Both the position numbers and the translations under genes were made by a program. A model generated the notes under the pieces. The model saw only the letters and a list, made by a program, of their open reading frames with translations. It made no database searches and was not told where the DNA came from. A DNA stretch of 64,000 nt. It comes from Ginglymostoma cirratum (Eukaryota). Below are positions 1 to 64,000 of the stretch, in pieces. Within the stretch, counting starts at the first letter, position 1. Each line of letters begins with the position of its first letter. The stretch covers positions 38,775,282 through 38,839,281 of the forward strand of contig JAHRHZ010000249.1 in assembly GCA_024137785.1 (NCBI GenBank). Direction: 5' to 3'.

Positions 1-170
1 GCTGATGTTTTGGGTTGGGACCCTTCTTCAGAAAAAAAATTCTGAAGAAGGGTCCTGACCCGAAATATCAGCTTTCCTGCTTCTCTGATGTTGCCTGGCC
101 TGCTGTGTTCCTCCAGCTCCACACCTTGTTATCTCAAACTTCAGCATTAGCAGTTCTTACCATCTCTAAC
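1..170. mobile_element. Penelope-like (PLE) pLTR foldback insertion, family A, cut by window start
   Basis: Inverted arms around an A/T spacer (cccttcttcaga-aaaaaaat-tctgaagaaggg). Right arm continues into the same tail seen at the PLE terminus at 7185-7312. Degenerate hammerhead core at 42-71. Confidence 0.85.
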
Positions 171-1800
171 ATAACCTCTTTGCTCTTATATTCAATGCCA
201 TGACTGATGTACTGTCCCATATGCCTTCTTAAATATTCTATTCATGTGCTTTGCCAAATTCTGTGAATAATTACTCCAAGATCCCTCTGTCCCTATAAGC
301 AACGAAGTGTCCTGCCAGTCATTATATATGCCCTCATCTTGTTTTTTTTTTCCAAAGTGCATCACCATGCATTTATCAGAGTTAAACACACCTGCCACTG
401 GTCAGCCCATCTGACCAACGTACCTATATCTTCCCGTAACCTACAATCATCTTTTTCATTACTAACCACTCTGACAATCTTGGTGTCATCTGCAAATTTG
501 TTTACATTACCCGTACATTTTCATTTATGTAACAAACAATAAGGGTCCCAGTACTGATCCTTGTGGTACACCAATGGACATGGGCCTGCAGTCAATTAGG
601 CAACCTTCTAGTGCTACTCTTTATAAGCCTATTACCAAGCAGTTTCTGACTCCTTTTAACTAATTTTCCCACAATTCCATGTACTTTAACCTTCTCAACC
701 AGTCTCCCATGTGAGACCTTGTCAGAAGCTTTGCTAAAATCATATAAATTACATCAACTGAACTTCCCTCATCCACACACTTGATCACACATTCAAAAAA
801 TTCCAATAAATTTGTTAGGCATGACCTCCTTCTGACAAAGCCATGCTGACTATCCCTAATTGACCCAGGGATTTCCAAGTGGGTATTGGTTCACTCCTTC
901 AAAGTTTTCTCCAGTAGTTTCCTTATCACCCATGTGAGATTCACCATTCTGTAATTTCCTGGTTCATTTCTACCACCTTTCTTAAAAAAATAGTACAACA
1001 TTAGCTGCCCTCCCATCCTCTGGCACTTCCCCTGTGGCCAGAGAGGAATTAAAAATTTGTGTCAGAGCCCCCGCAATTTCCTGCCGTGCTTCCCACAGCA
1101 GCCTGGGGTGCAATTCATCCAGGCCAAAGGATTTTTTTTGTTTTTAAGCCCGGCAGAGCCTCCAATCTCTCCCCCTTTCCTATGTCAAATTGTGCAAGTC
1201 TCTCACAGTCCCTTTTCCTGAAATCTGTATCTACATTCTTCTTTTCCAGAGTGAAGTATTCATTCAACACCCTTCCAATATCCTGTGGCTTCAAACACCA
1301 GGTTTCCCTCTTGGTCCTCAGTGGGCCCTACTCTTTCCCTGGTTAACCTCTTCCCTTTAACGTATTTATAATATCTTAGGATTCTCCCTAATCCTGTTCA
1401 CAAGTCCTTTTTCATGTCCCCTTTATGCTCTTCTAATTGCTTTTTTAAGTTGCCTCCTGATCTTCTTACATTCCTCTAGAGCCACAGCTGAATTGCTCCA
1501 ATCCTCTTGGACTTTTCCAGAATCTAAGGATTCCTGGAAGATTACTACCAGCACATCCACTTTCTCAGGAACTACTTACTTTCATATCATAGAATCCATC
1601 CCGTTACATCCAGGAGACTTATTGGTCCTCAGCCCCATTAGTTTCTATAGCAGTATTTATTTCTTCTCCACCTTTTGTACCTTGAATATTTAGCAATTTT
1701 GGAATGCTATTAGTGTCTTCTACTGTTAATATTGGTGCAAAGTATTTATTCAAGTCCCTTGTCATTTCTTGGCTCCCTGTTGTATTTTCCCCAGCCACAT
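171..1800 (-). mobile_element. CR1 LINE ORF2 (RT) fragments, decayed
   Basis: Minus ORFs with QHGFVRRRSCLTNLLEFFE..VDVIY and FNSDKCMVMHFG motifs; many stops and frameshifts. Confidence 0.9.
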
Positions 1801-1812
1801 TATCCTTCAGCC

Positions 1813-2030
1813 ACTCACCATCCTGACTTGGAAATATATTGCCATTCCTTCACTGTCACTAGTTCAAAATCCTGGAACTCCTGTCTAATGACATGTGGGT
1901 GTACCTACAACAAATGGATTACAGCCGTTCAAGAAGACAGCTCACCACCACCTTCTCAAGGGTAACTAGTGACAGACAATAAATATTGTCCAGCTAATGA
2001 TGCCAATGTCCTGTGAGTGAATAGTAGAAA
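1813..2030 (+). mobile_element. 3' end of a second CR1-type LINE (tail shared with the Deu-SINE)
   Basis: catcctgacttggaaatat...ttcaagaagacagctcaccaccaccttctcaaggg...aataaa; the same sequence recurs at about 4220-4445, 17180-17385, 30560-31015 (-) and 58040-58160. Confidence 0.75.
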
Positions 2031-3110
2031 AATTCTCTAAGAAGCTTATGTTCACTTTGACTTCTCTCTTCCATTTTATATACCTGTTAAAGCTCTTGCT
2101 GTCCATCTTTCTCTTCTTAGATGATGTGAGACCTACCAAGTTATTATGCCTTGAACTCACAAGATTGCTTGTGTTTAAACGAATGCCATCCAGCCTCACG
2201 ATGTTCCCCTGTGCCTTAATTTGACTGTACACTCTGACTTCCAGACTACTGGTTCTTTCTCTATACTTGTTTGTGCATCACTGCCTACTGTAACTTCGAT
2301 CTGTATCCCATCCCCTTGTCAAACTATTTTAAACCCCTACCAACAGCACTAGCAAGCCCTCCACCCCCTGCAAGGTATTGGTGAAAGAACATGTCAGGAT
2401 GAGGGGCAGCATTAACCTGTAGTCCCTTTGACAAATACTTAACACTTCTTTGGAATACAATCAGACAAATTTGACAACTGAGCAAAGATGGAGTTAGTAG
2501 GAGAGGGTGACTGAATGTGTCAGGTTATGACTAGAATTTTAAAAGCAAGGAGAAACGAAAGAAGTTTAGGGAAGAATTTTGAAAGCTTAGAGCCAAATAG
2601 ATGAAGGAACAACTACTAATGGTCATGCAAACTAGTTGGTGAATGAATGAGAGCTGAGTTGATGTAATGCACAATTCATGGAGGGTTATAGAGCTTGAGA
2701 AAGTTTTAGAAATAGAGATTGGAGACTCCATGGAGGAAATTAAATACGACTATATAATTTTAAATCTGATACACTGGTGGACTGTTGTCCCATTTGAATC
2801 AGCAAGTTAATGGAATTTTGTGACGGGTGTTGACAACAGTGATTGTTATCTTTCTAATACTTTATTGAAATAAATATAAATTCTTCATATGATCTATTGT
2901 ATAAAAAATCGAGAGAGAATCTGTTTTTGAATGTTAACATTCCTGATAATTTCTCAAGCAATTTTTGAATCTTCTTTTCAAATAGTCAGGCATTTATTTG
3001 TGTATGAACTAAATGACAGAAGCTAGAATCAGATAAAATAATTGGATTGAGAAAGTTATGTTAGAAAACACTTAACATCTACAAAAAAAACTTTTAAAAG
3101 TTTTTTTTAG

Positions 3111-3197
3111 TTGCTCAACCAATGCAAATCCAGTGACAGCTTAGTCTTGATGGATGAAGCTGTAAAAGAAAGGCACATTAACCAAAAGGATACCAAG
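3111..3197 (+). CDS. Candidate internal exon (87 nt, phase 0-0): LLNQCKSSDSLVLMDEAVKERHINQKDTK
   Basis: ttttttttag acceptor, AAG|gtgagt donor, open frame, non-repetitive sequence. Confidence 0.5.
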
Positions 3198-3584
3198 GTG
3201 AGTGTGTTTAAATCAGAAATGTAATAGAAGACATTACACTTTGAGTATTCCAATAATTGCTCTATAGTCAACCAGTTTTACATTGAGTGCAATGAAGTTT
3301 TCATAAAACTTTTAACTGCCAGTCTTAGTGGATATGAAAGATAAAGCTCTAAGAAAATATTGATAGACATATTTGCCAAGTACTTAGAAAATAAATGTTG
3401 GTATTAATGTCAGGCTTCACCCTCACAGTTCACAAAGCCTGTTTTTATGAGCATTTCATTTTGACCTCTGTGGCATTCAAAGAATTTTTCTGGCTCAGGT
3501 TCAGAAATTATGAGAGACAATGGTTGAAAAGATGAAAAAGATCTTATATTTTCTCAAAACTTTTTTTCTATTTTATTCATAGAG

Positions 3585-3818
3585 CTCAGTCGAGTTTTCC
3601 TTGTTTATTACTATGCAGTCCTGTTACATAACAGTTCTGCAAAACTGGGATATGTACAAGGTTTCTAAAGTCCCATATTCAGTGACGTCTGACAAGAAAA
3701 CAAAATCACTTCCATTCATCATTTTGTGCTGCTAGCTTTATAAGAGGAATTCAAATATGCTGAAGTGATGCCAGGTCTGCCCGTTATCATTGTTGCATTA
3801 CCAGTACACAGTCTAAAA
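3585..3818 (+). pseudogene. Candidate disabled exon with TBC-like GYVQG motif
   Basis: Polypyrimidine acceptor (ttttattcatagag) and gtaaga donor. 78 codons LSRVFLVYYYAVLLHNSSAKLGYVQGF*SPIF...ALPVHSLK with three in-frame stops. Confidence 0.3.
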
Positions 3819-4217
3819 GTAAGATCTGCTTTTTTGGTAAACTGATTTATGTGTTTTCTGCACCACTTTCAAAACAATATCTTACAATTAGTGCTTTAAC
3901 TGCCAGTGATGCAATTATGCATGTGTACACAGAGCCTGTTCCTTTCTTGCTAATGCCATTCACAACTAACAAAGAGGAGGTGGGGCTTCCTCCAATTCCT
4001 CATCCCTTTCTCATGATAAAGAATTTAAGTATAGTTTGGTCTGTGACCAGCTCCAACAGTGGGACAAGGTCACAACAGACCCATCACAGAAAATTGCTAT
4101 GCCTTGCCAATCCCTTTCTTCCCTCAAGATCATCTGGAAAATTCAGGGCCAGGACAAAATCTGATAATCTAAGTCCAACCTAGCTTTTAGTCATTCCACT
4201 GGACTGGCGTCATTCTG

Positions 4218-4445
4218 AGCCACTCACCATCCTGACTTGGAAATCTATCATCATTTCTTCACTGTCATCAGATCAAAATTCTGCAATCCCCTCCCTGACA
4301 GTATTGTGGGGGCAGCCACACCAAATAGACTACAGCAGTTCAAGATGGTGGATCAGCATCACCTTCTCAAAAGCAACGGGGTCCTGCAATAAAATGCTGG
4401 CCTAACCAGTGAAGCTTACATTCCATTAATTAATTAAAAGAAAAG
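4218..4445 (+). mobile_element. CR1-type LINE 3' end fragment
   Basis: Paralogous to 1813-2030. Confidence 0.7.
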
Positions 4446-4635
4446 TGGCTCATGACTATGTTCTCAGGGATAGTTGGAGATTAGCAATAAATGGTGCTTT
4501 CACCAGTGATCCCAAAATCTCTTGAATCAATAATGAGGTATTGGAAGATACAGTGGACATTACTGCAACAATTAGGTACAATTCCCAAATGCATGTAATA
4601 TTTCCATTTGCAGGCCACACACCTCTCTTCTGGCG

Positions 4636-4875
4636 GAGATAACAAGGTGTGGGGCTGGATGAACACAGCAGGCCAAGCAGCATCATAGGAGCAGGAAAGC
4701 TTGACGTTTCGGGCCTAGACCCTTCATCAGAAAATCTGGGATATGTACAAGGTTTCTAAAGTCCCATATTCAATGACATCTGACAAGAAAACAAAATCAC
4801 TTCCATTCATCATTTTGTGCTGCCACACACCTTGTTATCTCGGATTCTCCAGCATCTGCAGTACCTTTTATCTCT
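4636..4875. mobile_element. PLE pLTR foldback insertion (family A) containing captured local DNA
   Basis: Left arm gagataacaagg...catcagaaaat; 88-bp copy of 3645-3732; right arm cacaccttgttatctc plus tail. TSD tctcttctgg(c/t)gg at 4624-4636 and 4871-4883. Confidence 0.9.
4701..4730 (-). ncRNA. Minimal type I hammerhead ribozyme motif (PLE-type)
   Basis: Reverse complement reads CUGAUGA-A-GGGU(CUAG)GCCC-GAAA-CGUC-AA: intact catalytic core, stem II and palindromic ACGU stem III. Confidence 0.75.
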
Positions 4876-6493
4876 TCTGGTGGATGCTGGTTCAGGAATG
4901 CAGCGGTACACATCATTGTTACAAAGCCATGTCACACCTACTCCGAAGCCTTTGTTCCATTTCTGAGCTAGAGGCAAATAATCAATCCTCTTAAGGCTAA
5001 AGGAAAATCAGAAGGCACTTGCCCACTGGGCACAAGTTGCATATTTCCCAGCAATCATCCACAACTATCAATAAAACTACCCTGGCCACTGGCATTTCAC
5101 ATCACTTCTGTCAGATGTCAGGTGTTATTAAAATCCCTGGATTAATAATGTTTGGAAGCATTGTTATTTAAACAAAAAACAGCCAAAGAAAATAAATGGC
5201 ACTACTTCTAAGGATGAGAGAATTTTAGATGTACCTAGTTCATGGCACTATGACACATTTTCAAAAGAAAAGATTCCAATTCTAATTTCTAATTCTAATC
5301 TGGTAACTCTTTGCGTTCACTGGTTCTCATGGACATCAAGGATTTTCAAGAAGCTTTGATGCCTCAGATTTGTTTTCCCCCACCTCTTCAAATAGCTGAT
5401 AATACACCTTATTAAGAAAATGAAAACTTAGAGTACATAGTAGAGTACAATGCACTTAAAAGCATCATATTACAGATTTAATATCTCAAATTCCACACTT
5501 TGCAATGTTGCAATTGTTGCTTATCTAACCTGTAGCATCTTATCTTAGTCATTATGACACTCTGACCTTTAAAGTTTTGCACCTTTGTAGACAAAAATTA
5601 AAATTCTTGACCGCTTAACATCAGCCCAAACAACAATAATTTGTAGAAATCACATCCTTTAATCTTATACATGTTTCTCTCTTTATTTGAACACAGTGCC
5701 TGAGGATCAGCTGCACTGTTGTAGTTTTCCTTTCCTTAATCTATCCTCTAAATCTGACAATATCCAGCTGCTTCTGTTTTGAATCTCTGAAGATTTGTGT
5801 ATATTATCTCAACCCATCAATAGGCCTCCCTTGCATTTTACTAACATAGATTCCCACATCTGATTAACGTCTGTCCTCATTTCTACTAATTCCTATTTTT
5901 GTTTTGCTTTTACCTTGCCAGCATTGCATGCTGTACTCCTGAAGCTCCCAGTTCTGGGGCACCAGCTGTCTCCATAAGTGGCCATTCTTGCCTTACAAAT
6001 CTGCCTAGGAAGTGAATGTCTACTGGGTATTTAATTGGAGGGACTTCACTGCTGAGCACAAAAAGAAATGGTTTGAAGTGATTGAAAAAATTAGACTTGC
6101 GTAATCCAAATCATCCATTATATTTAGTGGTATGAGCAGATAACTCACTGTCATGTGCTATTCTTCTCTTCAACATTAATATAAGCTAACAGAATGAACC
6201 ACATTGACAGATAGCTGGTTCAATGAAATGATTTATCTGTGCAAAGACTTTTGAGCTGTAAAATTATTCAGGTCCTCAGTCAGACAAAATGAAGAAGAGA
6301 AAAATGGTCTTTTTGTGTTTTGCTGCAATGCTAAAGCTTGAGTATAAATGGCAAATCACTCACATTCTACAATATAGTTGCTGGTGGCAATATCAATGGG
6401 GGTGTTTTGTCTGCTTATATTTGCCTGCTTGATTCCTCACCACTTGTGACTGGTTGTAATAGAATGACAGGAGCTGATCTATTGGTTGAAGAG

Positions 6494-6600
6494 CTAGAGA
6501 TATTTGACTTTTCTGGTGAGATCATTGAACTTGGGAACATTAATACACAGGAACCTAGAAAGAGGAGTCCGCCCTTTTCCATTGCGTGATGAGTTCATAG
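6494..6600 (-). mobile_element. PIF/Harbinger Myb/SANT-like adaptor gene remnant
   Basis: Minus frame ends KFNDLTRKVK, resembling the Myb/SANT-like CRKKFNDL motif; compare 33295-33591. Confidence 0.35.
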
Positions 6601-7184
6601 TTGACCAAAGGACTCCATCTACTGACTTTGGTTCCATATAACTGAACAGCCTTGCATAACTTAAATTTATCCATCTCGGTTTTTTAATTTTCAATTGACC
6701 TAACCTCAGCAGGTAAGAGTTCTAGATTTCCACTACTTCCTTCATGCAATGCAGCCAAATATGGACAAAGTAAATTTCATAATCATATACTCCTACCTCT
6801 GCCATATTTTGTGGCCCACAGTTTAATGTACATGTTTGCAATACGGACCCAAATTATAGCATAGATCATTGACGATGTCAGGACAGCTTTATATGTAAGG
6901 TCGGATCAGATGTGGGTGACACAGTCAGGTTCAGCATGAGGGGAGTTGCACCATGGTTCAAAGCCTTTGATGTAATAACAAACAGTTTATTCCATTCCAA
7001 TGTGGACCTGTTGTAGGCAAATGATGTTGATGGGGTGTTGAGTGGCAGGAAGTCCAATGCAATGTGAAAGTTGATTCATTGTCCCACACAGCTTTCTGAA
7101 GCTTTGCTTTTTTTTTGCAGGGAGCAGCACTATGTATCAGATCAGGGCCTGCCATTGTTGAGTGTGGACACCCTGTTCCTTCAC

Positions 7185-8390
7185 TCAAAGATAGTAAAAA
7201 CTGCAGATGCTGGAGTCAGAGATAACACAGTGTGAATCTGGAGGAACACAGCAGGCCAGGCAGCATTAGAGGAGCAGGAAAGCTGACGTTTTGGGTCGGG
7301 ACCCCTCTTCAGAAATAAGGGAGGGGTAAGGGAGCTCAGAAATAAATAGAGAGAGGAGGGGTGGGACTGGGGAAGATAGGTAGGATGGTGATAGGTGAGT
7401 GCAGATAGACAGTGGTGGGGATTAGTCAGTGAGGTGGGAGGAGCGGGTAGGTGGGAGAGAAGATGGGCAGGTTGTGTCAGCTCAAGGAGGCGAGGATGAG
7501 AGGGAAGGTTGGTCATGGGATGAGGTTGGGCATAGGGAGATTTTGAAACTGGTAAAATCCACGTTTAGGTCATCGAGCTGTAGGGTCCCGAGAAGGAATA
7601 TGAGGTGCTGCTCCTCCAGTTTGCGGGTGGCGTCATTGTGACCATGGAGGAGGCCCAGAATGGACATGTCACCCAGGGAGTGGGAGGGGGAGTTGAAATA
7701 GTTCGGGACTGGAAGGTATTGTCATTTGTCATGAACAGAGTGCAGGTGCTCTACAAAGTGGTCTCCGAGCCTCCGCTTGATCTTGCCAATGTAGAGGAGG
7801 CCACATTGGGAGCAGCCGATGCGATAGACCACATTAGCGGATGTGCAGGTGAACCTCTGTCTGATGTGGAAGGTTTTTTTGGTTCCTTGGATGGAGGTGA
7901 GGGGGGAGGTGTCGGCTTCCAGTGCAGGTGTAGCACTTCCTGCAGCTGCAGGGAAAGGTGCTGGGGGTGGTGGGGCTGGCAGGGAGTGTGGGGGGTACGA
8001 GGGAGTGGTGGAGAGAGCTGTCCCTATGGATGGCAGATAAGGGTAGAGAGGGAAATATATCTTTGGTTGTGGGGTGAGATTGTAGGTGGCGGAAGTGGAG
8101 GAGAATTATACATTGGATATGGAGGTTGAAGGGGTGATATGTGAAGACAAGGGGGATTCTGTCTTTGTTTTTGTTGTGGGGATGGGATGTGAGGGCTGAG
8201 GTGCGAGAAACACAAAAGATATGGGAGAGAGCATTTTCGACTGAAGAGGAGAAGTTGAGGTCCTTGAAATATGAGGACTCCTGGGATGGGAGTGAAACAC
8301 CCCATCTTGGGAGCGGATGTGGTGGAGGTGGAGGAATTGGGAGTAGGGGATCACATTCGTGCAGGAAGGTGAGTGAGATGAGGTGTAGAA
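7185..8390 (-). mobile_element. Penelope-like retroelement 3' part (RT C-terminus, GIY-YIG endonuclease, 3' pLTR)
   Basis: Peptides MSILGLLH..DATRKLEEQHLIFLLGTLQ..LNVDF and a GIY-YIG-like YIGK segment in another frame. Terminal repeat 7185-7312 is the same sequence as the foldback arms, with a hammerhead core at 7283-7312 (GAAA mutated). Confidence 0.9.
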
Positions 8391-8994
8391 GGAAGGAAGT
8401 TCCTTCACATTGTGGTGCTGTGACCCCATCCTAGTTAAACAGCAAGAGAACAAGCCCGGATGAAACCATATGAAACAGCATCAAAAACAGACAAGACAAA
8501 TAGACAGTTTTATTTTTCATGTATCACTGGAGTAAAACGGTTTAAAATGGAGAAGCCCACTCCAGTAATGGTGTGTCATAGACCAGACAGGGAGTCTGAG
8601 TCATTTTGGTCACATGCACTTTTGCCTGCATGTTTCAATCTGGAGCTGTTGATAATGATGGTAGAGATCCAATGTTCTTCCATCACATAGCTGATCAGCA
8701 GTCATTCCCACTCATCCCACCTACCATCAGTATGTTTGGAAAGAATTGCTAGTTAATAGTCAATTTGGCTGGCCATGTAACAAGCACAACTTACAGACCA
8801 TCAAGTCCTGGAGTGGGACAAACCAAGGATCTCCAGCTCAGAGTCATGAAGACTACCCACCTACATCAAAGTTTAAATAAGTTCCAACAGTAAATGCTCC
8901 CGAGTGATTATTCCACTTAGCCTGCACATGGGATTAGGTTGCATTGAGTTGATTTATTACTCTTCAGTAACTTAAATCATGATTGGATTTAGAT

Positions 8995-9795
8995 ATCATT
9001 GCTCAGGTATTTGAGTGTAAGAGTTGGGACATCATGTTGAATTTGTACAGGAAATTAGTGAGGCCTCTTCTGGAGTATAAGGTCAAAAATCACATGACAT
9101 CAGGTTATAGTCCAACACGTTTATTTGAAGACACAAGCTTTTGGAGCCTCACTCCTTCGTCAGGAGACTCTGAAAGCTTGTGTCTTTGAATAAACCTGTT
9201 GGACTATAACCTGGTATTGTGTAATTTTTGACTTTGTCCTCCCCAGTCCAACACCGGCACCTCCACATCACTTTCTGGAATACTGTATTCAGTTCTGATC
9301 ATCCTGCTATAAGAAAGATGTTATTAAATTGGAGATGGTTCAGAAAAGATTTACCAAATATTGCAGGGAATAGAAGGCTTGAGCACATTCGGCTGGATAG
9401 GCTGAGACCTTTTCGCTGGAGTGTAGGAAGTTGAGGGGTGACCTTCCTGAGGTTTATAAAATCATGTCAGGCATGGATAAAGAGCTTTTCCTGAGGTTGG
9501 GGAGTTCAAAACTAGGGGGCATATTTTTAAGGTGAGAGGAGAAAGATTTAAAAAGGACATGAGGGGCAATATTTTACATCAAGTTGTTTGTGTGTGTAAT
9601 GAACTGCCAGAGGAATGGTGGATGCAGGTACAATTACAACATTTAAAAGACATTTGGATAAAAAATGATTAGGAAAGGTTTGGAGAAATATGGGCCAAAT
9701 GCAGGCAAGTGGGACGAGATTAGTTTGGGAACATGGTTGGCATGGATTAGTTGGACTAAAAGGTAGATTTCTGTGTTCTATGGCTATAACTCTAC
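8995..9795 (+). mobile_element. CR1 LINE 3' fragment
   Basis: SWDIMLNLYRKLVRPLLEY motif and CR1 3' UTR; interrupted by the foldback at 9078-9270. Confidence 0.85.
9078..9270. mobile_element. PLE pLTR foldback insertion, family B
   Basis: Inverted arms caggttatagtccaac / gttggactataacctg with extra tail. Minus-strand CUGACGA-A-GGAG..CUCC-(A)AAAGCU hammerhead-like core. Flanked by ttctggagta / ttctggaata. Confidence 0.8.
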
Positions 9796-10264
9796 AACAT
9801 TAAATCTCATCAGCAATGAGATAGCTGACTTGAGTTAAAGTCGTTCCTGTCCCATCAACTCTCCCATTAATTTTTTCCCTGTTATGGCCGTTAAATCAAT
9901 GGTTAACCACCACAATCAATGAGAATTAACTTAAATATTTATAATGTCTAATTAGTTACCACAGGTGATTTGGGTAAAGAAAAGAGAAAAATAAAAGGGA
10001 AAGTAGGCCTAGTGGGCCCTCTTGCAACGTAGTTGTAATGTACCTATTCCTAGACTAGGAGACATTGTGGGGAAAAAAGAATGGAAAAAAAGAAATCAAA
10101 GGTAATCAGGGGCCCTCTTGTGGCTCAGTTGTACTGTTCCTACAGCCGAACCAGGGGGCTTGGGATCAACTTCCACCTGCTCTAGTGTTGCATAATACCA
10201 TCTTGGAATTGGTTGATTAAAAACATAGGTTAATAAACAAAAATGTTCTGGTGCTGAACACTGA

Positions 10265-10575
10265 CATCATAGAACACCTAGAGTTTGGAAGCAGGCTATT
10301 CAGCCCATTGAGTCCACACCAACCCTCCAAAGAGCATCCCACCCAAAGCCAAGCCCATAATCCTGCATTTTCTATGGCTAACCTGTAAATCCCTGGATGC
10401 TATGGGCAATTTAGCATGGCCAAGACACCTAACCTGCACATCTTTGGATTGTGGGAGGAAACCACTTCAGACAAAGCAAGAATGTGTAAATTCCACACAG
10501 AAGGTCACCTGAGGGTGGAATTGAACCTGGGTCCAAGGCACTATGCAGCAGCAGTGTTAGCCATTGTGCCACCCC
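10265..10575 (-). mobile_element. HE1-like tRNA-derived V-SINE
   Basis: tRNA-like head at the right end, central cctcccacaatccaaagatgtgcaggttagg domain (minus strand) and CR1-like tail; paralogous to 29835-30170 and 40628-40955. Confidence 0.85.
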
Positions 10576-11430
10576 AAACTCCGAAATATTAACCAAAGGT
10601 ATTCAGGGGCACTCCTGTGTTGGCCAATACTAGACACTGTGCTTTAGGAAAAAAGTCAAGACCTTAACAGAGCAGATTTATTAAATTAGTATTAAAGAGG
10701 AAAGAGTTCAATTATATGGGGAGTCATAGAGAAAGTATGGTTTCTCCACCTAGAACAGAAAGGTTAAAAGGAAGGTAACATAGAGCTGCGCAAATCCTTG
10801 AAGGGTTTGAGTGGAGTAAATAAGAAGTTTCCAGTAGGAGGATTGGTAACCAGGCAATGTGGATTTAAGCTAAATGGAGGAAGAACTGGGAGGGGCGGGC
10901 TGTGAGGACTTTTTTATTCCTTTTACATAATGAGTTGTTCTGTCATGAATTGACTGAAAGGTTGGGGGAAGCAGATTCAAAATCCTTTTAAGAGATATTT
11001 TAAAATACCACTGGAAAAGGAAAAAGTAAATCCTGGGCTTTTAAGGGGAACAGCAGGAAAAGGCACAATTGGCCAAGTGGCCTCATTCTGCATCATATAA
11101 ATATGCCCTAAAGGCTGAGTACTGTAGAATAGTAACATCTAAAGAAACAGACCTTTGCTGTTATCAAGCAGATAATCTGTGTTAATTTAGGACACCTCTA
11201 GCTCGCAAAGTCTTCTACAAAATACTTGGATGAATTTTGAACGTAGCTTTCAGACACGAAGAGACAGAGTTTAACTAACACTGCCCTATCACCTTCTATC
11301 CTTGCAGAAAACCCAGCTTTAAAAGTTAGATTCAGGGCATTTTTATAATTCATTCCTACCTCATCTTGAAAGTATATTGGATTTCTATTTGTTACATGTT
11401 TCCTTCCTAAAAAAAGGATCATTTTTCTAG

Positions 11431-11542
11431 CTGTGTAACATAGCATGTGGGATCTACATTTACAAACCACTGAAGCATTGCCATCCACATTTGACGGAAG
11501 TTAAAAGAAATTCTGCAGCAAATACCAAGGCTGGAGGATGAG
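11431..11542 (+). pseudogene. Candidate frameshifted exon (112 nt)
   Basis: catttttctag acceptor, GAG|gtaatt donor. Reads LCNIACGIYIYKPLKHCHPHL, then in the +1 frame RKLKEILQQIPRLEDE. Confidence 0.3.
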
Positions 11543-11951
11543 GTAATTTTATGAGTCAAAACTGCTAGCAGGCAATGTTCCCTTACAGCCACATGGGCTT
11601 GTAAAATTAGTTCGACTGCCTTAACATTGTCAACACTATAGATCCAATTAAACTATGCAAATTCTTTAAACATTTGCATGTCCCTCATCTATTGTGAAAC
11701 CACCCTTGTGATTTTATTGCATTATAATTATTTTTCTAACAATTCTTGTCATTTTGAACTGTTCTGTTTAAACCATTCCCATTATGGGTTCACAACGTTT
11801 CGTGTTTTTGTAACATTTGATGTGTTAGTTTCCCTCTTCCTTAACTTTGACCTCTCTGTCCTTGCAAGCATTCTTCTCCTCTTCAAAGTCCTTGAATGAG
11901 CTGTCTCCTCCAAAATCTATTCACATCTTTTTCAACATTTCATATTTGAAT

Positions 11952-12294
11952 AGGGGGAGGTGATGGTGGTATTATATCTGGACTGTTAATCCAGAGACCC
12001 AGATAACATTCTGGGGACCAGGATTTGAATGCCACCATGGAGATGGTGGAATTTGAATTCAGTAAAATATCTGGAATTAAGAAACTAATGATGACTGTGA
12101 ATCCATTGTCGAGATTGTTGGAAAAACCCACCTCGTTCACTAATGTCCTTTAGGGAAGGAACTGCCATCCTTACCTGGTCTGGTGTACATGTGACTCCAA
12201 ACCCAATTCTGAACTGCCCTCTGGGCAATTAGGGATGGGCAATAAATGCTGCCTAGCAGCGATGTCCTCATCTCGTGAATGAATAAAAAAAAAA
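11952..12294 (+). mobile_element. SacSINE1-like Deu-domain SINE
   Basis: tRNA A/B-box-like head, central cactaatgtcctttagggaagg...cttacctggtctgg domain, CR1-type 3' tail and A-run. Confidence 0.85.
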
Positions 12295-12717
12295 TTGCAT
12301 TGCGAGTAAATTCTGGCTGTATTCCTGAACAGCCTAAAATAATGGGATGTCAAAGTTATCTTTATGAAGCTAGGAGGAGCAAAAATCTTCTTTCATGAAT
12401 AATTCTCCCACTCTGGCTGACTGGTCACTCAATGTGGCATAACAAGGCCCATCAGACAAATGTAACTTGCCACATATATATATATATACTTTTGAGAGTC
12501 ACTCCTGAACCTCCTGAACCAGAATGTGCTTAATACCAGCATTATTGGACAGCTACTGGTTAGATACCTGACGGTGAAAACCTATGACGCAGTGCCCTTT
12601 CGGTGTATCATTGAAGTGACCATTTTTTGTGCAGAAGCTTGAACAGTGATTGTTGACAGGCTCCTCAATTGTAGGGAATGTGCCCTGTGCAGAGAAACCT
12701 GACCCTGTCTCAGTTGA

Positions 12718-13445
12718 GAGATAAAAGGTACTGCAGATGCTGGAGAATCCGAGATAACAAGCATGGGGCTGGATGAACACAGCAGGTCAAGCAGCATCAT
12801 AGGAGCAGGAAAACTTGACGTTTCGGGCCTAAACCCTTCATCAGAAAATCATTTTCTGATAAAGGGTTTAGGCCCGAAACGTCAAGTTTTCCTGCTCCTN
12901 NNNNNNNNNNNNNNNNNNNNNNNNNNNNNNNNNNNNNNNNNNNNNNNNNNNNNNNNNNNNNNNNNNNNNNNNNNNNNNNNNNNNNNNNNNNNNNNNNNNN
13001 NNNNNNNNNNNNNNNNNNNNNNNNNNNNNNNNNNNNNNNNNNNNNNNNNNNNNNNNNNNNNNNNNNNNNNNNNNNNNNNNNNNNNNNNNNNNNNNNNNNN
13101 NNNNNNNNNNNNNNNNNNNNNNNNNNNNNNNNNNNNNNNNNNNNNNNNNNNNNNNNNNNNNNNNNNNNNNNNNNNNNNNNNNNNNNNNNNNNNNNNNNNN
13201 NNNNNNNNNNNNNNNNNNNNNNNNNNNNNNNNNNNNNNNNNNNNNNNNNNNNNNNNNNNNNNNNNNNNNNNNNNNNNNNNNNNNNNNNNNNNNNNNNNNA
13301 GGAGCAGGAAAACTTGACGTTTCGGGCCTAAACCCTTTATCAGAAAATGATTTTCTGATGAAGGGTTTAGGCCCGAAACGTCAAGTTTTCCTGTTCCTAT
13401 GATGCTGCTTGACCTGCTGTGTTCATCCAGCCCAATGCTTGTTAT
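12718..13445. mobile_element. PLE pLTR foldback insertion (family A), young, spanning a 400-N gap
   Basis: Perfect 15-bp TSD ccctgtctcagttga at 12703-12717 and 13446-13460; intact hammerhead cores at 12815-12844 (-) and 13355-13384 (+). Confidence 0.9.
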
Positions 13446-13543
13446 CCCTGTCTCAGTTGATGTCACTACATGAGCACTTCCAGCAAAAATAATGAGATAA
13501 CAATCAGGATTGGGGAAACAGGGCTCATTTTTCACCTTCTTAG

Positions 13544-13594
13544 CTCATATTTGAAGCTGACTGTAGCATCTTTCACAGTCCAGACTGTCACCAA
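13544..13594 (+). CDS. Candidate small exon (51 nt): LIFEADCSIFHSPDCHQ
   Basis: tttttcaccttcttag acceptor, gtatgt donor, open frame. Confidence 0.3.
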
Positions 13595-14446
13595 GTATGT
13601 GCAGATTGTTGACCATTCTTTATGTTGTGTTTAGAACAATTTATTTTAGACTATGATCTGGAGACAAAGATAAATAATGTATTCAGCATGAAACTGCAGC
13701 ATGCTTTTTAAAAATATTCAAAAGTTGTCAAAAATGTCTTCACTTTTTGCCCCTCCTGAATGAAGCTGCTGAGTCTTGGTTTTAAATTTTACTATTTTGT
13801 GATACCTCACCTAAATGCCCTTCTTCATGTGTTGGACTATAACCTGATGTTGTATGATTTCCGACTGTGTCTATGGTGGTTATATAAACGGTCTCTTCGG
13901 CATTTCTGTACAGCCATTTAGACTCTAAGATATTAAACTGAGAATTCAGGCTTTTTACCAATTTTATAGACTCGTATATTTTGGTCCATTTGCTTTATGG
14001 AAAATCATAATTCTAGGAATTGGGTCTGAACTTGCACAAAATGCCAATGAGCAATATGAGTTCTGAAACTTTCTTTACCTATATCCAAAGAAAAAAGATG
14101 TATTGTCTTAAATATTGTAAATGTATGAACAGGTTATTTGAGTGGGAAGCATTACAGTGTGTCCTTTGTGCTCTGTCCTCACACAATCATTTTTCAACAC
14201 AGTACACTGGATTGCAATAGAAAGCGAGGACTGTACCTAATTTTGCTGTCCTAAGTCCTGGGAAGGTTTCCTGAGTGAGTGAGTAGGCAGCAAAGTGGGC
14301 ACCCAACTTCCTTGATGTTACAGGTTGTGGTGGATGATGGCGCATGGGGAAGACATTGCAGGAAATAGGGACAGTGGTAGAGTTTGACCCTTGATGGGTG
14401 GTCGGTGCAGTAGCAGAAATAAAGTGAATGTGAGGTATCAGACAGA

Positions 14447-14552
14447 AATGGTGGCAAGCGCAGAAGATGCTGGAGAAACCCAGCAGGTCCGACAACATCT
14501 GTGGGTATAGAGCCAGAGTTAATATTTTGAGTCCGATATGTCTCTTCTTCAC
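14447..14552 (-). mobile_element. PLE pLTR single arm, family C, decayed
   Basis: gatgctggagaaacccagcaggtccgacaacatctgtgg...cttcttca is similar to the arms at 41722 and 49673. Confidence 0.6.
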
Positions 14553-15969
14553 AAGTGTTATGGGAAATGGTGCCACTTCCTCCATAAGAGTGGAGAATGA
14601 CATTGACCTTCTTCCTTCAGTTTTTTTTAAATTTGCTTGTGCAATGTGGGTGTTGCTGGTTGAGCCAGCATTTAGTTCATTTCCCTAGTTGCTCTTGAGA
14701 AGTTGGTGGGGGCCCCAGATTAGGCATTCCTCGAGATAGCTGTGTGTGCTTTAATTTGGGTGGAAAATCTTAGACTAAGTTGGCATAGTCTGGTATTGTG
14801 GCTTCTACTGCTGGTCTTGGGGGAAAAGGAAGTCCTCCCTGTGTACCAACCCATGTGACAGGAAATCCAGGACATTGCCCGCAAACTGGGGCACTGATTT
14901 CCCATGATTGCTATGCCCAGAGCGAATATCAGGAAAAGTGCAAGGCAGTTCCGGACTGGCAGTCTTTGTCTGCATGCACAATGGGCTTTTAAATATGGTA
15001 GTGGTACCAGGGATGCCAGTCAATTCAGGGATGTCCAGTGAGTAGTAGGTTGCTCCAGGAATAGTATGTGATAAAATGGGGGGTGGAAATCAGCTGTGAT
15101 ACTTGACAGAGGCTAAAACAGCATTAATCCAGCAAGACTGATAAGACATGGCAAGAAGATTTGCTCAGCCACATGGTGATAGTCACTTCACTAAAACCAA
15201 TGTGGCTTGCCCTTAACCAAAAATATCAGCAATTTTTTTTAAACTTCCTCATCACCTAGGCTATTTCAAACTAGGATGAAAATAAAAAACAAAATATGTT
15301 TAAAATAATTAATATTAGTATAAAGTAGCTTGCTATCCAATCTGATAAATTTTTTTTAGGCAGTTCAATAGTTTTGCTTAATACCATACATGTCCATCAG
15401 GGCAGACTATGGTATAAGATAGAATGAAAAGACATAGTCTACCATTCTGATGAATGATGACCCTTCAGATAATGCCTCATTCCAATTATTGTCCCTTCCC
15501 TGGCTCTAATCTAATGATTCTAATCTATCTTTCATTTTTTTTTCCTATTACTGCTATTCATTCATGCCTTACGCTTTCAATTTCTCATCTATCCAATATT
15601 ATTATCTAGCAGTGATCTAGTATTCTTGAACTTATTTACAATGAGCTCTTCATATAGACTTTGAATTAACTGCTTGTTTGAATCCACTATTTTTAACCAT
15701 AAACTCATTGTCAAGAAATTCTAACACAATGATCAAATAAGACCAAGAGAAGTTTGGTACGAATTATTTTTGTCTAGGGAAGTATCTATGTGGTTTCAGC
15801 GAAAGCCGTATTTACCCATCATACATACGGATTAACAATTCCCCAAGAGGAAGTATTGCATACAATATAAACTACGTTGCAAAATTCTAATCAGATTCAA
15901 TAAGGATTCATAATTTTCTTCCAGCTTTATCAACTTAACTTAATTAATTCTTAAGTTTATTCTGTATTT

Positions 15970-16232
15970 AAAGGAGAGGTGATGGTCTAAGTGGTATTAT
16001 TGCTAGACTATTCCTGCAGACACCCAAGTAATGTTCTAGGACCTGAATTTGAAACCTGTCATGACAGATGTAATTTGAATTCAATCAAAAAATCTGGAAT
16101 TAAAAGTCTAACAATGACCATAAATCCATTGTTTTTTATTGGAAAAACCCATCTGATGCACTAATGTGTTTTGGCGAAGGAAGCTACCATCCTTACCTGG
16201 TCTGGCCTATATGTGACTGTAGACCCGCAGCC
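15970..16232 (+). mobile_element. SacSINE1-like Deu-SINE, 3'-truncated
   Basis: Paralogous to 11952-12294. Confidence 0.8.
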
Positions 16233-16720
16233 GTCCTGAAAAAGACCTTTTTATCCCTACTCTTTGCCATACGCTAGTCAACCAATCCTCTAACCATGCC
16301 AATACCTTGCCCCTAACACCATTGTTTCATCTTATTTAGCTGTCTCCAAGAGCATGGCATCTTGTTAAAGGCCTTCTGGAAATACAGGTACACCATACCC
16401 ATTAGGTCTCCTTTGTCAAAATTGCTCATTACCTCGTCAAAGAATTCTACCTGATTTGTCAGGCATGATCTCCCATTGTTGAAGCCGTGCTGTCTCACTC
16501 CTATTTTACCATGTACTTCCAAGTACTCCGCAATCTTACCTTTAATAATGGGTTCTAAAATCTTATCAATGACTGAGATCAGGTTAACCAGCCCATAATT
16601 TCCCATCTTCTGCCTCCCTCACTTTGCTCTTAAACAGAGGTGTTACATTAACCATTTTCCAGTCCTCTGGGACCCTCCCTGACTCTAGTGATTCCTGAAA
16701 GATCACCACCAATGCCTCCA
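16233..16720 (-). mobile_element. CR1 LINE RT fragment
   Basis: QHGFNNGRSCLTNQVEFF...YLYFQKAF and VPEDWKMVNVTPLFK motifs. Confidence 0.9.
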
Positions 16721-17180
16721 ATACCAAATGTTGATTTGTTGTTTTCAGATTTCCAGAAGGCATTTGACAGTGTGCTACTTCAAAGGTTACCAATGAAGAG
16801 AACTCATGGTAATGTGAGTAACAGAATCAGTTTGGCTAGCTAACAGGAAACTGGGAGTGATTTTCAGGTTGGCAAGATGTAATTCGTAGAGTGCTATACG
16901 AATCAGCACTGGCAGCCTTAACTATTTACAATGTATATCATTAGCTTAGATGCAGGAGTTGAATGTAAGATAGTGATGTTTGTTGATGCCTTAAAGATGG
17001 GCAGGAAAGTAAATTGTGAAGTGACATAAGTAGTCTGAAAAGGGATACGTTAGCATGTGAAAATTTGGCAGACTAAGTATATTGTGGGAAAATGTGAACT
17101 TGTCCACTTTGGCATGAAGAATAGAAAAGTAACTTATTATTTAAATAGAGATTACAGAATTCTCACATCCAAAGGGTATT
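16721..17180 (+). mobile_element. CR1 LINE RT fragment, old
   Basis: DFQKAFD and WQTKYIVGKCELVHFG motifs. Confidence 0.8.
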
Positions 17181-18997
17181 GGGAATTAACACTCTTTCTT
17201 CAGTATCATTGGCTCAAAATCTTGGAATTCCCTCCCTTATAGCATTGGGGGCCTACCTTCAGCACATGGACTGCAGTGGTTCAAGAAGGTAGCGCACCAG
17301 CATCTCAAGGGCACCTAGGACTGGAAATAAATGTTGCCTCAGATAATGATGCCCAGGTCCCACAACCCACAGTGAAGAAAAGAAATGCATGACCATCCAA
17401 TGCCCAATATGATATGATGATTATCGTTGGAAACCATTGTTGAACTAGCTCAAGGTAACAGTGGTGGTGGAATCTATTCAGTCCAGGAAAAACAATTCTG
17501 AAATCAAATGATCTTTCTGGTTTAAATACATTGGCATTTTAAGAGGACACTCCAAGGGTCCAGACATGACGACAGACTTCGAAGGCTCAGGTCACTTGAT
17601 GAAATCGTTTAAGAAAGGTAGATTGGGAGAAACTATTTTAAGCAGATGGAAAGTGTAGTATAGAAAGCCAACTGAAAAAAAGTCTGTATACTTCAGGAAC
17701 AAAATAACAAATTTCTTGAGAATAGTTGATAATCTTTTTGAATAGCACTAGTGGTAATCATTCCTCCTGCTAATCATGTATTCAATTGTACGGTTAATTG
17801 AAGGTATTGTCTGGAGTATTGAACTGCAAAATGGCAGCATTTTTAATGCACTGTTTGATGTTATGAGTTTCTAATCCTCATACTTCTGACAGACACTCAC
17901 TGTGTATGCCCTAATGTCCTTGCTAATTTGGTATCTGGTATGATTGTACCAAAAGTGTATGCAAAGCTGTATGTTCAACTGTGGACATCTAAGAGCACTG
18001 TGTTACCTTAAAACCAGAAGGATCTGTTATCACAGAGAGAATTGTCCCCATGCCTTAACCAAGACCACTAAAAAAAAATCAGTTGGCTATTTATTACAGT
18101 GTTATTCATGCGGCTTTGATGTTTTCAAATTGTCTGTAAATTTAGTCATAAACAGCAGTGACTACACTTCAAAAAATAATTCATTCATTGTGAGCAGTGA
18201 TCATTAAAAGCACTTTGCACTATACTCAATACCATTGGAATGCTGAGAGGAAACAAAGCCAGAATTCTTTCGGGATTAGTATTCGTGAAGTGTGTTTCTA
18301 TCAAACTTTCTGATAATATCACTTCCCCAACAAATAATGTAGTTTATTTGCCTTATTGGTTCAATGCTTTGTATAATGAAAATAAAAAAATGTTTAATTA
18401 ACAACAAAGAAGTTCTGTATATGAAAATATATTAACCTCTCTAGGACTGTGCCTTTTTTCATTCTGGCAATAAACAACACCAAATCATTCAGTAAGATTC
18501 TTGCACATGAAAGTGGCAAACATAAGATTTTAAATTGAATACTTTATGCATAATTTTAAAATAAATAATCATTTAGAAGGTATTATTGGTGTGGGGACAC
18601 CAGTTGATTGTGAATCTTATAATTCTAAGTATAAATTTTACCAGAAGTGCTTCATCATTTGTAAATTTGGGAAGACACTGATACATGCCCTCCCTGGGTG
18701 GAAGCTCATACTCCGGTTGCTGCTGATTACTTTCCATGGTTCGACTTCACTAGCCATGCCTTCAGGTAGCTGCGTCTAAGCTGCTCAGAAATTCTTCAGT
18801 TCTGCTTGATTTGCTGTCTCAGCTGGAAGCTCACAAAAGCAGAGGGAAAAAAGAACAAAACACATTACAATAAAACAAATTGATAAAACATGGAATGTTG
18901 TATTTCTGGGGTTTCTGTTTTGTCTACTTTACAAGCTAAATTACAATGTATTTTCTGGTTGAAGTTCTGGTTTGTGAAAGGTTCTTTTACAGTGATG

Positions 18998-19150
18998 GTG
19001 AGGGGGAGAGGGAGAGAGAGAGAAAGGTGGAGAGGGAGGGAGAGAAATGGGGGAAAGAGAGAAAGAGAAGTGGGGAAAAGAGGAGGAGAGAGAGAGAGGG
19101 AGGGAAGCGGGGGAGAGGGGGAAGAGAACGAGAGAGACGTGGGGGGAAGA
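18998..19150 (+). repeat. Polypurine (GA-rich) low-complexity tract
   Basis: About 150 bp almost exclusively G/A, directly upstream of a CR1 3' fragment. Confidence 0.9.
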
Positions 19151-19400
19151 CTTGTGAACTCAGAGTTGTGAACCTGTGAAATTCTCTCACGCAGGAAGCT
19201 GTTGGGGCCAGTTCATTAGATAAATTCAAGAGGGAGCTGTACATGGCTCTTGCGGCTAAAGGGATCAAGGGGTATGGGGAGAAAGCAGGAATGGGATGCT
19301 GAGATTACATGTTCAGCCATGATCATATTGAATGGTGGTACAGGTTCAGAGGGCTGAATGGCCTACTCCTGACCTTATTATAAATATTCCCTAATTTCTA
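19150..19400 (+). mobile_element. CR1 LINE 3' end
   Basis: actcagagttgtgaacctgtgaaattctct...gggctgaatggcctactcct, typical of the CR1 3' region. Confidence 0.8.
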
Positions 19401-20371
19401 TGATGGCCAGAAGGTGATACTTAATACAAATCATCCCAATTGAGAAAATATCTTTTGGAAACTAATGGCTTACATATGAATATCAGAATTTAGGTCACAC
19501 CTGTCCTAGAGGTATGTTGGAACATTTCCAAATAGGCTGATTTAAAAGAAATACTTTGATGCGGTATCACGGGCAAGCAATTTAACAAGGTGGATTCTGA
19601 CTGTAGAGTCAAGGGATTTTGTTGCACAGTGGTTTCTGGGCCAAAAGATCCAGGTTCAAATTCCAGCTTTCATGACATGTCCTGATAGTATTATGGCATA
19701 GGGATAGCAAGCCAAACCAAATCAGCCTCACACAGACTGGATTTGCGACACAGTGAAACTAGAACCTTCAATGGTGCTCAAATTTTCTCAATGTTTACTA
19801 ATTAGACTTTCCAAATAAAGAAACTTGGACACCAAGTTTATAACTCAATTCATAACTTATTATAAATAATGTAACTTTAGCTGAACACGGATAAATAAAA
19901 AGACAATCTAATCATTTTCCATGATTTAAGTCTAATCTTCTTTGATCATAACTGTTTCTGTCTGTCTTTCAGTGAATTTTAAGAGATAAATTTAAAAACA
20001 AAAATAAAAGAATTGTAATTTGTCTGTTTAGCAACTGTTTCAATGGTGAATACCAGGCCTTCATGAAACCCTTGGTGAAGAATTGTATTACAGTTACATA
20101 GGACTTTGTATCTTGCTTGAATTCCGCAGTCACCAGTCAGTGCAAACAGCTTCGACAGACCTCTGGAGACTTATTTCTTACTGGCTGGGATTCTTTTCTC
20201 AGATCTTTCAACAAGTTGATAATTGGAATATAACAAGAGAGGACAAAGATTCCGATATAAATCTGTTTCCTGCCCAAAACCCAGTCACAGCCAGTTCACT
20301 CGTTATTTTTTCCTTTTTTTCAAGATTCTCTATGTTTGGCTAGCCAACACTGGTCATCCCTTAGTTGATTG

Positions 20372-21033
20372 CTGGAATGAGTATTTTCTTGTCACGTGTA
20401 CTGAAGTATAGTGAAAAGCTTCATTTATGAGCAGTACAGGCAGATCATAGTAAGCAAGGATGTAGAGATCAGCAGTTGTAAAAAGACTTAGACATAGGCA
20501 TACAGGTTACATTGCGCAGGGCGTGCGCTAAGCGAGATCATCATTAGCAACATTAGCATTATTTGAGGCTAGAGAATCTATTCATCCATCTAATAATGGC
20601 CGGGAAGAAGCTGTTCTTGAACCTGCTGGTTTGTGTGGTCAGGACTTTTGTATCTTTTGCCTGATGGACGAGGTTGTAGGAGATTATTACCAGGGTGTGA
20701 TGGGTCCTTGATGATGTTGGCAGCCTTTCCGCAGCACTGAGCCATGTAAGTAGAGTACATCGATGGAAGGTTGGCTTCCGTGATGGTCTGGGCTGGCAAC
20801 ACCACGTTCTGTAGTTTCTTACGGTCCTGGGCAGAGCAGTTGCTGTACCAGGCTGTTATGCACCCTGACAGTATGCTTTCTATAGTGGATATATAGAAGT
20901 TGGTGAGGGACCTTATGGACATGCCAAATTCCCTGAGCTGCCTGAGGAAGAAGAGGTGTTGTTGTGCCTTCTTGACCATTGCATCTATATGGGAAGTCCA
21001 GGACAGATTGTCAGTTATGGTCTCTCCTAGGCA
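20372..21033 (-). mobile_element. Rex1/Babar-clade LINE 3' fragment
   Basis: 129-aa ORF KKAQQHLFFLRQLREFGMSIRSLTNFYISTIESILSGCITAWY, typical of the Rex1/Babar RT C-terminus, followed by a 3' UTR. Confidence 0.85.
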
Positions 21034-21052
21034 TGACTATCCAATCCAACAT

Positions 21053-21152
21053 TTTTTTTTCTGATGAAGGGTCTAGGCCCGAAACGTCAAGTTTCCTGCT
21101 CCTATGATGCTGCTTGGCCTGCTGTGTTCATCCAGCTCCACACCTTGTTATC
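21053..21152 (+). mobile_element. Single tail-less PLE pLTR arm (family A) with TSD
   Basis: TSD tccaatccaacat at 21040-21052 and 21153-21165; T-run then ctgatgaaggg...cttgttatc. Confidence 0.85.
21061..21090 (+). ncRNA. Minimal type I hammerhead ribozyme motif (PLE-type)
   Basis: ctgatga-a-gggt(ctag)gccc-gaaa-cgtc-aa; all core nucleotides present, predicted cleavage after GUC. Confidence 0.75.
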
Positions 21153-22049
21153 TCCAATCCAACATCCAACCAGGTACCAGTCCCCGAGCAGAGCTACATT
21201 TTGGTGCCAAAACATCTACATTATCCTTACAGCAGTAATTAACCTGCATTTTGTTTCCAGGCCAGTTCCCAATAGTTGTCTTTCCTTCTCTCCATTTTTT
21301 AAAAAGAAGCCTCTGTTTAAAGCTCCAAGTTCAATTCTCAACTGCAACTTACTGTTTCAAACCAAAACTGAGAAAAATAATGATCGTTTTAAACAAAAGG
21401 TTGATTAAAAAAAACATATTGTTTCTAACTCTAATTGGATCATGTTGCAGTGGATTCCATCACATGACTGTCCACCTACAATCACTCAACCTTCATGTTC
21501 TCCTCATTACCCAGCTAGCACTTCAACCCTAATGGTGACAGGCTAAGAACGCTTGTTGTGTTAGCCTCACTCCTCTATGCTGTAGAAACTAGTCAATCAA
21601 TTGCATTGTCTGAATAGAACATGCATGCATCAGTGTTGCATTATACCCTAAGTATACCGTTTATTGTAATTCTGGCTACAGCAAAATTGAAGAAGAGGAA
21701 GATTAAATTTTTTTTTTGTTTTTACCGGGTTCTTCCAAAGGCATTTTTTATGATCCAGTAGACTTAGGATAACCTGAGCAGACTAGTAAAGCCATGCACA
21801 AATGTGATACTCATAAGCAAACAAGCAATATTCAGCTTATTTCAAAATGAAGAACATGAAATACATGACTGACAAAGCTACAAGTGAGCAACAGAGGTTT
21901 TATCATTCATAATATTAGATGTTGTAGAACTTGTTACTCCAGATTTTATGAATGAATAGAAGGCAAATGACTTTCAATTCAGAAGTGTGAGGTGATGCAC
22001 TTCGGTCAGAAGAACATATAAAATAAAGTCGTTAAACATAAAATAAAGT

Positions 22050-23090
22050 CAGTCTGGCAGCTTTTGTGTAGAGACAAACTGAATTAACATACTGAGTCTG
22101 ATATAGCTCTCATTTAGAAGTGAAACAGGTTGGAAGATGATGTTTTTTATGCTGTTGACAGAAGGGGAGGAGGAACGGACGGAACGGATGGTGAGTTTTG
22201 CCCAGCACAAATAAAATCAAAGGCAGTGCTAATATTGGTAAAGAAGAAATTGAGATATAAAATATGTGTAAACGAGTGTTGTGAAAAGGGGGAAATGGCT
22301 TAAAGCAAATCCAACAAGAGAAAAACAAGGCATGGGCCATGGTTGGAATGGGTTGTAATCAAAATGGAGGACAAAGGTGTAAAATTGTTGAACTTAATAT
22401 CGAGGTAACAAGGTGTAGAGCTGGATGAACACAGCAGGCCAGGCAGCATCAGAGGAGCAGGAAAGCTGACGTTTCAGGTCTGGACGGTATTTGGACTTTT
22501 CGGGTTTCTTCAGAAAATTCTACAATACCTAATATTATGAATGAGAAAACCTCTGTTGCTCGCTTGTAGCTTTATCAGTCGTGTGCATTACATGTTCTTC
22601 ATTTCTGAAGAAGGGTCCAGACCAGAAATGTCAGCTTTCCTGCTTTTCTGATGCTGCTTGGCCTGCTGTGTTGATCCAGCTCTACACCTTGTTAATCTCA
22701 GATTCTCCAGAGTTGGCAGTTCCTCCTCTCTCCGAGCTTATTATGGAGTCGTGAAGTGATGTGTTGTCCCTCTAGCTTTTATTGAACTTCATTGGAACAC
22801 AGCAGTGGGAAGGAAATATTTGCATGGGAGCAAGAGGGTTTATTGAAGTGATGAATAATCAGAAAGTCAAGTTCTTACAAACAGAGCAGAGGTATTCTGC
22901 AAAGTTGTTACCCAGTCTTAGTTTGGTCTCAGCAATGTAAAGGCATTATGAACAGTGAATACTATACAGTACATTGAACGAGGTACAAATAAAATGCTGC
23001 TTCAGATGCATTTGGGACCTTGGACGCTGACAGGCAAGAAGAGGTAAAAGGGCAAGTGTTCCACCTTCTCTGAGTGCATGGCAAACTGCA
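22050..23090 (-). mobile_element. Old Penelope-like element 3' part
   Basis: Decayed pLTR near 22050-22120 and sequence homologous to the GIY-YIG region of 7185-8390 at 22740-23080. Confidence 0.65.
22402..22732. mobile_element. PLE pLTR foldback insertion (family A) containing captured local DNA
   Basis: Two inverted arms; spacer 22518-22604 is an inverted copy of 21845-21929; degenerate TSD gaacttaatat / gagcttattat. Confidence 0.9.
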
Positions 23091-24856
23091 ATGTAGTGTA
23101 AGGAATTAAATGCTAGGAAGGATAGAAGAGGGAATGATCCCCACAGAATTTTGACAGAGAAGTGTTTGATGGTAGTACGCTCCTGAAAATAGTGAAATTT
23201 CGGTGGTTGCTGTCCTATGCACCACAATTGAAGATTGTTGCTTAGAAACCAATTTTGACATCAGCAGATCAAAACAGCAGTATTTCAGTCACTGGGCTGC
23301 TAGCCCAGAGCTCAAGACTACTAATCCAATAACCATAAACTCTGTGCAGATGTATTCTGTACATTTTTCAATTGTATGTGTATAACTTCAGTTAACTAAA
23401 AGTGTCCTATCATCCCAGGTAGTCTAAATAAACTTGCAGAGACCTCTGAATATTTCAGACATGTAAAAAAACCTCCGAAACATTCAGAGTAATTAAATGG
23501 AATGAAGCAAAAGTAATGTAATGAGAGAAATGACAATACCACTGGGTTTTAATGCCCTATTCATATTTTCGGATGATTTTTAATTATGCAGATTAATTAG
23601 AAATCAAATTAGTCTCCTTATCTAGTTATTTACACTTGTCATTCAATTACCTTCCTCCGTATAATATTTTATACAGAAAATCTGCTGATTTCAGGTGCAT
23701 TTGCTAATGTTGCAAGGTTACTTCACTGTTTTGTACCCTGTTTCTGTACCTTTAGTATGAATGTTGTGAGGACAATCCCAACCCTCTTTTAATACAAAGT
23801 ATACATAACATCCAGGGTTATCAATTCATGACACACCCTTTACTATTTTGAATGCCTGTTATTTAATAAAGTTTGTTTGTCCAGGGATTATTTCCATCTC
23901 TAAATACTGAAGTGTATTTAAAGGGTAGAATTTGCATTTGTAACACACATTTCACAATTTTGGAACCTGCCGAAAAACTACACTTCAATCGCAGCCACTA
24001 TTGTAAAGTGGAAAAAATATAGAAGCACAGGGGCCGACGAAAGCCTTTTACTCCTTTGAGCCTGATCCACGACTGGAAGTCATGGCTGACCTGCACTTAA
24101 CTTTGTACAGATGTGCTTTTGTCTCATCTTAATGCCTTTCGACAACAAAAGTCTACCTGTTTCAAATTTACTATCAACATTGGATCTAGCATTAATTGAC
24201 ATTTGCAAACCTACAGTTCCAAATTTTTCCTACTTTTTCAGGCAAATGTGTTTCCTAAATTCTTTCCAAAATGTTTGAAACTAATTTTTAGACTGCGTCC
24301 TCTTGTTATCCATTGCCTGACCAATGTAAATAATTTCATTTTATCTACAATAGCTGTTTCCCTTAAAATTCTAACTTCGATCAAATAATCTCTTAATTTT
24401 TTAAATTCCAGGGAGCACCACCCTAATTTGTGCAACCTTTTCTAGTAACTTACTTCAGCTGGTGGCTACATTTTTGCAAAGAGTCTCCAAAACAATCATG
24501 AGATGAATGTTACAATATGAGAACTTATCAGTCATGTTGATTGAAGAATAAATATTAGTCAGGACAATTTCCTCGTTCTTCAAGTAATGCCATGTGATCT
24601 CACAGATTCATCTAAAAGGGAAAAGTTTTGCTTTGATCTCTGAAAGACCATACCTTGTAATACTGCAGCGTGGACATGTCAGTCTGGATTATTTGTTCAA
24701 ATCTGTGGACTGTGACTGATTTGGAAGTGACACTGAGTCAGATAACTGCAATGTATATCTGTCTAAATAATTAATTTGTAACATTTGTGCATTACAAATT
24801 GTAGACAGATGTGACCTCCTTACAATTTAAGTTTCTCAGTTCTTTCACTTTTACAG

Positions 24857-25150
24857 AGTGCTTCTGCAATGAGAGTCATGCTGTTACGTGGAAAAGCATA
24901 GAGAAGACCAATGGTGTTGTGAAGTTCTGGTTCCTTTGGTGGACCATTTGGGGGACCCTCCAGTCTTCACTAGAGAGTGTCCCTTGAGACACAGTGTTCT
25001 GCATAGCCTGGAATTATGAGCGTGCAGCACTTGCTGCCAGGTTTTGGCGATCTCATGAGGAGTAGGGGAAAGAGGAGGAGTTGGAAGAATTCAGCAATCA
25101 TTGCTCTGGACCGACTGTCCATGAATGTTTCATTGAGACTCTGTTTCACT
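24857..25150 (+). mobile_element. PIF/Harbinger (HARBI1-like) transposase remnant
   Basis: Translation CNESHAVTWKSIEKTNGVVKFWF...GTLQSSLESV resembles the DDE C-terminal YNxxHxxTRxxIExxxGxLKxRF motif, followed by an acidic tract. Confidence 0.6.
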
Positions 25151-25329
25151 TGAAGAAACCCAGATCAACAATGCTTTACAATTCCTCACTTTACCATCTC
25201 TTTGTTATGGACTATCACAGTGTCCGATCACCCAAAAATCTGCAACAAAATAGCTCATGGTACAATAATTCCATACTAACTTTATTTTTATACAATTACA
25301 TGTTATGTTTGTAACTGGCTAAAGCCAGC

Positions 25330-25835
25330 TTTTCTTACCCATCCACAATTGGCCTTCAGTAAATTCTGCTGCCGATACTCAAACTCCTGCCTATTCATTC
25401 ACCCCTCTGCTTTCCAATTTGCATTTTCTTTTCATTTGGAAACACTTTAATTTCAGCATTCTCACTCTTATTTTCAAATCTGTCCATGGCATGATCCTGC
25501 CTTTTCTCTGGAGGAACAACTCTTTCGCACTTTATAAGAATTCTAAAGTTGTTCATTCACTCAAGCATTAAACTTTGGCACTCAATCCATATCCTCTTCT
25601 TGATCTCTTCTTGACTCTTGATTTCTTTCTTCATTCTTGATTGTTGATTTCTTTCCCTTGATTTATTTCTCTTCCTTTAAGATTCTGCTTAGACATATTC
25701 CTTGATTGAAGGTTTTTTTTAATCTATCCTAATAGCTCCATGTGAACCTTAAATGTTGTATAATATTCTTTCCTGTGAAGCTCCTTGAGATATTTTACCA
25801 AATTAAAGGTGCGAGAAAATTTCAAGTTGTTGTTT
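25330..25835 (+). mobile_element. L2-clade LINE 3' remnant
   Basis: Decayed HITP..LHW..FKIL.L.FKS-like coding remnant and L2-type end ctgtgaagctccttgagat...aagttgttgtt. Confidence 0.55.
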
Positions 25836-25932
25836 TTGTATGATGTGAATAATTGTGTTCACAACACTGACCCCTGCGGAACTCCACTAGTCACTGGCTG
25901 CAATCCTGAAAAGGACACCTTTATCCTCACTG

Positions 25933-26155
25933 AGATAACAAGGTGTAGAGCTGGATGAACACAGCAGGCCAAGCAGCATCAGAGGAGCAGGAAAGCTGAT
26001 GTTTTGGGTCTGGACCCTTCTTCAGAGTTCTGAAGAAGGGTCCAGACCTGAAACGTCAGCTTTCCTGCTCCTCTGATGCTGCTTGGCCTGCTGTGTTCAT
26101 CCAGCTCTACACCTTGTTATCTCAGATTCTCCAGGATCGGCAGTTCCCACTACCT
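25933..26155. mobile_element. PLE pLTR foldback insertion (family A), complete and ungapped
   Basis: About 96-bp near-perfect arms (25931-26026 and 26029-26124), 2-nt loop, roughly 30-bp tail, perfect 14-bp TSD ctttatcctcactg at 25919-25932 and 26156-26169; hammerhead core at 26030-26059. Confidence 0.95.
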
Positions 26156-27187
26156 CTTTATCCTCACTGGCTACCTTCTTGTCAATCTTCGATCCATGCT
26201 AATACTTTTCCCCTAATACCATTGTCTGATCTTGTTTAGCAGCCTCCTAGAAATCCAGATAGATCCTGCCCACTAGCTATCCTCTGTCTGACTTGCTCAT
26301 TAACTCTTCAAAGAATTCTAACAGATTTGTCAGGCATGACCTCCCATTGACAAAATCGTGCTGTTTCAGCCCTTTTTTACCATGCACTTCCATGTACTCC
26401 TCAATCTCAGGCTTAGTACTGGACTCTAAAATCTTACTAACAACTGAAGTCAAGCAAATTGGCATATAATTTCCTGTCTTCTGTTGCTTTCTCTTTTTAA
26501 ACAGGGTGGTTAGCCCTTACCTGACTTCAATGGTTCATGAAAGATCACCACCAATGTCTGCGATACCAAATGTTGATTTGTTGTATTTAGATTTCCATAA
26601 GGCATTTGACAATCTCTCAGCTATCTCTGTTAGAACTCTGCAGTGTCATCCATCTAGTCCAGGTGATTTATCCACCTTCAGACCTTTCAGCTTCCTAGCA
26701 CCTTCGCCTTAGTGACAGCCACTACACTGACCTCTGTCCCCTTACTCTGCTGAAGTTCTACTGTGCCTCCTGAATTACCTCCAGAAACTCCTTCCATTGG
26801 TGCTCCGCCATCTTCCCTGCTGGACTGTCTGTCCAATCAGCTCCTCCTTTATGTCTTTGTAGTTACCTTTACTCAATTGTAATACCGTTACATCTAATTC
26901 AAACTTCTCCCTCTCAAACTGCAGGGTGAATTTTATCATATTATGGTCACTGTCCATAGGTGTTGTTTCACTTTAAGCTCCCTAACCAAGTCTGCCTCAT
27001 CACAATGCTTGCAAAAGCTTCGAAATACTTCTGAAGCATAAAAAAAGTAAAATTATAAAAACTGTATCTGCTTTTTGTAATCATAACCATGCACTTAAAA
27101 CATACCCCCATGACTTAGTTTAAAGCCCTAGCCACAGCTCCAGTTATGCAATTCACCAAGACTCTGATCCCAGCATGATTCAAGTGG

Positions 27188-27539
27188 GGGGTTAAAATTA
27201 TTTCAGAGATAGGAACTGCAGATGCTGGAGAATCTGAGATAACAAGGTATAGAGCTGGATGAACACANNNNNNNNNNNNNNNNNNNNNNNNNNNNNNNNN
27301 NNNNNNNNNNNNNNNNNNNNNNNNNNNNNNNNNNNNNNNNNNNNNNNNNNNNNNNNNNNNNNNNNNNTAGAGCTGGATGAACACAGCAGGCCAAGCAGCA
27401 GCATAGGAGCAGGAGAGCTTGACGTTTTGGGCCTAGACCCTTCTTCTGAACAAGGGTCTAGGCCCGAAACATCAAGCTCTCCTGCTCCTATGATGCTGCT
27501 TGGCCTGTTGTGTTCATCCAGCTCTATACCTTGTTATCT
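27188..27539. mobile_element. PLE pLTR foldback insertion (family A) spanning a 100-N gap
   Basis: TSD atgattcaagtgg at 27175-27187 and 27540-27552; inverted arms. Confidence 0.9.
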
Positions 27540-28766
27540 ATGATTCAAGTGGAGCCTGTCCCATTGGAACAACTCCCTCCTTCCCCAGTACTGGTGCCAA
27601 TGTCCCATGAATTCAAACTCAGTTATCCCACACGAATCCCAAACCACAACAGGCAGGTCCTTTGTTTCAGGACTCTGTGGGTACAAGTCACTTTTGTCTG
27701 CTAGTCAGGGCATGTTTTCTCTCCTCAGGTCATGGTCTGTCCATAAGCTTGTCCTCACTTTCCTCTCACTAGTTCTTAGCTCAACCATTTTGTCTTATAC
27801 ACTAACAACATTGTTCATTCTTTAATATTATAACTAATATGACTTCTGTAAAGAAATCTAGTACATAAATGGTTTCAAAGATGCAGATCAAAGAAACAAG
27901 CTACAACAATGTCAACTATCAAAATAACAACATCTGTGATTGCAAATACTGGGCAAGTTCCATTCTGACAATTACATCACAACTCCGTTTTATCTCTAAA
28001 TTACAATGGGGGCTAAGTTACAAATATTATTCTTTTTGTTTACTGATAACTAAACCATATTATTGCTTAGCAGCAATGTGTTAGCTGCTGTTGCCAGGGT
28101 TATTAGCGCTAATGTGTAACTTGGAGGGGGCCTTGCAGCTTGGTCTTCCAATGCATCTGTTGTTCTTGTTCACCTGGCCTTAAAGCTAGCACAATTTTCA
28201 TTATGATACTTGAAGAAAACTCCCATGCTTTTATGAACATCATGGGTGGTGAACAAACACAAATGATAGTCACCAATAATTATTCTCCATTATGTTTCTA
28301 ATTACATAAACTTATGGGGTGTAACAGCTGAAAAAAAACCAAAACATTCTGCCATGAAAAAGTGATCCAATTTTCTGCTCAGTTAGAATTTCTGTTGTAG
28401 CTTGGCATGGTTATGATTACAAAAAAGCAGATACTCATTTATTTTTATGAGTTTACTATTTTGTTATGCTTTAAAAGCATACTTTCAAAACAAATCTACT
28501 CCAAAACCTTAGATACTTTCAATACTTTTGCCATGTTTAAAATTGATCAGGGAACAGTATTGGAGTGATGGAAGCATCACGATTTTGACCTGAATTCTAA
28601 AGAAAATATATTAACAGGTTTAGGAGCAAATGCTCCCAGATCAATAGAAAAACTCAATTATATAGAAGAAGAAAGAATAGCAGAATTAAATTTTAAAGAA
28701 AAAGATTTGTGGTGACCAGTTTACATTCTAGTAATTCCCAGACAACTCATTCAAAGACCGGGGTGT

Positions 28767-29313
28767 GTAGGAACTGCAGATGCTCGAGAATCTGAGATAA
28801 CAAGGTGCAGAGCTGGATGAACACAGCAGGCCAAGCAGCATCATAGGAGNNNNNNNNNNNNNNNNNNNNNNNNNNNNNNNNNNNNNNNNNNNNNNNNNNN
28901 NNNNNNNNNNNNNNNNNNNNNNNNNNNNNNNNNNNNNNNNNNNNNNNNNNNNNNNNNNNNNNNNNNNNNNNNNNNNNNNNNNNNNNNNNNNNNNNNNNNN
29001 NNNNNNNNNNNNNNNNNNNNNNNNNNNNNNNNNNNNNNNNNNNNNNNNNNNNNNNNNNNNNNNNNNNNNNNNNNNNNNNNNNNNNNNNNNNNNNNNNNNN
29101 NNNNNNNNNNNNNNNNNNNNNNNNNNNNNNNNNNNNNNNNNNNNNNNNNNNNNNNNNNNNNNNNNNNNNNNNNNNNNNNNNNNNNNNNNNNNNNNNNNNN
29201 NNNNNNNNNNNNNNNNNNNNNNNNNNNNNNNNNNNNNNNNNNNNNNNNNATAGGAGCAGGTCCTATGATGCTGCTTGGCCTGCTGTGTTCATCCAGTTCT
29301 GCACCTTGTTATA
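28767..29313. mobile_element. PLE pLTR foldback insertion (family A) spanning a 400-N gap
   Basis: TSD tcaaagacc(g/a)gggtgt at 28751-28766 and 29314-29329. Confidence 0.9.
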
Positions 29314-29429
29314 TCAAAGACCAGGGTGTTTGCTCCTGAATTGGTTTAGTAAAAAATTTTGTAGTGGTTTTGTCTATTATAATTTATGGTTTACTATGAG
29401 GGAGGGACAATATTGAGAGAAATTATTTC

Positions 29430-29770
29430 AGAAAAATGTGGGTTTATTCAGAAGATTGGATTAACATGGATTTGTTAAGGACGAATGTGTCTAATGACGT
29501 GGTTGGAATTTTTTGAAGAGCTAAGAAAGAGGATTGGTTAAGGCAAGACCATTGAGATGATGCACGTAGACTTCCAAATGGTAGTAAAAAGTTAAAACAG
29601 TACCACACAAAAGACTTATGAGGAAAGTCTTCTGTCACAGAATAAAAGGGACTGTAGCAACATGGCTACAAAATTGGCTGAGTAATAGTAAATGAAAGGT
29701 AATTGTTAATGGGAGTTGTTAGTGGAGTTGCCCAGAGGTCAGCATTGGGACCCTTGCTTTTCCCTTCTGG
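29430..29770 (+). mobile_element. CR1 RT fragment, old
   Basis: Decayed QHGFVK and SGVAQRSALGPLLF-like segments. Confidence 0.65.
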
Positions 29771-29834
29771 ATGGTCATTTGAATAGAAACAATGTTCACA
29801 GGTATGGAGAAAGGTTAGGAAATTAGTGTCATGT

Positions 29835-30170
29835 TCATAGAATCCCTAAAGTGTGGATGCAGGCCATTCAGTCCATCAAGTATACACTGGCCCTCCGAAG
29901 AGCATCCCACCCAGACTCATCCCCTACACTAACTCTGCAACCCTGCAATGCTCATGGCTAATTCACTTAGCCTGCATATCCCTGGGATGCTATGGGCAAT
30001 TTAACATGGCCAATCCACCTAACCTGCATATCATTGGACTGTGGGAGGAAACCGGAGCCCCCGGTACAAACCCACGCAGATGCAGGGAGAATGTGCAAAC
30101 TCCACACAGACAATCACATGAGGGGGGAATCAAACCCGTGTCCCTGGCGCTGTCAGGCAGCAGTGCTAGC
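29835..30170 (-). mobile_element. HE1-like V-SINE
   Basis: Reverse-complement paralog of 40628-40955. Confidence 0.9.
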
Positions 30171-30559
30171 TTAGAGAACCAGTGGAGTCATGACAGACCA
30201 ACAGGCCTCCATCTGAACTGTAGCAATTTTATGATGCATCCAAGTCATTGTAGATCTGGAAATTATTATAACATATCCTGCAGGCCCTAAGCTGCGAAAT
30301 TTGTTGCAATGAGAAATAATTTTTAAGACATCAAGGGTTCATTCAAAGTCGAGTTATGAGAATTTACCATGGGAGTAGAGAAATGTCAGAGGAGCTAAGT
30401 GACTACTTTGTTTTCACTGAGGAAGACACAAAAAATCTCCCAGAATTTAAGGTCCAAGTGACTAGGGAGAATGAAGAACCAAAAAAAAATTAGTATTAGT
30501 AAAAAGGTTTCAGTGGAGAGATTAATAGGATTGAATTAATTAACTCTTAGGAGCTTTCT

Positions 30560-31015
30560 TATATTCACTTGTGGGATGTGGTTGTCACAGGCTGGCCAGA
30601 ATTTGTTGCCCATCCCCAGTTCTCCTTGAGAAGGTGATGGTGAGCTGCCCTCTTGAACTGCTGGAGAGCATGTGCTGTGGGTACACCCACAATGCTGTTA
30701 AGGAGGGAATTGCAGGACTTTGACCAAGTGACAGTGAAGGAACAAAGATATGTTTACAAGTCAGGATGGTAAGTGACTTGAAGGGAACTTGCACATTATG
30801 GTGTTTCCATGTATCTACTGCCTTTGTACTTCTAGATAGAAGTGATCGTGGGTTTGGAACATGCTGTCTAAGAATATTTGGTAAATGTCTGCAGTGTATC
30901 TTGTTGATAGCACACTGCTGCTACTGAGCATTGGTGGTGGAGGGACCGATGTTTGTGGATGTGGTGCCAATCAAGTGGGCTGATTTAACCTGGATGGTGT
31001 TAATATTCCTGAGTG
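30560..31015 (-). mobile_element. CR1-type LINE 3' fragment (second family)
   Basis: Reverse complement of the 1813-2030 family, extended upstream. Confidence 0.75.
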
Positions 31016-31019
31016 TGAG

Positions 31020-32460
31020 CTGATGGTCTACATCCCAAAGTGTTGAAGGATGTGGCTATAGAGATAGACAATGCACTGGTAATCAGCTTCCAAAATTCTG
31101 AGATTCTGGAATTATTCTTGCAGTTTGGGAGCATGCAAATGCCATACCAATATTTAAGAAAAGACCAAGAGAAAAAAAGGGAATTACAGATCCAACAGTA
31201 TTACATAAGCAATAAAGAAAATGCTGAAATCTATCATAAAGAACATGATAAATGGACACTTGAATACAAATAATCTGATTGGGCATAGTTAAAATGGATT
31301 TGGGAATGGAAAAAAGCATTGACAAACTTATGGAGTTTTTTTGAGGATATCACTAACAAAATTGATAAAGGGAAGTTGACGAATGCAGTATAACTAGATT
31401 TTCGGAAGGCTTTTGATAAGGTCTCTTATAGGGACATGATACAGGGTTAATGTAGTGGCATGGATTGTAAATTGATGAACAGAAAGAAAGCAGAGTAGGA
31501 ATAAATGGGTCATTTTCACGTTTGCAGGCTGTGACTAGTGGTGTACTTTAGCCCCAGTTGTTCACAATATAAATCAATAATTTGGACACGGGGACCAAAT
31601 CTAATATTTCCAAACTTGTGGATAATACCAAGCTAAGCAGGAATATGTGTTGTGAGGAAGATGCAAAGTGTTTTCTGGAGGATTTGTACAGGCTGAGCAA
31701 TTGGGTAAGAACATGGCAGACAGAATATAATTTGAAAAAAATGGGAAATTATCCACTTTATTAAGAGGATCAGATGTGCAAAGTATCTCTTGGATGGTGA
31801 GAGGTTGGAAAGTATAGATATACAAAGGGATTTGGGTGTCTTTGTAAATAAGTCACCTAAGGCTAGCAAGCAGATGCAGGAAGCTGTTAGGAAGGTCAAT
31901 CAAATGTTAGCTTTTATTGCCAGATGATTTGATTACAGCAGTAATGTGGTTTTGCTAATATTAAGAGGAGCCTGGTTAGACCACACCTGGACCACTGTGT
32001 TCCATTTAGATTTCTTTATCTCAGGAAAGATATTGGTGCCATGTATCGAGTGCAACAAAGGTTCACCAGACTTGCTCCTTGGATAGCGGGACTAATCTCT
32101 CGAGAGATTGGGCAAACTGGGCCCGTATTCTCTAGAGTTTGGAAGCATGAGAGTGGAGCTCATTGAAGCTTACAAAGTACATAAAGGGATAGACAGGGTA
32201 GATGCAGGTAAGATGTTTACCCTGGTTGGGCAATGTAGAACCAGGGCACAATTTAAAATCAATGCCATTTAGCTCCCAGATGAGAAGTTTTGCAGAAGCT
32301 CAGTTTTTGATTATATTTAAAATGAATTTTGATAAATCTTTCATTATCGATAGCCAGAGGGTTATGGGAATATTGTGGGTAAAAGGCACTGAAGTGTTTG
32401 ATCAGTTTGATCGTATTGAATAGCAGGGCAGTCTTGATGGGTTGAATGGCCATTTCCTGT
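31020..32460 (+). mobile_element. CR1 LINE ORF2 and 3' end, decayed
   Basis: DFRKAFDKV, SNISKLVDNTKL and LVRPHLDHCV motifs, then CR1 3' UTR. Confidence 0.85.
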
Positions 32461-33600
32461 GCCTGTGTTTTGATACTGAATAATGTCATCATGAAGAAAC
32501 AGCCAGTCTCAACATCCAGAAGGCAAGAAGCTGAGGAGCTGAAGCATCGAGCGGAGGGTATTGGGAAAGAAGAGGAGGTGGAGGCAGAGGAAGGGGAAGG
32601 GAGATTACTATCTCGACAGCACCTTCCTGCACAATCTTCACATGAGAACTAATTGAAGTACAATACGAATAACTTCAACCCAATACCCGATTCACTAACC
32701 ATCCCACCTCTTGCCAAACCTCGAATACTGGGCATCATATCACCCTCATGAAAATTTAAAACTTAAACTCAATACAGGACACACATTCCAGTCCAAATTT
32801 ATGAATTACCTCATGGCATATTGCATCCAAAGACCAATACTCAGTGTAAGGGAAAAATTATGGTGACTGGGGGACAGGAAAGTAAGAATTGCATTCTTTT
32901 ACATTTGCAACTTGTATATCACAACAACTTATAGGATAATGGTGAAGTAAAATGTGAGAAGGATTCGGTACGATGATGTTGTCATCTTGAATTGATTCAG
33001 CTATGCTGAGGAACTGGCTAGCAGCAATGGCCTACACTATAATGCTTTGCAGTAACTCCTTCAAGGGGTCAGAATATTTAAGTTTTCCTTCTCTCTCTCC
33101 AGCTACTTGCTGCATTGGCATTGGCTGCCTTCATGAGAAAAGGAAGTGAATGTTTTGTAATATGTTTGGCTGAAGAGACTAGTAAGGTTAAAACTCTGAA
33201 AATGTGTGCAAGCTCGGTTTGCAACAATGTTAAGTGTGAGAGGTTGAAGTGGAGAATATAAACCTTAAGTATGAGTCATGATTGTTAGAGATTTTCAGTA
33301 GTAGAGTGATGGGAATGTGGTGACATGAGCAGTGTCTGGATCCAGCAGTGCAATTGGTAGCATATTATAGTTGAAGATCCATTTGCTGACCTTGTTTGGT
33401 CTTAAGAGGTCATTTACATTTCTTGCTGCATTGCACCCAGCCAAAGTGCGACAAAATCGCTGATGTTGCTCTCTGTGACGATTTGTTCTCATTGCTTTCT
33501 CATCAGGGTTTGCAGGGCTCTTGATCTGAGGATACAGGACATCAGTTCTCCTTCCGATCCCCTCAATGCAGACTTCCAGAGCAGCTTTCAAAAACTCAGG
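32460..33600. mobile_element. PIF/Harbinger remnant: transposase C-terminus (+) converging on a Myb/SANT-like gene (-)
   Basis: Plus ACVLILNNVIMKKQP..EEEVEAEEGE (CCxLHN-like plus acidic tail); minus LEVCIEGIGRRTDVLYP...NDLLRPNKV. Confidence 0.6.
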
Positions 33601-33624
33601 TGCATACTCTGTCCTATGGCCAGC

Positions 33625-34320
33625 TCAGAGTCACACAGTTACACAGTACAGAAGAGGCCTTTTGGCCAATGAGTCTGGGCAGACCTATTTACACTAATCT
33701 CACTTTCTAGCACTTAGCCCATAGCCCTGAATTTTATGACATTTCAAGTACTCACCCAAATACTTTTTACAGGTTATCAAGTTTCACACCTCTGCTACCT
33801 CGCAGACAGTGCATTTCAAATTCCCACCACCTGCTGGCTGAAAGGTTTTCCTCAAATCCCTCCTGAACCTCCCTCTTTTCATCTTCAAATTATGTCCCCT
33901 TTTTATTGACTCGTCATCCATCTTGTCCATGCCCTTTAATCTGCGCAGCTCAGTCAGGCGACCCCCAACCTTCCTTGCTCTAAAGAAAGCAATCTGAGCC
34001 TATCCAGCCTCCCTTTATAACTAAAATGCTCCATCCTAGTGAATCTCTGCTGCACTCCCCCCAGTACAATCAGATCCTTCTCTCAGTGCGGTGACCAGAC
34101 TGTGCACAGTACTTAGCTGCGGTCTAACTGAAGTATTGCACAGCTCTAACATAACGTCCCTCTCTTGTAATCTGTGCCATCACTGACAAAGGTAAGTGTC
34201 CTGTCTGCCTTCTTAACTACCCAACTCACCTATCCTGCCACTTTCAGGGATCTGTGGACAAGCACACCAAGATTTTTCTGTTCCTCCGAACTTCCTAGTG
34301 TCCTGCCAAACATTAAGTAT
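33625..34320 (-). mobile_element. CR1 LINE 3' fragment
   Basis: EEQKNLGVLVHRSLKVAG motif and CR1 3' UTR. Confidence 0.85.
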
Positions 34321-36554
34321 GCTGTTGTTGATGTTTGCACAGCATTATTCATAATAATCACAGCACTTTCAACAGCAACAGTGTATCTTCTGTTTAAGAG
34401 ATCCACGTCTAGCTTGAAGCAATGTATGCTAGCTTTAGTCAATGACTGGCTGATGTTGGCGCATTAAACAGCCACAAAGTAATCGTACTGTTCTATCCTT
34501 GCACCCATTTCCTGGAGCTATCCAATTTACCCTGCTCTGAATCTAAGCTTGGATCTAAGGCTGACTTTCTACAAATGCTGAAGCCCCAGTCCCTACGAAC
34601 TGACTTCTCGCATTTTCTGCATTTACCTGATCAATGCCTATTGGCAGCGGTTTGCTCTTTTGTGTCACAATGGGTCTTCATGACGAATAGATTACTGTCT
34701 TCATCTGTCAGAGACTAATGAAAATAATTGTAATAAATGACCCTTTGTTTAATAAATCATCACACAGTTTGATATTAGATTGTATACCACGGTCATTGGT
34801 AGATAATAAATTATCCAGTTATCATGAGGCCATCATTTATTTCCAAGAGCATGTCTTTTCTATGATAAGAAGTATACTTTTACTTTTCTAAAAAATAAGT
34901 GCTTCAACATAAATCCCACATTTGTACCAAAAGCATTGCAAATTTCACCTCTGATACTAAAAATAAATATTTGCTGTTAAATAAATGTCATCTGTAGCAG
35001 AGAAAGAAGTCATCAAGGCATTAAAAAAGGATAATAGTTAAGAATTTGCAAAAATATATTTCCCTTAAAATTACAGTACCATTTTCCTCAATCCCTGTGC
35101 CCGCTGATGTTCTGGATATCCATTTTGTATGAGGATAATTACTACCTGAAAGCCTTTAGTCAAATGTAGCAAGAAAGCCTGGTGGGATTGATATATCCGC
35201 TGAATGAATTTGTAATTGACGGATGCAGCAATTCAATTCAGCTGATTCTGCTCCTGATAATCTTCACCTGCATTGAAGGCATTGGGACACTATGTGCAGA
35301 AACTTACCAGATAGATCATGGATCTGGAGGTAAGAAGGTGGGGAGTTTTTGAAAATTGCATGTTGGCTAATCTCCTGGACACTCTGTCTCAGAGCTATCA
35401 TTCTGAGATTAGGTCAGCCATGATTACTGTTACTGGCTACTGCCCTTAACAGCAGTTATTGGTTCGGCACAAAGAGGACAAGTGTGTATCAGCTAACCAC
35501 TAACTTTACTAGTTTAGTTAAAACAGACACAAAATTCACACTGTTTGGTTAGGAAAAGGTTTACAACAGGCATGTATTGAAGGTTTAAAAACTAAGTGCA
35601 CACCCATCTGTTTCCATGACATTCCCTCCTGCACAGTCAACAAAAGTAAAGGCTATTACTCGAGAATAGAAGCTCATGCTGGCCAGTCAATTTCTCCCAG
35701 GTCTCCGGATTATCTCCATGCTTCCAAGCACAGACATTGTGAAGGTTGCTCTCAGGAGTTTTCACTGCTGGCATGCCAAAGTTTTATCCTTTTCCCTTAT
35801 CTTTCCGAAATGTGGCATCTTGTTGTTGTTGGTTCCTAGTTCATCTGATGAGCTGGTGCCTTTCCACTATAGGTTCACTCCAAAGAAAGCGTTAGGATTA
35901 CCTCATTGTTCTTCCGCCAAATAATGGAGGTGATCTGGTTTGAGCCAGCCTGAGGGAGTGGCTGGGGCTTGGGTAACTTCAATTCACGAGCTTGCTGTTT
36001 TTATGTGTGAGCAGCTCCTGGCCAACGTACCAACCCAGAAGGAGCAGATCCCCTTCAGCAAAAGTTTGGCAGGTAGCTGGGAGCAGCTTCCCCATAGCAA
36101 GTCAGGGATCTAGCACGGCCTTCTTTCTTTCCCAATTTGAAGTCCACTCACTCTGGAGGCACTGTGCCAGAAACCCATGGTTCAGCTACAGGCCATTCCT
36201 TGAAGGGGCTCTTCTTTTATAAGAATTGCCTGGTACCTTATTTTCATTACTTTTTCATGTCATAAGAGGGTTCCTACATTTTGAAATGCCTTCACAGTTT
36301 CTTACCCATGTTAGCAGTGTTTATTTATCCCAATGGGAATGCCACAACCACAACTCACAACCTCAATTGCCAATCGCTTGTCTAACTGAATTGGATGGGG
36401 CACTTGGGACAGCCTATAAAGTGCCTGGCCCATTCTCTAGTCAATCTCACAACTGTGCAGTCACATAGCAGGACTGATTGGAGGTGAAATTCAATGCGAG
36501 TAGGGCAGCTACCTAATTATATACTTCACCTGATCTTCCCTTTCGTAAAGACCA

Positions 36555-38400
36555 TTCGACCGTAAGGCGAAGGGACAGAAATAGACCCTTCAGCCCATTG
36601 AGTCTGTTCCGCCATTCAGTGAGATCATGGCTGATCTGATAATCCCCAACTCCACTTTCCTGTTTTTCTCCCCATAACCCTTGATTCCATAATGGATAAA
36701 AATTGCAGCCTTGAATATACTTAATGACCAGCCCCAACAGCCCACTGCAGTAAAGAATTCCACATTCACTACCCTCTGAGAAAAGAAAGTCCTCCTCAAG
36801 AGAGTGAGCCTTACATCTGTTGTAGGAAAAGTTTTGGAAAGGATTATAAGAGATAGGACTTATAATCATCTAGCCAGCAACAATTTGATTGGAGATAGTC
36901 AACATGGATTCGTCAAGGGCAGGTCGTGTCTCACAAACCTCATTGAGTTTTTTGAGAAGGTGACCAAACATGTGGATGAGGGTAGGGCAGTTGACGTGGT
37001 GTACATGGACTTCAGTAAAGCCTTTGATAAGGTTCCACATGGTAGGCTATTGGAGAAAATGCAGAGGCATGGGATTGAGGGAGATTTAGCAGTTTGGATT
37101 AGAAACTGGCTTTCTGAAAGAAGGCAAAGAGTGGTGGTTGATGGAAAATATTCAGCCTGGAGTCCGGTTACTAGTGGTGTGCCACAAGGATCTGTTTTGG
37201 GACCACTGCTGTTTGTCATTTTTATAAATGACTTGGACGCTGACATAGGTGGATGGGTTAGTAAGTTTGCAGATGACACTAAAGTCGGTGGAGTGGTGGA
37301 CAGTGTGGAAGAATGTTGCAGGTTGCAGGGAGACTTGGATAAACTGCAGAATTGGGCTGAAAGGTGGCAAATGGAGTTCAATGCAGATAAATGTGAGGTG
37401 ATTCACTTTGGGAAGAATAATAGGAAGGCAGAATACTGGGTCAATGGAAAGATTCTTGGTAGTGTGGATGTGCAGAGGGATCTTGGTGTCCAGGTAAATG
37501 GATCCCTGAAAGTTGCCACCCAGGTTGATAGTGCTGTTAAGAAGGCATACGGTGTGTTAGGTTTCATTGGTAGAGTGATTGAGTTCCGGAGCCGTGATGT
37601 CATGCTGCAACTGTACAAAATGCTAGTGCGGCCTCACTTGGAATATTGCATACAATTCTGGTTGCCCCATTAGAGGAAGGATGTGGAAGCATTGGAAAAG
37701 GTGCGGAGGAGATTTACCAGGATGTTGCCTGGTCTGGAGCGAAGGTCTTATGAGGAAAGACTGAGGGACTTGGGTCTGTTCTCATTGGAGAGAAGAAGGC
37801 TAAGAGGGGATTTAATAGAGACCTACAAAATGATCAGAGGATTAGATAGGGTGGACAGTGAGAGTCTTTTTCCTAGGATGATGACGTCGGTTAGTACGAG
37901 GGGGCATAGCTGCAAATTGAGGGGTGATAGATTTAAGACAGATGTCAGAGGCAGGTTCTTTACTCAGAGAGTGGTAAGGGCGTGGAATGCCCTGCCTGCC
38001 AATGTAGTTAACTCAGCCACATTAGGGGCATTTAAACAGTCCTTGGATAAGCATATGGATGATGATGGGATAGTGTAGGGGGATGGGCTTAGATTAGTTC
38101 ACAGGTCGGCGCAACATCGAGGGCCGAAGGGCCTGTTCTGCGCTGTATTGTTCTATGTTCTATGTTCATCTCTGTCTCAAATGTATGAACACTTATTCTG
38201 CGATTATTCTCTCTGGTCCTAGACTCTCCCCCAAAAGGGAAACAACTTTCTACACCTACCTTGACAAGTCCCCAAAGAGTATTATAACAAGGTCATCCTT
38301 ACTCTTCTATATTCCAATAAGTACAGGGTCAATCTATTCAACCTCCTTATAAGACAATCCCTCCATACGTGATATCAGCCTAGTGAATCGCCTCTGGACT
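36555..38400 (-). mobile_element. Older CR1 3' fragment split by the young CR1 insertion
   Basis: MRRTFFSQRVV at 36590-36799; the host sequence resumes at about 38168 (cctcctca|tctctgtc). Confidence 0.75.
36800..38166 (+). mobile_element. Young 5'-truncated CR1 LINE with near-intact RT
   Basis: ORFs 36804-37673 (QHGF, DFSKAFD, GVPQGSVLGP, FADD) and 37683-38078 are in one frame separated by a single stop; ends in (gttctat)n. Confidence 0.95.
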
Positions 38401-39604
38401 ACCTCCAGAACTGAACACAGTTGTGTCCCTCCTGGCTCCCTTAACTGATACCTCCCTTGTCTGTATTTACCAGTTCCGGACAGGCATATTTAAACCTTGC
38501 TATTGCAAAAGCATTTTTACTTATTCTCAGAATTGATTACTGTGGTTCTTACATTGTCGGTGGCACTCATTGATACTCAAATAATCAAATCCAGTTACAG
38601 TCCCAATATGATGCAGAGTACATTATGAAAGTGAATGTGAGAAAATTGTAAATTGCAGAGTTATTACTGGCGAATTAGATTGGCTTACCTTCTGGACAAA
38701 CGTACATTTACATTTTTACACTTGGCTGTTGATGAATTAAATAAAGTACTTTATATGAGACCTTACTATACAGCGCAAAGCAATGGATGGTGAAACAACT
38801 TCTCAATTTAAGGACAAATTAAAGCTAAGTGGAGAATCTGTGGAGACTTCAAATCTTTTCCCTCCTCTTCTTTATTAAATTCTACAGGGAAAAACATCTT
38901 CATGTATTGAAGAATATAAGGAGTGTCCGAATAATGCCATTGCTCTCTTTGACCTTGATGCTTATAATGGTTATCCCAGGAAAAATAAAATAATATAATC
39001 TGGTGGAGAGGGGAAGGAGTGGGAAGGGGGATTAACTGTATGCATCTGCTATATTACCAACCTGTCTGAAAAGTCAACGAAGCAGCTCTAAATCCCAAGG
39101 GGCCAACACGGCTTAGTTCTGTGGCCATAGAGTTGCAGCAAGATCGTTTATCTTTATTTACTGAACTCCAGATTCTGTTTTACAATTGACAGGTTGACAA
39201 AAAACAGTCCAAGAGGTCTTGGCACAGAGATAAATGTTATCCGTGTTAGGGGGAGACAAGGACAGGTTTTAGAGGCCTTCACGTTGAGATAGCCTTTCTT
39301 GGGGAAAAGAAATGCAATAAAACACAAGTAAAAGACTGAAAGATTTCACAAACAATTAAGCTGAGACGTTTGCTTATTTTCCAAACAAATACTTTATTTC
39401 TCTTATTTTTATTTTGCCTCTTATAAAATTGAAAATTACAAATATTGAATGGCGTAGACTCCCAAATCTGAAGGAAATAGTAAAGCAAATTGTTTTGTTC
39501 CCAGTAACATCCCACTTTGGTTGAAATTATCTTCCCAGAACTCTTACATGGGATTACTAATAATTAGCTGGACAAGGAGTCTGATTCACAATTTGCAATG
39601 AATA

Positions 39605-40620
39605 AGAATGTAAGAAATTGAAGCAAAAGTAGGCCATTGGATCCAACATGCCTGTCCTGTCATTCTGTCATGGCTGATCTGCTCCAGGCCTCATAGCCCT
39701 CAACTCTCTGATATTTCAAAAATCTGTCCCCCTCCCCTTTATTTACTTTCATTGATGTACACTTCACTGAGGTTACGAATTCCAGATATCCACTGTACTC
39801 TGCAAGAAGAGTTTCCCTCATTCTGTAACCATGTTCCCTACTTTGAGATTCTCCTATCTGTGGATGCATCTTCTCTAGATCAACCTGTCAAGCTCCTTCA
39901 TGATCTTGTATGTTTCAATAAAATCACTCCTCATTCATATACATTGCCATGAAAAGAGGCCAAACCAGTTTAGCCATTCTTTAGCAGGTATCAGCCTAAT
40001 GAATTTCTTTTATACCGTCTCCAACGCTAGTACATCCTTTCTTCAATACAGGGACCAAAACTGTACACAATCCTCTAGGTATGGCCTCACAAACACACTG
40101 TACAATTGTAACAAGTCTTCCGTATATTTAAATGCCCACCTCTTAGCAATATGGGCCAACATTCCATTTGCATCCTTCGTTATTTGTTACACCCGCATAT
40201 TAACCTTTACTGTTTCCTGAGTAAGAACATCAATGCCTTCATGCTGTACTTTTCTGGAACGTCTCTCCATTTAAATAATACTTTGCCTTTTGATTCTTCT
40301 TATCAGTATGTGTGACCTTGCACTTTCCGACGTGAAACTCCATCTGCCAACTATTAGCTCACTCACTATTGCTCTTGCAGATTGCCAATGATCTCACCAT
40401 AAAAGCCCTCATACCTATTTTTATATGATCAGCGAATTTAGATATATTACACTCTGGCCCTTCCTCCAAGTCATTAATATAGATAATAAATAATTGAGGC
40501 TCTAACACTGATCCTTGTAGCATTCCACTAGTTATATCTTTGCAATCTGATAAAGACCCTTTAATCATCACTCTCAGTGCTCTGTGTATTAACCAATATT
40601 CAATCTATGTTAATACATTA
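39605..40620 (-). mobile_element. CR1 LINE RT and 3' end, decayed
   Basis: GMLQGSVLEPQLFIIYINDL..SKFADH motif. Confidence 0.85.
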
Positions 40621-40627
40621 TCCTACA

Positions 40628-40955
40628 TAGGGTGGCATGGTGGCTCAGTGGTTAGCACTGCTGTCTCACAGTGCCAGGGACCTGGGTTTGATTCCACCCT
40701 CAGGTGATTGTCCGTGTGTAGTTTGCACATTCTTCCTGTGGTTGTGTGGGCTTCCTCTGAGTGCTCTGGTTTCCTTCCACAGTCCAAAGATGTGTAGTTT
40801 AGATGGATTGACCATGCTAAATTGACAATAGTGTGCAGGCTGGGTGGGTTAGCCATGGGGTAGGGGCGTGGGTTGGGGTGGAATGTGCTTTGGAGGGACA
40901 GTGTAGACTCAATAGGCCGAATGGCCAGCTTCCACACTATAGGGGATTCTATGAT
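40628..40955 (+). mobile_element. HE1-like V-SINE, full length
   Basis: A box tggctcagtgg, B-box-like ggtttgattcc, V-domain and CR1-like tail ending gattctatgatt. Confidence 0.9.
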
Positions 40956-41721
40956 TACATTGACCCTTGCTCAGAGGTTAGCTTCAATTTTTCCTCCAAA
41001 GATGTTGCCAGACCTGCTGAGCTTTTCCAGCAATGTCTGCTTTTGTTTTTAACATTTTCTTAAACTGCTCAAAGTAGTTGACCCACTTAATATACTTTAA
41101 GCAGTACTTTTATAATTGAGACACCAGATGATGACAAATGCCTAGTGTCAATCCTCCAGTATAGGTGTCTGTTTTGCGATAAGGTAATTAGTTGATGAGT
41201 AATTAATCAAGTTACACTGGGCTTGAAACATTAACTCCACCTCTGTCCCTCCACAGGCATTGCTAGATATACTCGGTTTTATTTTCTGCTTTATACCAAC
41301 AGTATCCCTCTCTGTTACAAGAGAGAGAAAGAGAAAAAGAGAGAGAGAGAAGTGGTTATGTAAATTGAGGGGCACCACTGCACTGTATGTGCAGGGCAAG
41401 GCAAGTGGCAAGACTCCATGAATTGTCACAGTGGAGTTGAACCCACACCATTGACACTAAGCCACGCCACACACCATCATCTGACAGGCCTACCTGATAC
41501 TCACTGTTTGGGATAACCAGGCAGGTCAGAGTTTATTGATGTGGGCTGTACATGCTTTTATATGCTTTTATATTATTTTCCTCCTCCAAATCAAATTGTT
41601 TTTGGATGGAAAGATTTAGAATGTTCACAGCAATATGAAAAGATAGAGCCACTGCAAGTTTGAAATGACATACATGGAACCAGAAGAAGCAGGGAATATT
41701 CTAATGCATAGCAGAAAGACT

Positions 41722-41935
41722 AATTAAGAACTGCAGATGCTGGAAATCAGAGACAAAATCAGAAATTATTGGAATAACTCAGTGGGTCTGGCAGCATCTG
41801 TGAAGAGAAAGCAGAATTAACATTTCAGGTCCAGTGACCCTTCTTCAGATTAGGTTACTGGACCTGAATCATTAATTCTGTTTTCTCTCCACAGATGCTG
41901 CCAGATCTGGTGAGTTATTCCAGCAATTTATGTTA
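41722..41935. mobile_element. PLE pLTR foldback insertion, family C
   Basis: Arms tctggcagcatctgtg / cacagatgctgccaga with extra tail; minus-strand CUGAAGA-A-GGGUC..GACCU-GAAA core. Confidence 0.8.
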
Positions 41936-42049
41936 TTATTCTAATGAATGTTTATTTAAGTAACTTCTGGTAATATTTGATGAGGTTTACTTTGGTAGAT
42001 TTTAAGACAGCAGGGAAGTGTACTGGCATAAGTATTCTGGTCTTATTTA

Positions 42050-45000
42050 GTCACAAGAAGGGTTTAAAATTGATAAGGTGGAGGTATTGGACAAACTATT
42101 GGTATTTAAAGTTGATAAGGGCTATACGAGATGCATCAAGGAGTTTGAATGAAGAGAGAATGAAAATTGCAGAGGCACTGGCAATAATCTTTCAAACTTC
42201 TCTTAATTTACCATTTCATGCCTGATGATTAGAAAATTATAAAAACTGTGCTCTTGATAAAAAAAAAACACGTTGTAAAGGTTGGCCCAACAAGTACAGA
42301 GCAGTCAGTTTAACATCAGTGGTAGGGATGCAATCAATTATTTGGAATAAAATTAATCAGTCGCAAGGAAAAATCTGGGTTAATTCAGAAGAGTTGGCAT
42401 GGGAATGTTCATGGGAAATTGTGCTCAACTAACTTGCTGTAGATTTTGAAGCAACAACTGAGAGCATTGGTGAGAGCATTGTATATATTCAGTTCCAATG
42501 GCATTTGATACAAAGTCTCATAACAGACTTTTGATTGTTGAGGGAAGAGCATTGGATGTTGTCTACGTGGACTTTAGCAAGGCCTTTGACAAAGCCCTTC
42601 ATGGCAACCTGATACAGAAGGTGAAGACATATGAGATCCGTAGTGAGCTGGTAAGATGGATACAGAACTGGCTTGGTCATAGAAGACAGAGAGTAGCAGT
42701 GGAAGGGTATCATTCTGACTTGCAAACTGTGACCAGTGGTGCTCCATAGGGAACAATGCTGGGACCCCTGTTAATTGTAATATATATAAACGATTTGGAG
42801 GAGAATGTATCAGAGATAGGGTCTAAGCCCGAAACGTCAAGCTTTCCTGCTCCTATGATGCTGCTTGGCTTGCAGTGTTCATCCAGCTCCACACCTTGTT
42901 ATCTTGGAGGAGAATGTAGGTGATCTGATTAGTAAGTACGCAGATGACACAAAGATTGGGGGAACTGGAGATGGTTGCCAGAAGATACGGCAGGATATAA
43001 ATGGGCTGGACACTTGAGCAGAGAAATGGCCCATGGAATTTAATCTGGACAATTGCGAGATGATGCATTTTGGAATGTGTAATGCAGGAGGGAAGTATAC
43101 AGTAACTGGCAAAACCTTTAGAAGCATTAACATCCAGAGGGATCTCGGCGCACAGATCCACAATACCCTGAAAATGGCAACACAAGTGGATAAGGTGGGT
43201 CAAGAAGACATATGGCATGCTGGTCTTCATTGGTTGGGGCACAGATTTTGAAAGTTGGCAAGTTTTGTTGTAGCTGTATAGATGTCAGGGAGGTCACATT
43301 TGGAATGTTGCACACAGTTCTGGTTACATCACTACAAGAAGGATGTGGAGGCTTTGGAGAGATTTCAGAAAAGGTTTATCAGAATGTTGCTGGTTTAAGG
43401 GGTAACAACTATGAAGAGGGATCAAAAGAGGGAACTCGGTTTGTTGTCACTTGAATATCGACGACTGAGGGGTGACCTAATAGGGAGGTTATGCTTCAGT
43501 GAGTCTGGGCATTGGTGAGACTGCATTTTGAGTACTATGTACTTTGGTCACTGTATGTATGGGAAGGACATTAATACTTTGGAAACAATTCAGAGAGGGT
43601 TTATGAGACTAGTACCTGGAATGAATGTATAGCCCTCTGAGGAAAGGCTACACAGTCTAGGCCCATATCCTCTGGTGTTTAGAAGAGTCAGAGGTAGGTT
43701 AATTGAAACATGTAAGTTCCTGAAAGGAACTTGACGTTGAAAGGATGTTTCCTTTTGTGGGAAAATCTGAAACTAGAGATCATAGTTTAAAATATGAGAT
43801 TTAAAACAGAGAATAGTTTTTTTCTCTCAATAGGTTGTGACTCTTTGGAATTCTCTTCGTCAAAACACAATGGATGTAGAATCTTTAAAATGTTTAAGGC
43901 AGAAGTGGATGGATCCTTGATTACCAAAAGGATGAAAGATTTTCAGAGATATGCAGAAATGTAGAGTTATGTATAAAAATAAATAAGTTGTGATCTCATT
44001 TCATGGCAGAATAGGCTCAAAGGGCCAAATGGCTGACTCTTTTATCTTGTTTAGAAGTTCATTTTGACAGAAAACAGAGATTAGTAGTTAATGGATATTT
44101 TTCAGCCTGGTGGAAGTTTAAAGTGGAATTCCCTAGGTATTGGCATTGGGACCGTTGCTTTTCCTGAGATATTAATAGATATAAATGATCTTGATCTTGA
44201 TCTTGCTGTGCATGGAATAATTTTAAAGTTTCTGGGCAGCACAAAACATTGTAGAATTGTAAACTTTGAGAGGTCAGTGTAGAACCTCATAAGGAAATTG
44301 ACAAGCTGAAGAGGTTCAATGTGGAAGTGTGAGGTGATGCCCTTTGGTACAAAGAACATTGAGAGGCAGTATAAAAGTTACTATTCCAAAGGGAATGCAG
44401 GGCAGACACTTGTGTAAATATTTACATAGATCATTGCAGGACAGATAGGGAAATCTGTTGATAATGCATAATGTATTCTAGACATCGTTAAGAGGGACAT
44501 AGAGTACAAGAGCAGGGAAATTATGTTAAATTTAGCTAAGACACTGGTTAGACCTCAGCTGGAATATTGTGTGCATTCTGGGCATTTGTCTTTAGGAGGC
44601 ATGTGAATGAATTGGAGAGAATGCAGAAATGATTTATGATAACGATTCCGGGGATCTGAAGCTTCAATTATTGAGAAAGATTAGACAAGTTGGAACATGT
44701 TTCCTTGGAGAGGAGAAGGCTAAGAGGATATTTGATAGAAGTTTTCAAAATCACAAGGGATATGGTCAGAGTAGATAGGGAGACAATGTTCCCAGTTGTA
44801 AAATGATGGAAAACCAGTGGTCATTGTTTCATAATATTTTGCGAGCGAAACAAAGTGAGATGAGAAAGAGCTCTTTCACATAGTGAAAGGTTTACGTCTT
44901 GAATGCACTGTCTGTAACTGTGGAGACATTTAAGAGGCCATCACATAATTATTTAAATAGAAATAAAGCACAGAGTTATAGGGCAAAAGCAGAATTTGGT

Positions 45001-45260
45001 ACTCAGTTAAAATGCTCAGAAAGCCGGTGACACTTAATGGGCTGAATGGCCTCCTTCTGCATCAAAGCAATTCCATGACTCTGCTGGATCATTCAGTATA
45101 ATAAAACCTGAGTTTTATACAGTATTTTGACCTACAAGGGAGTACAGCGTGTTATGGGAACCAGGTGGAAAAGTGGAGTTAATACGATAATCGGATCAGC
45201 CATGATAGGATTGAATAGTGAAGCAAACTCAATGGGCCATTCCTGTTCCTATTTTTTATG
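42050..45260 (+). mobile_element. Cluster of nested, decayed CR1 fragments
   Basis: Several RT motif sets (DVVYVDFSKAFDK, YADD, MEFNLDNCEMMHFG) and at least three CR1 3' ends. Confidence 0.85.
42810..42903 (+). mobile_element. Minimal PLE pLTR insertion (family A) in a CR1 RT
   Basis: Perfect 15-bp TSD ttggaggagaatgta at 42795-42809 and 42904-42918; begins with about 10 nt of the tail in opposite orientation. Confidence 0.9.
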
Positions 45261-45973
45261 TTATTATGGAAACATGTGAAAGGCACTGGGACCAATACTG
45301 AAGATAAACTCTCTCCAGTGAACTAGCATTGACTGATATTATAGATGCACCTATTGAATTAGTTCACTTGCTAGTGAGGACTAAAACTCTTCTTAGAGGA
45401 CAGTTTAAAGTACAACTATTTTATCAGTCATTTTATTAAAGTATATGAACGTAATTCAGGATTAAGCCTCCCTTTCACAATTATCATCACTTCTGTTTAA
45501 AGATTTTGCCAAGTCTTAGCTCTTTTATTTCTTGATTATGTTTGTTACTTTGCATGATTGCGTTTTAATTTGAAGAAAAAAATCGTGATACTTGATCATA
45601 ATGTTGAGCATGGATAAGATGAATCATAGGCGCTGCACTGTGCTAACATGGGTGAATTTGTCAGGGCTAGAAATAATACAGAGAGTATATAAGTGTCACA
45701 TTAGTAATGATGAATTTTAGTTATTATTGTATAAATACAACAAAACCTCCGTAAGTAATAAAGCCAACATGCGGTACTGAATTATACGTTCATAAGAAGT
45801 CTCCAACAATGCATGGTGAATAGTGAGATAATCAATCTATTATATGAAAAGGCACCCAAATATATTACTTAGTGCCTAATACATTGAATGTCATTAAAAT
45901 ATCTGCAATTATGGAATTCTAATGAATACTTCACATGCGCATCGAATTATAGAATGGCACAACATTAAATTAG

Positions 45974-46358
45974 TCATTTGGTCTGGAATTTCACAGGGTA
46001 GAGAGCAGTTGGGGTCTGACTATTCATTGCCCTCTCTCCTGAAGATAAAGTATTTGCAGATTGACTGAGTTTAATCAAAGTTGCCTTGTTGTTATACTGT
46101 GTTCCAGGCAGCCTTAACAGAGTAAAGTTTAAACTTTCACTCCTCAGTTTCTGGACAATATCAATAGAACCAGCAGTGCTGAATTGATAAGTGCGCACTT
46201 GGAAGGACAAGACCACAGGAGACAGCTAAATCTGGGGTTTTGAACTGGGAGGGATCACAGAGCCGAGGGAGGGATGGGAGGTGGCTAACAGCGGGGGTGG
46301 GAACTTACAAAGTGAGGCTAAGATCGTAGGAGCGGTGTACCTGATGTGTACAGGGTAC
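45974..46358 (-). CDS. Candidate last two coding exons (46358-46309 and 46197-45974) of an unidentified gene
   Basis: cttttggatag acceptor, gtaagt donor, tgtggtcttgtccttccaag acceptor. Phases join to YPVHIRYTAPTILASLLRTYQFSTAGS...TALYPVKFQTK*; CpGs retained. Confidence 0.4.
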
Positions 46359-47099
46359 CTATCCAAAAGTCACTGTCTCACGTAATGTGCTTTAATGGTT
46401 ATGACTTCCAAAGTAAAAGCAAGATACAGTAAGGGTTACATGACTCTGGCAAGGCTCAAATATACAAGATATGCAAAGGATACAAAGTACAAATGCATTT
46501 CACCAAACAACCCCAGAAAAAAAAAAACAAAGAATTTCAACATACTATCATATGCAGTTAGAACTTACCTAATATACATGGTCAAAAAAGAAAATGATCA
46601 TTCATAAAGAAATCTATGATCATGAATGAACAAAAACTATTTGTTCATTCTAATTTGTCCCATTTTTGTCTGTCTTTGTACACATATTTTATCTATAATC
46701 TCTAAAGCATACAGATCATTTGTTGGCACATGTTTGAGTTGGTGTTAGCAGTTTGTCTGGCTTTGTTCCTGGGGTTATGTACCTTTCTTGGGGAGTGCTT
46801 AATCCAAGCAAAATACTGGATGGAATCTTGTACAGAAGCTATAGTGAGAATTATGGCAGATTCATGCAGGAAATCAAAAGAGACCTGTTGCAATGTTGAG
46901 CATCTTGCTGTATCTATTTTGCAACTGCCAAGCAGCAAAGCAAGTGTTAATTTGCCAATTAATGGGGGTTATTGTTTATTAATTGCTGTATTAACAGCCC
47001 AACGTGCCTTGTCAATATTCAGAATCATAATTTACCAAGCTAGACATCAACAGTTCTTGACATGGAATTCAGAGTGGGTACTTGACGACTTCAGCTCAC

Positions 47100-47780
47100 C
47101 ACTGGCTGATACAGACCTTCACTGAGTACCAATGGCTCAAGGCATGATCCATGGGCACATATAGCTTATGTCCATGGCAATTGACATCTGACATGAACTA
47201 GTCTTTAAGAACCTGGAGTCACACCTCTGATTTCCATGCTTTTGTACTTCAATGCTGCACTTTTGGCTGCGCTGGCAGCCAACATTGTAATGTTGCAGCA
47301 AAGTCACTATGTACTCAGGGTCATGCAGCCAGCTCAAGGACTGCATCTCAGGGCTGTCATAATGCTCACTCATTTTGAGCCCATCTGGATTCTCGCGGCA
47401 CTCTGCTGTGCCTTGCCTTGCCTTGCCTTCTTGCACTTTGCCCCCTCATGCAGAAATACCAGGGTCATATTATTTTTGTCTTGCATCGTCATTTAATGCA
47501 GGCACAAAACCAGGAGGCTTGCAATGTTTGTTGGCCTGACCCACATACTGTGTCAGTGCGGCAAGTCAAGTGTACTCTTTGGTTCCTGTCCAGGGGCTTG
47601 GACATAGTCATTCAGACACTCTGGGTGGTCAGAGTTAAGAGGCTGTCCTGAGAAGAGGTGTGGGTCCAACAGTCGGCCAGCCCACCAGGATATGCAGGGT
47701 TAGTATTGTTAGGTGTTGGAGTGGATGACAGCAAGTATTAAAGATATTGCTGGCAGTAGTGAGGGTGGTAGGACATTGCT
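47100..47780 (-). mobile_element. PIF/Harbinger transposase remnant, highly decayed
   Basis: Minus-strand GLKM...PEYIVTLLQHYNV resembles GxLKxRF...PxxxxxIVVxCxxLHN. Confidence 0.4.
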
Positions 47781-48220
47781 CCTTAACCTTCTCTGATACA
47801 AAGTGAACAACATCAACCGGCTGACCTGCCGTGCATTTCTATTTTCATTATCAGCAAAATACGTCTCATCATTCCACATATTTTTACTAAGCTTAGAACA
47901 ATATTATTCTGTTTCTGGGCGTAATGTGAGGAAAGGCTCAGGCAAGGGAGATGGCCTCTGATTGCCACGTTTGTCTCCAACCCCACCTGTATTGTAAAAT
48001 ATTGTAAAATTGAAGCCAATGTCTCCTGTATCAATGTAACTTACTAATGTGTAATCAACTGCATCTTGTTAATAATGGGAGACACTTCTAGTTAGACCAG
48101 GAAGTGGTATCCTCGACCACAATAGACCAGGCAGACCCTGCAGTTTTCTATACTTAAGGAGAATGATGGCAACAAGCTTCATCACAAAAGCAACAATTTA
48201 GTGAGCTGGCCTGCTCATAC

Positions 48221-48379
48221 ATTTTTGGCAGAATCCATGAGGACCGATAACTAAAGGGTGTAGCCGTGATGGTAGGTTATCCCATGGTGCCAGCTTAAAG
48301 CATTAGTGATAGTGCCGTCGGAATCTGTGTCTGAGTTCCACACTTCCTCTGTTCCATGTTTCATTTCTGGCCCGACTGG
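48221..48379 (-). other. Candidate exon (159 nt) with stops in every frame
   Basis: Strong acceptor gttccctctccacttacag, gtatga donor, CpG retention. Frames end PVGPEMK...HHGYTL* or SRARNETW...RHRFRRHYH*. Confidence 0.3.
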
Positions 48380-49672
48380 CTGTAAGTGGAGAGGGAACAC
48401 ATCACCATTCTTAATAAAGAATCAACCCAAAGAAAATATGAAATTTAGTCAGCTTCCCACTTGGCATAGCTCTTGATTCCCACCATCATGGTGAAAATGC
48501 AGCCCAACATTTCACTGTTGGAACTTCATAACACTCTGTTCAAGGAGAAAAGAAATATTTCCCCAGAGATCTTCTTGCTGCCCAGTTAAATGTTAATGTT
48601 GTGTTAGGATGGTTGTGAGTCAGGTTATCAATCTGATTTGCTGCTTTCGTGTTGATGCCCATGTGAAAGCATTTCGTATTGATGGAAAAGTGACAACATA
48701 ATTACATGATTAATCATTTGGGAAGGCAGTAGAAAAATTGCACACAGACTTTTAAATTGAGGCCAGAATTAATATAATGCTTGATGCCCATAAATAAAAA
48801 AGCACGTTTTAAATATCAGTTTATTTTGATTGTCGCAGACAGATTATGGAATAAATGGGGATATAAAATAGCAGTTGCTATTCTGCTGTTCTGCTCTGAT
48901 AAAGGAACCCAGCTGACTTGTTAACCGTTTGACCATTTTCTTTTTGATGCCGTCCCTGTTTCCTTTTTGTCTGGAAAGCATGCTTTTTTTTTCTGTTCTT
49001 ATCACATAACAATGGTTTTGGATGTATTTTGTGATTTTTTTGGAATAAATAGGAGGAAAACCAACGAGAAAAGAGAAAAATCAGTTTTGCATTTTAAAAT
49101 ATCTGATCAATATCTTGAGCCTCTCAAGAGGACCCAGGGTGATCAGATGAATACAGGAGTTTTTCTTTTCCCTATTACACCTGCACATGACCTGCAAAGT
49201 GTCTTAAAAAGTAAGTAAACAACATTTTCTCTAGTTTGATGACTGGTGCCATTACTTACGAGAAATCATTCCTGTAAAAATGTTTTAAGGATGTAACAGC
49301 AGCGAGCAGCCTTCAATGCAACTTGGGTCAAAGACCCTTCGAGTTGTTGAATCTAACTCATGGGTCATCACATTGTAGCAGCAGACATCAGCTATCTTAG
49401 CCATTCCAGGCTTATCATGGGCAACTTAAAAGCCAAAACCTTTTTGAATTATCTGTAAAACTTGGCAGAAATTCCAAATTAGGGATATGAAACAAGCAAT
49501 ATTTCCTTGTAAATGGTGATGATCTGATATGAAATAGGAGAGTTTCTTCTTCAGAAAACCTGAATCATGTCAGGATGCTCAATGTCCCAACATATGATAT
49601 TCATCAAGTGTTCTAGGTGTCTCTGTTCTATCTTCCAGCTTTCCATCAGAGCCCTGTGTTAACGCACACCCA

Positions 49673-49902
49673 TAAAAACCGAAAGAACTGCAGATGCTGT
49701 GAATCAGGAACAAAAACAGAAGTTGCTGGAAAAGCTCAGCGGATCTGGCAACATTTGTGAGGGAAAAAGTCCCGCATGTAAACTGATGTTTTCCCAGCTG
49801 CCATTAGTTCTGAGGAAGGGTGACTGGAGTGAAACATGAACTCTGTCTTTTTCTTCACAGATGCTGCCAGACCTGCTGAGCTTTTCCAGCAACGTCTATT
49901 TT
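49673..49902. mobile_element. PLE pLTR foldback insertion, family C
   Basis: Arms gttgctggaaaagctcagc / gctgagcttttccagcaac; TSD tgttaacgcacaccca / tgttaacacataccca at 49657-49672 and 49903-49918. Confidence 0.85.
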
Positions 49903-50479
49903 TGTTAACACATACCCAGCCTTAAATATTCCTCTCGTCTTTCACCTTATCTGCTGGTGGCTGTGTCTTTAACTATCTTGTTGTACACATTGAAACCCCC
50001 TTCTGTCACCTTTCCACCTTAGTCTCCTCTTAAGTTGTTTGAAATCCATTTCTCCGACAAAGCTTACGGTCACCTTCATTAATACTTCCAAGGTAAATTT
50101 CTGAGTTTGTTAGAGCAAGAACACTTCCTTAATTTTGCACCTAAACATTGGCAAAAAGTCAGCAGTAATCTCAAGGAAATAGCATAAATGATAAAAGCAG
50201 TGATTCTGAAGATTCTGTGTTAATATCACAGTGAGAGATGGGATCCATGGAGATGTCAGGCATTTATCTTTAAATGCAAAGTATTAAGAAAATAAATCAG
50301 CACTGGGGATTTTTTTTTGCTATGATTGTTTTTAACCTGTGCTGCCCTCTACCCTGGCAACTAACAAAGTTAATTTTTCAATATTACTTACTTTGATGAA
50401 TGGAATTCAATGTAATCATTCGAATACAGTATTAAAGTTTTAAATAGCAAACAAGCAAAAGTCAATTCTGATCAATTTT

Positions 50480-50812
50480 TTAATATATTGATTCACAGGA
50501 TGTGGATATTCAGCACTTACTGCCTGTCCCTAATTTCCCAGAGGCAGTTAAGCGTCTTAGGTCTGGAGTCACATGTAGTCCAGACCAGGTAAAAATCGTA
50601 GATTTTCTTCCCTAAAGGGAATTCGTGATCCAGGTGGGGTTTTATGACAATCAACAGTGGGTACAAGGGGTCACTATTAGGCCTACTCCCTATGCCATAT
50701 GTTTATTGGATTGAAATTTCACCATGTGGCATTTAAACTGATGTCCCCAGAACATCAGCCTGTGTTCTAGATTGCTAGTCTCGTTACATTACCACTACAC
50801 CAGCAATTTCCC
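50480..50812 (-). mobile_element. SacSINE1-like Deu-SINE
   Basis: Reverse-complement paralog of 11952-12294. Confidence 0.75.
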
Positions 50813-51819
50813 AAAGAAGAAAACATTAAGCACATTGCAACATTGAAATTTTGTGTTTATTCCCTCTCTTAATGCATTCCAAATTTTTTATTTATTTTTA
50901 AGGGAACCTAGATGTATAAACCATTAATCATCCCTATACGATGTGTATCACTTTGAAAATTCAAACAGTTTTTCTAAGGTTCTCATAATTACTACCTGTA
51001 AAATGTTGGTCTGCAGAGCATTCTTGTTTCTCAGCTAGTGGTCACCTTAATGCTGAGAAAGCACCTTGGACAAAGTAAATGTTGTGGACGGACAGCTACA
51101 ATCAACTGTAATTTTCCATGCCAAATCCATCATCTGATGCTACATATCACATGATGATAATTAATAGGTTTAAAACTCAGATCCTTTATCATAATATGGA
51201 ACCTTTGATTATATAAGAAAAAAAATAAGGCAATGACTTTGTGGTCCCTGCCTCAGCATTTATTTAATAACATAACAGTAGCAGCTAGTGCCTGACAGGG
51301 AGTGTTGCTCTTCTTTTGCCTGAATAATTATTTTCTTTTATACCAATTTTACTTCCATTTTTATTGATGCTTTGTCTATATCTCAGTACTCTTCAATAGA
51401 TTCCATTCGTTTTTCAATTCAATAATGGCTCTTTATTGAAAATTATACCTTATTGTCATTTCTTTTTGTTTATTTAAAACATTTATGCTGATGCATTTTA
51501 CTCCAGTTAACCGTGAGGATATCTCTAGCCCCCTCCAAAAGAACAAATAAATCATTTCCCCCAAACTTTGCAGAAGCAGACACTGCAAGAAGTGACTGTT
51601 TTGATTTATGGCAAAGTTTATTGCAAAATTGTCAATCCTTAATATTTCACAGAAGAGATATCTATAAGTTGTATTGGAATTAAATCCTATGATTTGCATT
51701 TCACAAAACTGCCAATTGCCTGGCTACAAAACTGAAAGCTATCTGAAGAACCTCATCCTATGTGATAGCATTTAATGAAACTAATTTAATCATCATTGCA
51801 ACACTCCAGAAGAATGCAT

Positions 51820-52185
51820 TTTTCTTTATTCTTTCATGAAATGTTTACATCACTGGCAAAGCCAGTGTCACCCATCCTTAATTGCCTTTAAATTGAGTTG
51901 ATCATGAGGCATTTCAGAAGGCAGTTAAGAATTGATCACTGCTGAGGATCTGTAATCACATCCAGGACAGCACATATCATTCCATAAAGGGCATTAGTGA
52001 ACCGATGATTTTAGCAACAAATAACGTTGGTTTCATTGCCACCGTTACTGAGACTAGATTTTATTTGCAGATTTGTGAATGAATTTAATTTCCATAAGCT
52101 GCCATGTTAGAATTTAAATGCATACCCCAAGAGCCTCTAGATTACAAGGCAAGTGATATCACCACTATACCACCATGTCCCCAAT
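51820..52185 (-). mobile_element. SacSINE1-like Deu-SINE, older
   Basis: Reverse-complement similarity to 11952-12294. Confidence 0.7.
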
Positions 52186-55100
52186 GATGTTTTGTGCTGC
52201 TGTCTTTGCATTTCATCTTTCAGGTGAGACCAAAAGTCTTTTCAGGCATATATCATTGATTCCCTTACAATAGCAACAATTCTTTTTATCAGTCTTAAAT
52301 CAACTTTTATCAGGCCCAAGCACAATAGTATGCATAATTTGGTATTCCAATCTCTCTCAAAGGAATTCAGAAGGCAACATTTTTTTTATTAAAATCATCA
52401 TTCACAGAAAGTATGGTCTTACAAATCAAGTTGTTAACCTTAACCACTGACCCAAACCTTGACAAATTATTTGTTGTCATTTTCTTAGAGACTTATCATT
52501 GGACGGCCAAGCCTTCTTCTTGAATAAAGGGTTAGGCAATGTTCTCACGCAAATTGGGGTCTTAAGGTTGGAACTTGCTCAAACTCCAAGTTGACAATGT
52601 ATGGAAGAATGTTAGAAATTAACTTAATGTAGAGTTAGAAGTGCTTCAGCTGGTTCTAAAAATAATTCTGGCTCCTGCCAGCCCGCTCTTACTATTCTTC
52701 AGGTTTTATCAGCATGCCCTTCACTCCCTTATTCTATGAAGAGATATATATTTTTGCTACAGATATATGACATCTTAAAGTACAAGAGTATTCTTTGACT
52801 GACACCCCAAAGGTCAAAATCTACCTCAAAGTGTCCAAGTATGAAACTGAGATAAATAGTACACTGCTAGAATGAAAAGACTTTAGTTCTCTTCCTTGCC
52901 CTGGTAACATATTATCTGTCTGTTCTACCATCTTCTTTTCTAAAGGTTAGGTGATGGTCTTATTTGCCATTGTCTTCTGCATGATTCCTTGCTAGGAAGC
53001 TCCCTCGTTTACTGACTGCCAACAGGCATCTGAGATTTATACAATGACAATCGGTGTATTTTTCCACGTCATCAATACACTTTCCATAACTAAGAAGTCC
53101 TGATGTAGGTCTCATACTTGGAGTTTTTGGCCCATCACTGCGTCGCAAGACTTCCTTTATTTTCTTTTTTTTCCCTTTATTTTATTTTTCTTCCAAGAAA
53201 AGACCTCCAGACATTACATGACATCACTCAAAGAAGAGCAGAGTTTACTCCTTGGCCAACATTCTTCCTCCAATCAACAATAATACAAATAAATTGGAAA
53301 TAAATGATCTACCTTATTAATCATGGGAATTTATATTAGTAGATCAAATGGCTAGGACATAAACGATCGTAGTATAACTGACATTACATTTCAAAACTCT
53401 CTCTTCACATGAAGTATTAAAGTTGTTTCTCATAGATGTGACAATGTATTATATGATGGACAAGTGCTTCTTTATGGCTTATCAAGATTACTGGATGTGG
53501 AAAATCAATTGCTTGAAATGGATACATGTTCTTCTCCTGAGTACTAACATTCTTCACCTTTTTGACAGCACTATTGAGGAAGCACGTGTTCAATTTAAAC
53601 AGACAGTATGATGCTTGTCCACAGCTCTTATTTGGCTATTTTTCCTACGTCATGAAGACTTGCAATATCCTTGCATTGATGTCATAGAGTTTTATAATAG
53701 CCAGTCATTTCCATTTGTCAATAAAGTTTATACGAATGAAACTGCATGAGAAAAAGAATGCAGAAACATCAAAACATGGATTTAATCTTTTTTACATAAA
53801 AACATAACAGACAGGTGCGATTCATTATTTGGGCCCAAGTGTAGTTAAATTGTTTGATTGTTTTCCTGTGTTGTCTGAAATTCATGACAGTGTTAGATGA
53901 TATTCCTTCTTTCATTGTTAATGTTTTAAGTGGGTCCAACTGAAAGCCTACTGTCAAAAGCTTCATGTTGATCATTGATTCCTTAAAGACCAGAATAATG
54001 CATCAGTCTTTCATTTTCTTTTAACTTCGATGAATGTGTGTCCTTATCGTATGGTAGCGAATATACATTGCTGTGATAACTTATATTTTGCAGATTTCAT
54101 TCCTCGAATGTACAAGTTAAAAATTAAAACAAAACTCATAAAAGAATGGTAATGGTTCTAAATCAGAAGGAGGACTTTTGGTATTTGTTTTATTTGTGCT
54201 AGTCCTCTGAAGATCAATTCAGCTAGTGCCACTCCTCTGCCCTTTCCTCATTTATTGACATGCATTTTCCTCTTCAGTTAATGAACCAATTCCCTCCTGA
54301 AATACACAATTGAATCTGTCCCCACCACTCTCAGGCAGTGCATTTCAATCATGGTTCTAGATTCTAGAATGTTAGAATTCTAGAATTCTACATTTTCCCT
54401 TGTCATCAATACCCCTTCCTTTCTCTATTTTTCAATTGCCATGGTTTGTTCATACTTAGGTTTCTTATTTTTATTGTAAACCATTCCCCCTGTCTTACCA
54501 TCTTAGAGTGCTTAGGTTGACCTTTAAAGATAAGCAGAAGGGCAAAAGGTTAATGGGGCTAGGTTGGAATGTGAGCTAAGCAGATCTGACTGAATAGTGG
54601 ACCAGGCTCAAAGAAGCAAGTAGCCAATACCTATGTTTGTATGTGTTATAATATGGTGAAAATGGACTACTAATTTTTCATTTTTACCATGTGATTTTTC
54701 ATGCTTTCAAGGATTAAAATGTTTAAACAAATTGGCTTAAGACAGCTTCCATAATAACCTGACAAGTTTTCATTAAGCTTCTGGAAACATTAATTTCAGT
54801 TCATACAGGGTCTTGTCATAGAGTCAGTCATAAAAATGGCTAATCTGTTCATTCAGGTCTGCATCTTCTGTTTGGCATGCACCTTTCTGAAAGAGACTTT
54901 TTGTATGTTGGAGTGAAAGACTTGCCTGTAGATCATCTACTGTAGAAAAAGAAATGAATCCAGATATAGCAATGTACAAATGCACAGTTTTCAGGCAGAT
55001 ATTTTGGACCGAGCGGAGAGAGGGAAAATGGATTTGTAACAGCAGAACCGTATGACTTTCTATCTGGCTGTTTGGTCTCAGCTTCTCAAGAAACAGCATT

Positions 55101-55527
55101 TGATGTTTGAAGCAATTTGGAGAAATATCCATTCACCCAATAAATCAAAGATACATGTCCTCAAACAACAGTGATCTTATCTTAAATATAATGTCTCAAA
55201 GACATGAAAGGATTCTTTTAACTGCCTTTTCTTGATATTCCTTTTTGTAACAGATGTTCTTCTCTTCTAAAAGTTCATACCTATGTTTGTGTATATGTTT
55301 GATGTTATGTTTTTTTCTCTCCCTTTGGGGTTCATTAGGAATAAAATTCCTTTATTTTCATTCAAGAAACCATGTAATTGGTTTCTTAATTTTGAACCAG
55401 CAAACTTTGTTTTAATTGAAATGTTATAACTGCACGCTGAAAAGAATTAAAATTATTTTGTGCAGCCAATCAAGGGAGCTAAAAAGGAGGAAGCCAATTC
55501 ACTTTTCCTCACCTTGTTAAAACAGCA

Positions 55528-55735
55528 TGTCATAGAGTCATACAGCATGGAAACAGACCCTTCGGTCCAACCAGTCAATACCGACCATAATCCCAAACTA
55601 AACTAGTCCCATCTGCCTGTGCTTGGCTCATTTCCCACCAAACATTTCCCATTCATGTACTTATTTAAATGTTTTTTAAAAGTTGTAACTGTAGGGGCAT
55701 CCATCACTTCCTCTGGTGGTTCATTCAAAAACCTT
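55528..55735 (-). mobile_element. CR1 LINE 3' end
   Basis: catagagtcatacagcatggaaacagacccttcggtcc; reverse paralog of 9600-9790. Confidence 0.8.
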
Positions 55736-58700
55736 TCAAACATAGGAGTATAAATTATGGTGTTTGCATAAAGAAGAATTTGATTTATTTCATGCCTGAA
55801 GAATATCAGCTACAGGTACTCGTGAAGCACTTTAGAGGTTCTTGGAATTCTTTACCACTCCGGCCTCTTTCTGCACGGTAGGGATTCTATAATTCTAACT
55901 ATGCGATTGAAAGAAAATGATGTTAGTGAACTGGATGTGACTTGCCCTTGATTTGCTTTCTCGCTGAGGCAACAAATGGTATTTCTATCCTGATGGCATG
56001 GATCAGGTTTGAAGAATCAACAGAATTAGGAAAAGGTTAATTTTTTGTACAATTAACATTATCTCTTTTATGTGTCAACTCTGTATCTCTGCATTCTTAA
56101 TACATTCTTTAATTTCTTTTCTCAACGCAGAGAACTATCTCAGGGGAAATTCTCCAAACTTGGTATACTGGGATGTATATTTGGAAACTATTCAAAGACT
56201 CCCTCTTTGATTTTTGCTGTATTAGAATTAATGGTTAGAAAATCATAGGCTTGACTTGGCATCTCGCGATGAAAAATGCTGGTAAATGCCAGAATTACTG
56301 CAATTGGAAAGCGTCCCTTTAATTGCTTTTGAGGCAATTCATGCTTTCTCATTGCGCGGATTAATTCTGTAACGAGCTCAACAGCTGGTTGGGTGAAATA
56401 TTTTTGCCTTGCTTCCCTTTTTATTCTTAATTATTTTTATTTTAATAAAAGTTGTACTCCCCTGGCATTTGGGCAGTTAATCTTGATCAACTTTGTCATT
56501 TCCTTGCATCTTTTTGAAAACCTGAATTTGCTCTCATTGTAAAGTGCACTCAGTTGCAAAGATAACAAACCCAAATATTTAATCTTTGTTGATAAGGTAA
56601 ATGCTTGTATATTTCAATTATGTTTACTGTTAGCTGTTGTGTTATCTCACAGGCAGGACGCAGTAGACCTCTGAGACAGCTCATGATATCATTTTGGTAT
56701 CGGATCATGTGACCAGTCTGTATAAAAGCCTCAGATTCCATCTTAACCGGAGCCACTTGAAGCATGCTACTGTTTGTAACCAAATAACTTATCATTAGCC
56801 CATACCCAGAAATGCCTGTGACTACAATATATGGATATATGATGACCTGTAATAAATGTCTGTTAAATCTTTCAGTACTACATTAGCTTATGTTACAGGA
56901 GCTAACATCAGTCTTGCCTCTTCAGATACAATGTCCTGCTGAAAGCAAAATCCTACATTTGTGTGGAAGATCATTAACTTCTGTACTTTGTCAAATACAA
57001 CAATCATATATTCCCATCTTTTAATATCAGTGTGCTGCCCACATTGTACAGGAATATGCATGGTTTTAGAAACAGTTTCTGAAGAATGTATATATTATGT
57101 ATATTGGTTTGAAGTTTAGCCAAAGACGTAACAGGTAAATTGAACACCTAGTCTCAACCACTGTAACTTCAGTACTGGAAGCTCAGGGTTGTTTGCATGG
57201 ACTCCTAACATGACCAACTTTTAATCTTTCATTTTAAATTATGACTGAGGTGTCTATTTCTTCTGCTTAGCAATTCCTAGCCTTCTCGACAGCGACATAT
57301 TTTTCAAGGTTTCAAAATCTGACCTTCAGTCCTTCATATAAATATCATATCTGCCAAAATTATTTTCTATTGCAATTAAAGTGAGAAATGTTCAAATGAC
57401 ATTAATAATTGGCCAACATATCAAGGGGAATGATAGGTTGCTGTTTTGGGTGATATTCTTTATTGGAAAGAGTGAAGGGTTTGATTTAAATTTCTTACCT
57501 TTTTTTTCCTTCAGATTTCTAGAAAATGTTGCTTTTGCCTCAGATTTTCGGCACCAGCAACTTAAAACTGACGTGTTTCGATTTCCTAATTGCCACTCCC
57601 AAACTTAGATATTGAGGGTAGCCTTAAATGTTAGACTGAGTGTGAAATCGTGGATATCTGCCATCAACAATGGTCAATAATGAAGCATTTGGATTCTATT
57701 TAATTCAGAAAGATTTGTGCATATATTCATTTATATAGCACCATTTACAAAGTCAAACTTGGGGAAGTACTTTTCCACCAAAGAAACACTTTTGAAGTCC
57801 GGTCACTGGTTGAGTGGAGGAAATGTGGTAGCTAAGAGAACAGATGGCAAAGTCCTCCAACGAGCAATGAGACAATGAATAGGCCTCAGCAAGAGTGTCA
57901 TTGTAAATGTTGTGCGCTATAATTTTAGGAAGCATGTCAAATCCTTAGAGTGGGTGCAGAGATTTAATAGGGTGGTAACAGATGTGAAAGACTTCAATTA
58001 AGTGAGACACTACAGAAACAGAGAAAGTTAAGTAGATATTTGGACATGGACTGCAGTGATTCAAAATACCTGCTTTCTCAAGGGTATCTAGGTAATAGCA
58101 GTACGTGCTAACCTGGCCAGCGAAACTCACATCCCACAAGTAAGTAACATAGAGAAAAAAAAAGTGTTTAAAATTGTGAAAATTGATAAGAAAGTTTGGA
58201 AACATTGTTTACAGTAGTAGAAGCATCCAGAATCAGAAGACACAGATTAAGGTAAAATCTAAGGAAAAAATTTGACAAAAGAGCCAGAGGCAACATGGAC
58301 AAACACTTTCAATGATTACTCTCAAATGTGAAATGGATAAAGAAAAAAATAAAATCTTGCAAGATCTTTGAAGAAAGATCAGCTAAATGAGATTAATTAG
58401 CTAGCTCTCTCAAAGAGCTGGCACAGATTTAATATCATTCTATAATTCAAGGAGATAAATGACCAGAGCATCTGTTTTAGTAATGCTGGTTAAAAGGATA
58501 CTTTACATTTGTTTATGAATTTTTTATATCCTTCTGCAAGATCAGATTGTGCTCAGATTTAACATCTCTTCCAAAAGACAGTGCACTTCCCTCAGTGCAA
58601 CATTCCCTCACTATTGCACCATAACATTATTTTAGATCTTGTATTTGAGATGGATCCTGGACACACATTTGGCTGACTTAGAGATGAAAATATGACCTTT

Positions 58701-61578
58701 GAGTCCAAATTGTCACTTCCATGTTACTGCATAAAAAGCATGGTTGAACTTGAGATTTAACTGTAAGGAGATCATTGGACCAAAAATCCACATGGGCTTG
58801 CAGGAAAAGTGCAAATCTTTGTAACTTCATTAAACTCTTTGATACAGACATGATACTTCCATCTCCTTTCACTGGCCCAAACTTACAATTAGATCAAAAA
58901 AGAACTCCAGATGGCTGAGGTAAATTCTATTTTTTCTGCTGCTTTCATTTCAGATTTTGAACTATAACATTTCACACCTGTGTGACATGCTGCAAATGAA
59001 ATACACATGAACCAGATGCAGCTCAGCAGGAATTTCTAACAAAATGATAGCATCATTTTCCATAATTAACTGAACTAAGAAAAAAATTGACAACAGAATA
59101 TTGCTCTTCAGTCTTCTGGTCTGAACATTGATTTCAGTAACACTTCCATCACACTGAGAATTTCTAGATAATTACAAATACTGTACTGTGAAAGAGTTAA
59201 TATCTCAGTGATCGGGGCATCATTTTCACTTTGCAATTGTTGTGCCTCAGGTCAAGTTTGGTAATTCAAACCACAGTATTTGGTGGGAATAATTGTTTGA
59301 TCATGGTGCACTTAAATAGGAAACTAATTATTTAATTTACTACAAGTGTAATGATCATGCAGCTGCAGTCAAATGTAAATTGATTACTCACATGATCACC
59401 CTTGTAAGACGCTTACTTTTTATAGCCTGCTTATCACATACATTTTTCAGTGCAGGAGCTCCCTTGACTGTTGGTTTCTTACTTACAGTGGCCAGAAATG
59501 GAAACTATTTTTCTTTTTGTTATGATCTGTCAGTTTTTCATCTTGGCACTGTGATGATAGGCTTCAATTCATCTTGTATATTACATTCTGGTAGCCTTTG
59601 ACACAGCTAGGCAGTCACAAAGAAACACAAAGTTTCTCTGTGCGCACAATATGTCTTAAGGTGATATGAAGCAACCAAATTTGTTTCTCCTATCCTATTA
59701 TTTTAGATATATAGATAGGAAGGAACATTATTTCAAACATCAAGGCCACTGGTAAAAGAGAGATAACAGTGTACTTTGGAAGAGCCTTTCTCTTATGAAC
59801 CATAGATTCACTCAAATATTGGTCAAGAAGGGTTTTGAGGAATTTCCATGGATATTTTTATTTATCTAAATGTTCTCACACCATTTTCTCCTGAGTACAT
59901 TGGTAAGTATTTATTGTGGAATGTGCTCATTAGGTAAAGAGACAACAATATATCCTGGTTGCAATCCAAATTCATTGTGAGTCTACTTTATTTGAAAGAT
60001 GTAATGAGCCATTCTGGATAACCTGACATTTTAGCAACATTTTTAGTTCTATTCAGGCTTTAATTGTAAGGGAAGGCAAATATCTTCCAAAAGTGAAGGA
60101 ATGCTCAATAGATGTATTGAAAGATTTTCTTTGCAATGTTTTCTGTCACTCTGAAGAATTCTGGTCTCTTGGTAGCTTTTTGATGGTGTCAACCAAACTT
60201 ACTTTCATTTGCTTCTGTGTGTTGTAAACTGCAACTTAGCATAGATTTGCATTGATACAGGGTTTCCCATATCCCAAAATTGATGTGTTTTTTTCCTACC
60301 TGCAACCACATTAACAGCTGTGCCAACCACCTACATCTCAGTCAATCTCTCCCTTTCTTTCATTTCAGGTGGAAACAGTCCACATTAGGACAGTAAGAGC
60401 TCAGAAGGGTGAGGGGTGCCTGACATTTGGCTTCTCACTTCTTATGTGGAGAGGATCTTGATACTGGCTGCCTCGAGTAGCCAAACGACTGTGCTCCTAC
60501 CTCAGACAGATATGAATTACTATGCTAGGACCCCCTGACTAAATAGCGTCTCTCTTATTTGATTGACGACAACTCCCATTAGAATGAGAGAGACATGATC
60601 ACTTGCTTGAAGCAAATTTTGCAGCACATATCCACATTCTGGACTGCTGACATCCTTGACAAACTTCCCGGCTTTGCATTTGTGCTAAAAGGTGAGTCAG
60701 GACAGAAGATTGTGTGCCTGTTAATTCTAGCTGAAAGGGAGAAGTGGAGAAAGAGAAGACAAGTTAGGGCTGTTGTGAGCATTACTGTAGGCAGTAAGAG
60801 TGTGAGTGCTAAGTAAGCAAGTGAGCAGCCCTGAGATGCAGCCTGGTCCAATCCATGAGCTGGATGCCTGTACCTATGCACAAAGAGTCCTTGCAGGTGC
60901 ACTTCAATGATAGTTGCTGATGCATGACAGAGAACAGCAATTGACTGCATGTAGCCAGTGCCCTAGAGCCATGTCTTGTAACGTTGGTGCTTAGTGTCCA
61001 AGACAGAGGTTTAGAGAAGTAAGCTGCAAGCTGGATTCATCAGGACTGATTTCACGTCAGAAATTCTTAGCATCTAGTTTCTATCCAGTGGTGGTAGGAT
61101 GGCATCTTGCACATAAATGAGTTGAGATTAGGGGCAATGAGGGAAAACATTGTCAATAATCCATGATTATTGCCCTTTTGTCGCTCATTAGCAAGAAACT
61201 CATATTTACATCTGGAACTGTTTTTCCATTGATTAACATTAATACATTCATGCATATAATTACGAACAACCATTTTCCCAAGCCTCTGACTTCACAAATT
61301 TAGGCAGTCTGAGGTTTTACAATTCTTCTAGACTGCATTCTCTTTGGATTTGGAAGTTTGGCAGGTCTTTGGCTTCAGGATTGTTGACCAGAATTTTGTT
61401 CTGCACTTCATGAGCTCTGTGTAGTCTCTGTCCACTGGAGAACATTTTATCTCTTGAATGTCCTTTGTGGAAGATGTTGTTTCTGCTGAAGCAGAGAATT
61501 GATCTATGGCACCATCTAGGAGTCTCTTAATCTCCAGAAGTTCCTTTGTAAAAGAAATCTTTCCTGCTGAATCTAGTA

Positions 61579-61791
61579 ATGGTATTTCTGTTATTATGTG
61601 TGTTTCATCAATGCAAATTTTATAACGTGATTGACAAGTTAGTGAACGCTGTTTGGATAATGCAAATTTTCTACTGTACAGGTATAGTGATCTTCTATAG
61701 CGCAATTTTCCAAGCAATTTTCTGTAGTGTGATTCCCTATAGCGTGAGGTCTCACAAGAATGCAACTATTGTGTCGTACCAGAAATACCTG
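61579..61791. mobile_element. Tc1/mariner-pogo (Tigger-like) MITE
   Basis: Short TIRs ggtatttctg (61581-61590) / cagaaatacc (61780-61789) with TA flanks and internal ctatagcg repeats. Confidence 0.6.
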
Positions 61792-62724
61792 TAGTTTCCC
61801 ATTTCAAAAACTTTTAATCTCATGATCCTTCATGGAAGATGACTATCCAGATGAAACTGGTATTTTCTTTTTTGCACATCCTGGATTCCTGAGCCAGCTA
61901 ATTTCATCTTGATTGTATTCTGGACATTTGTGCCAGATAGTTCAATCTTGAACCCGTCCTAAATCTGTGGACAAGCTTTCCCCTTGTCTTCCAAGCATTT
62001 TAACTTTATTCATGGAACCTCCAGTTAATGTCACATGTTATCTGTGAGCAAGGAGCCCTGTCCTAACAAATCAACACCTCTGTTAACCCAGATATGTTTT
62101 TCCATATCTGTCATTGATGTCATGGCATAATATTGTGATCTGCCTCACAATCTGTCATAAATTTAGTGATGGAAATTTTTGCCCACTTGATGATGTGATA
62201 CTTACTTTGAGTCTCATAATGTAAGACCAAGACATGAGTAGCAAAATGTGGATGGAATGTTTAGCTGTCTCTTGCAGCTACTGGTATCTACATATATTAG
62301 TCACAAGCACTTGTGTCTGGTTTCATGCTAAACATTTAAGATGTAAACTTTAATATTCCCCTCACTATGTCATTCAACAAGATGGAGACTGAGATCGTCA
62401 TACCATAAGAGCACATGTCATTATTAGCCCCAGACCTGCTCAGTGCTGCTACTGGAGCTGCTACAGCTACAGTCCCATCTCCAGCAATTTTGGCTGGAGG
62501 ATACGTAGCTGTGGGGCTGCTGTGATCAGTGGGGATTTGTACCAAATCTCTATCTCAGTGGTGGGGTGGGAAAAACACCCCCATCTGAAAAGTCTCACCC
62601 TAGACCTCTAGATTAGTATTCCTGTGATACCATACTTCAACTGTTTCATAAATTATTTGCTGGAATATCATACCAATAGTTGCATTAAAATTCGTGACAT
62701 GAAGCTGATATATATTTCCAATGT

Positions 62725-63600
62725 GGTCTCCTGGCCTTGACAGCCTTGGGGTGAAGCCTGGCACGGCCTGGAGTGAAGGCCTGATTCAGACTGGAGGCTA
62801 GGTGCCAGTATGGGCTAGGTTAAGAACATAACATAAGAACATAAGAACTAGGAGCAGGAGTAGGCCGTCTGGCCCCTCGAGCCTGCCCCGCCATTTAATG
62901 AGATCATGGCTGATCTTTTTGAGACTCAGCTCCACTTACCCACCAACTCACCATAACCCTTAATTTCTTTACTGTTCAAAAATTTATCTAGCCTTGCCTT
63001 AAACACATTCAGGTAGCTTCAACCGCTTCACTGGGCAGGGAATTCCACAGATCCACAACCCCTTAGGTGAAGAAGTTCCTCCTGACCTCAGTCCTACATC
63101 TGCTTCCCTTTATTTTGAGGCGATGCCCTCTAGTCCTAGTTTCACCTGCTAGCAGAAACAACCTCCCTGCCTCCACCTTATCTATTCCCTTCATAATCTT
63201 ATATGTCTCTCTAAGATCTCCCCTCATTCTTCTGAATTCCAGTGAGTATAATCCCAGCCTGCTCAGTCTCTTGTCATAATCCAACCCTTTCAACTCTGGA
63301 ATCAACTGAGTGAATCTCCTCTGCACCCCCTCCAGTGCTAATATATCTCTTCTCAAGTAAGGAGACCAAAAGAAGGACTGTTGTCCTGAATTTTTTATTT
63401 CTCCATTTTTGAATTTATTACTACAAACTGCAATGCTGTACTTTTTATTTCTTTATTTTCCTAATTGTTTTTTCCTTCGAACTAGTACTGAAGAATCTGC
63501 ACCTAGGTACCTTGAATCTAAGTGGTGACTTACAAACTTTTCGCTGTACTCATTTGAATCCATGTGATAATAAAGCTAATTCAATTCAATTCAATTCAAT
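62725..63600 (+). mobile_element. Non-autonomous retroposon with Rex1-like 3' end and (attca)n tail, interrupted by CR1
   Basis: 3' end cttttcgctgtactc...atgtgataataaa resembles the 3' end of the Rex1 copy at 20372 (-); GC-rich 5' part at 62725-62820. Confidence 0.5.
62820..63370 (-). mobile_element. Young CR1 LINE 3' fragment
   Basis: ALEGVQRRFTQLIPELKGLDYDKRLSRLGLYSLEFRRMRGDL and (taagaaca)n tail. Confidence 0.95.
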
Positions 63601-64000
63601 ACAACTCAGAGACTACTTTTTCTTTTCATAAAACATGACAATTATGTTTGTTGTTCAAGGTTAATTTTAAAAGCATTCAATACAATACTACTACTCTTAG
63701 TTAAGCATCTGCTATTCCTTAACATTCTGACTCACAGTGAGAACTGATCACCAGTTAAGATAGCATCATAATGATGACATTGTTTTTAGTGTTTTGCTTA
63801 ACATAGCTTCAATGATTCCCCTGCCACATTCAATGCTTCAGTATGTGCACAGATTGAATTATTCTCATCTTGACTTCATGGACTTTAGCTGAATACTCAG
63901 TTCCTCTTATTCTAGACATACTAAGCTTTTAATATATATCAACGGGACATAAACAGAAATTCAAAACTTCTGCTGGTTGTAAAGGTTGCTCAACGATCCT

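Follow-up and report, generated by a model that had tools for sequence, protein, structure and literature searches.

Templated insertions at retroelement junctions are already known from L1, zebrafish LINEs and R2, and from Pol theta. L1 insertions can carry an inverted 5′ segment that starts from a second nick, a short internal duplication at the inversion, with a median of 22 bp (bioRxiv 2024.08.27.596794), and a discrete target duplication, and non-element genomic DNA can be copied into the insert during integration (bioRxiv 10.1101/2024.08.27.596794; PMC11702581). Such templated insertions number 22 beside 3,598 truncated insertions, from a pipeline not built to find them, and are typically shorter than 250 bp and derived from within 15 bp of the site. 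In the zebrafish LINE ZfL2, extra nucleotides at the joining end are frequent (about half of the inserts) and are templated from the flank, stabilising synapsis (PMC4245944; PMC4760211). In R2, 5′ junctions of the "snap-back" and "extra template" classes arise when synthesis continues from the cDNA 3′ end with the cDNA itself or target DNA close by as template, often once the cDNA is full-length, and jumps to cellular RNA are found as well (PMC11371274). Pol theta and SD-MMEJ generate direct and inverted copies of the flanks in repeated rounds, with a weak first homology and a longer final one (PMC7165422; PMC2943611).

The purified Penelope protein cuts and extends both strands, using two start sites that bracket the tail and initiating without homology between RNA and target; in the available text of that study, the steps of second-end joining are left unvalidated (PMC11167929). 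Head-to-head palindromes and foldbacks have been explained by self-priming, and in Adineta vaga, unique host spacers or unrelated sequence stand between solo pLTRs inside TSDs, the pLTRs being inverted and having an optional tail of ~30 bp (PMC3846280). A title and abstract search, with thin coverage of the subscription literature, returned no report of locally templated spacers or of twin priming in Penelope elements, and the available parts of PMC12016303 and of a retrozyme preprint (10.64898/2026.07.22.740005) hold nothing on local capture.

The locus described here lies in a 64,000-nucleotide stretch of Ginglymostoma cirratum DNA, which was analysed as a whole and is called the window. In its workings it resembles templated insertions made where twin-primed ends meet, and each of the systems above has some of its features: the inverted segment, internal duplication, discrete target duplication and copied genomic DNA of L1, the flank-templated bases of ZfL2, the priming on nearby target DNA of R2, the direct and inverted copies, repeated rounds and graded homologies of Pol theta, and the host spacer between inverted, optionally tailed pLTRs of Adineta vaga. 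The sources of the captures are farther off than in other retroelements, at 461–979 bp from the target site, and copying may be much more frequent, with captures in two of eight foldbacks of a Penelope element; at the L1 figure of 22/3,598, the probability of at least one in seven is 0.04, although the L1 pipeline did not search for such events. The supplements of the L1 preprints, which hold distance data, could bear on how unusual 0.5–1 kb is. ZfL2 adds several nucleotides at a simple 5′ junction, whereas here 87–88 bp stand between inverted cDNA arms, and the R2 products come from an engineered, site-specific element in human cells, with one primed strand and no pLTR foldback. As a Pol theta TINS, the insertion is atypical by size: tracts there rarely exceed 10 bp per round and typically come from ≤30 bp of the break (PMC7165422), which fits an 11-bp bridge at the present locus but not the main tracts. 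The Adineta vaga spacers measure 0.9–1.5 kb or hold whole genes and were read as mobilisation in trans, and the available portion of that report does not trace their source to the insertion's own neighbourhood (PMC3846280).

Penelope pLTR copies in the window

The repeat that forms the foldbacks is a Penelope pseudo-LTR (pLTR). A longer broken copy with the same pLTR and tail (Table 1) ties the family to endonuclease-bearing Penelope elements. An ORF piece of this copy matches seven proteins. Six of these match Pfam GIY-YIG, though only one reaches the cut-off, and one of the seven shows weak similarity to RVT_1 (E 0.036); the piece alone gave no Pfam match, and no RT part was found in the broken copy. 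Its flanks hold no convincing TSD. TSDs of 13–16 bp surround all eight short pLTR copies that have both flanks in the window. The 34-bp tail stands on one arm only, and tail-less copies end at an inner site.

At the 5′ edge of the short pLTR copies lies what we take, by eye and against the hammerhead consensus, to be a hammerhead-like core. This assignment also leans on PMC4209133. An Rfam scan found no hammerhead match in the pLTR; the 4-pair helix of the motif is paired in 97.5% of 40 cells, with only one-sided changes, and fold z-scores range from -0.3 to -1.3.

Foldbacks of the family with a visible centre lie at 1–167, 4636, 12717, 22402, 25932, 27203, 28767 and 42812, the last being counted through a putative 9-bp arm (42812–42820), which looks like an inverted arm begun at the tail end.

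Table 1. Positions of the features discussed, numbered from the first base of the window
Feature	Position	Strand	Basis or remark
Splice-like interval around first source, candidate exon	3583..3818	+	
Source of first capture	3645..3732	+	86/88 to 4736-4823
Left flank, second template	4614..4624	+	11/11 to 4822-4832; directly after acceptor-like AG
Left TSD, first locus	4624..4637	+	last 2 bases common to inverted arm start
Inverted tail-less pLTR arm, 100 bp	4636..4735	-	inner start site to 5′ edge of hammerhead-like motif
First capture, direct copy of 3645-3732	4736..4823	+	alignment
Bridge from left flank	4822..4832	+	2 bases common to source, 7 to sense arm
Short sense arm, 50 bp	4826..4875	+	16 bp duplicated with inverted arm, plus 34-bp tail 4842-4875
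Right TSD, first locus	4871..4884	+	one CpG change against left
Longer broken copy, same pLTR and tail, GIY-YIG-like coding remnants	7185..8480	-	
Source of second capture	21845..21929	-	self-match
Left TSD, second locus	22390..22404	+	12/15 to 22734-22748
Inverted arm, second locus	22402..22517	-	includes 22486-22517, rearranged pLTR-like restart
Second capture, 87 bp, inverted copy	22518..22604	+	E 1e-22
Full sense arm with tail, second locus	22602..22733	+	alignment
Foldbacks of older related repeat families	9072-9270, 41728-41932, 49683-49906		

A captured segment between inverted arms

The first locus reads, from left to right, TSD, tail-less antisense arm, capture, short sense arm and TSD. 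The two 14-bp TSD copies agree at 13 of 14 positions. The antisense arm differs from the copy at 21058–21154 by one mismatch in 97 columns and one gap; in the sense arm, whose last five bases are common to the right TSD, the overlap with the other arm is identical (16/16), as is the tail to that of a sister copy at 12717–12750 (34/34). The long arm has no tail, and the short arm is without 84 of the long arm's 100 bases, so that neither can be a self-copy of the other. Each arm would therefore have been made from RNA, unless the sense arm was cut back later.

A preliminary description of this DNA had reported an 88-bp direct copy of upstream sequence, with two substitutions, between inverted pLTR arms and inside the TSD. 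The alignment bears this out, being ungapped, and the end of the right TSD has to be moved from 4883 to 4884. Of the two substitutions, one reflects CpG decay on the side of the capture. The pair stands out clearly (self-BLAST E 9e-42): the second-best ungapped match to the 88-mer in the window reaches 43/88, against a mean of 22.9 (sd 5.0), and the segment has only two copies there, capture and source. Similarity ends at both junctions, and these diverging flanks indicate that the capture is not part of a larger duplication. The preliminary description had also considered a dispersed repeat or a part of the Penelope consensus; within the window, the 43/88 match and the other pLTR copies, none of which carries either captured segment, speak against both. 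Its distance of 1.1 kb is right as the spacing from copy to copy (1091 bp), while the source starts 979 bp and ends 891 bp before the target site. The A-run that it placed before both copies amounts to four A's each, but the run in the insertion belongs to the pLTR and is separated from the capture by a T (4735). AT content is 0.64 and 0.66 in the two captures described here, and 0.64 and 0.60 in the DNA upstream.

At its right junction, the capture passes into 11 bp that read as a copy of the left flank of the insertion site itself. This 11-mer occurs in the window only at these two places, and the A at 4825 is the flank base, where all 12 other pLTR copies found by a pattern search have C. 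A bridge with a flank base absent from those 12 copies implies two template hops. The homologies at the junctions are one exact base between arm and source, two between source and flank and seven between flank and arm; the imperfect arm–source match of 7/10 is equalled at 28 of 3024 upstream sites, the window of comparison having been chosen post hoc. By base composition, the 11-bp flank match has a probability of 8e-6. However, of 16 flanks of 31 nt taken from these insertions, 8 match some part of the pLTR over at least 7 nt, and six of the flank bases recur in register at the foldback at 25932, which makes the match less improbable than that value implies. It is still unusual that the arm ends exactly at the flank match and carries the flank's base.

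A second capture and the frequency of captures

The older foldback at 22402–22733 also holds a copy of nearby sequence, in this case inverted (Table 1). Capture and source differ by 7 mismatches in 85 columns and one 2-bp indel, and the source precedes the target site by 461–546 bp; as at the first locus, it is found on the tail-less side. Three bases are common at the right junction and none at the left; a null test of the right junction was unremarkable (5/8, reached at 128 of 2968 sites). The two independent captures are near-equal in length, 88 and 87 bp (n = 2).

Within the window, local captures thus occupy two of the eight foldbacks with a visible centre, the other six having no spacer; when the foldback that prompted the analysis is left out, the rate is 1/7, with a 95% interval of 0.4–58%. 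The window contains 46 self-matches within 5 kb, among which three two-copy non-repeat pairs remain after the pLTR and other dispersed repeats are set aside, two of them at foldback centres. Three of the eight foldbacks have N gaps in their arms, and the capture rate may be biased, since interrupted palindromes assemble more easily. The extra bases at 27188–27204 and 42809–42811 were tried as local captures and rejected because both extend the tail alike and look like element sequence.

The N gaps inside three other foldbacks, together with a centre that appears twice, also make it conceivable that palindrome gap filling during assembly produced the spacers, or that the 88-mer is a low-copy repeat or a part of the element RNA. 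This is very improbable. Copy and source differ, by two substitutions including the CpG decay at the first locus and by seven and an indel at the second, and this divergence argues against an artefact; both segments are absent from every other pLTR copy in the window, and the junctions are clean and lie inside intact TSDs.

Age of the captures

The first capture differs from its source at 2/88 positions, and its element (arm, tail, overlap and TSD against their references) at 2/161; for the second, the values are 7/85 and, between the two arms of its element, 7/84. Neither difference is significant (p = 0.62 and 1.0), with intervals of 0.3–8.0% against 0.2–4.4% at the first locus and 3.4–16% for both at the second. 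Each capture would thus be about as old as its element, and the wide intervals also fit an event soon after insertion. The preliminary description had tied the capture to integration, and that view gains from its position at the arm junction inside an intact TSD, from the second event, from the matching divergence and from the copied left flank.

Long palindromes are fragile. A full foldback could accordingly have been inserted first and later have broken at a hairpin or cruciform, or stalled a replication fork, with repair by a template switch within ~1 kb; most of the sense arm would have been deleted, and the spacer left behind would have stabilised the locus. The first capture (88 bp) is about as long as the missing part of the arm (84 bp), the dating leaves room for such an event soon after insertion, and under self-priming (PMC3846280), a short arm that bears the tail requires a later deletion. 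At the second locus, however, the whole sense arm is kept and sequence was gained at the centre, each capture has diverged about as far as its element, and the six other foldbacks persist without spacers. Repair after insertion is therefore considered a poor candidate.

Proposed mechanism of integration

The probable course of events, although far from certain, is a twin-primed Penelope integration in which synthesis templated by host sequence close by linked the two cDNA ends. The endonuclease would cut both strands ~14 bp apart, as the TSDs suggest. The anatomy of the arms and the published in vitro work then suggest that synthesis from the bottom-strand end began at the end of the RNA tail and stopped after 50 nt, and that synthesis from the top-strand end began at the inner start site and reached the hammerhead-like motif, at its edge, after 100 nt. 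As the two cDNA ends have no usable homology, one of them would misprime on upstream chromosomal DNA, in two hops, copying 88 nt from 3645–3732 and then a few nt from 4614–4624; the junction sequence is observed, and the order, direction and enzyme are what the model supplies. The second hop would yield a stretch that matches the other cDNA end over 7 bp, after which the gap would be closed. The best candidate for the agent is end joining of a synthesis-dependent kind, Pol theta-like or other, acting on upstream DNA that had been resected or opened; the Penelope RT itself is possible. The captures would arise as a by-product of integration, duplicating ~90 bp of DNA from the neighbourhood, with no function implied.

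Twin priming is proposed because the arms cannot be derived from each other and each needs RNA, on the assumption of no later deletion. The 16-bp internal duplication resembles the duplications of L1 twin priming, and the second locus repeats the pattern with an inverted capture, a source on the tail-less side, a full sense arm and a second restart. Direct and inverted copies and repeated rounds are products of Pol theta and SD-MMEJ, but tracts of 87–88 bp from 0.5–1 kb exceed Pol theta norms; tracts so long and distant need long resection or strand invasion, of which there is no direct sign. The priming sites of the first locus have two bases (inner start) and five bases (tail end) in common between RNA and target, against the homology-free initiation described in PMC11167929. 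Identical products are predicted for top-strand DNA and for + strand RNA as templates, the direction of copying being unreadable from the sequence, and the sample of captures is two.

Host RNA as a possible template and the question of an exon

That prediction leaves a place for a reading in which the Penelope RT jumped, at integration, from its own RNA to a nascent or spliced + strand host transcript. If the host RNA had lost a GC-AG intron, with 3730 joined to 4614, the RT would need to jump only once, at the 7-bp match, to produce the whole of 4736–4832; if the splice joined 3818 to 4614, the second hop would skip 86 nt and not 881. Splice signals were ranked with a crude frequency matrix, to which all ranks below are subject. 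The flank-derived tract begins exactly after an acceptor-like site, before 4614, that ranks 243 of 8396 AG sites (~0.2% of positions), and strong + strand signals are close by, namely a donor at 3198 (12 of 11391 GT/GC sites) and an acceptor at 3583 (127 of 8396). Both captures are compatible with a + strand template, the source frame from 3583 stops just past the captured end, and the capture stays in frame through the element into downstream sequence. Jumps of L1 and R2 RTs to cellular RNA are known (PMC13174262; PMC11371274). Against this, the GC donor required at 3731 ranks low (4457 of 11391), and the ends of the second source lie off + strand splice sites, the source spanning a donor-like site at 21884. 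Support for a gene is missing from both the Pfam scan and the homologue searches described below, the ORF that spans the capture has no high-identity relative, and the splice scores rest on that crude matrix. An RNA template is on balance unlikely.

The preliminary description had placed the source within a candidate exon at 3585–3818 and suggested that exonic sequence was duplicated. The acceptor lies at 3583, and the donor at 3819 ranks 340 of 11391, so that the splice signals are plausible; nevertheless, the interval has stops in all three + frames, no Pfam match and no homologue, and neither the exon as described nor its duplication is supported. The interval 3583–3818 may be an exon that has decayed or does not code, or no exon at all. 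A crude exon finder, run for a host gene, failed to recover the candidate exons. Among 140 stop-free ORFs, five of them around the source and most of the others from the 190 of 1369 that passed a splice-signal filter, Pfam gave no meaningful match to a host-gene family; one real match was to an ALKBH8_N-like piece at 20593–21036, which is likely a LINE remnant, and six were weak and below the cut-off. No homologue was found for the source ORF or for an ORF at 61331–61765, in a type of search that is weak evidence of absence; PDB searches returned nothing useful and the ESM Atlas no usable match. A short open frame at 3111–3197 runs up to the donor at 3198 and has no Pfam match.

A 91-codon open frame (4719–4994) runs from the inverted arm through the capture and the sense arm into the right flank. 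Homology searches (PDB, ESM Atlas, HMMER) gave it no credible homologue; the full HMMER scan of the capture-spanning ORF returned two multi-stretch matches, at 30% and 45% identity, and none of high identity.

Implications for Penelope integration

The combination of a short arm with the tail and a long arm without it points to twin priming, where foldbacks had been ascribed to self-priming, and the captured spacers mark the second-end joining step of Penelope integration. Insertions are plentiful, with at least eight foldbacks of one pLTR family in 64 kb, and the distance, side, orientation and strand of spacers genome-wide would tell repair on a DNA template apart from RNA jumping. At a rate close to the 14–25% seen here (L1, ~0.6%), Penelope elements would be a steady source of small local duplications, and the spacers may stabilise otherwise fragile palindromes. 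It is a bolder and quite doubtful idea that the Penelope RT, priming both strands, routinely jumps to a host transcript and leaves local retrocopies, even with spliced junctions, in more than one in ten foldbacks; were this so, the centres of foldbacks across the genome would document germline transcription and the way in which Penelope integration finishes.

Other insertions and minor observations

The bases 4619–4624 equal 25915–25920, each 17 bp before the start of an inverted arm, and these six bases common to the foldbacks at 4636 and 25932 may reflect a target preference. In the foldbacks 1–167, 25932–26157 and 27203–27539, the point where the arms meet is mostly the 5′ edge of the hammerhead-like motif, which lies upstream of the expected hammerhead cleavage site, and this meeting point suggests a defined RNA 5′ end or a strong stop. 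The copies 21056–21154 and 42812–42904 end at the inner start site and have no tail but full TSDs.

The young foldback 12717–13446 shows its centre twice, in opposite orientations, around a 400-N gap; the doubled centre is an assembly artefact of the palindrome. Private variants common to its arms point to one RNA or one master, and a single unpaired C at its centre could be a cap-derived base.

The centres of three foldbacks of older related families (Table 1) have no convincing local source in the window. At one of them, 49774–49789 matches 50729–50744, ~0.9 kb downstream, at 15 of 16 positions (E 0.03) and is possibly an old capture. Away from foldback centres, 27025–27092 and 28405–28480 form a two-copy inverted pair, 79% identical and 1.3 kb apart, perhaps the ends of an old DNA transposon. 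The stretch 36780–38078 holds well-kept frames which, by their motifs, we take to be LINE reverse-transcriptase-like.

What the first reader, a model, noticed from the sequence alone, without database searches (positions are those of the whole stretch)
22402..22732. Second, independent capture of local DNA, in inverted orientation
Seen: spacer 22518-22604 is the reverse complement of 21845-21929, about 600 bp upstream, and is more diverged than the 4636 case, so older. A further ~20-nt filler (ggtatttggacttttcgggt) interrupts the left-arm hammerhead stem. Two captures of similar length (85-88 bp) in one window suggest a regular feature of the mechanism rather than an accident.
Basis: seen in the sequence. 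Interest (0 to 1): 0.75.

Follow-up and report, generated by a model that had tools for sequence, protein, structure and literature searches.

The report
Penelope hairpin insertions capture nearby DNA
A hairpin-shaped copy of a Penelope-like jumping gene holds an 87-base copy of DNA from about 470 bases away, as do an estimated 3% of such hairpins in this genome; it is likely a repair scar left when two DNA copies, likely made from one RNA at both ends of the cut, were joined.

Summary
Confirmed. 22518-22604 is the reverse complement of 21845-21929 (88-89% identical) and has no other match in the 4.36-Gb genome. The host element is a two-armed, head-to-head Penelope-like (PLE) insertion: one arm has the tail, one lacks it, and a decayed 15-nt target-site duplication surrounds both.

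Capture recurs but is not the rule. It occurs in 32 of 200 listed loci with 30-180-nt spacers, about 3% of 3,714 two-armed elements. Captured segments run 25-177 nt (median 64, no 85-88 peak) and come from either side, in either orientation, a median 300 nt away.

Most likely both ends of a staggered cut prime a cDNA, and host microhomology-primed (polymerase-theta-like) synthesis copies flank DNA while joining them. The enzyme is untested.

Two unexpected results. Some hairpins are re-transcribed, A-to-G hyper-edited and reinserted elsewhere, two families carrying captured host DNA. In 4 of 4 informative insertions both halves share one editing pattern, pointing to twin priming on a single RNA.

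Flank-templated inserts are known for LINEs, and inverted arms for PLEs. I found no report of this combination. The origin of the 20-nt filler is unresolved.

The parts
21841..21932 (-). Host-DNA source of the captured segment (core 21845-21929); single copy apart from the spacer
   Evidence: held in its flanks by relatives' contigs
22390..22404 (+). Left copy of the target-site duplication (12 of 15 nt match the right copy; last 3 nt overlap the arm)
   Evidence: read from sequence
22402..22485 (-). Left arm: inverted pLTR fragment without the tail; inferred cDNA primed from the left target end at the inner start site
22486..22505 (+). 20-nt filler replacing 2 nt of hammerhead stem II; resembles short re-copies of the arm, origin unresolved
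   Evidence: best 12-mer match to an arm 10 of 12, reached by 21 of 300 shuffles
22506..22517 (-). Remainder of the left arm up to the usual arm end
22518..22604 (+). Captured spacer, an inverted copy of 21845-21929; microhomology 1 nt at the left junction and 5 nt at the right
22603..22732 (+). Right arm: sense pLTR fragment with the ~33-nt tail (about 22700-22732); inferred cDNA primed from the right target end
22605..22632 (+). Minimal hammerhead core motif in the right arm (CUGANGA, stem II, GAAA, GUC), decayed at one position; no Rfam hammerhead hit
   Evidence: read; layout as in PMC11167929 and PMC4209133; Rfam negative
22734..22748 (+). Right copy of the target-site duplication
4636..4875 (.). 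Comparison locus: full tail-less left arm, 91-nt direct capture (4733-4823) of 3641-3732, truncated tailed right arm, ~13-nt duplication

Best explanation
The spacer is an inverted copy of host DNA about 470 nt upstream, set between the two head-to-head arms of one Penelope-like insertion, and it likely arose as a templated repair insertion when two cDNAs, each likely primed from one end of a staggered target cut, were joined by host microhomology-primed synthesis (polymerase-theta-like end joining). Steps: (1) The GIY-YIG endonuclease cuts both strands about 13-16 nt apart (duplication shown; cut inferred). (2) Each 3' end primes reverse transcription, one at the tail site and one about 33 nt further in, probably on the same RNA molecule (inferred from shared editing patterns). 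(3) Both cDNAs mostly stop just before the hammerhead core (shown), leaving two non-complementary 3' single strands. (4) Most joins are short or patchwork (shown). In about 3% one end anneals by a few bases to flank DNA tens to thousands of nt away and copies 25-180 nt before the final join (product shown; enzyme inferred). (5) The hairpin can later be transcribed, A-to-I edited and reinserted, carrying the captured DNA to new loci (progeny shown; ADAR inferred from the A>G pattern).
For: Local templating: 34 segments in 33 loci at 83-100% identity. The own locus gave the best hit for 25 of 27 spacers tested against 97 ten-kb loci; the exceptions are a reinserted copy and a part-repeat spacer. 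Single events: duplication-like repeats of at least 10 nt flank 27 of 32 capture loci. Same age as the insertion: arm-arm identity 94.8% vs spacer-source 95.1%, Spearman 0.35, p 0.047, n 33. Patchwork: two segments from opposite flanks in L150, and short spacers built of repeated bits of the arm ends, as described for polymerase theta (PMC12426944 passages). Two separate cDNAs: the tail-less half reaches further upstream in 13 of 22 loci, the tailed half in 8, equal in 1. A Poseidon PLE protein cuts and extends both strands from two start sites that bracket the tail (PMC11167929). One RNA: both halves share their A>G sites in 4 of 4 informative insertions: 12 of 12 (L085), no difference in a stretch with 21 A>G (L200), 7 of 7 (L205) and 8 of 8 (L206). 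Three separate insertions of one family share only 10-11 of 18-26 sites pairwise.
Against: Polymerase-theta inserts are generally under 25 bp (PMC12426944); these are longer (median 64) and distant (median 300 nt). Junction microhomology does not identify the priming end. At least 2 nt occurs on the source side in 11 of 20 direct captures and on the far side in 4 of 20; for inverted captures 2 and 4 of 14. L150 needs at least one template on a strand that simple resection would remove. No genetic or biochemical test was possible. For the one-RNA step: 9 of the 12 edits in L085 are common to all three insertions of its family, and its halves share two non-edit substitutions, so a donor with edits already fixed in DNA is not excluded. 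The founder of that family was not found within 15 kb of its host source (one stretch there reads N). The age correlation is weak.
Confidence: 0.6

Rival explanations
1. The PLE reverse transcriptase itself makes the capture: at the end of its RNA it switches template onto exposed flank DNA or a nascent host transcript at the target, copies it, and the ends are then joined.
For: Length and distance exceed typical polymerase-theta inserts. Many spacers hold jumps to other parts of the element's own RNA. Both segments in L150 lie on one strand in 3'-to-5' order. L1 ORF2p is said to extend DNA ends on DNA templates (PMC11702581 passage).
Against: Substitutions between spacer and source show no strand bias or editing (A>G 26, T>C 24, C>T 21, G>A 20). 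Short iterative patchworks look like host alt-end-joining. LINE 5' extra nucleotides depend on the host cell (PMC4245944 passage). Host transcription direction was not determined for any locus.
Confidence: 0.22
2. The capture came after insertion: a perfect palindrome broke at its centre (cruciform or hairpin cleavage) and was repaired with a locally templated insert.
For: Long palindromes are fragile (established knowledge, recalled). The locus folds into a strong hairpin (z -16.4). The spacer was not recovered from contigs of a relative that carries the start of the left arm (such holes prove nothing).
Against: Arm-arm and spacer-source divergences are equal on average. Captured loci were selected for both arms reaching the usual end, so centre loss is not needed. 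In the 4636 locus the capture sits between a full and a truncated arm that cannot form a perfect palindrome.
Confidence: 0.11
3. The palindrome forms by self-priming or fold-back of one cDNA or an antisense template (model of PMC3846280), and the spacer is the loop.
For: The two halves come from one source and share private variants and edits. The model was proposed for PLE head-to-head junctions.
Against: The tail-less half is the longer one in 13 of 22 loci, in the 4636 locus and in L205 and L206, so it cannot be copied back from the tailed half. The tailed half cannot be copied from a half that lacks the tail. Both target strands are extended in vitro.
Confidence: 0.05
4. The match is chance, or spacer and source belong to a dispersed repeat, or the locus is an assembly artefact.
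For: A few spacers are repeat-derived (L149, L078, L138 match 8-20 other loci). No independent contig covered the spacer.
Against: E 4e-29 in the window, 2 hits genome-wide, 10-12% divergence between the copies (an assembly duplicate would be near-identical), and dozens of like loci.
Confidence: 0.02

Closest known systems
Endonuclease-bearing Penelope-like elements (Penelope/Poseidon type; PAc of PMC11167929; Adineta Penelope of PMC3846280)
   Same: pLTR with a minimal hammerhead, 30-40-nt tail on one end, inverted 5'-truncated copy, target-site duplication, RT followed by GIY-YIG. Host DNA between pLTRs was reported in Adineta.
   Different: In the passages read, the Adineta captures were not traced to the insertion's own flanks, and the head-to-head join was ascribed to self-priming. 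Here captures are short, flank-derived and sit at the join, and edited progeny point to two cDNAs from one RNA.
Flank-templated inserts at LINE junctions (ZfL2-2/CR1-2_DR 5' extra nucleotides, PMC4245944; L1 templated insertions, 22 of 3,598 in bioRxiv 2024.08.27.596794 and 3 cases in PMC11702581)
   Same: Short host segments copied from near the target during integration, with microhomology.
   Different: Those join a cDNA to the genomic end, and one paper prints templates within 15 bp of the site. Here two cDNAs are joined to each other, the duplication is kept, templates lie a median 300 nt away, and the estimated rate is about 3% against 0.6%.
L1 twin priming
   Same: Both target ends prime on one RNA, and the two cDNAs are end-joined head to head.
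   Different: L1's second primer anneals internally by microhomology and copies an adjacent part of the RNA. Here both starts are fixed, about 33 nt apart, and the same stretch is copied twice, giving a hairpin.
Polymerase-theta templated insertions (PMC12426944)
   Same: Flank-derived, either orientation, iterative patchwork, 1-6-nt microhomology.
   Different: Longer and more distant than the usual under-25-bp inserts; dependence on the enzyme is untested.

Membership tests
EN+ Penelope-like element | [quoted passage not shown] | tested here: met
   Frames upstream of the same arm in other loci: RYIDD motif in L092 (no Pfam RT hit, frameshifted copy) and Pfam GIY-YIG E 1.3e-5 in L029 (1 of 3 frames scanned hit). 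The motif with cysteines reads directly from L092 DNA. No intact ORF was seen.
EN+ Penelope-like element | Inverted 5'-truncated copy next to a direct copy, with a 30-40-nt tail on one end | tested here: met
   feature as in PMC8557442
EN+ Penelope-like element | Target-site duplication around the whole unit | tested here: met
   12 of 15 nt at this locus; at least 10 nt in 27 of 32 capture loci
EN+ Penelope-like element | Minimal hammerhead ribozyme in the pLTR | tested here: inconclusive
   Core motif visible at 22605-22632 and laid out as in PAc; no Rfam hammerhead hit; cleavage untested
Penelope/Poseidon clade | RT phylogeny and absence of the Neptune/Nematis linker zinc finger | not tested
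   No tree was built
Polymerase-theta templated insertion | Insert copied from DNA flanking the break, with microhomology and patchwork | tested here: met
Polymerase-theta templated insertion | Generally under 25 bp | tested here: not met
   25-177 nt, median 64; the search counted only segments of 25 nt or more, so shorter ones are missed
Polymerase-theta templated insertion | Genetic dependence on POLQ | not testable with these tools
   needs mutant cells
L1-type twin priming | Both target ends primed on one RNA | tested here: inconclusive
   Shared editing in 4 of 4 insertions; a pre-edited genomic donor is not excluded
L1-type twin priming | Second cDNA copies an adjacent, almost non-overlapping part of the RNA | tested here: not met
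   The halves overlap over 134-445 nt
Fixed palindromic non-autonomous element (MITE-like) | One conserved spacer shared by many copies | tested here: not met
   Spacers differ from locus to locus; shared host spacers seen only in two small reinserted families

The most novel reading that the evidence does not exclude
Penelope-like elements integrate by double-ended priming on a single RNA: both ends of a staggered cut start at two fixed sites about 33 nt apart and copy the same stretch twice, so each two-armed insertion ends in a cDNA-to-cDNA join left to the host. That join sometimes captures flank DNA from up to kilobases away, and the resulting hairpins become ADAR-edited, non-autonomous templates that carry captured host DNA to other chromosomes. 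This would explain the tail, the inverted pLTR and host capture with one mechanism and replace the self-priming model.
Probability: 0.55. Interest if true: 0.75.

Novelty: new variant of a known kind. Interest (0 to 1): 0.6.

Why it matters
How PLEs form their inverted and tailed insertions is called undefined in PMC8557442, and the in vitro work leaves the steps after priming unvalidated (PMC11167929). This genome offers thousands of junctions that record the joining step, and natural RNA-editing barcodes that tie both arms to one template. That makes the two-ended model, and the role of host end joining, directly testable. It also shows a route by which short host sequences are duplicated locally and then dispersed. 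The single locus is a neutral repair scar; the value lies in the pattern.

Tried and rejected
- A preferred 85-88-nt capture length: rejected (8, 17, 18, 22, 23).
- An extra C at arm ends as a copied RNA cap: dropped, because the C is often the partner arm's templated base.
- Rfam hammerhead: no hit at gathering or E-value thresholds; the only strong hit was a generic hairpin model.
- Local or element source for the 20-nt filler: no clear source in the window; match to the arm inconclusive.
- Founder of the L084 spacer family near its host source: not found in 30 kb.
- Position-chosen blocks on C12 and C14 (200 kb) read all N and gave nothing.
- 15 single arms from those blocks showed no locally templated filler.
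- Sequencing runs: no RNA holder listed. No contig covered the spacer in its own place and no empty-site joint appeared among the joints shown; neither is evidence.
- L089 and L091 had partial local matches but were left out of the count: another arm family, or a truncated arm with no clean structure.
- L085's apparent local match is a second copy of the element, not a host source.
- Earlier-findings look-ups returned nothing.
- Comparison with CR1 junction fillers and the host gene's direction: not done.

Full report
OBSERVATION. The spacer 22518-22604 is the reverse complement of 21845-21929. BLAST gives 88.4% over 95 nt, E 4e-29, and nothing else above chance in the window. In the 4.36-Gb own genome the spacer has 2 matches, itself and this source. 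The 4636 spacer likewise has 2, at 97%. Contigs from two related organisms carry the source in its flanks without the 2-nt insertion seen in the spacer, so the source is ancestral. The 20-nt filler at 22486-22505 is real. Its best match to an arm (10 of 12) is reached by 21 of 300 shuffles, so its origin stays open.

ANATOMY. From left to right: duplication (22390-22404), inverted arm without tail (22402-22517, with the filler), spacer, sense arm with a ~33-nt tail (22603-22732), duplication (22734-22748; 12 of 15 nt match). The arm is the terminal repeat of a Penelope-like element. Elsewhere the same arm follows frames with an RYIDD motif and a GIY-YIG domain (1 of 3 frames scanned hit Pfam, and no intact ORF was seen). 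It carries a minimal hammerhead motif that Rfam does not detect. An inverted truncated copy and a one-sided tail are typical of PLEs (PMC8557442, passages). That the genome is shark-like is my recollection of its repeats and was not tested.

HOW COMMON. Exact 15+15-nt patterns count arm-to-arm spacers genome-wide: 2,870 of 0-29 nt, 277 of 30-59, 156 of 60-90, 124 of 91-120 and 287 of 121-180. Each search listed its first 50 loci. In the four longer classes I examined DNA for 31, 27, 24 and 23 of the 50, with flanks of 1.5 or 5 kb; the rest I judged element-derived by eye from the listing. A local source of 25 nt or more was found in 6, 12, 7 and 7 of 50. These counts include two whose source follows another arm, one that starts in the tail and three that are partly repeats. 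Extrapolated, this is about 128 of 3,714, or 3%. The figure misses shorter, more distant and longer captures, and the patterns favour young copies; this locus itself does not match them. In position-chosen DNA outside the window (366 kb unmasked), 0 of 13 close inverted pairs had a capture, one having a masked centre; the window has 2 of 7.

SHAPE OF THE CAPTURES. The 34 segments in 33 loci are 25-177 nt long (median 64) and lie a median 300 nt from the element, at most 4,034. Twenty are direct and 14 inverted; 19 are on the tail-less side, 12 on the tail side and 3 unassigned. The own locus gave the best hit for 25 of 27 spacers against 97 loci. Duplications of at least 10 nt flank 27 of 32. 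Arm-arm identity (94.8%) equals spacer-source identity (95.1%), with a weak correlation (rho 0.35, p 0.047). That fits capture at the time of insertion and gives no sign of later homogenisation of the arms. Some spacers join pieces from both flanks (L150), and short spacers are often patchworks of arm-end sequence.

TWO cDNAs. On each side the arm reads as cDNA grown inward from a target 3' end. A Poseidon PLE protein cuts and extends both strands, starting at two sites that bracket the tail (PMC11167929, parts 1-2 of 4 read). The tail-less half reaches further upstream in 13 of 22 loci, the tailed half in 8, and they are equal in 1. This excludes fold-back copying of one half from the other at many loci and speaks against the self-priming model of PMC3846280 (passages).

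SECOND-GENERATION COPIES. The captured spacer of L010 (C12, with local sources) recurs unchanged between arms on C9, where no local source lies within 5 kb. Another spacer occurs in arms on C2, C29 (twice) and C140, with a plain host copy on C71. These three insertions share a donor flank and have arms with 12-21 A>G changes on one strand, differing between insertions. The founder was not found. Two motif searches gave 13 and 6 matches against 5 for a control motif. Five of the first 12 loci and all 5 of the second set were hyper-edited, 2 loci being in both sets; the other 7 had only 2-3 A>G. With C140 that makes 9 hyper-edited loci. ADAR editing of the hairpin RNA is the inference; ADAR-edited L1-driven inserts are known (PMC11702581, passages).

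ONE RNA. Four of the 9 loci have both halves over an edited stretch, and in all 4 the halves share the donor junction and the edits: 12 of 12 (L085), no difference within a stretch holding 21 A>G (L200), 7 of 7 (L205) and 8 of 8 (L206). In L205 and L206 the tail-less half is the longer. The simplest reading is twin priming on one RNA molecule. Against it: 9 of L085's 12 edits are common to its whole family, and its halves share two non-edit substitutions, so a donor with edits fixed in DNA remains possible. The exact edited motifs of L200 and L205 occur only at those loci.

MECHANISM. Shown: flank-derived inserts at the head-to-head join, intact duplications, independent extents of the halves, and reinserted edited hairpins. 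Inferred: a staggered double cut, two cDNAs from one RNA, and joining by host microhomology-primed synthesis (0.6). The main rival is template switching by the PLE reverse transcriptase onto local DNA or nascent RNA (0.22), because the inserts are longer and more distant than the usual under-25-bp polymerase-theta inserts (PMC12426944, passages) and microhomology does not fix which end primed. Later breakage of the palindrome (0.11), fold-back (0.05) and chance or artefact (0.02) are weaker.

KNOWN AND NEW. Flank-derived extra nucleotides are known at zebrafish L2/CR1-type junctions (PMC4245944, passages). Templated insertions are known for L1: 22 of 3,598 (bioRxiv 2024.08.27.596794, passages) and 3 cases. 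Host DNA between pLTRs is known in Adineta (PMC6431247, passages), and minimal hammerheads in PLEs (PMC4209133, passages). A 2026 preprint on animal retrozymes gave no passage on capture, editing or target sites in a term search. Nine library searches showed no paper on local capture at PLE inverted junctions, PLE twin priming on one RNA, or edited PLE hairpin progeny. The library lacks most subscription papers, and I saw no supplements; those of the L1 papers may describe more distant templates.

VERDICT. The feature is real and recurrent, but a minority outcome of variable length. It works like a LINE templated insertion at a twin-primed junction, in a PLE setting where this seems undescribed. 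New variant of a known kind; interest 0.6.

Noticed in passing
genome-wide arm ends, e.g. window 22603, 21059, 4732: Most arms end within a few bases of one site just before the hammerhead core, at the start of a C-rich tract: 2,870 exact pairs with spacers under 30 nt. A transcription start (initiator-like motif) or a reverse-transcriptase stop could explain it; unresolved.
   Followed up: partly
L085:4819-6628 (G000 C29): 1.8-kb insertion with a 13-nt duplication in which both halves run through arm, captured spacer, edited arm and donor flank; a third arm inside is edited on the other strand.
   Followed up: yes
L129 and L085 donor flank: The flank carried with the L084 spacer family looks LTR-like (label recalled, not tested); it travels as a 5' transduction of 60-450 nt.
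   Followed up: no
L015:883-932 and L110:4344-4391: The captured segment follows a nearby arm of a related family, giving 15-16 nt of homology at the junction instead of microhomology.
   Followed up: partly
L058:1516-1559: Spacer made of a few telomere-like hexamer repeats between the two arms.
   Followed up: no
window 21059-21154: Single tail-less arm with a ~13-nt duplication and a T-run filler: one-armed insertions also occur.
   Followed up: partly
listing: Only 4 of 50 short-spacer loci differ between arms at the subfamily-diagnostic A/T site, so the two arms nearly always come from one subfamily.
   Followed up: partly
L066/L067 (C9) and C12:51253651/51254192: Identical patchwork spacers repeated about 540 nt apart, possibly further two-half copies of hairpin donors or tandem duplications.
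   Followed up: no
window 41726-41940 and 49683-49906: A second, older family of related inverted arms with the same layout.
   Followed up: no
window 36780-38078: Long open frames within LINE-like repeats (label recalled; not scanned).
   Followed up: no

Follow-up and report, generated by a model that had tools for sequence, protein, structure and literature searches.

The segment at positions 25919-26169 of the window (the whole 64-kb stretch of DNA analysed here) is a short hairpin of two inverted arms derived from the pLTR of a Penelope retroelement (PLE). It raises the question how such foldbacks arise and whether the hammerhead motif they carry has a role in this form. The window is animal DNA with 39% GC and many CR1-like LINE fragments, its repeats seem to resemble those of a cartilaginous fish, and it contains 12 insertions of this kind; all locus counts given here refer to this single 64-kb window and its 12 loci. 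The foldbacks are probably products of twin target-primed reverse transcription of short, uncleaved 5' pLTR RNA, with the cDNAs joined by repair. This reading is based on the observed anatomy, the target-site duplications (TSDs), the restriction of the tail to one arm, the unique centres, the locally copied filler and the decay of the hammerhead core.

Inverted pLTRs, one-sided tails and TSDs have been described for PLEs (PMC3846280, PMC8557442, PMC8969392), and opposite-strand hammerhead pairs are likewise already published. The origin of the tandem or inverted ends and of the one-sided tail is called unresolved in PMC8557442. For the abundance of pLTR-only copies and for the evidence of twin priming no precedent was found, and short inverted copies may already be contained in Fig. 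S2 of PMC11167929. Neither pLTR-only foldbacks in fishes or at this density nor twin priming by PLEs were found in the open literature (Repbase/Dfam and subscription journals were outside the scope).

Anatomy of the insertions

The focal insertion comprises 223 bp between 14-bp direct repeats, made up of a 93-bp antisense arm, 4 nt, a 94-bp sense arm and a 32-bp extension. The left TSD (25919-25932, plus strand, 14 bp) matches the right TSD (26156-26169, plus strand, 14 bp) exactly, its final base being common to the arm end. The tail-less arm belongs to family A1, lies on the minus strand (25933-26025) and carries a hammerhead remnant (26025-25998) with G12A and a non-palindromic stem III. 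The 4-nt centre (26026-26029) together with the last left-arm bases forms the 6-bp stem I of the plus-strand core. In the sense arm (26030-26123, plus strand) a minimal hammerhead (min-HHR) core at 26030-26057 is intact apart from a G10.1.U11.1 wobble, with the predicted cut after 26057. The PLE tail of 32 nt (26124-26155, plus strand) is present only on the sense arm of this element. The arms share 96% inverted identity over 196 bp. The insertion lies in a minus-strand LINE fragment of CR1-like type, clear in the left flank and weak in the right. Older CR1-like copies were the targets of at least three foldbacks (9078, 25933, 42810).

A preceding sequence-only reading had described about 11 insertions made of pLTR arms only. 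A profile search of the window (nhmmer) gave arm matches at all 12 of the 12 coordinates listed; "only" does not apply to 4636, 22402 and 49673, which contain 39-92 bp of filler. In the reversed window, used as control, family A had 0 matches and families B and C a best match of only E 0.024. An exact scan of bacterial and archaeal genome contigs with a 28-nt arm stretch gave 0 matches. The insertions occur about once per ~5 kb and occupy ~4% of the called bases including the PLE arm. Two arms are found at 10 of the 12 loci (11 if 42810 is counted), the others being the solo arm at 21053 and 42810, an arm with an 11-nt tail tip.

TSDs measure 13-16 bp at 10 of the 11 testable loci, as had been stated for most, and 10 bp at 9078; at locus 1 the window edge cuts the insertion off. 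The TSD matches exceed all 392 random flank pairs at 9/11 loci and are equalled by 3% of pairs at 9078 and 22402; insertion boundaries for this test were set by eye, and the null is therefore lenient. When the two flanks of 42810 or of 9078 are aligned on their own, they join into one CR1 RT frame with an overlap the size of the TSD, which is empty-site evidence.

The outer ends fall at two fixed positions with ~33 nt between them. Exactly one arm is tailed in 10/10 two-armed loci with both ends visible (families B and C read by eye), for which the chance is 0.001 under independent 50% tailing per arm. Read by eye, approximately 14 of 23 arms end 10 nt or less upstream of C3, with no arm going further and none starting at the site of the cut.

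The family A foldback at 1-167, cut by the window edge, has an A8T2 centre, an intact core in the tailed right arm and G12A in the left arm. Locus 4636 (4637-4870) consists of a tail-less arm with an intact minus-strand core, a 92-bp filler and an 18-nt tailed arm tip, with a TSD of 12-14 bp. The family B foldback at 9078-9272, inserted in a CR1 copy, has a minus-strand core of the AGCU type with G12A and a tailed right arm without core start. The family A2 foldback at 12718-13445 is one hairpin duplicated across a 400-N gap (98/99 bases reverse-complementary); its left arm is tailed, one core is intact, the other has G8A, and the TSD is 15 bp. The centre of this hairpin is oppositely oriented on either side of the gap, which is either an artefact or a centre inversion between alleles. 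The solo tail-less arm at 21053-21152 (plus strand) begins at a T9 run and has an intact core and a 13-bp TSD.

The family A1 foldback at 22402-22733 contains ~85 bp of filler, two damaged cores and a degenerate 15-bp TSD. A ~20-nt insertion within stem II of its left arm (22486-22506) partly repeats nearby arm bases; no outside source was found for it. At 27188-27539 a family A2 foldback spans a 100-N gap, with a tailed left arm (+18 nt), 3-nt microhomology at the centre, a 13-bp TSD and two dead cores (C3U4 missing and G12A in one, G8C in the other). The additional 18 nt by which its tail extends beyond the others (27188-27205) may be genuine PLE sequence further downstream, with RT starting at a third site. 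Neither arm of the family A2 foldback at 28767-29313, which spans a 400-N gap and has a 16-bp TSD, reaches the hammerhead. The family C foldback of locus 41722 (41710-41936, 13-bp TSD) has a tailed left arm whose core shows G.U at 10.1/11.1 and a right arm starting in stem II. Locus 42810 (42810-42903, plus strand, 15-bp TSD) lies in a CR1 RT frame; its antisense tail tip of 11 nt has the same sequence as 27203-27213 in the tail end of 27188 and is joined through 3-nt microhomology to a tail-less arm without CUGA. The family C foldback at 49673-49902 has ~39 bp of filler, a short tailed left arm, a broken right core and a 16-bp TSD.

Foldbacks break short-read assemblies: all three N gaps of the window (12900-13299, 27268-27367, 28850-29249) fall inside them, at 12718, 27188 and 28767. 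Families C and B are also represented by older, decayed arm remnants at 14449-14556, 40954-41051, 41214-41279, 22049-22090 and 13827-13871. A TSD search at the older family C remnants 40976 and 14449 found none.

Arm families and the partner element

A 5'-truncated, frameshifted PLE at 7185-8398 (minus strand) comprises RT thumb/linker, CX4CxxC, GIY-YIG, 3' UTR and a family A arm with tail. The claim that the same arm terminates this element is confirmed (nhmmer, E 6e-40), with its end corrected from 8390 to 8398. The arm has G12A in its hammerhead core, and the element is flanked by a 10-bp TSD (7175-7184 / 8399-8408). The C-terminal GIY-YIG endonuclease, with CxxC between its motifs, was read in the translated sequence; Pfam gave no match on the window ORFs of the PLE themselves. 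Seven homologs of its ORF share 73-81% identity, and six of them match GIY-YIG, mostly under the curated cut-off. The RT core has been lost by truncation; among thumb/linker relatives, 5/6 scanned have RVT_1 followed by GIY-YIG. A CX2-5CxxC linker motif is the mark of Neptune or Nematis PLEs (PMC8557442), and by the GIY-YIG domain and CX4CxxC motif of its predicted product the element is assigned to the EN+ type, Neptune/Nematis. There is no full-length PLE or 5' pLTR in the window.

The short insertions derive from PLE pLTRs: family A directly, family C by homology (cross-match to A, E 7e-14) and family B (9078), which has no cross-match to A and no PLE partner in the window, by anatomy only. 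This origin and the long, variable TSDs bear out the earlier view of retrotransposition products. Diagnostic alignment columns set apart the subfamilies A1, A2 and PLE-like A3, and both arms of one element fall in one subfamily. The tail-less end of families A and C (26105-26125, 41755-41765) shows a pyrimidine run followed by AG-like bases and resembles a splice acceptor; this is absent in family B.

EN+ PLE insertions (PMC3846280, PMC8557442) have the same head-to-head inverted pLTRs, a tail of 30-40 bp at one end and a variable TSD, and likewise show heavy 5' truncation, assembly trouble and solo pLTRs. They differ from the present loci, in which pLTR arms stand alone, the TSD is 13-16 bp and pLTR-only insertions exceed ORF-bearing copies by 12 to 1 in the window.

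Centre junctions and mode of insertion

The sequence-only reading considered the foldbacks as non-autonomous ribozyme retroelements and named unique centres as evidence against propagation as a unit. The centres differ in 11/11 cases in the window, without a shared junction, and two contain locally templated filler; the proposal is not supported. The filler of 4636 is a direct 92-bp copy of 3641-3732 (plus strand), 905 bp upstream, with a score of 169, and that of 22402 an inverted ~85-bp copy of 21841-21932 (minus strand), 470 bp upstream, with a score of 122; the maximum in 20 shuffles each was 35. Short shared bases occur at the joints of both. The filler of 4636 differs from its source at 2/88 positions, that of 22402 by 7 mismatches and 2 gaps in 83, compared with 7 and 1 in 84 between the arms of 22402. 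At both loci filler divergence thus matches the age of the element, which points to capture at insertion. A source search within the window for nine centre or extension segments found two, the other seven scoring at shuffle level, and for the ~39-bp filler of 49673 the window offers no source. The DNA from which fillers were copied might belong to dispersed repeats with copies outside the 64 kb.

In 5/10 loci (4636, 9078, 27188, 42810, 49673) the arm without tail comes closer to the centre than its tailed partner, which indicates that neither arm is a copy of the other. The two arms of 42810 have no sequence in common. Among variants present in just two arms, 7/11 are common to both arms of one element, five of these seven coming from the gap-spanning 12718; this is expected if one source RNA gave both arms, and it also fits gene conversion or a foldback master. 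The arms of 22402 are not each other's nearest neighbours. Differences outside CpG between the arms of one element are few (0/88, 2/88 and 3/87); CpG changes differ between the arms. In a small sample CpG decay is mostly plus-strand C-to-T at 25933 (3/3) and locus 1 (~5/6; 1-70, 25990-26057), and not at 22402 or 27188.

According to the twin-priming reading the foldbacks would be dead-on-arrival integration products of Neptune-type PLEs, each built at its own site. The PLE protein would nick both target strands 10-16 bp apart, and RT would be primed from both 3' ends, at one at the end of the pLTR RNA tail and at the other ~33 nt further in. The template would be uncleaved RNA with its 5' end just upstream of the hammerhead, giving cDNA of ~100-130 nt or shorter. 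The two facing cDNAs would then meet at the centre, where microhomology, slippage in homopolymers or a patch templated by DNA close by would join them. The resulting hairpin would have its arms head to head, its outer ends fixed, a single tail, a centre peculiar to its locus and a long TSD, and failure of one side would leave a solo arm or a tip plus arm. With RT starting only ~100-130 nt away from the 5' end of the RNA, most products of a monomeric transcript would be pLTR-only, which would account for the 12:1 excess over ORF-bearing copies. Cleaved RNA was rejected as template, no arm starting at the cut site.

The anole Poseidon element cleaves and extends both target strands in vitro with uncleaved RNA as substrate, and its RT starts at two internal RNA sites bounding the tail (PMC11167929). 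We infer simultaneous twin priming, the RNA 5' end as stop, the repair pathway and, by analogy, the transfer of these in vitro rules, which come from Poseidon and not from Neptune, to the Neptune-type family of the window. In the Penelope element of D. virilis transcription starts in the pLTR, 46 nt before an intron (PMC2377424), the end of which abuts helix I (PMC4209133). This layout makes a PLE RNA 5' end near the hammerhead plausible.

In twin priming of L1 both target strands prime, and the inverted product has inner-junction microhomology and a TSD. There the arms copy different parts of the RNA, whereas in the window foldbacks one stretch of ~100 nt is usually copied into both arms, from two fixed starts.

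A SINE-like lineage is conceivable, although we hold this only tentatively: arm or foldback transcripts would serve as templates, only the arm would be inherited, and the hairpin would be rebuilt by twin priming at each site. Such a lineage is compatible with the shared private variants (from a diverged-copy source) and with the arm subfamilies. If true, a MITE-looking family would spread without a conserved centre and would sow long dsRNA hairpins by the tens of thousands in the genome, with a possible feedback on the silencing of PLEs.

The main rival to twin priming, which we consider unlikely, is that the foldbacks are retroelements copied as a unit by the PLE protein from a few master hairpins, their centres becoming unique later by palindrome breakage and repair. 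Palindromes are generally unstable, and central deletions and templated patches can arise after insertion (PMC7999016); later breakage can mimic both the unique centres and the finding that neither arm is a copy. The age of the fillers, which equals that of the insertions, and the absence of any shared centre (0/11) speak against such an origin, even though it would suit the subfamilies A1, A2 and PLE-like A3, the private variants common to both arms and the very high density (12 insertions, ~4% of called bases). Tandem pLTR-derived retrozymes have been proposed as non-autonomous PLE derivatives (10.64898/2026.07.22.740005), which counts in favour of unit copying. It needs, however, an RT stop exactly at the far outer end, whereas here the outer ends are fixed and the centre varies, and TSDs of this kind also flank the solo-arm and tip-plus-arm products. 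With no more than 12 loci as the basis, unit copying is disfavoured by fillers matching their insertions in age and by the constancy of the outer ends.

Snap-back self-priming, in which one cDNA folds back and copies itself, has been suggested for the inverted pLTRs of rotifer PLEs (PMC3846280) and appears improbable here. It fits only symmetric centres, and near-symmetric ones occur at 1, 12718 and 25933; the near identity of the arms of one element outside CpG also agrees with it. The tailed arm that is shorter at the centre in 5/10 loci would need later deletion, as would the arms of 42810, neither of which can template the other otherwise.

The hammerhead core and the surroundings of the insertions

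A min-HHR descriptor passes at 7 positions, compared with a mean of 0.04 (maximum 2) in 100 simulated windows. Two of these positions belong to one element duplicated across the gap at 12718, and an intact core on one strand is therefore present in 6/12 insertions, 5/6 with palindromic 15.2-16.2. Stem I is only 1-3 bp long, except for 6 bp at 26030. An Rfam scan of the window (E<=10) detected no hammerhead family. Metazoan PLE min-HHRs share the bulge before stem II, G10.1-C11.1, palindromic 15.2-16.2 and the short stem I (PMC4209133).

The expectation of a hammerhead on each strand failed: intact cores occur on both strands in 0/11 two-armed insertions and remnants in 4/11 (1, 12718, 22402, 25933), the minus-strand core of the focal element carrying G12A. 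In Schistosoma mansoni dual min-HHRs lie 100-700 bp apart on opposite strands, and single dispersed motifs prevail (PMC4209133). The parts of that paper considered here present these pairs without anatomy, TSDs or mechanism; the window cores are predicted from sequence.

Non-CpG changes affect 3/125 positions in the core and 32/859 elsewhere (p=0.61). At the CpG C11.1-G12 the lethal G12A occurs in 4/14 arms and the tolerated C11.1U in 2/14. Decay of the core is like that of the remaining arm, with no sign of selection, at low power. The hammerhead, as far as the predicted cores go, is probably a passenger that decays neutrally and not a ribozyme switch.

A functional RNA device, either a hairpin off-switch for the ribozyme or a retained source of dsRNA or siRNA, is very improbable. 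The focal hairpin has a predicted fold of -199 kcal/mol in which the core is buried, and forming the hammerhead would cost 55 kcal/mol in the full hairpin versus 12-14 kcal/mol in a solo or unpaired arm. The earlier idea that the ribozyme is sequestered in the full hairpin agrees with these values. Its interpretation as a built-in off-switch fails, since sequestration follows automatically from the head-to-head geometry and the core lacks excess conservation, and arms diverge freely at CpG. No antisense arm lies opposite the intact core of 4636 or 21053. PLE min-HHR motifs need a dimer for cleavage (PMC4209133), and a head-to-head transcript contains only one sense core, so that the dimer cannot form in cis. 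No host gene was identified in the window by Pfam on 58 ORFs of the 323 ORFs >=55 aa plus longer ones and by a crude exon finder. Although siRNAs arise from inverted Penelope regions in Drosophila (PMC3681739), any siRNA output here would be a by-product. Long dsRNA hairpins from foldbacks in introns, also suggested earlier, are possible.

Non-LTR retrozymes (10.64898/2026.07.22.740005; PMC7761336) have the same pLTR origin, are non-coding and carry a type I hammerhead. They form tandems in head-to-tail order, with two ribozymes in sense orientation and a circular RNA, whereas the arms of the window foldbacks stand head to head and a transcript has one sense core at most. A tandem retrozyme was rejected, as the only local direct repeat of an arm is the one duplicated across the gap at 12718.

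Ordinary MITEs of a DNA transposon, similarly short, abundant and hairpin-forming, can practically be dismissed, as the sequence-only reading had anticipated, since only size and hairpin shape agree, while the foldbacks are of retrotransposon origin with an arm contiguous with a GIY-YIG ORF, the TSDs are long and variable (10-16 bp) rather than fixed and short, the ends are unequal owing to the one-sided tail and lack symmetric TIRs, a solo arm has a TSD, and no partner transposase was seen among 58 window ORFs scanned.

The foldbacks are a natural record of PLE insertion and a test bed for its integration mechanism, with no evidence for a new ribozyme switch. If ~1 per 5 kb is typical, the genome holds a very large set of short, fully readable junctions, from whose sequence alone twin priming could be told apart from self-priming and from unit copying. 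The junctions would also connect the two target strands with the two RT starts seen in vitro (PMC11167929). A practical risk is mis-annotation as MITEs or miRNA precursors: 12/14 Rfam matches (E<=10) are miRNA models on these hairpins, all under gathering scores and generic to hairpins.

Several other features were noted in the window. The ORF at 33298-33624 had no Pfam match and Atlas scores all <0.9; we take it to resemble a Harbinger-type Myb/SANT remnant. A homolog search with 32446-32649 found no relative. The ORF at 20593-21036 has a Pfam match to ALKBH8_N (E 4e-12) and is presumably a LINE-derived remnant. An RVT_1 match at 36780-37670 (E 1e-32) lies within a fairly intact CR1-like RT fragment (36780-38075). 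Further dispersed repeats of ~300 bp, possibly a SINE family, occur at 29835-30170, 40639-40955 and 50473-50752.
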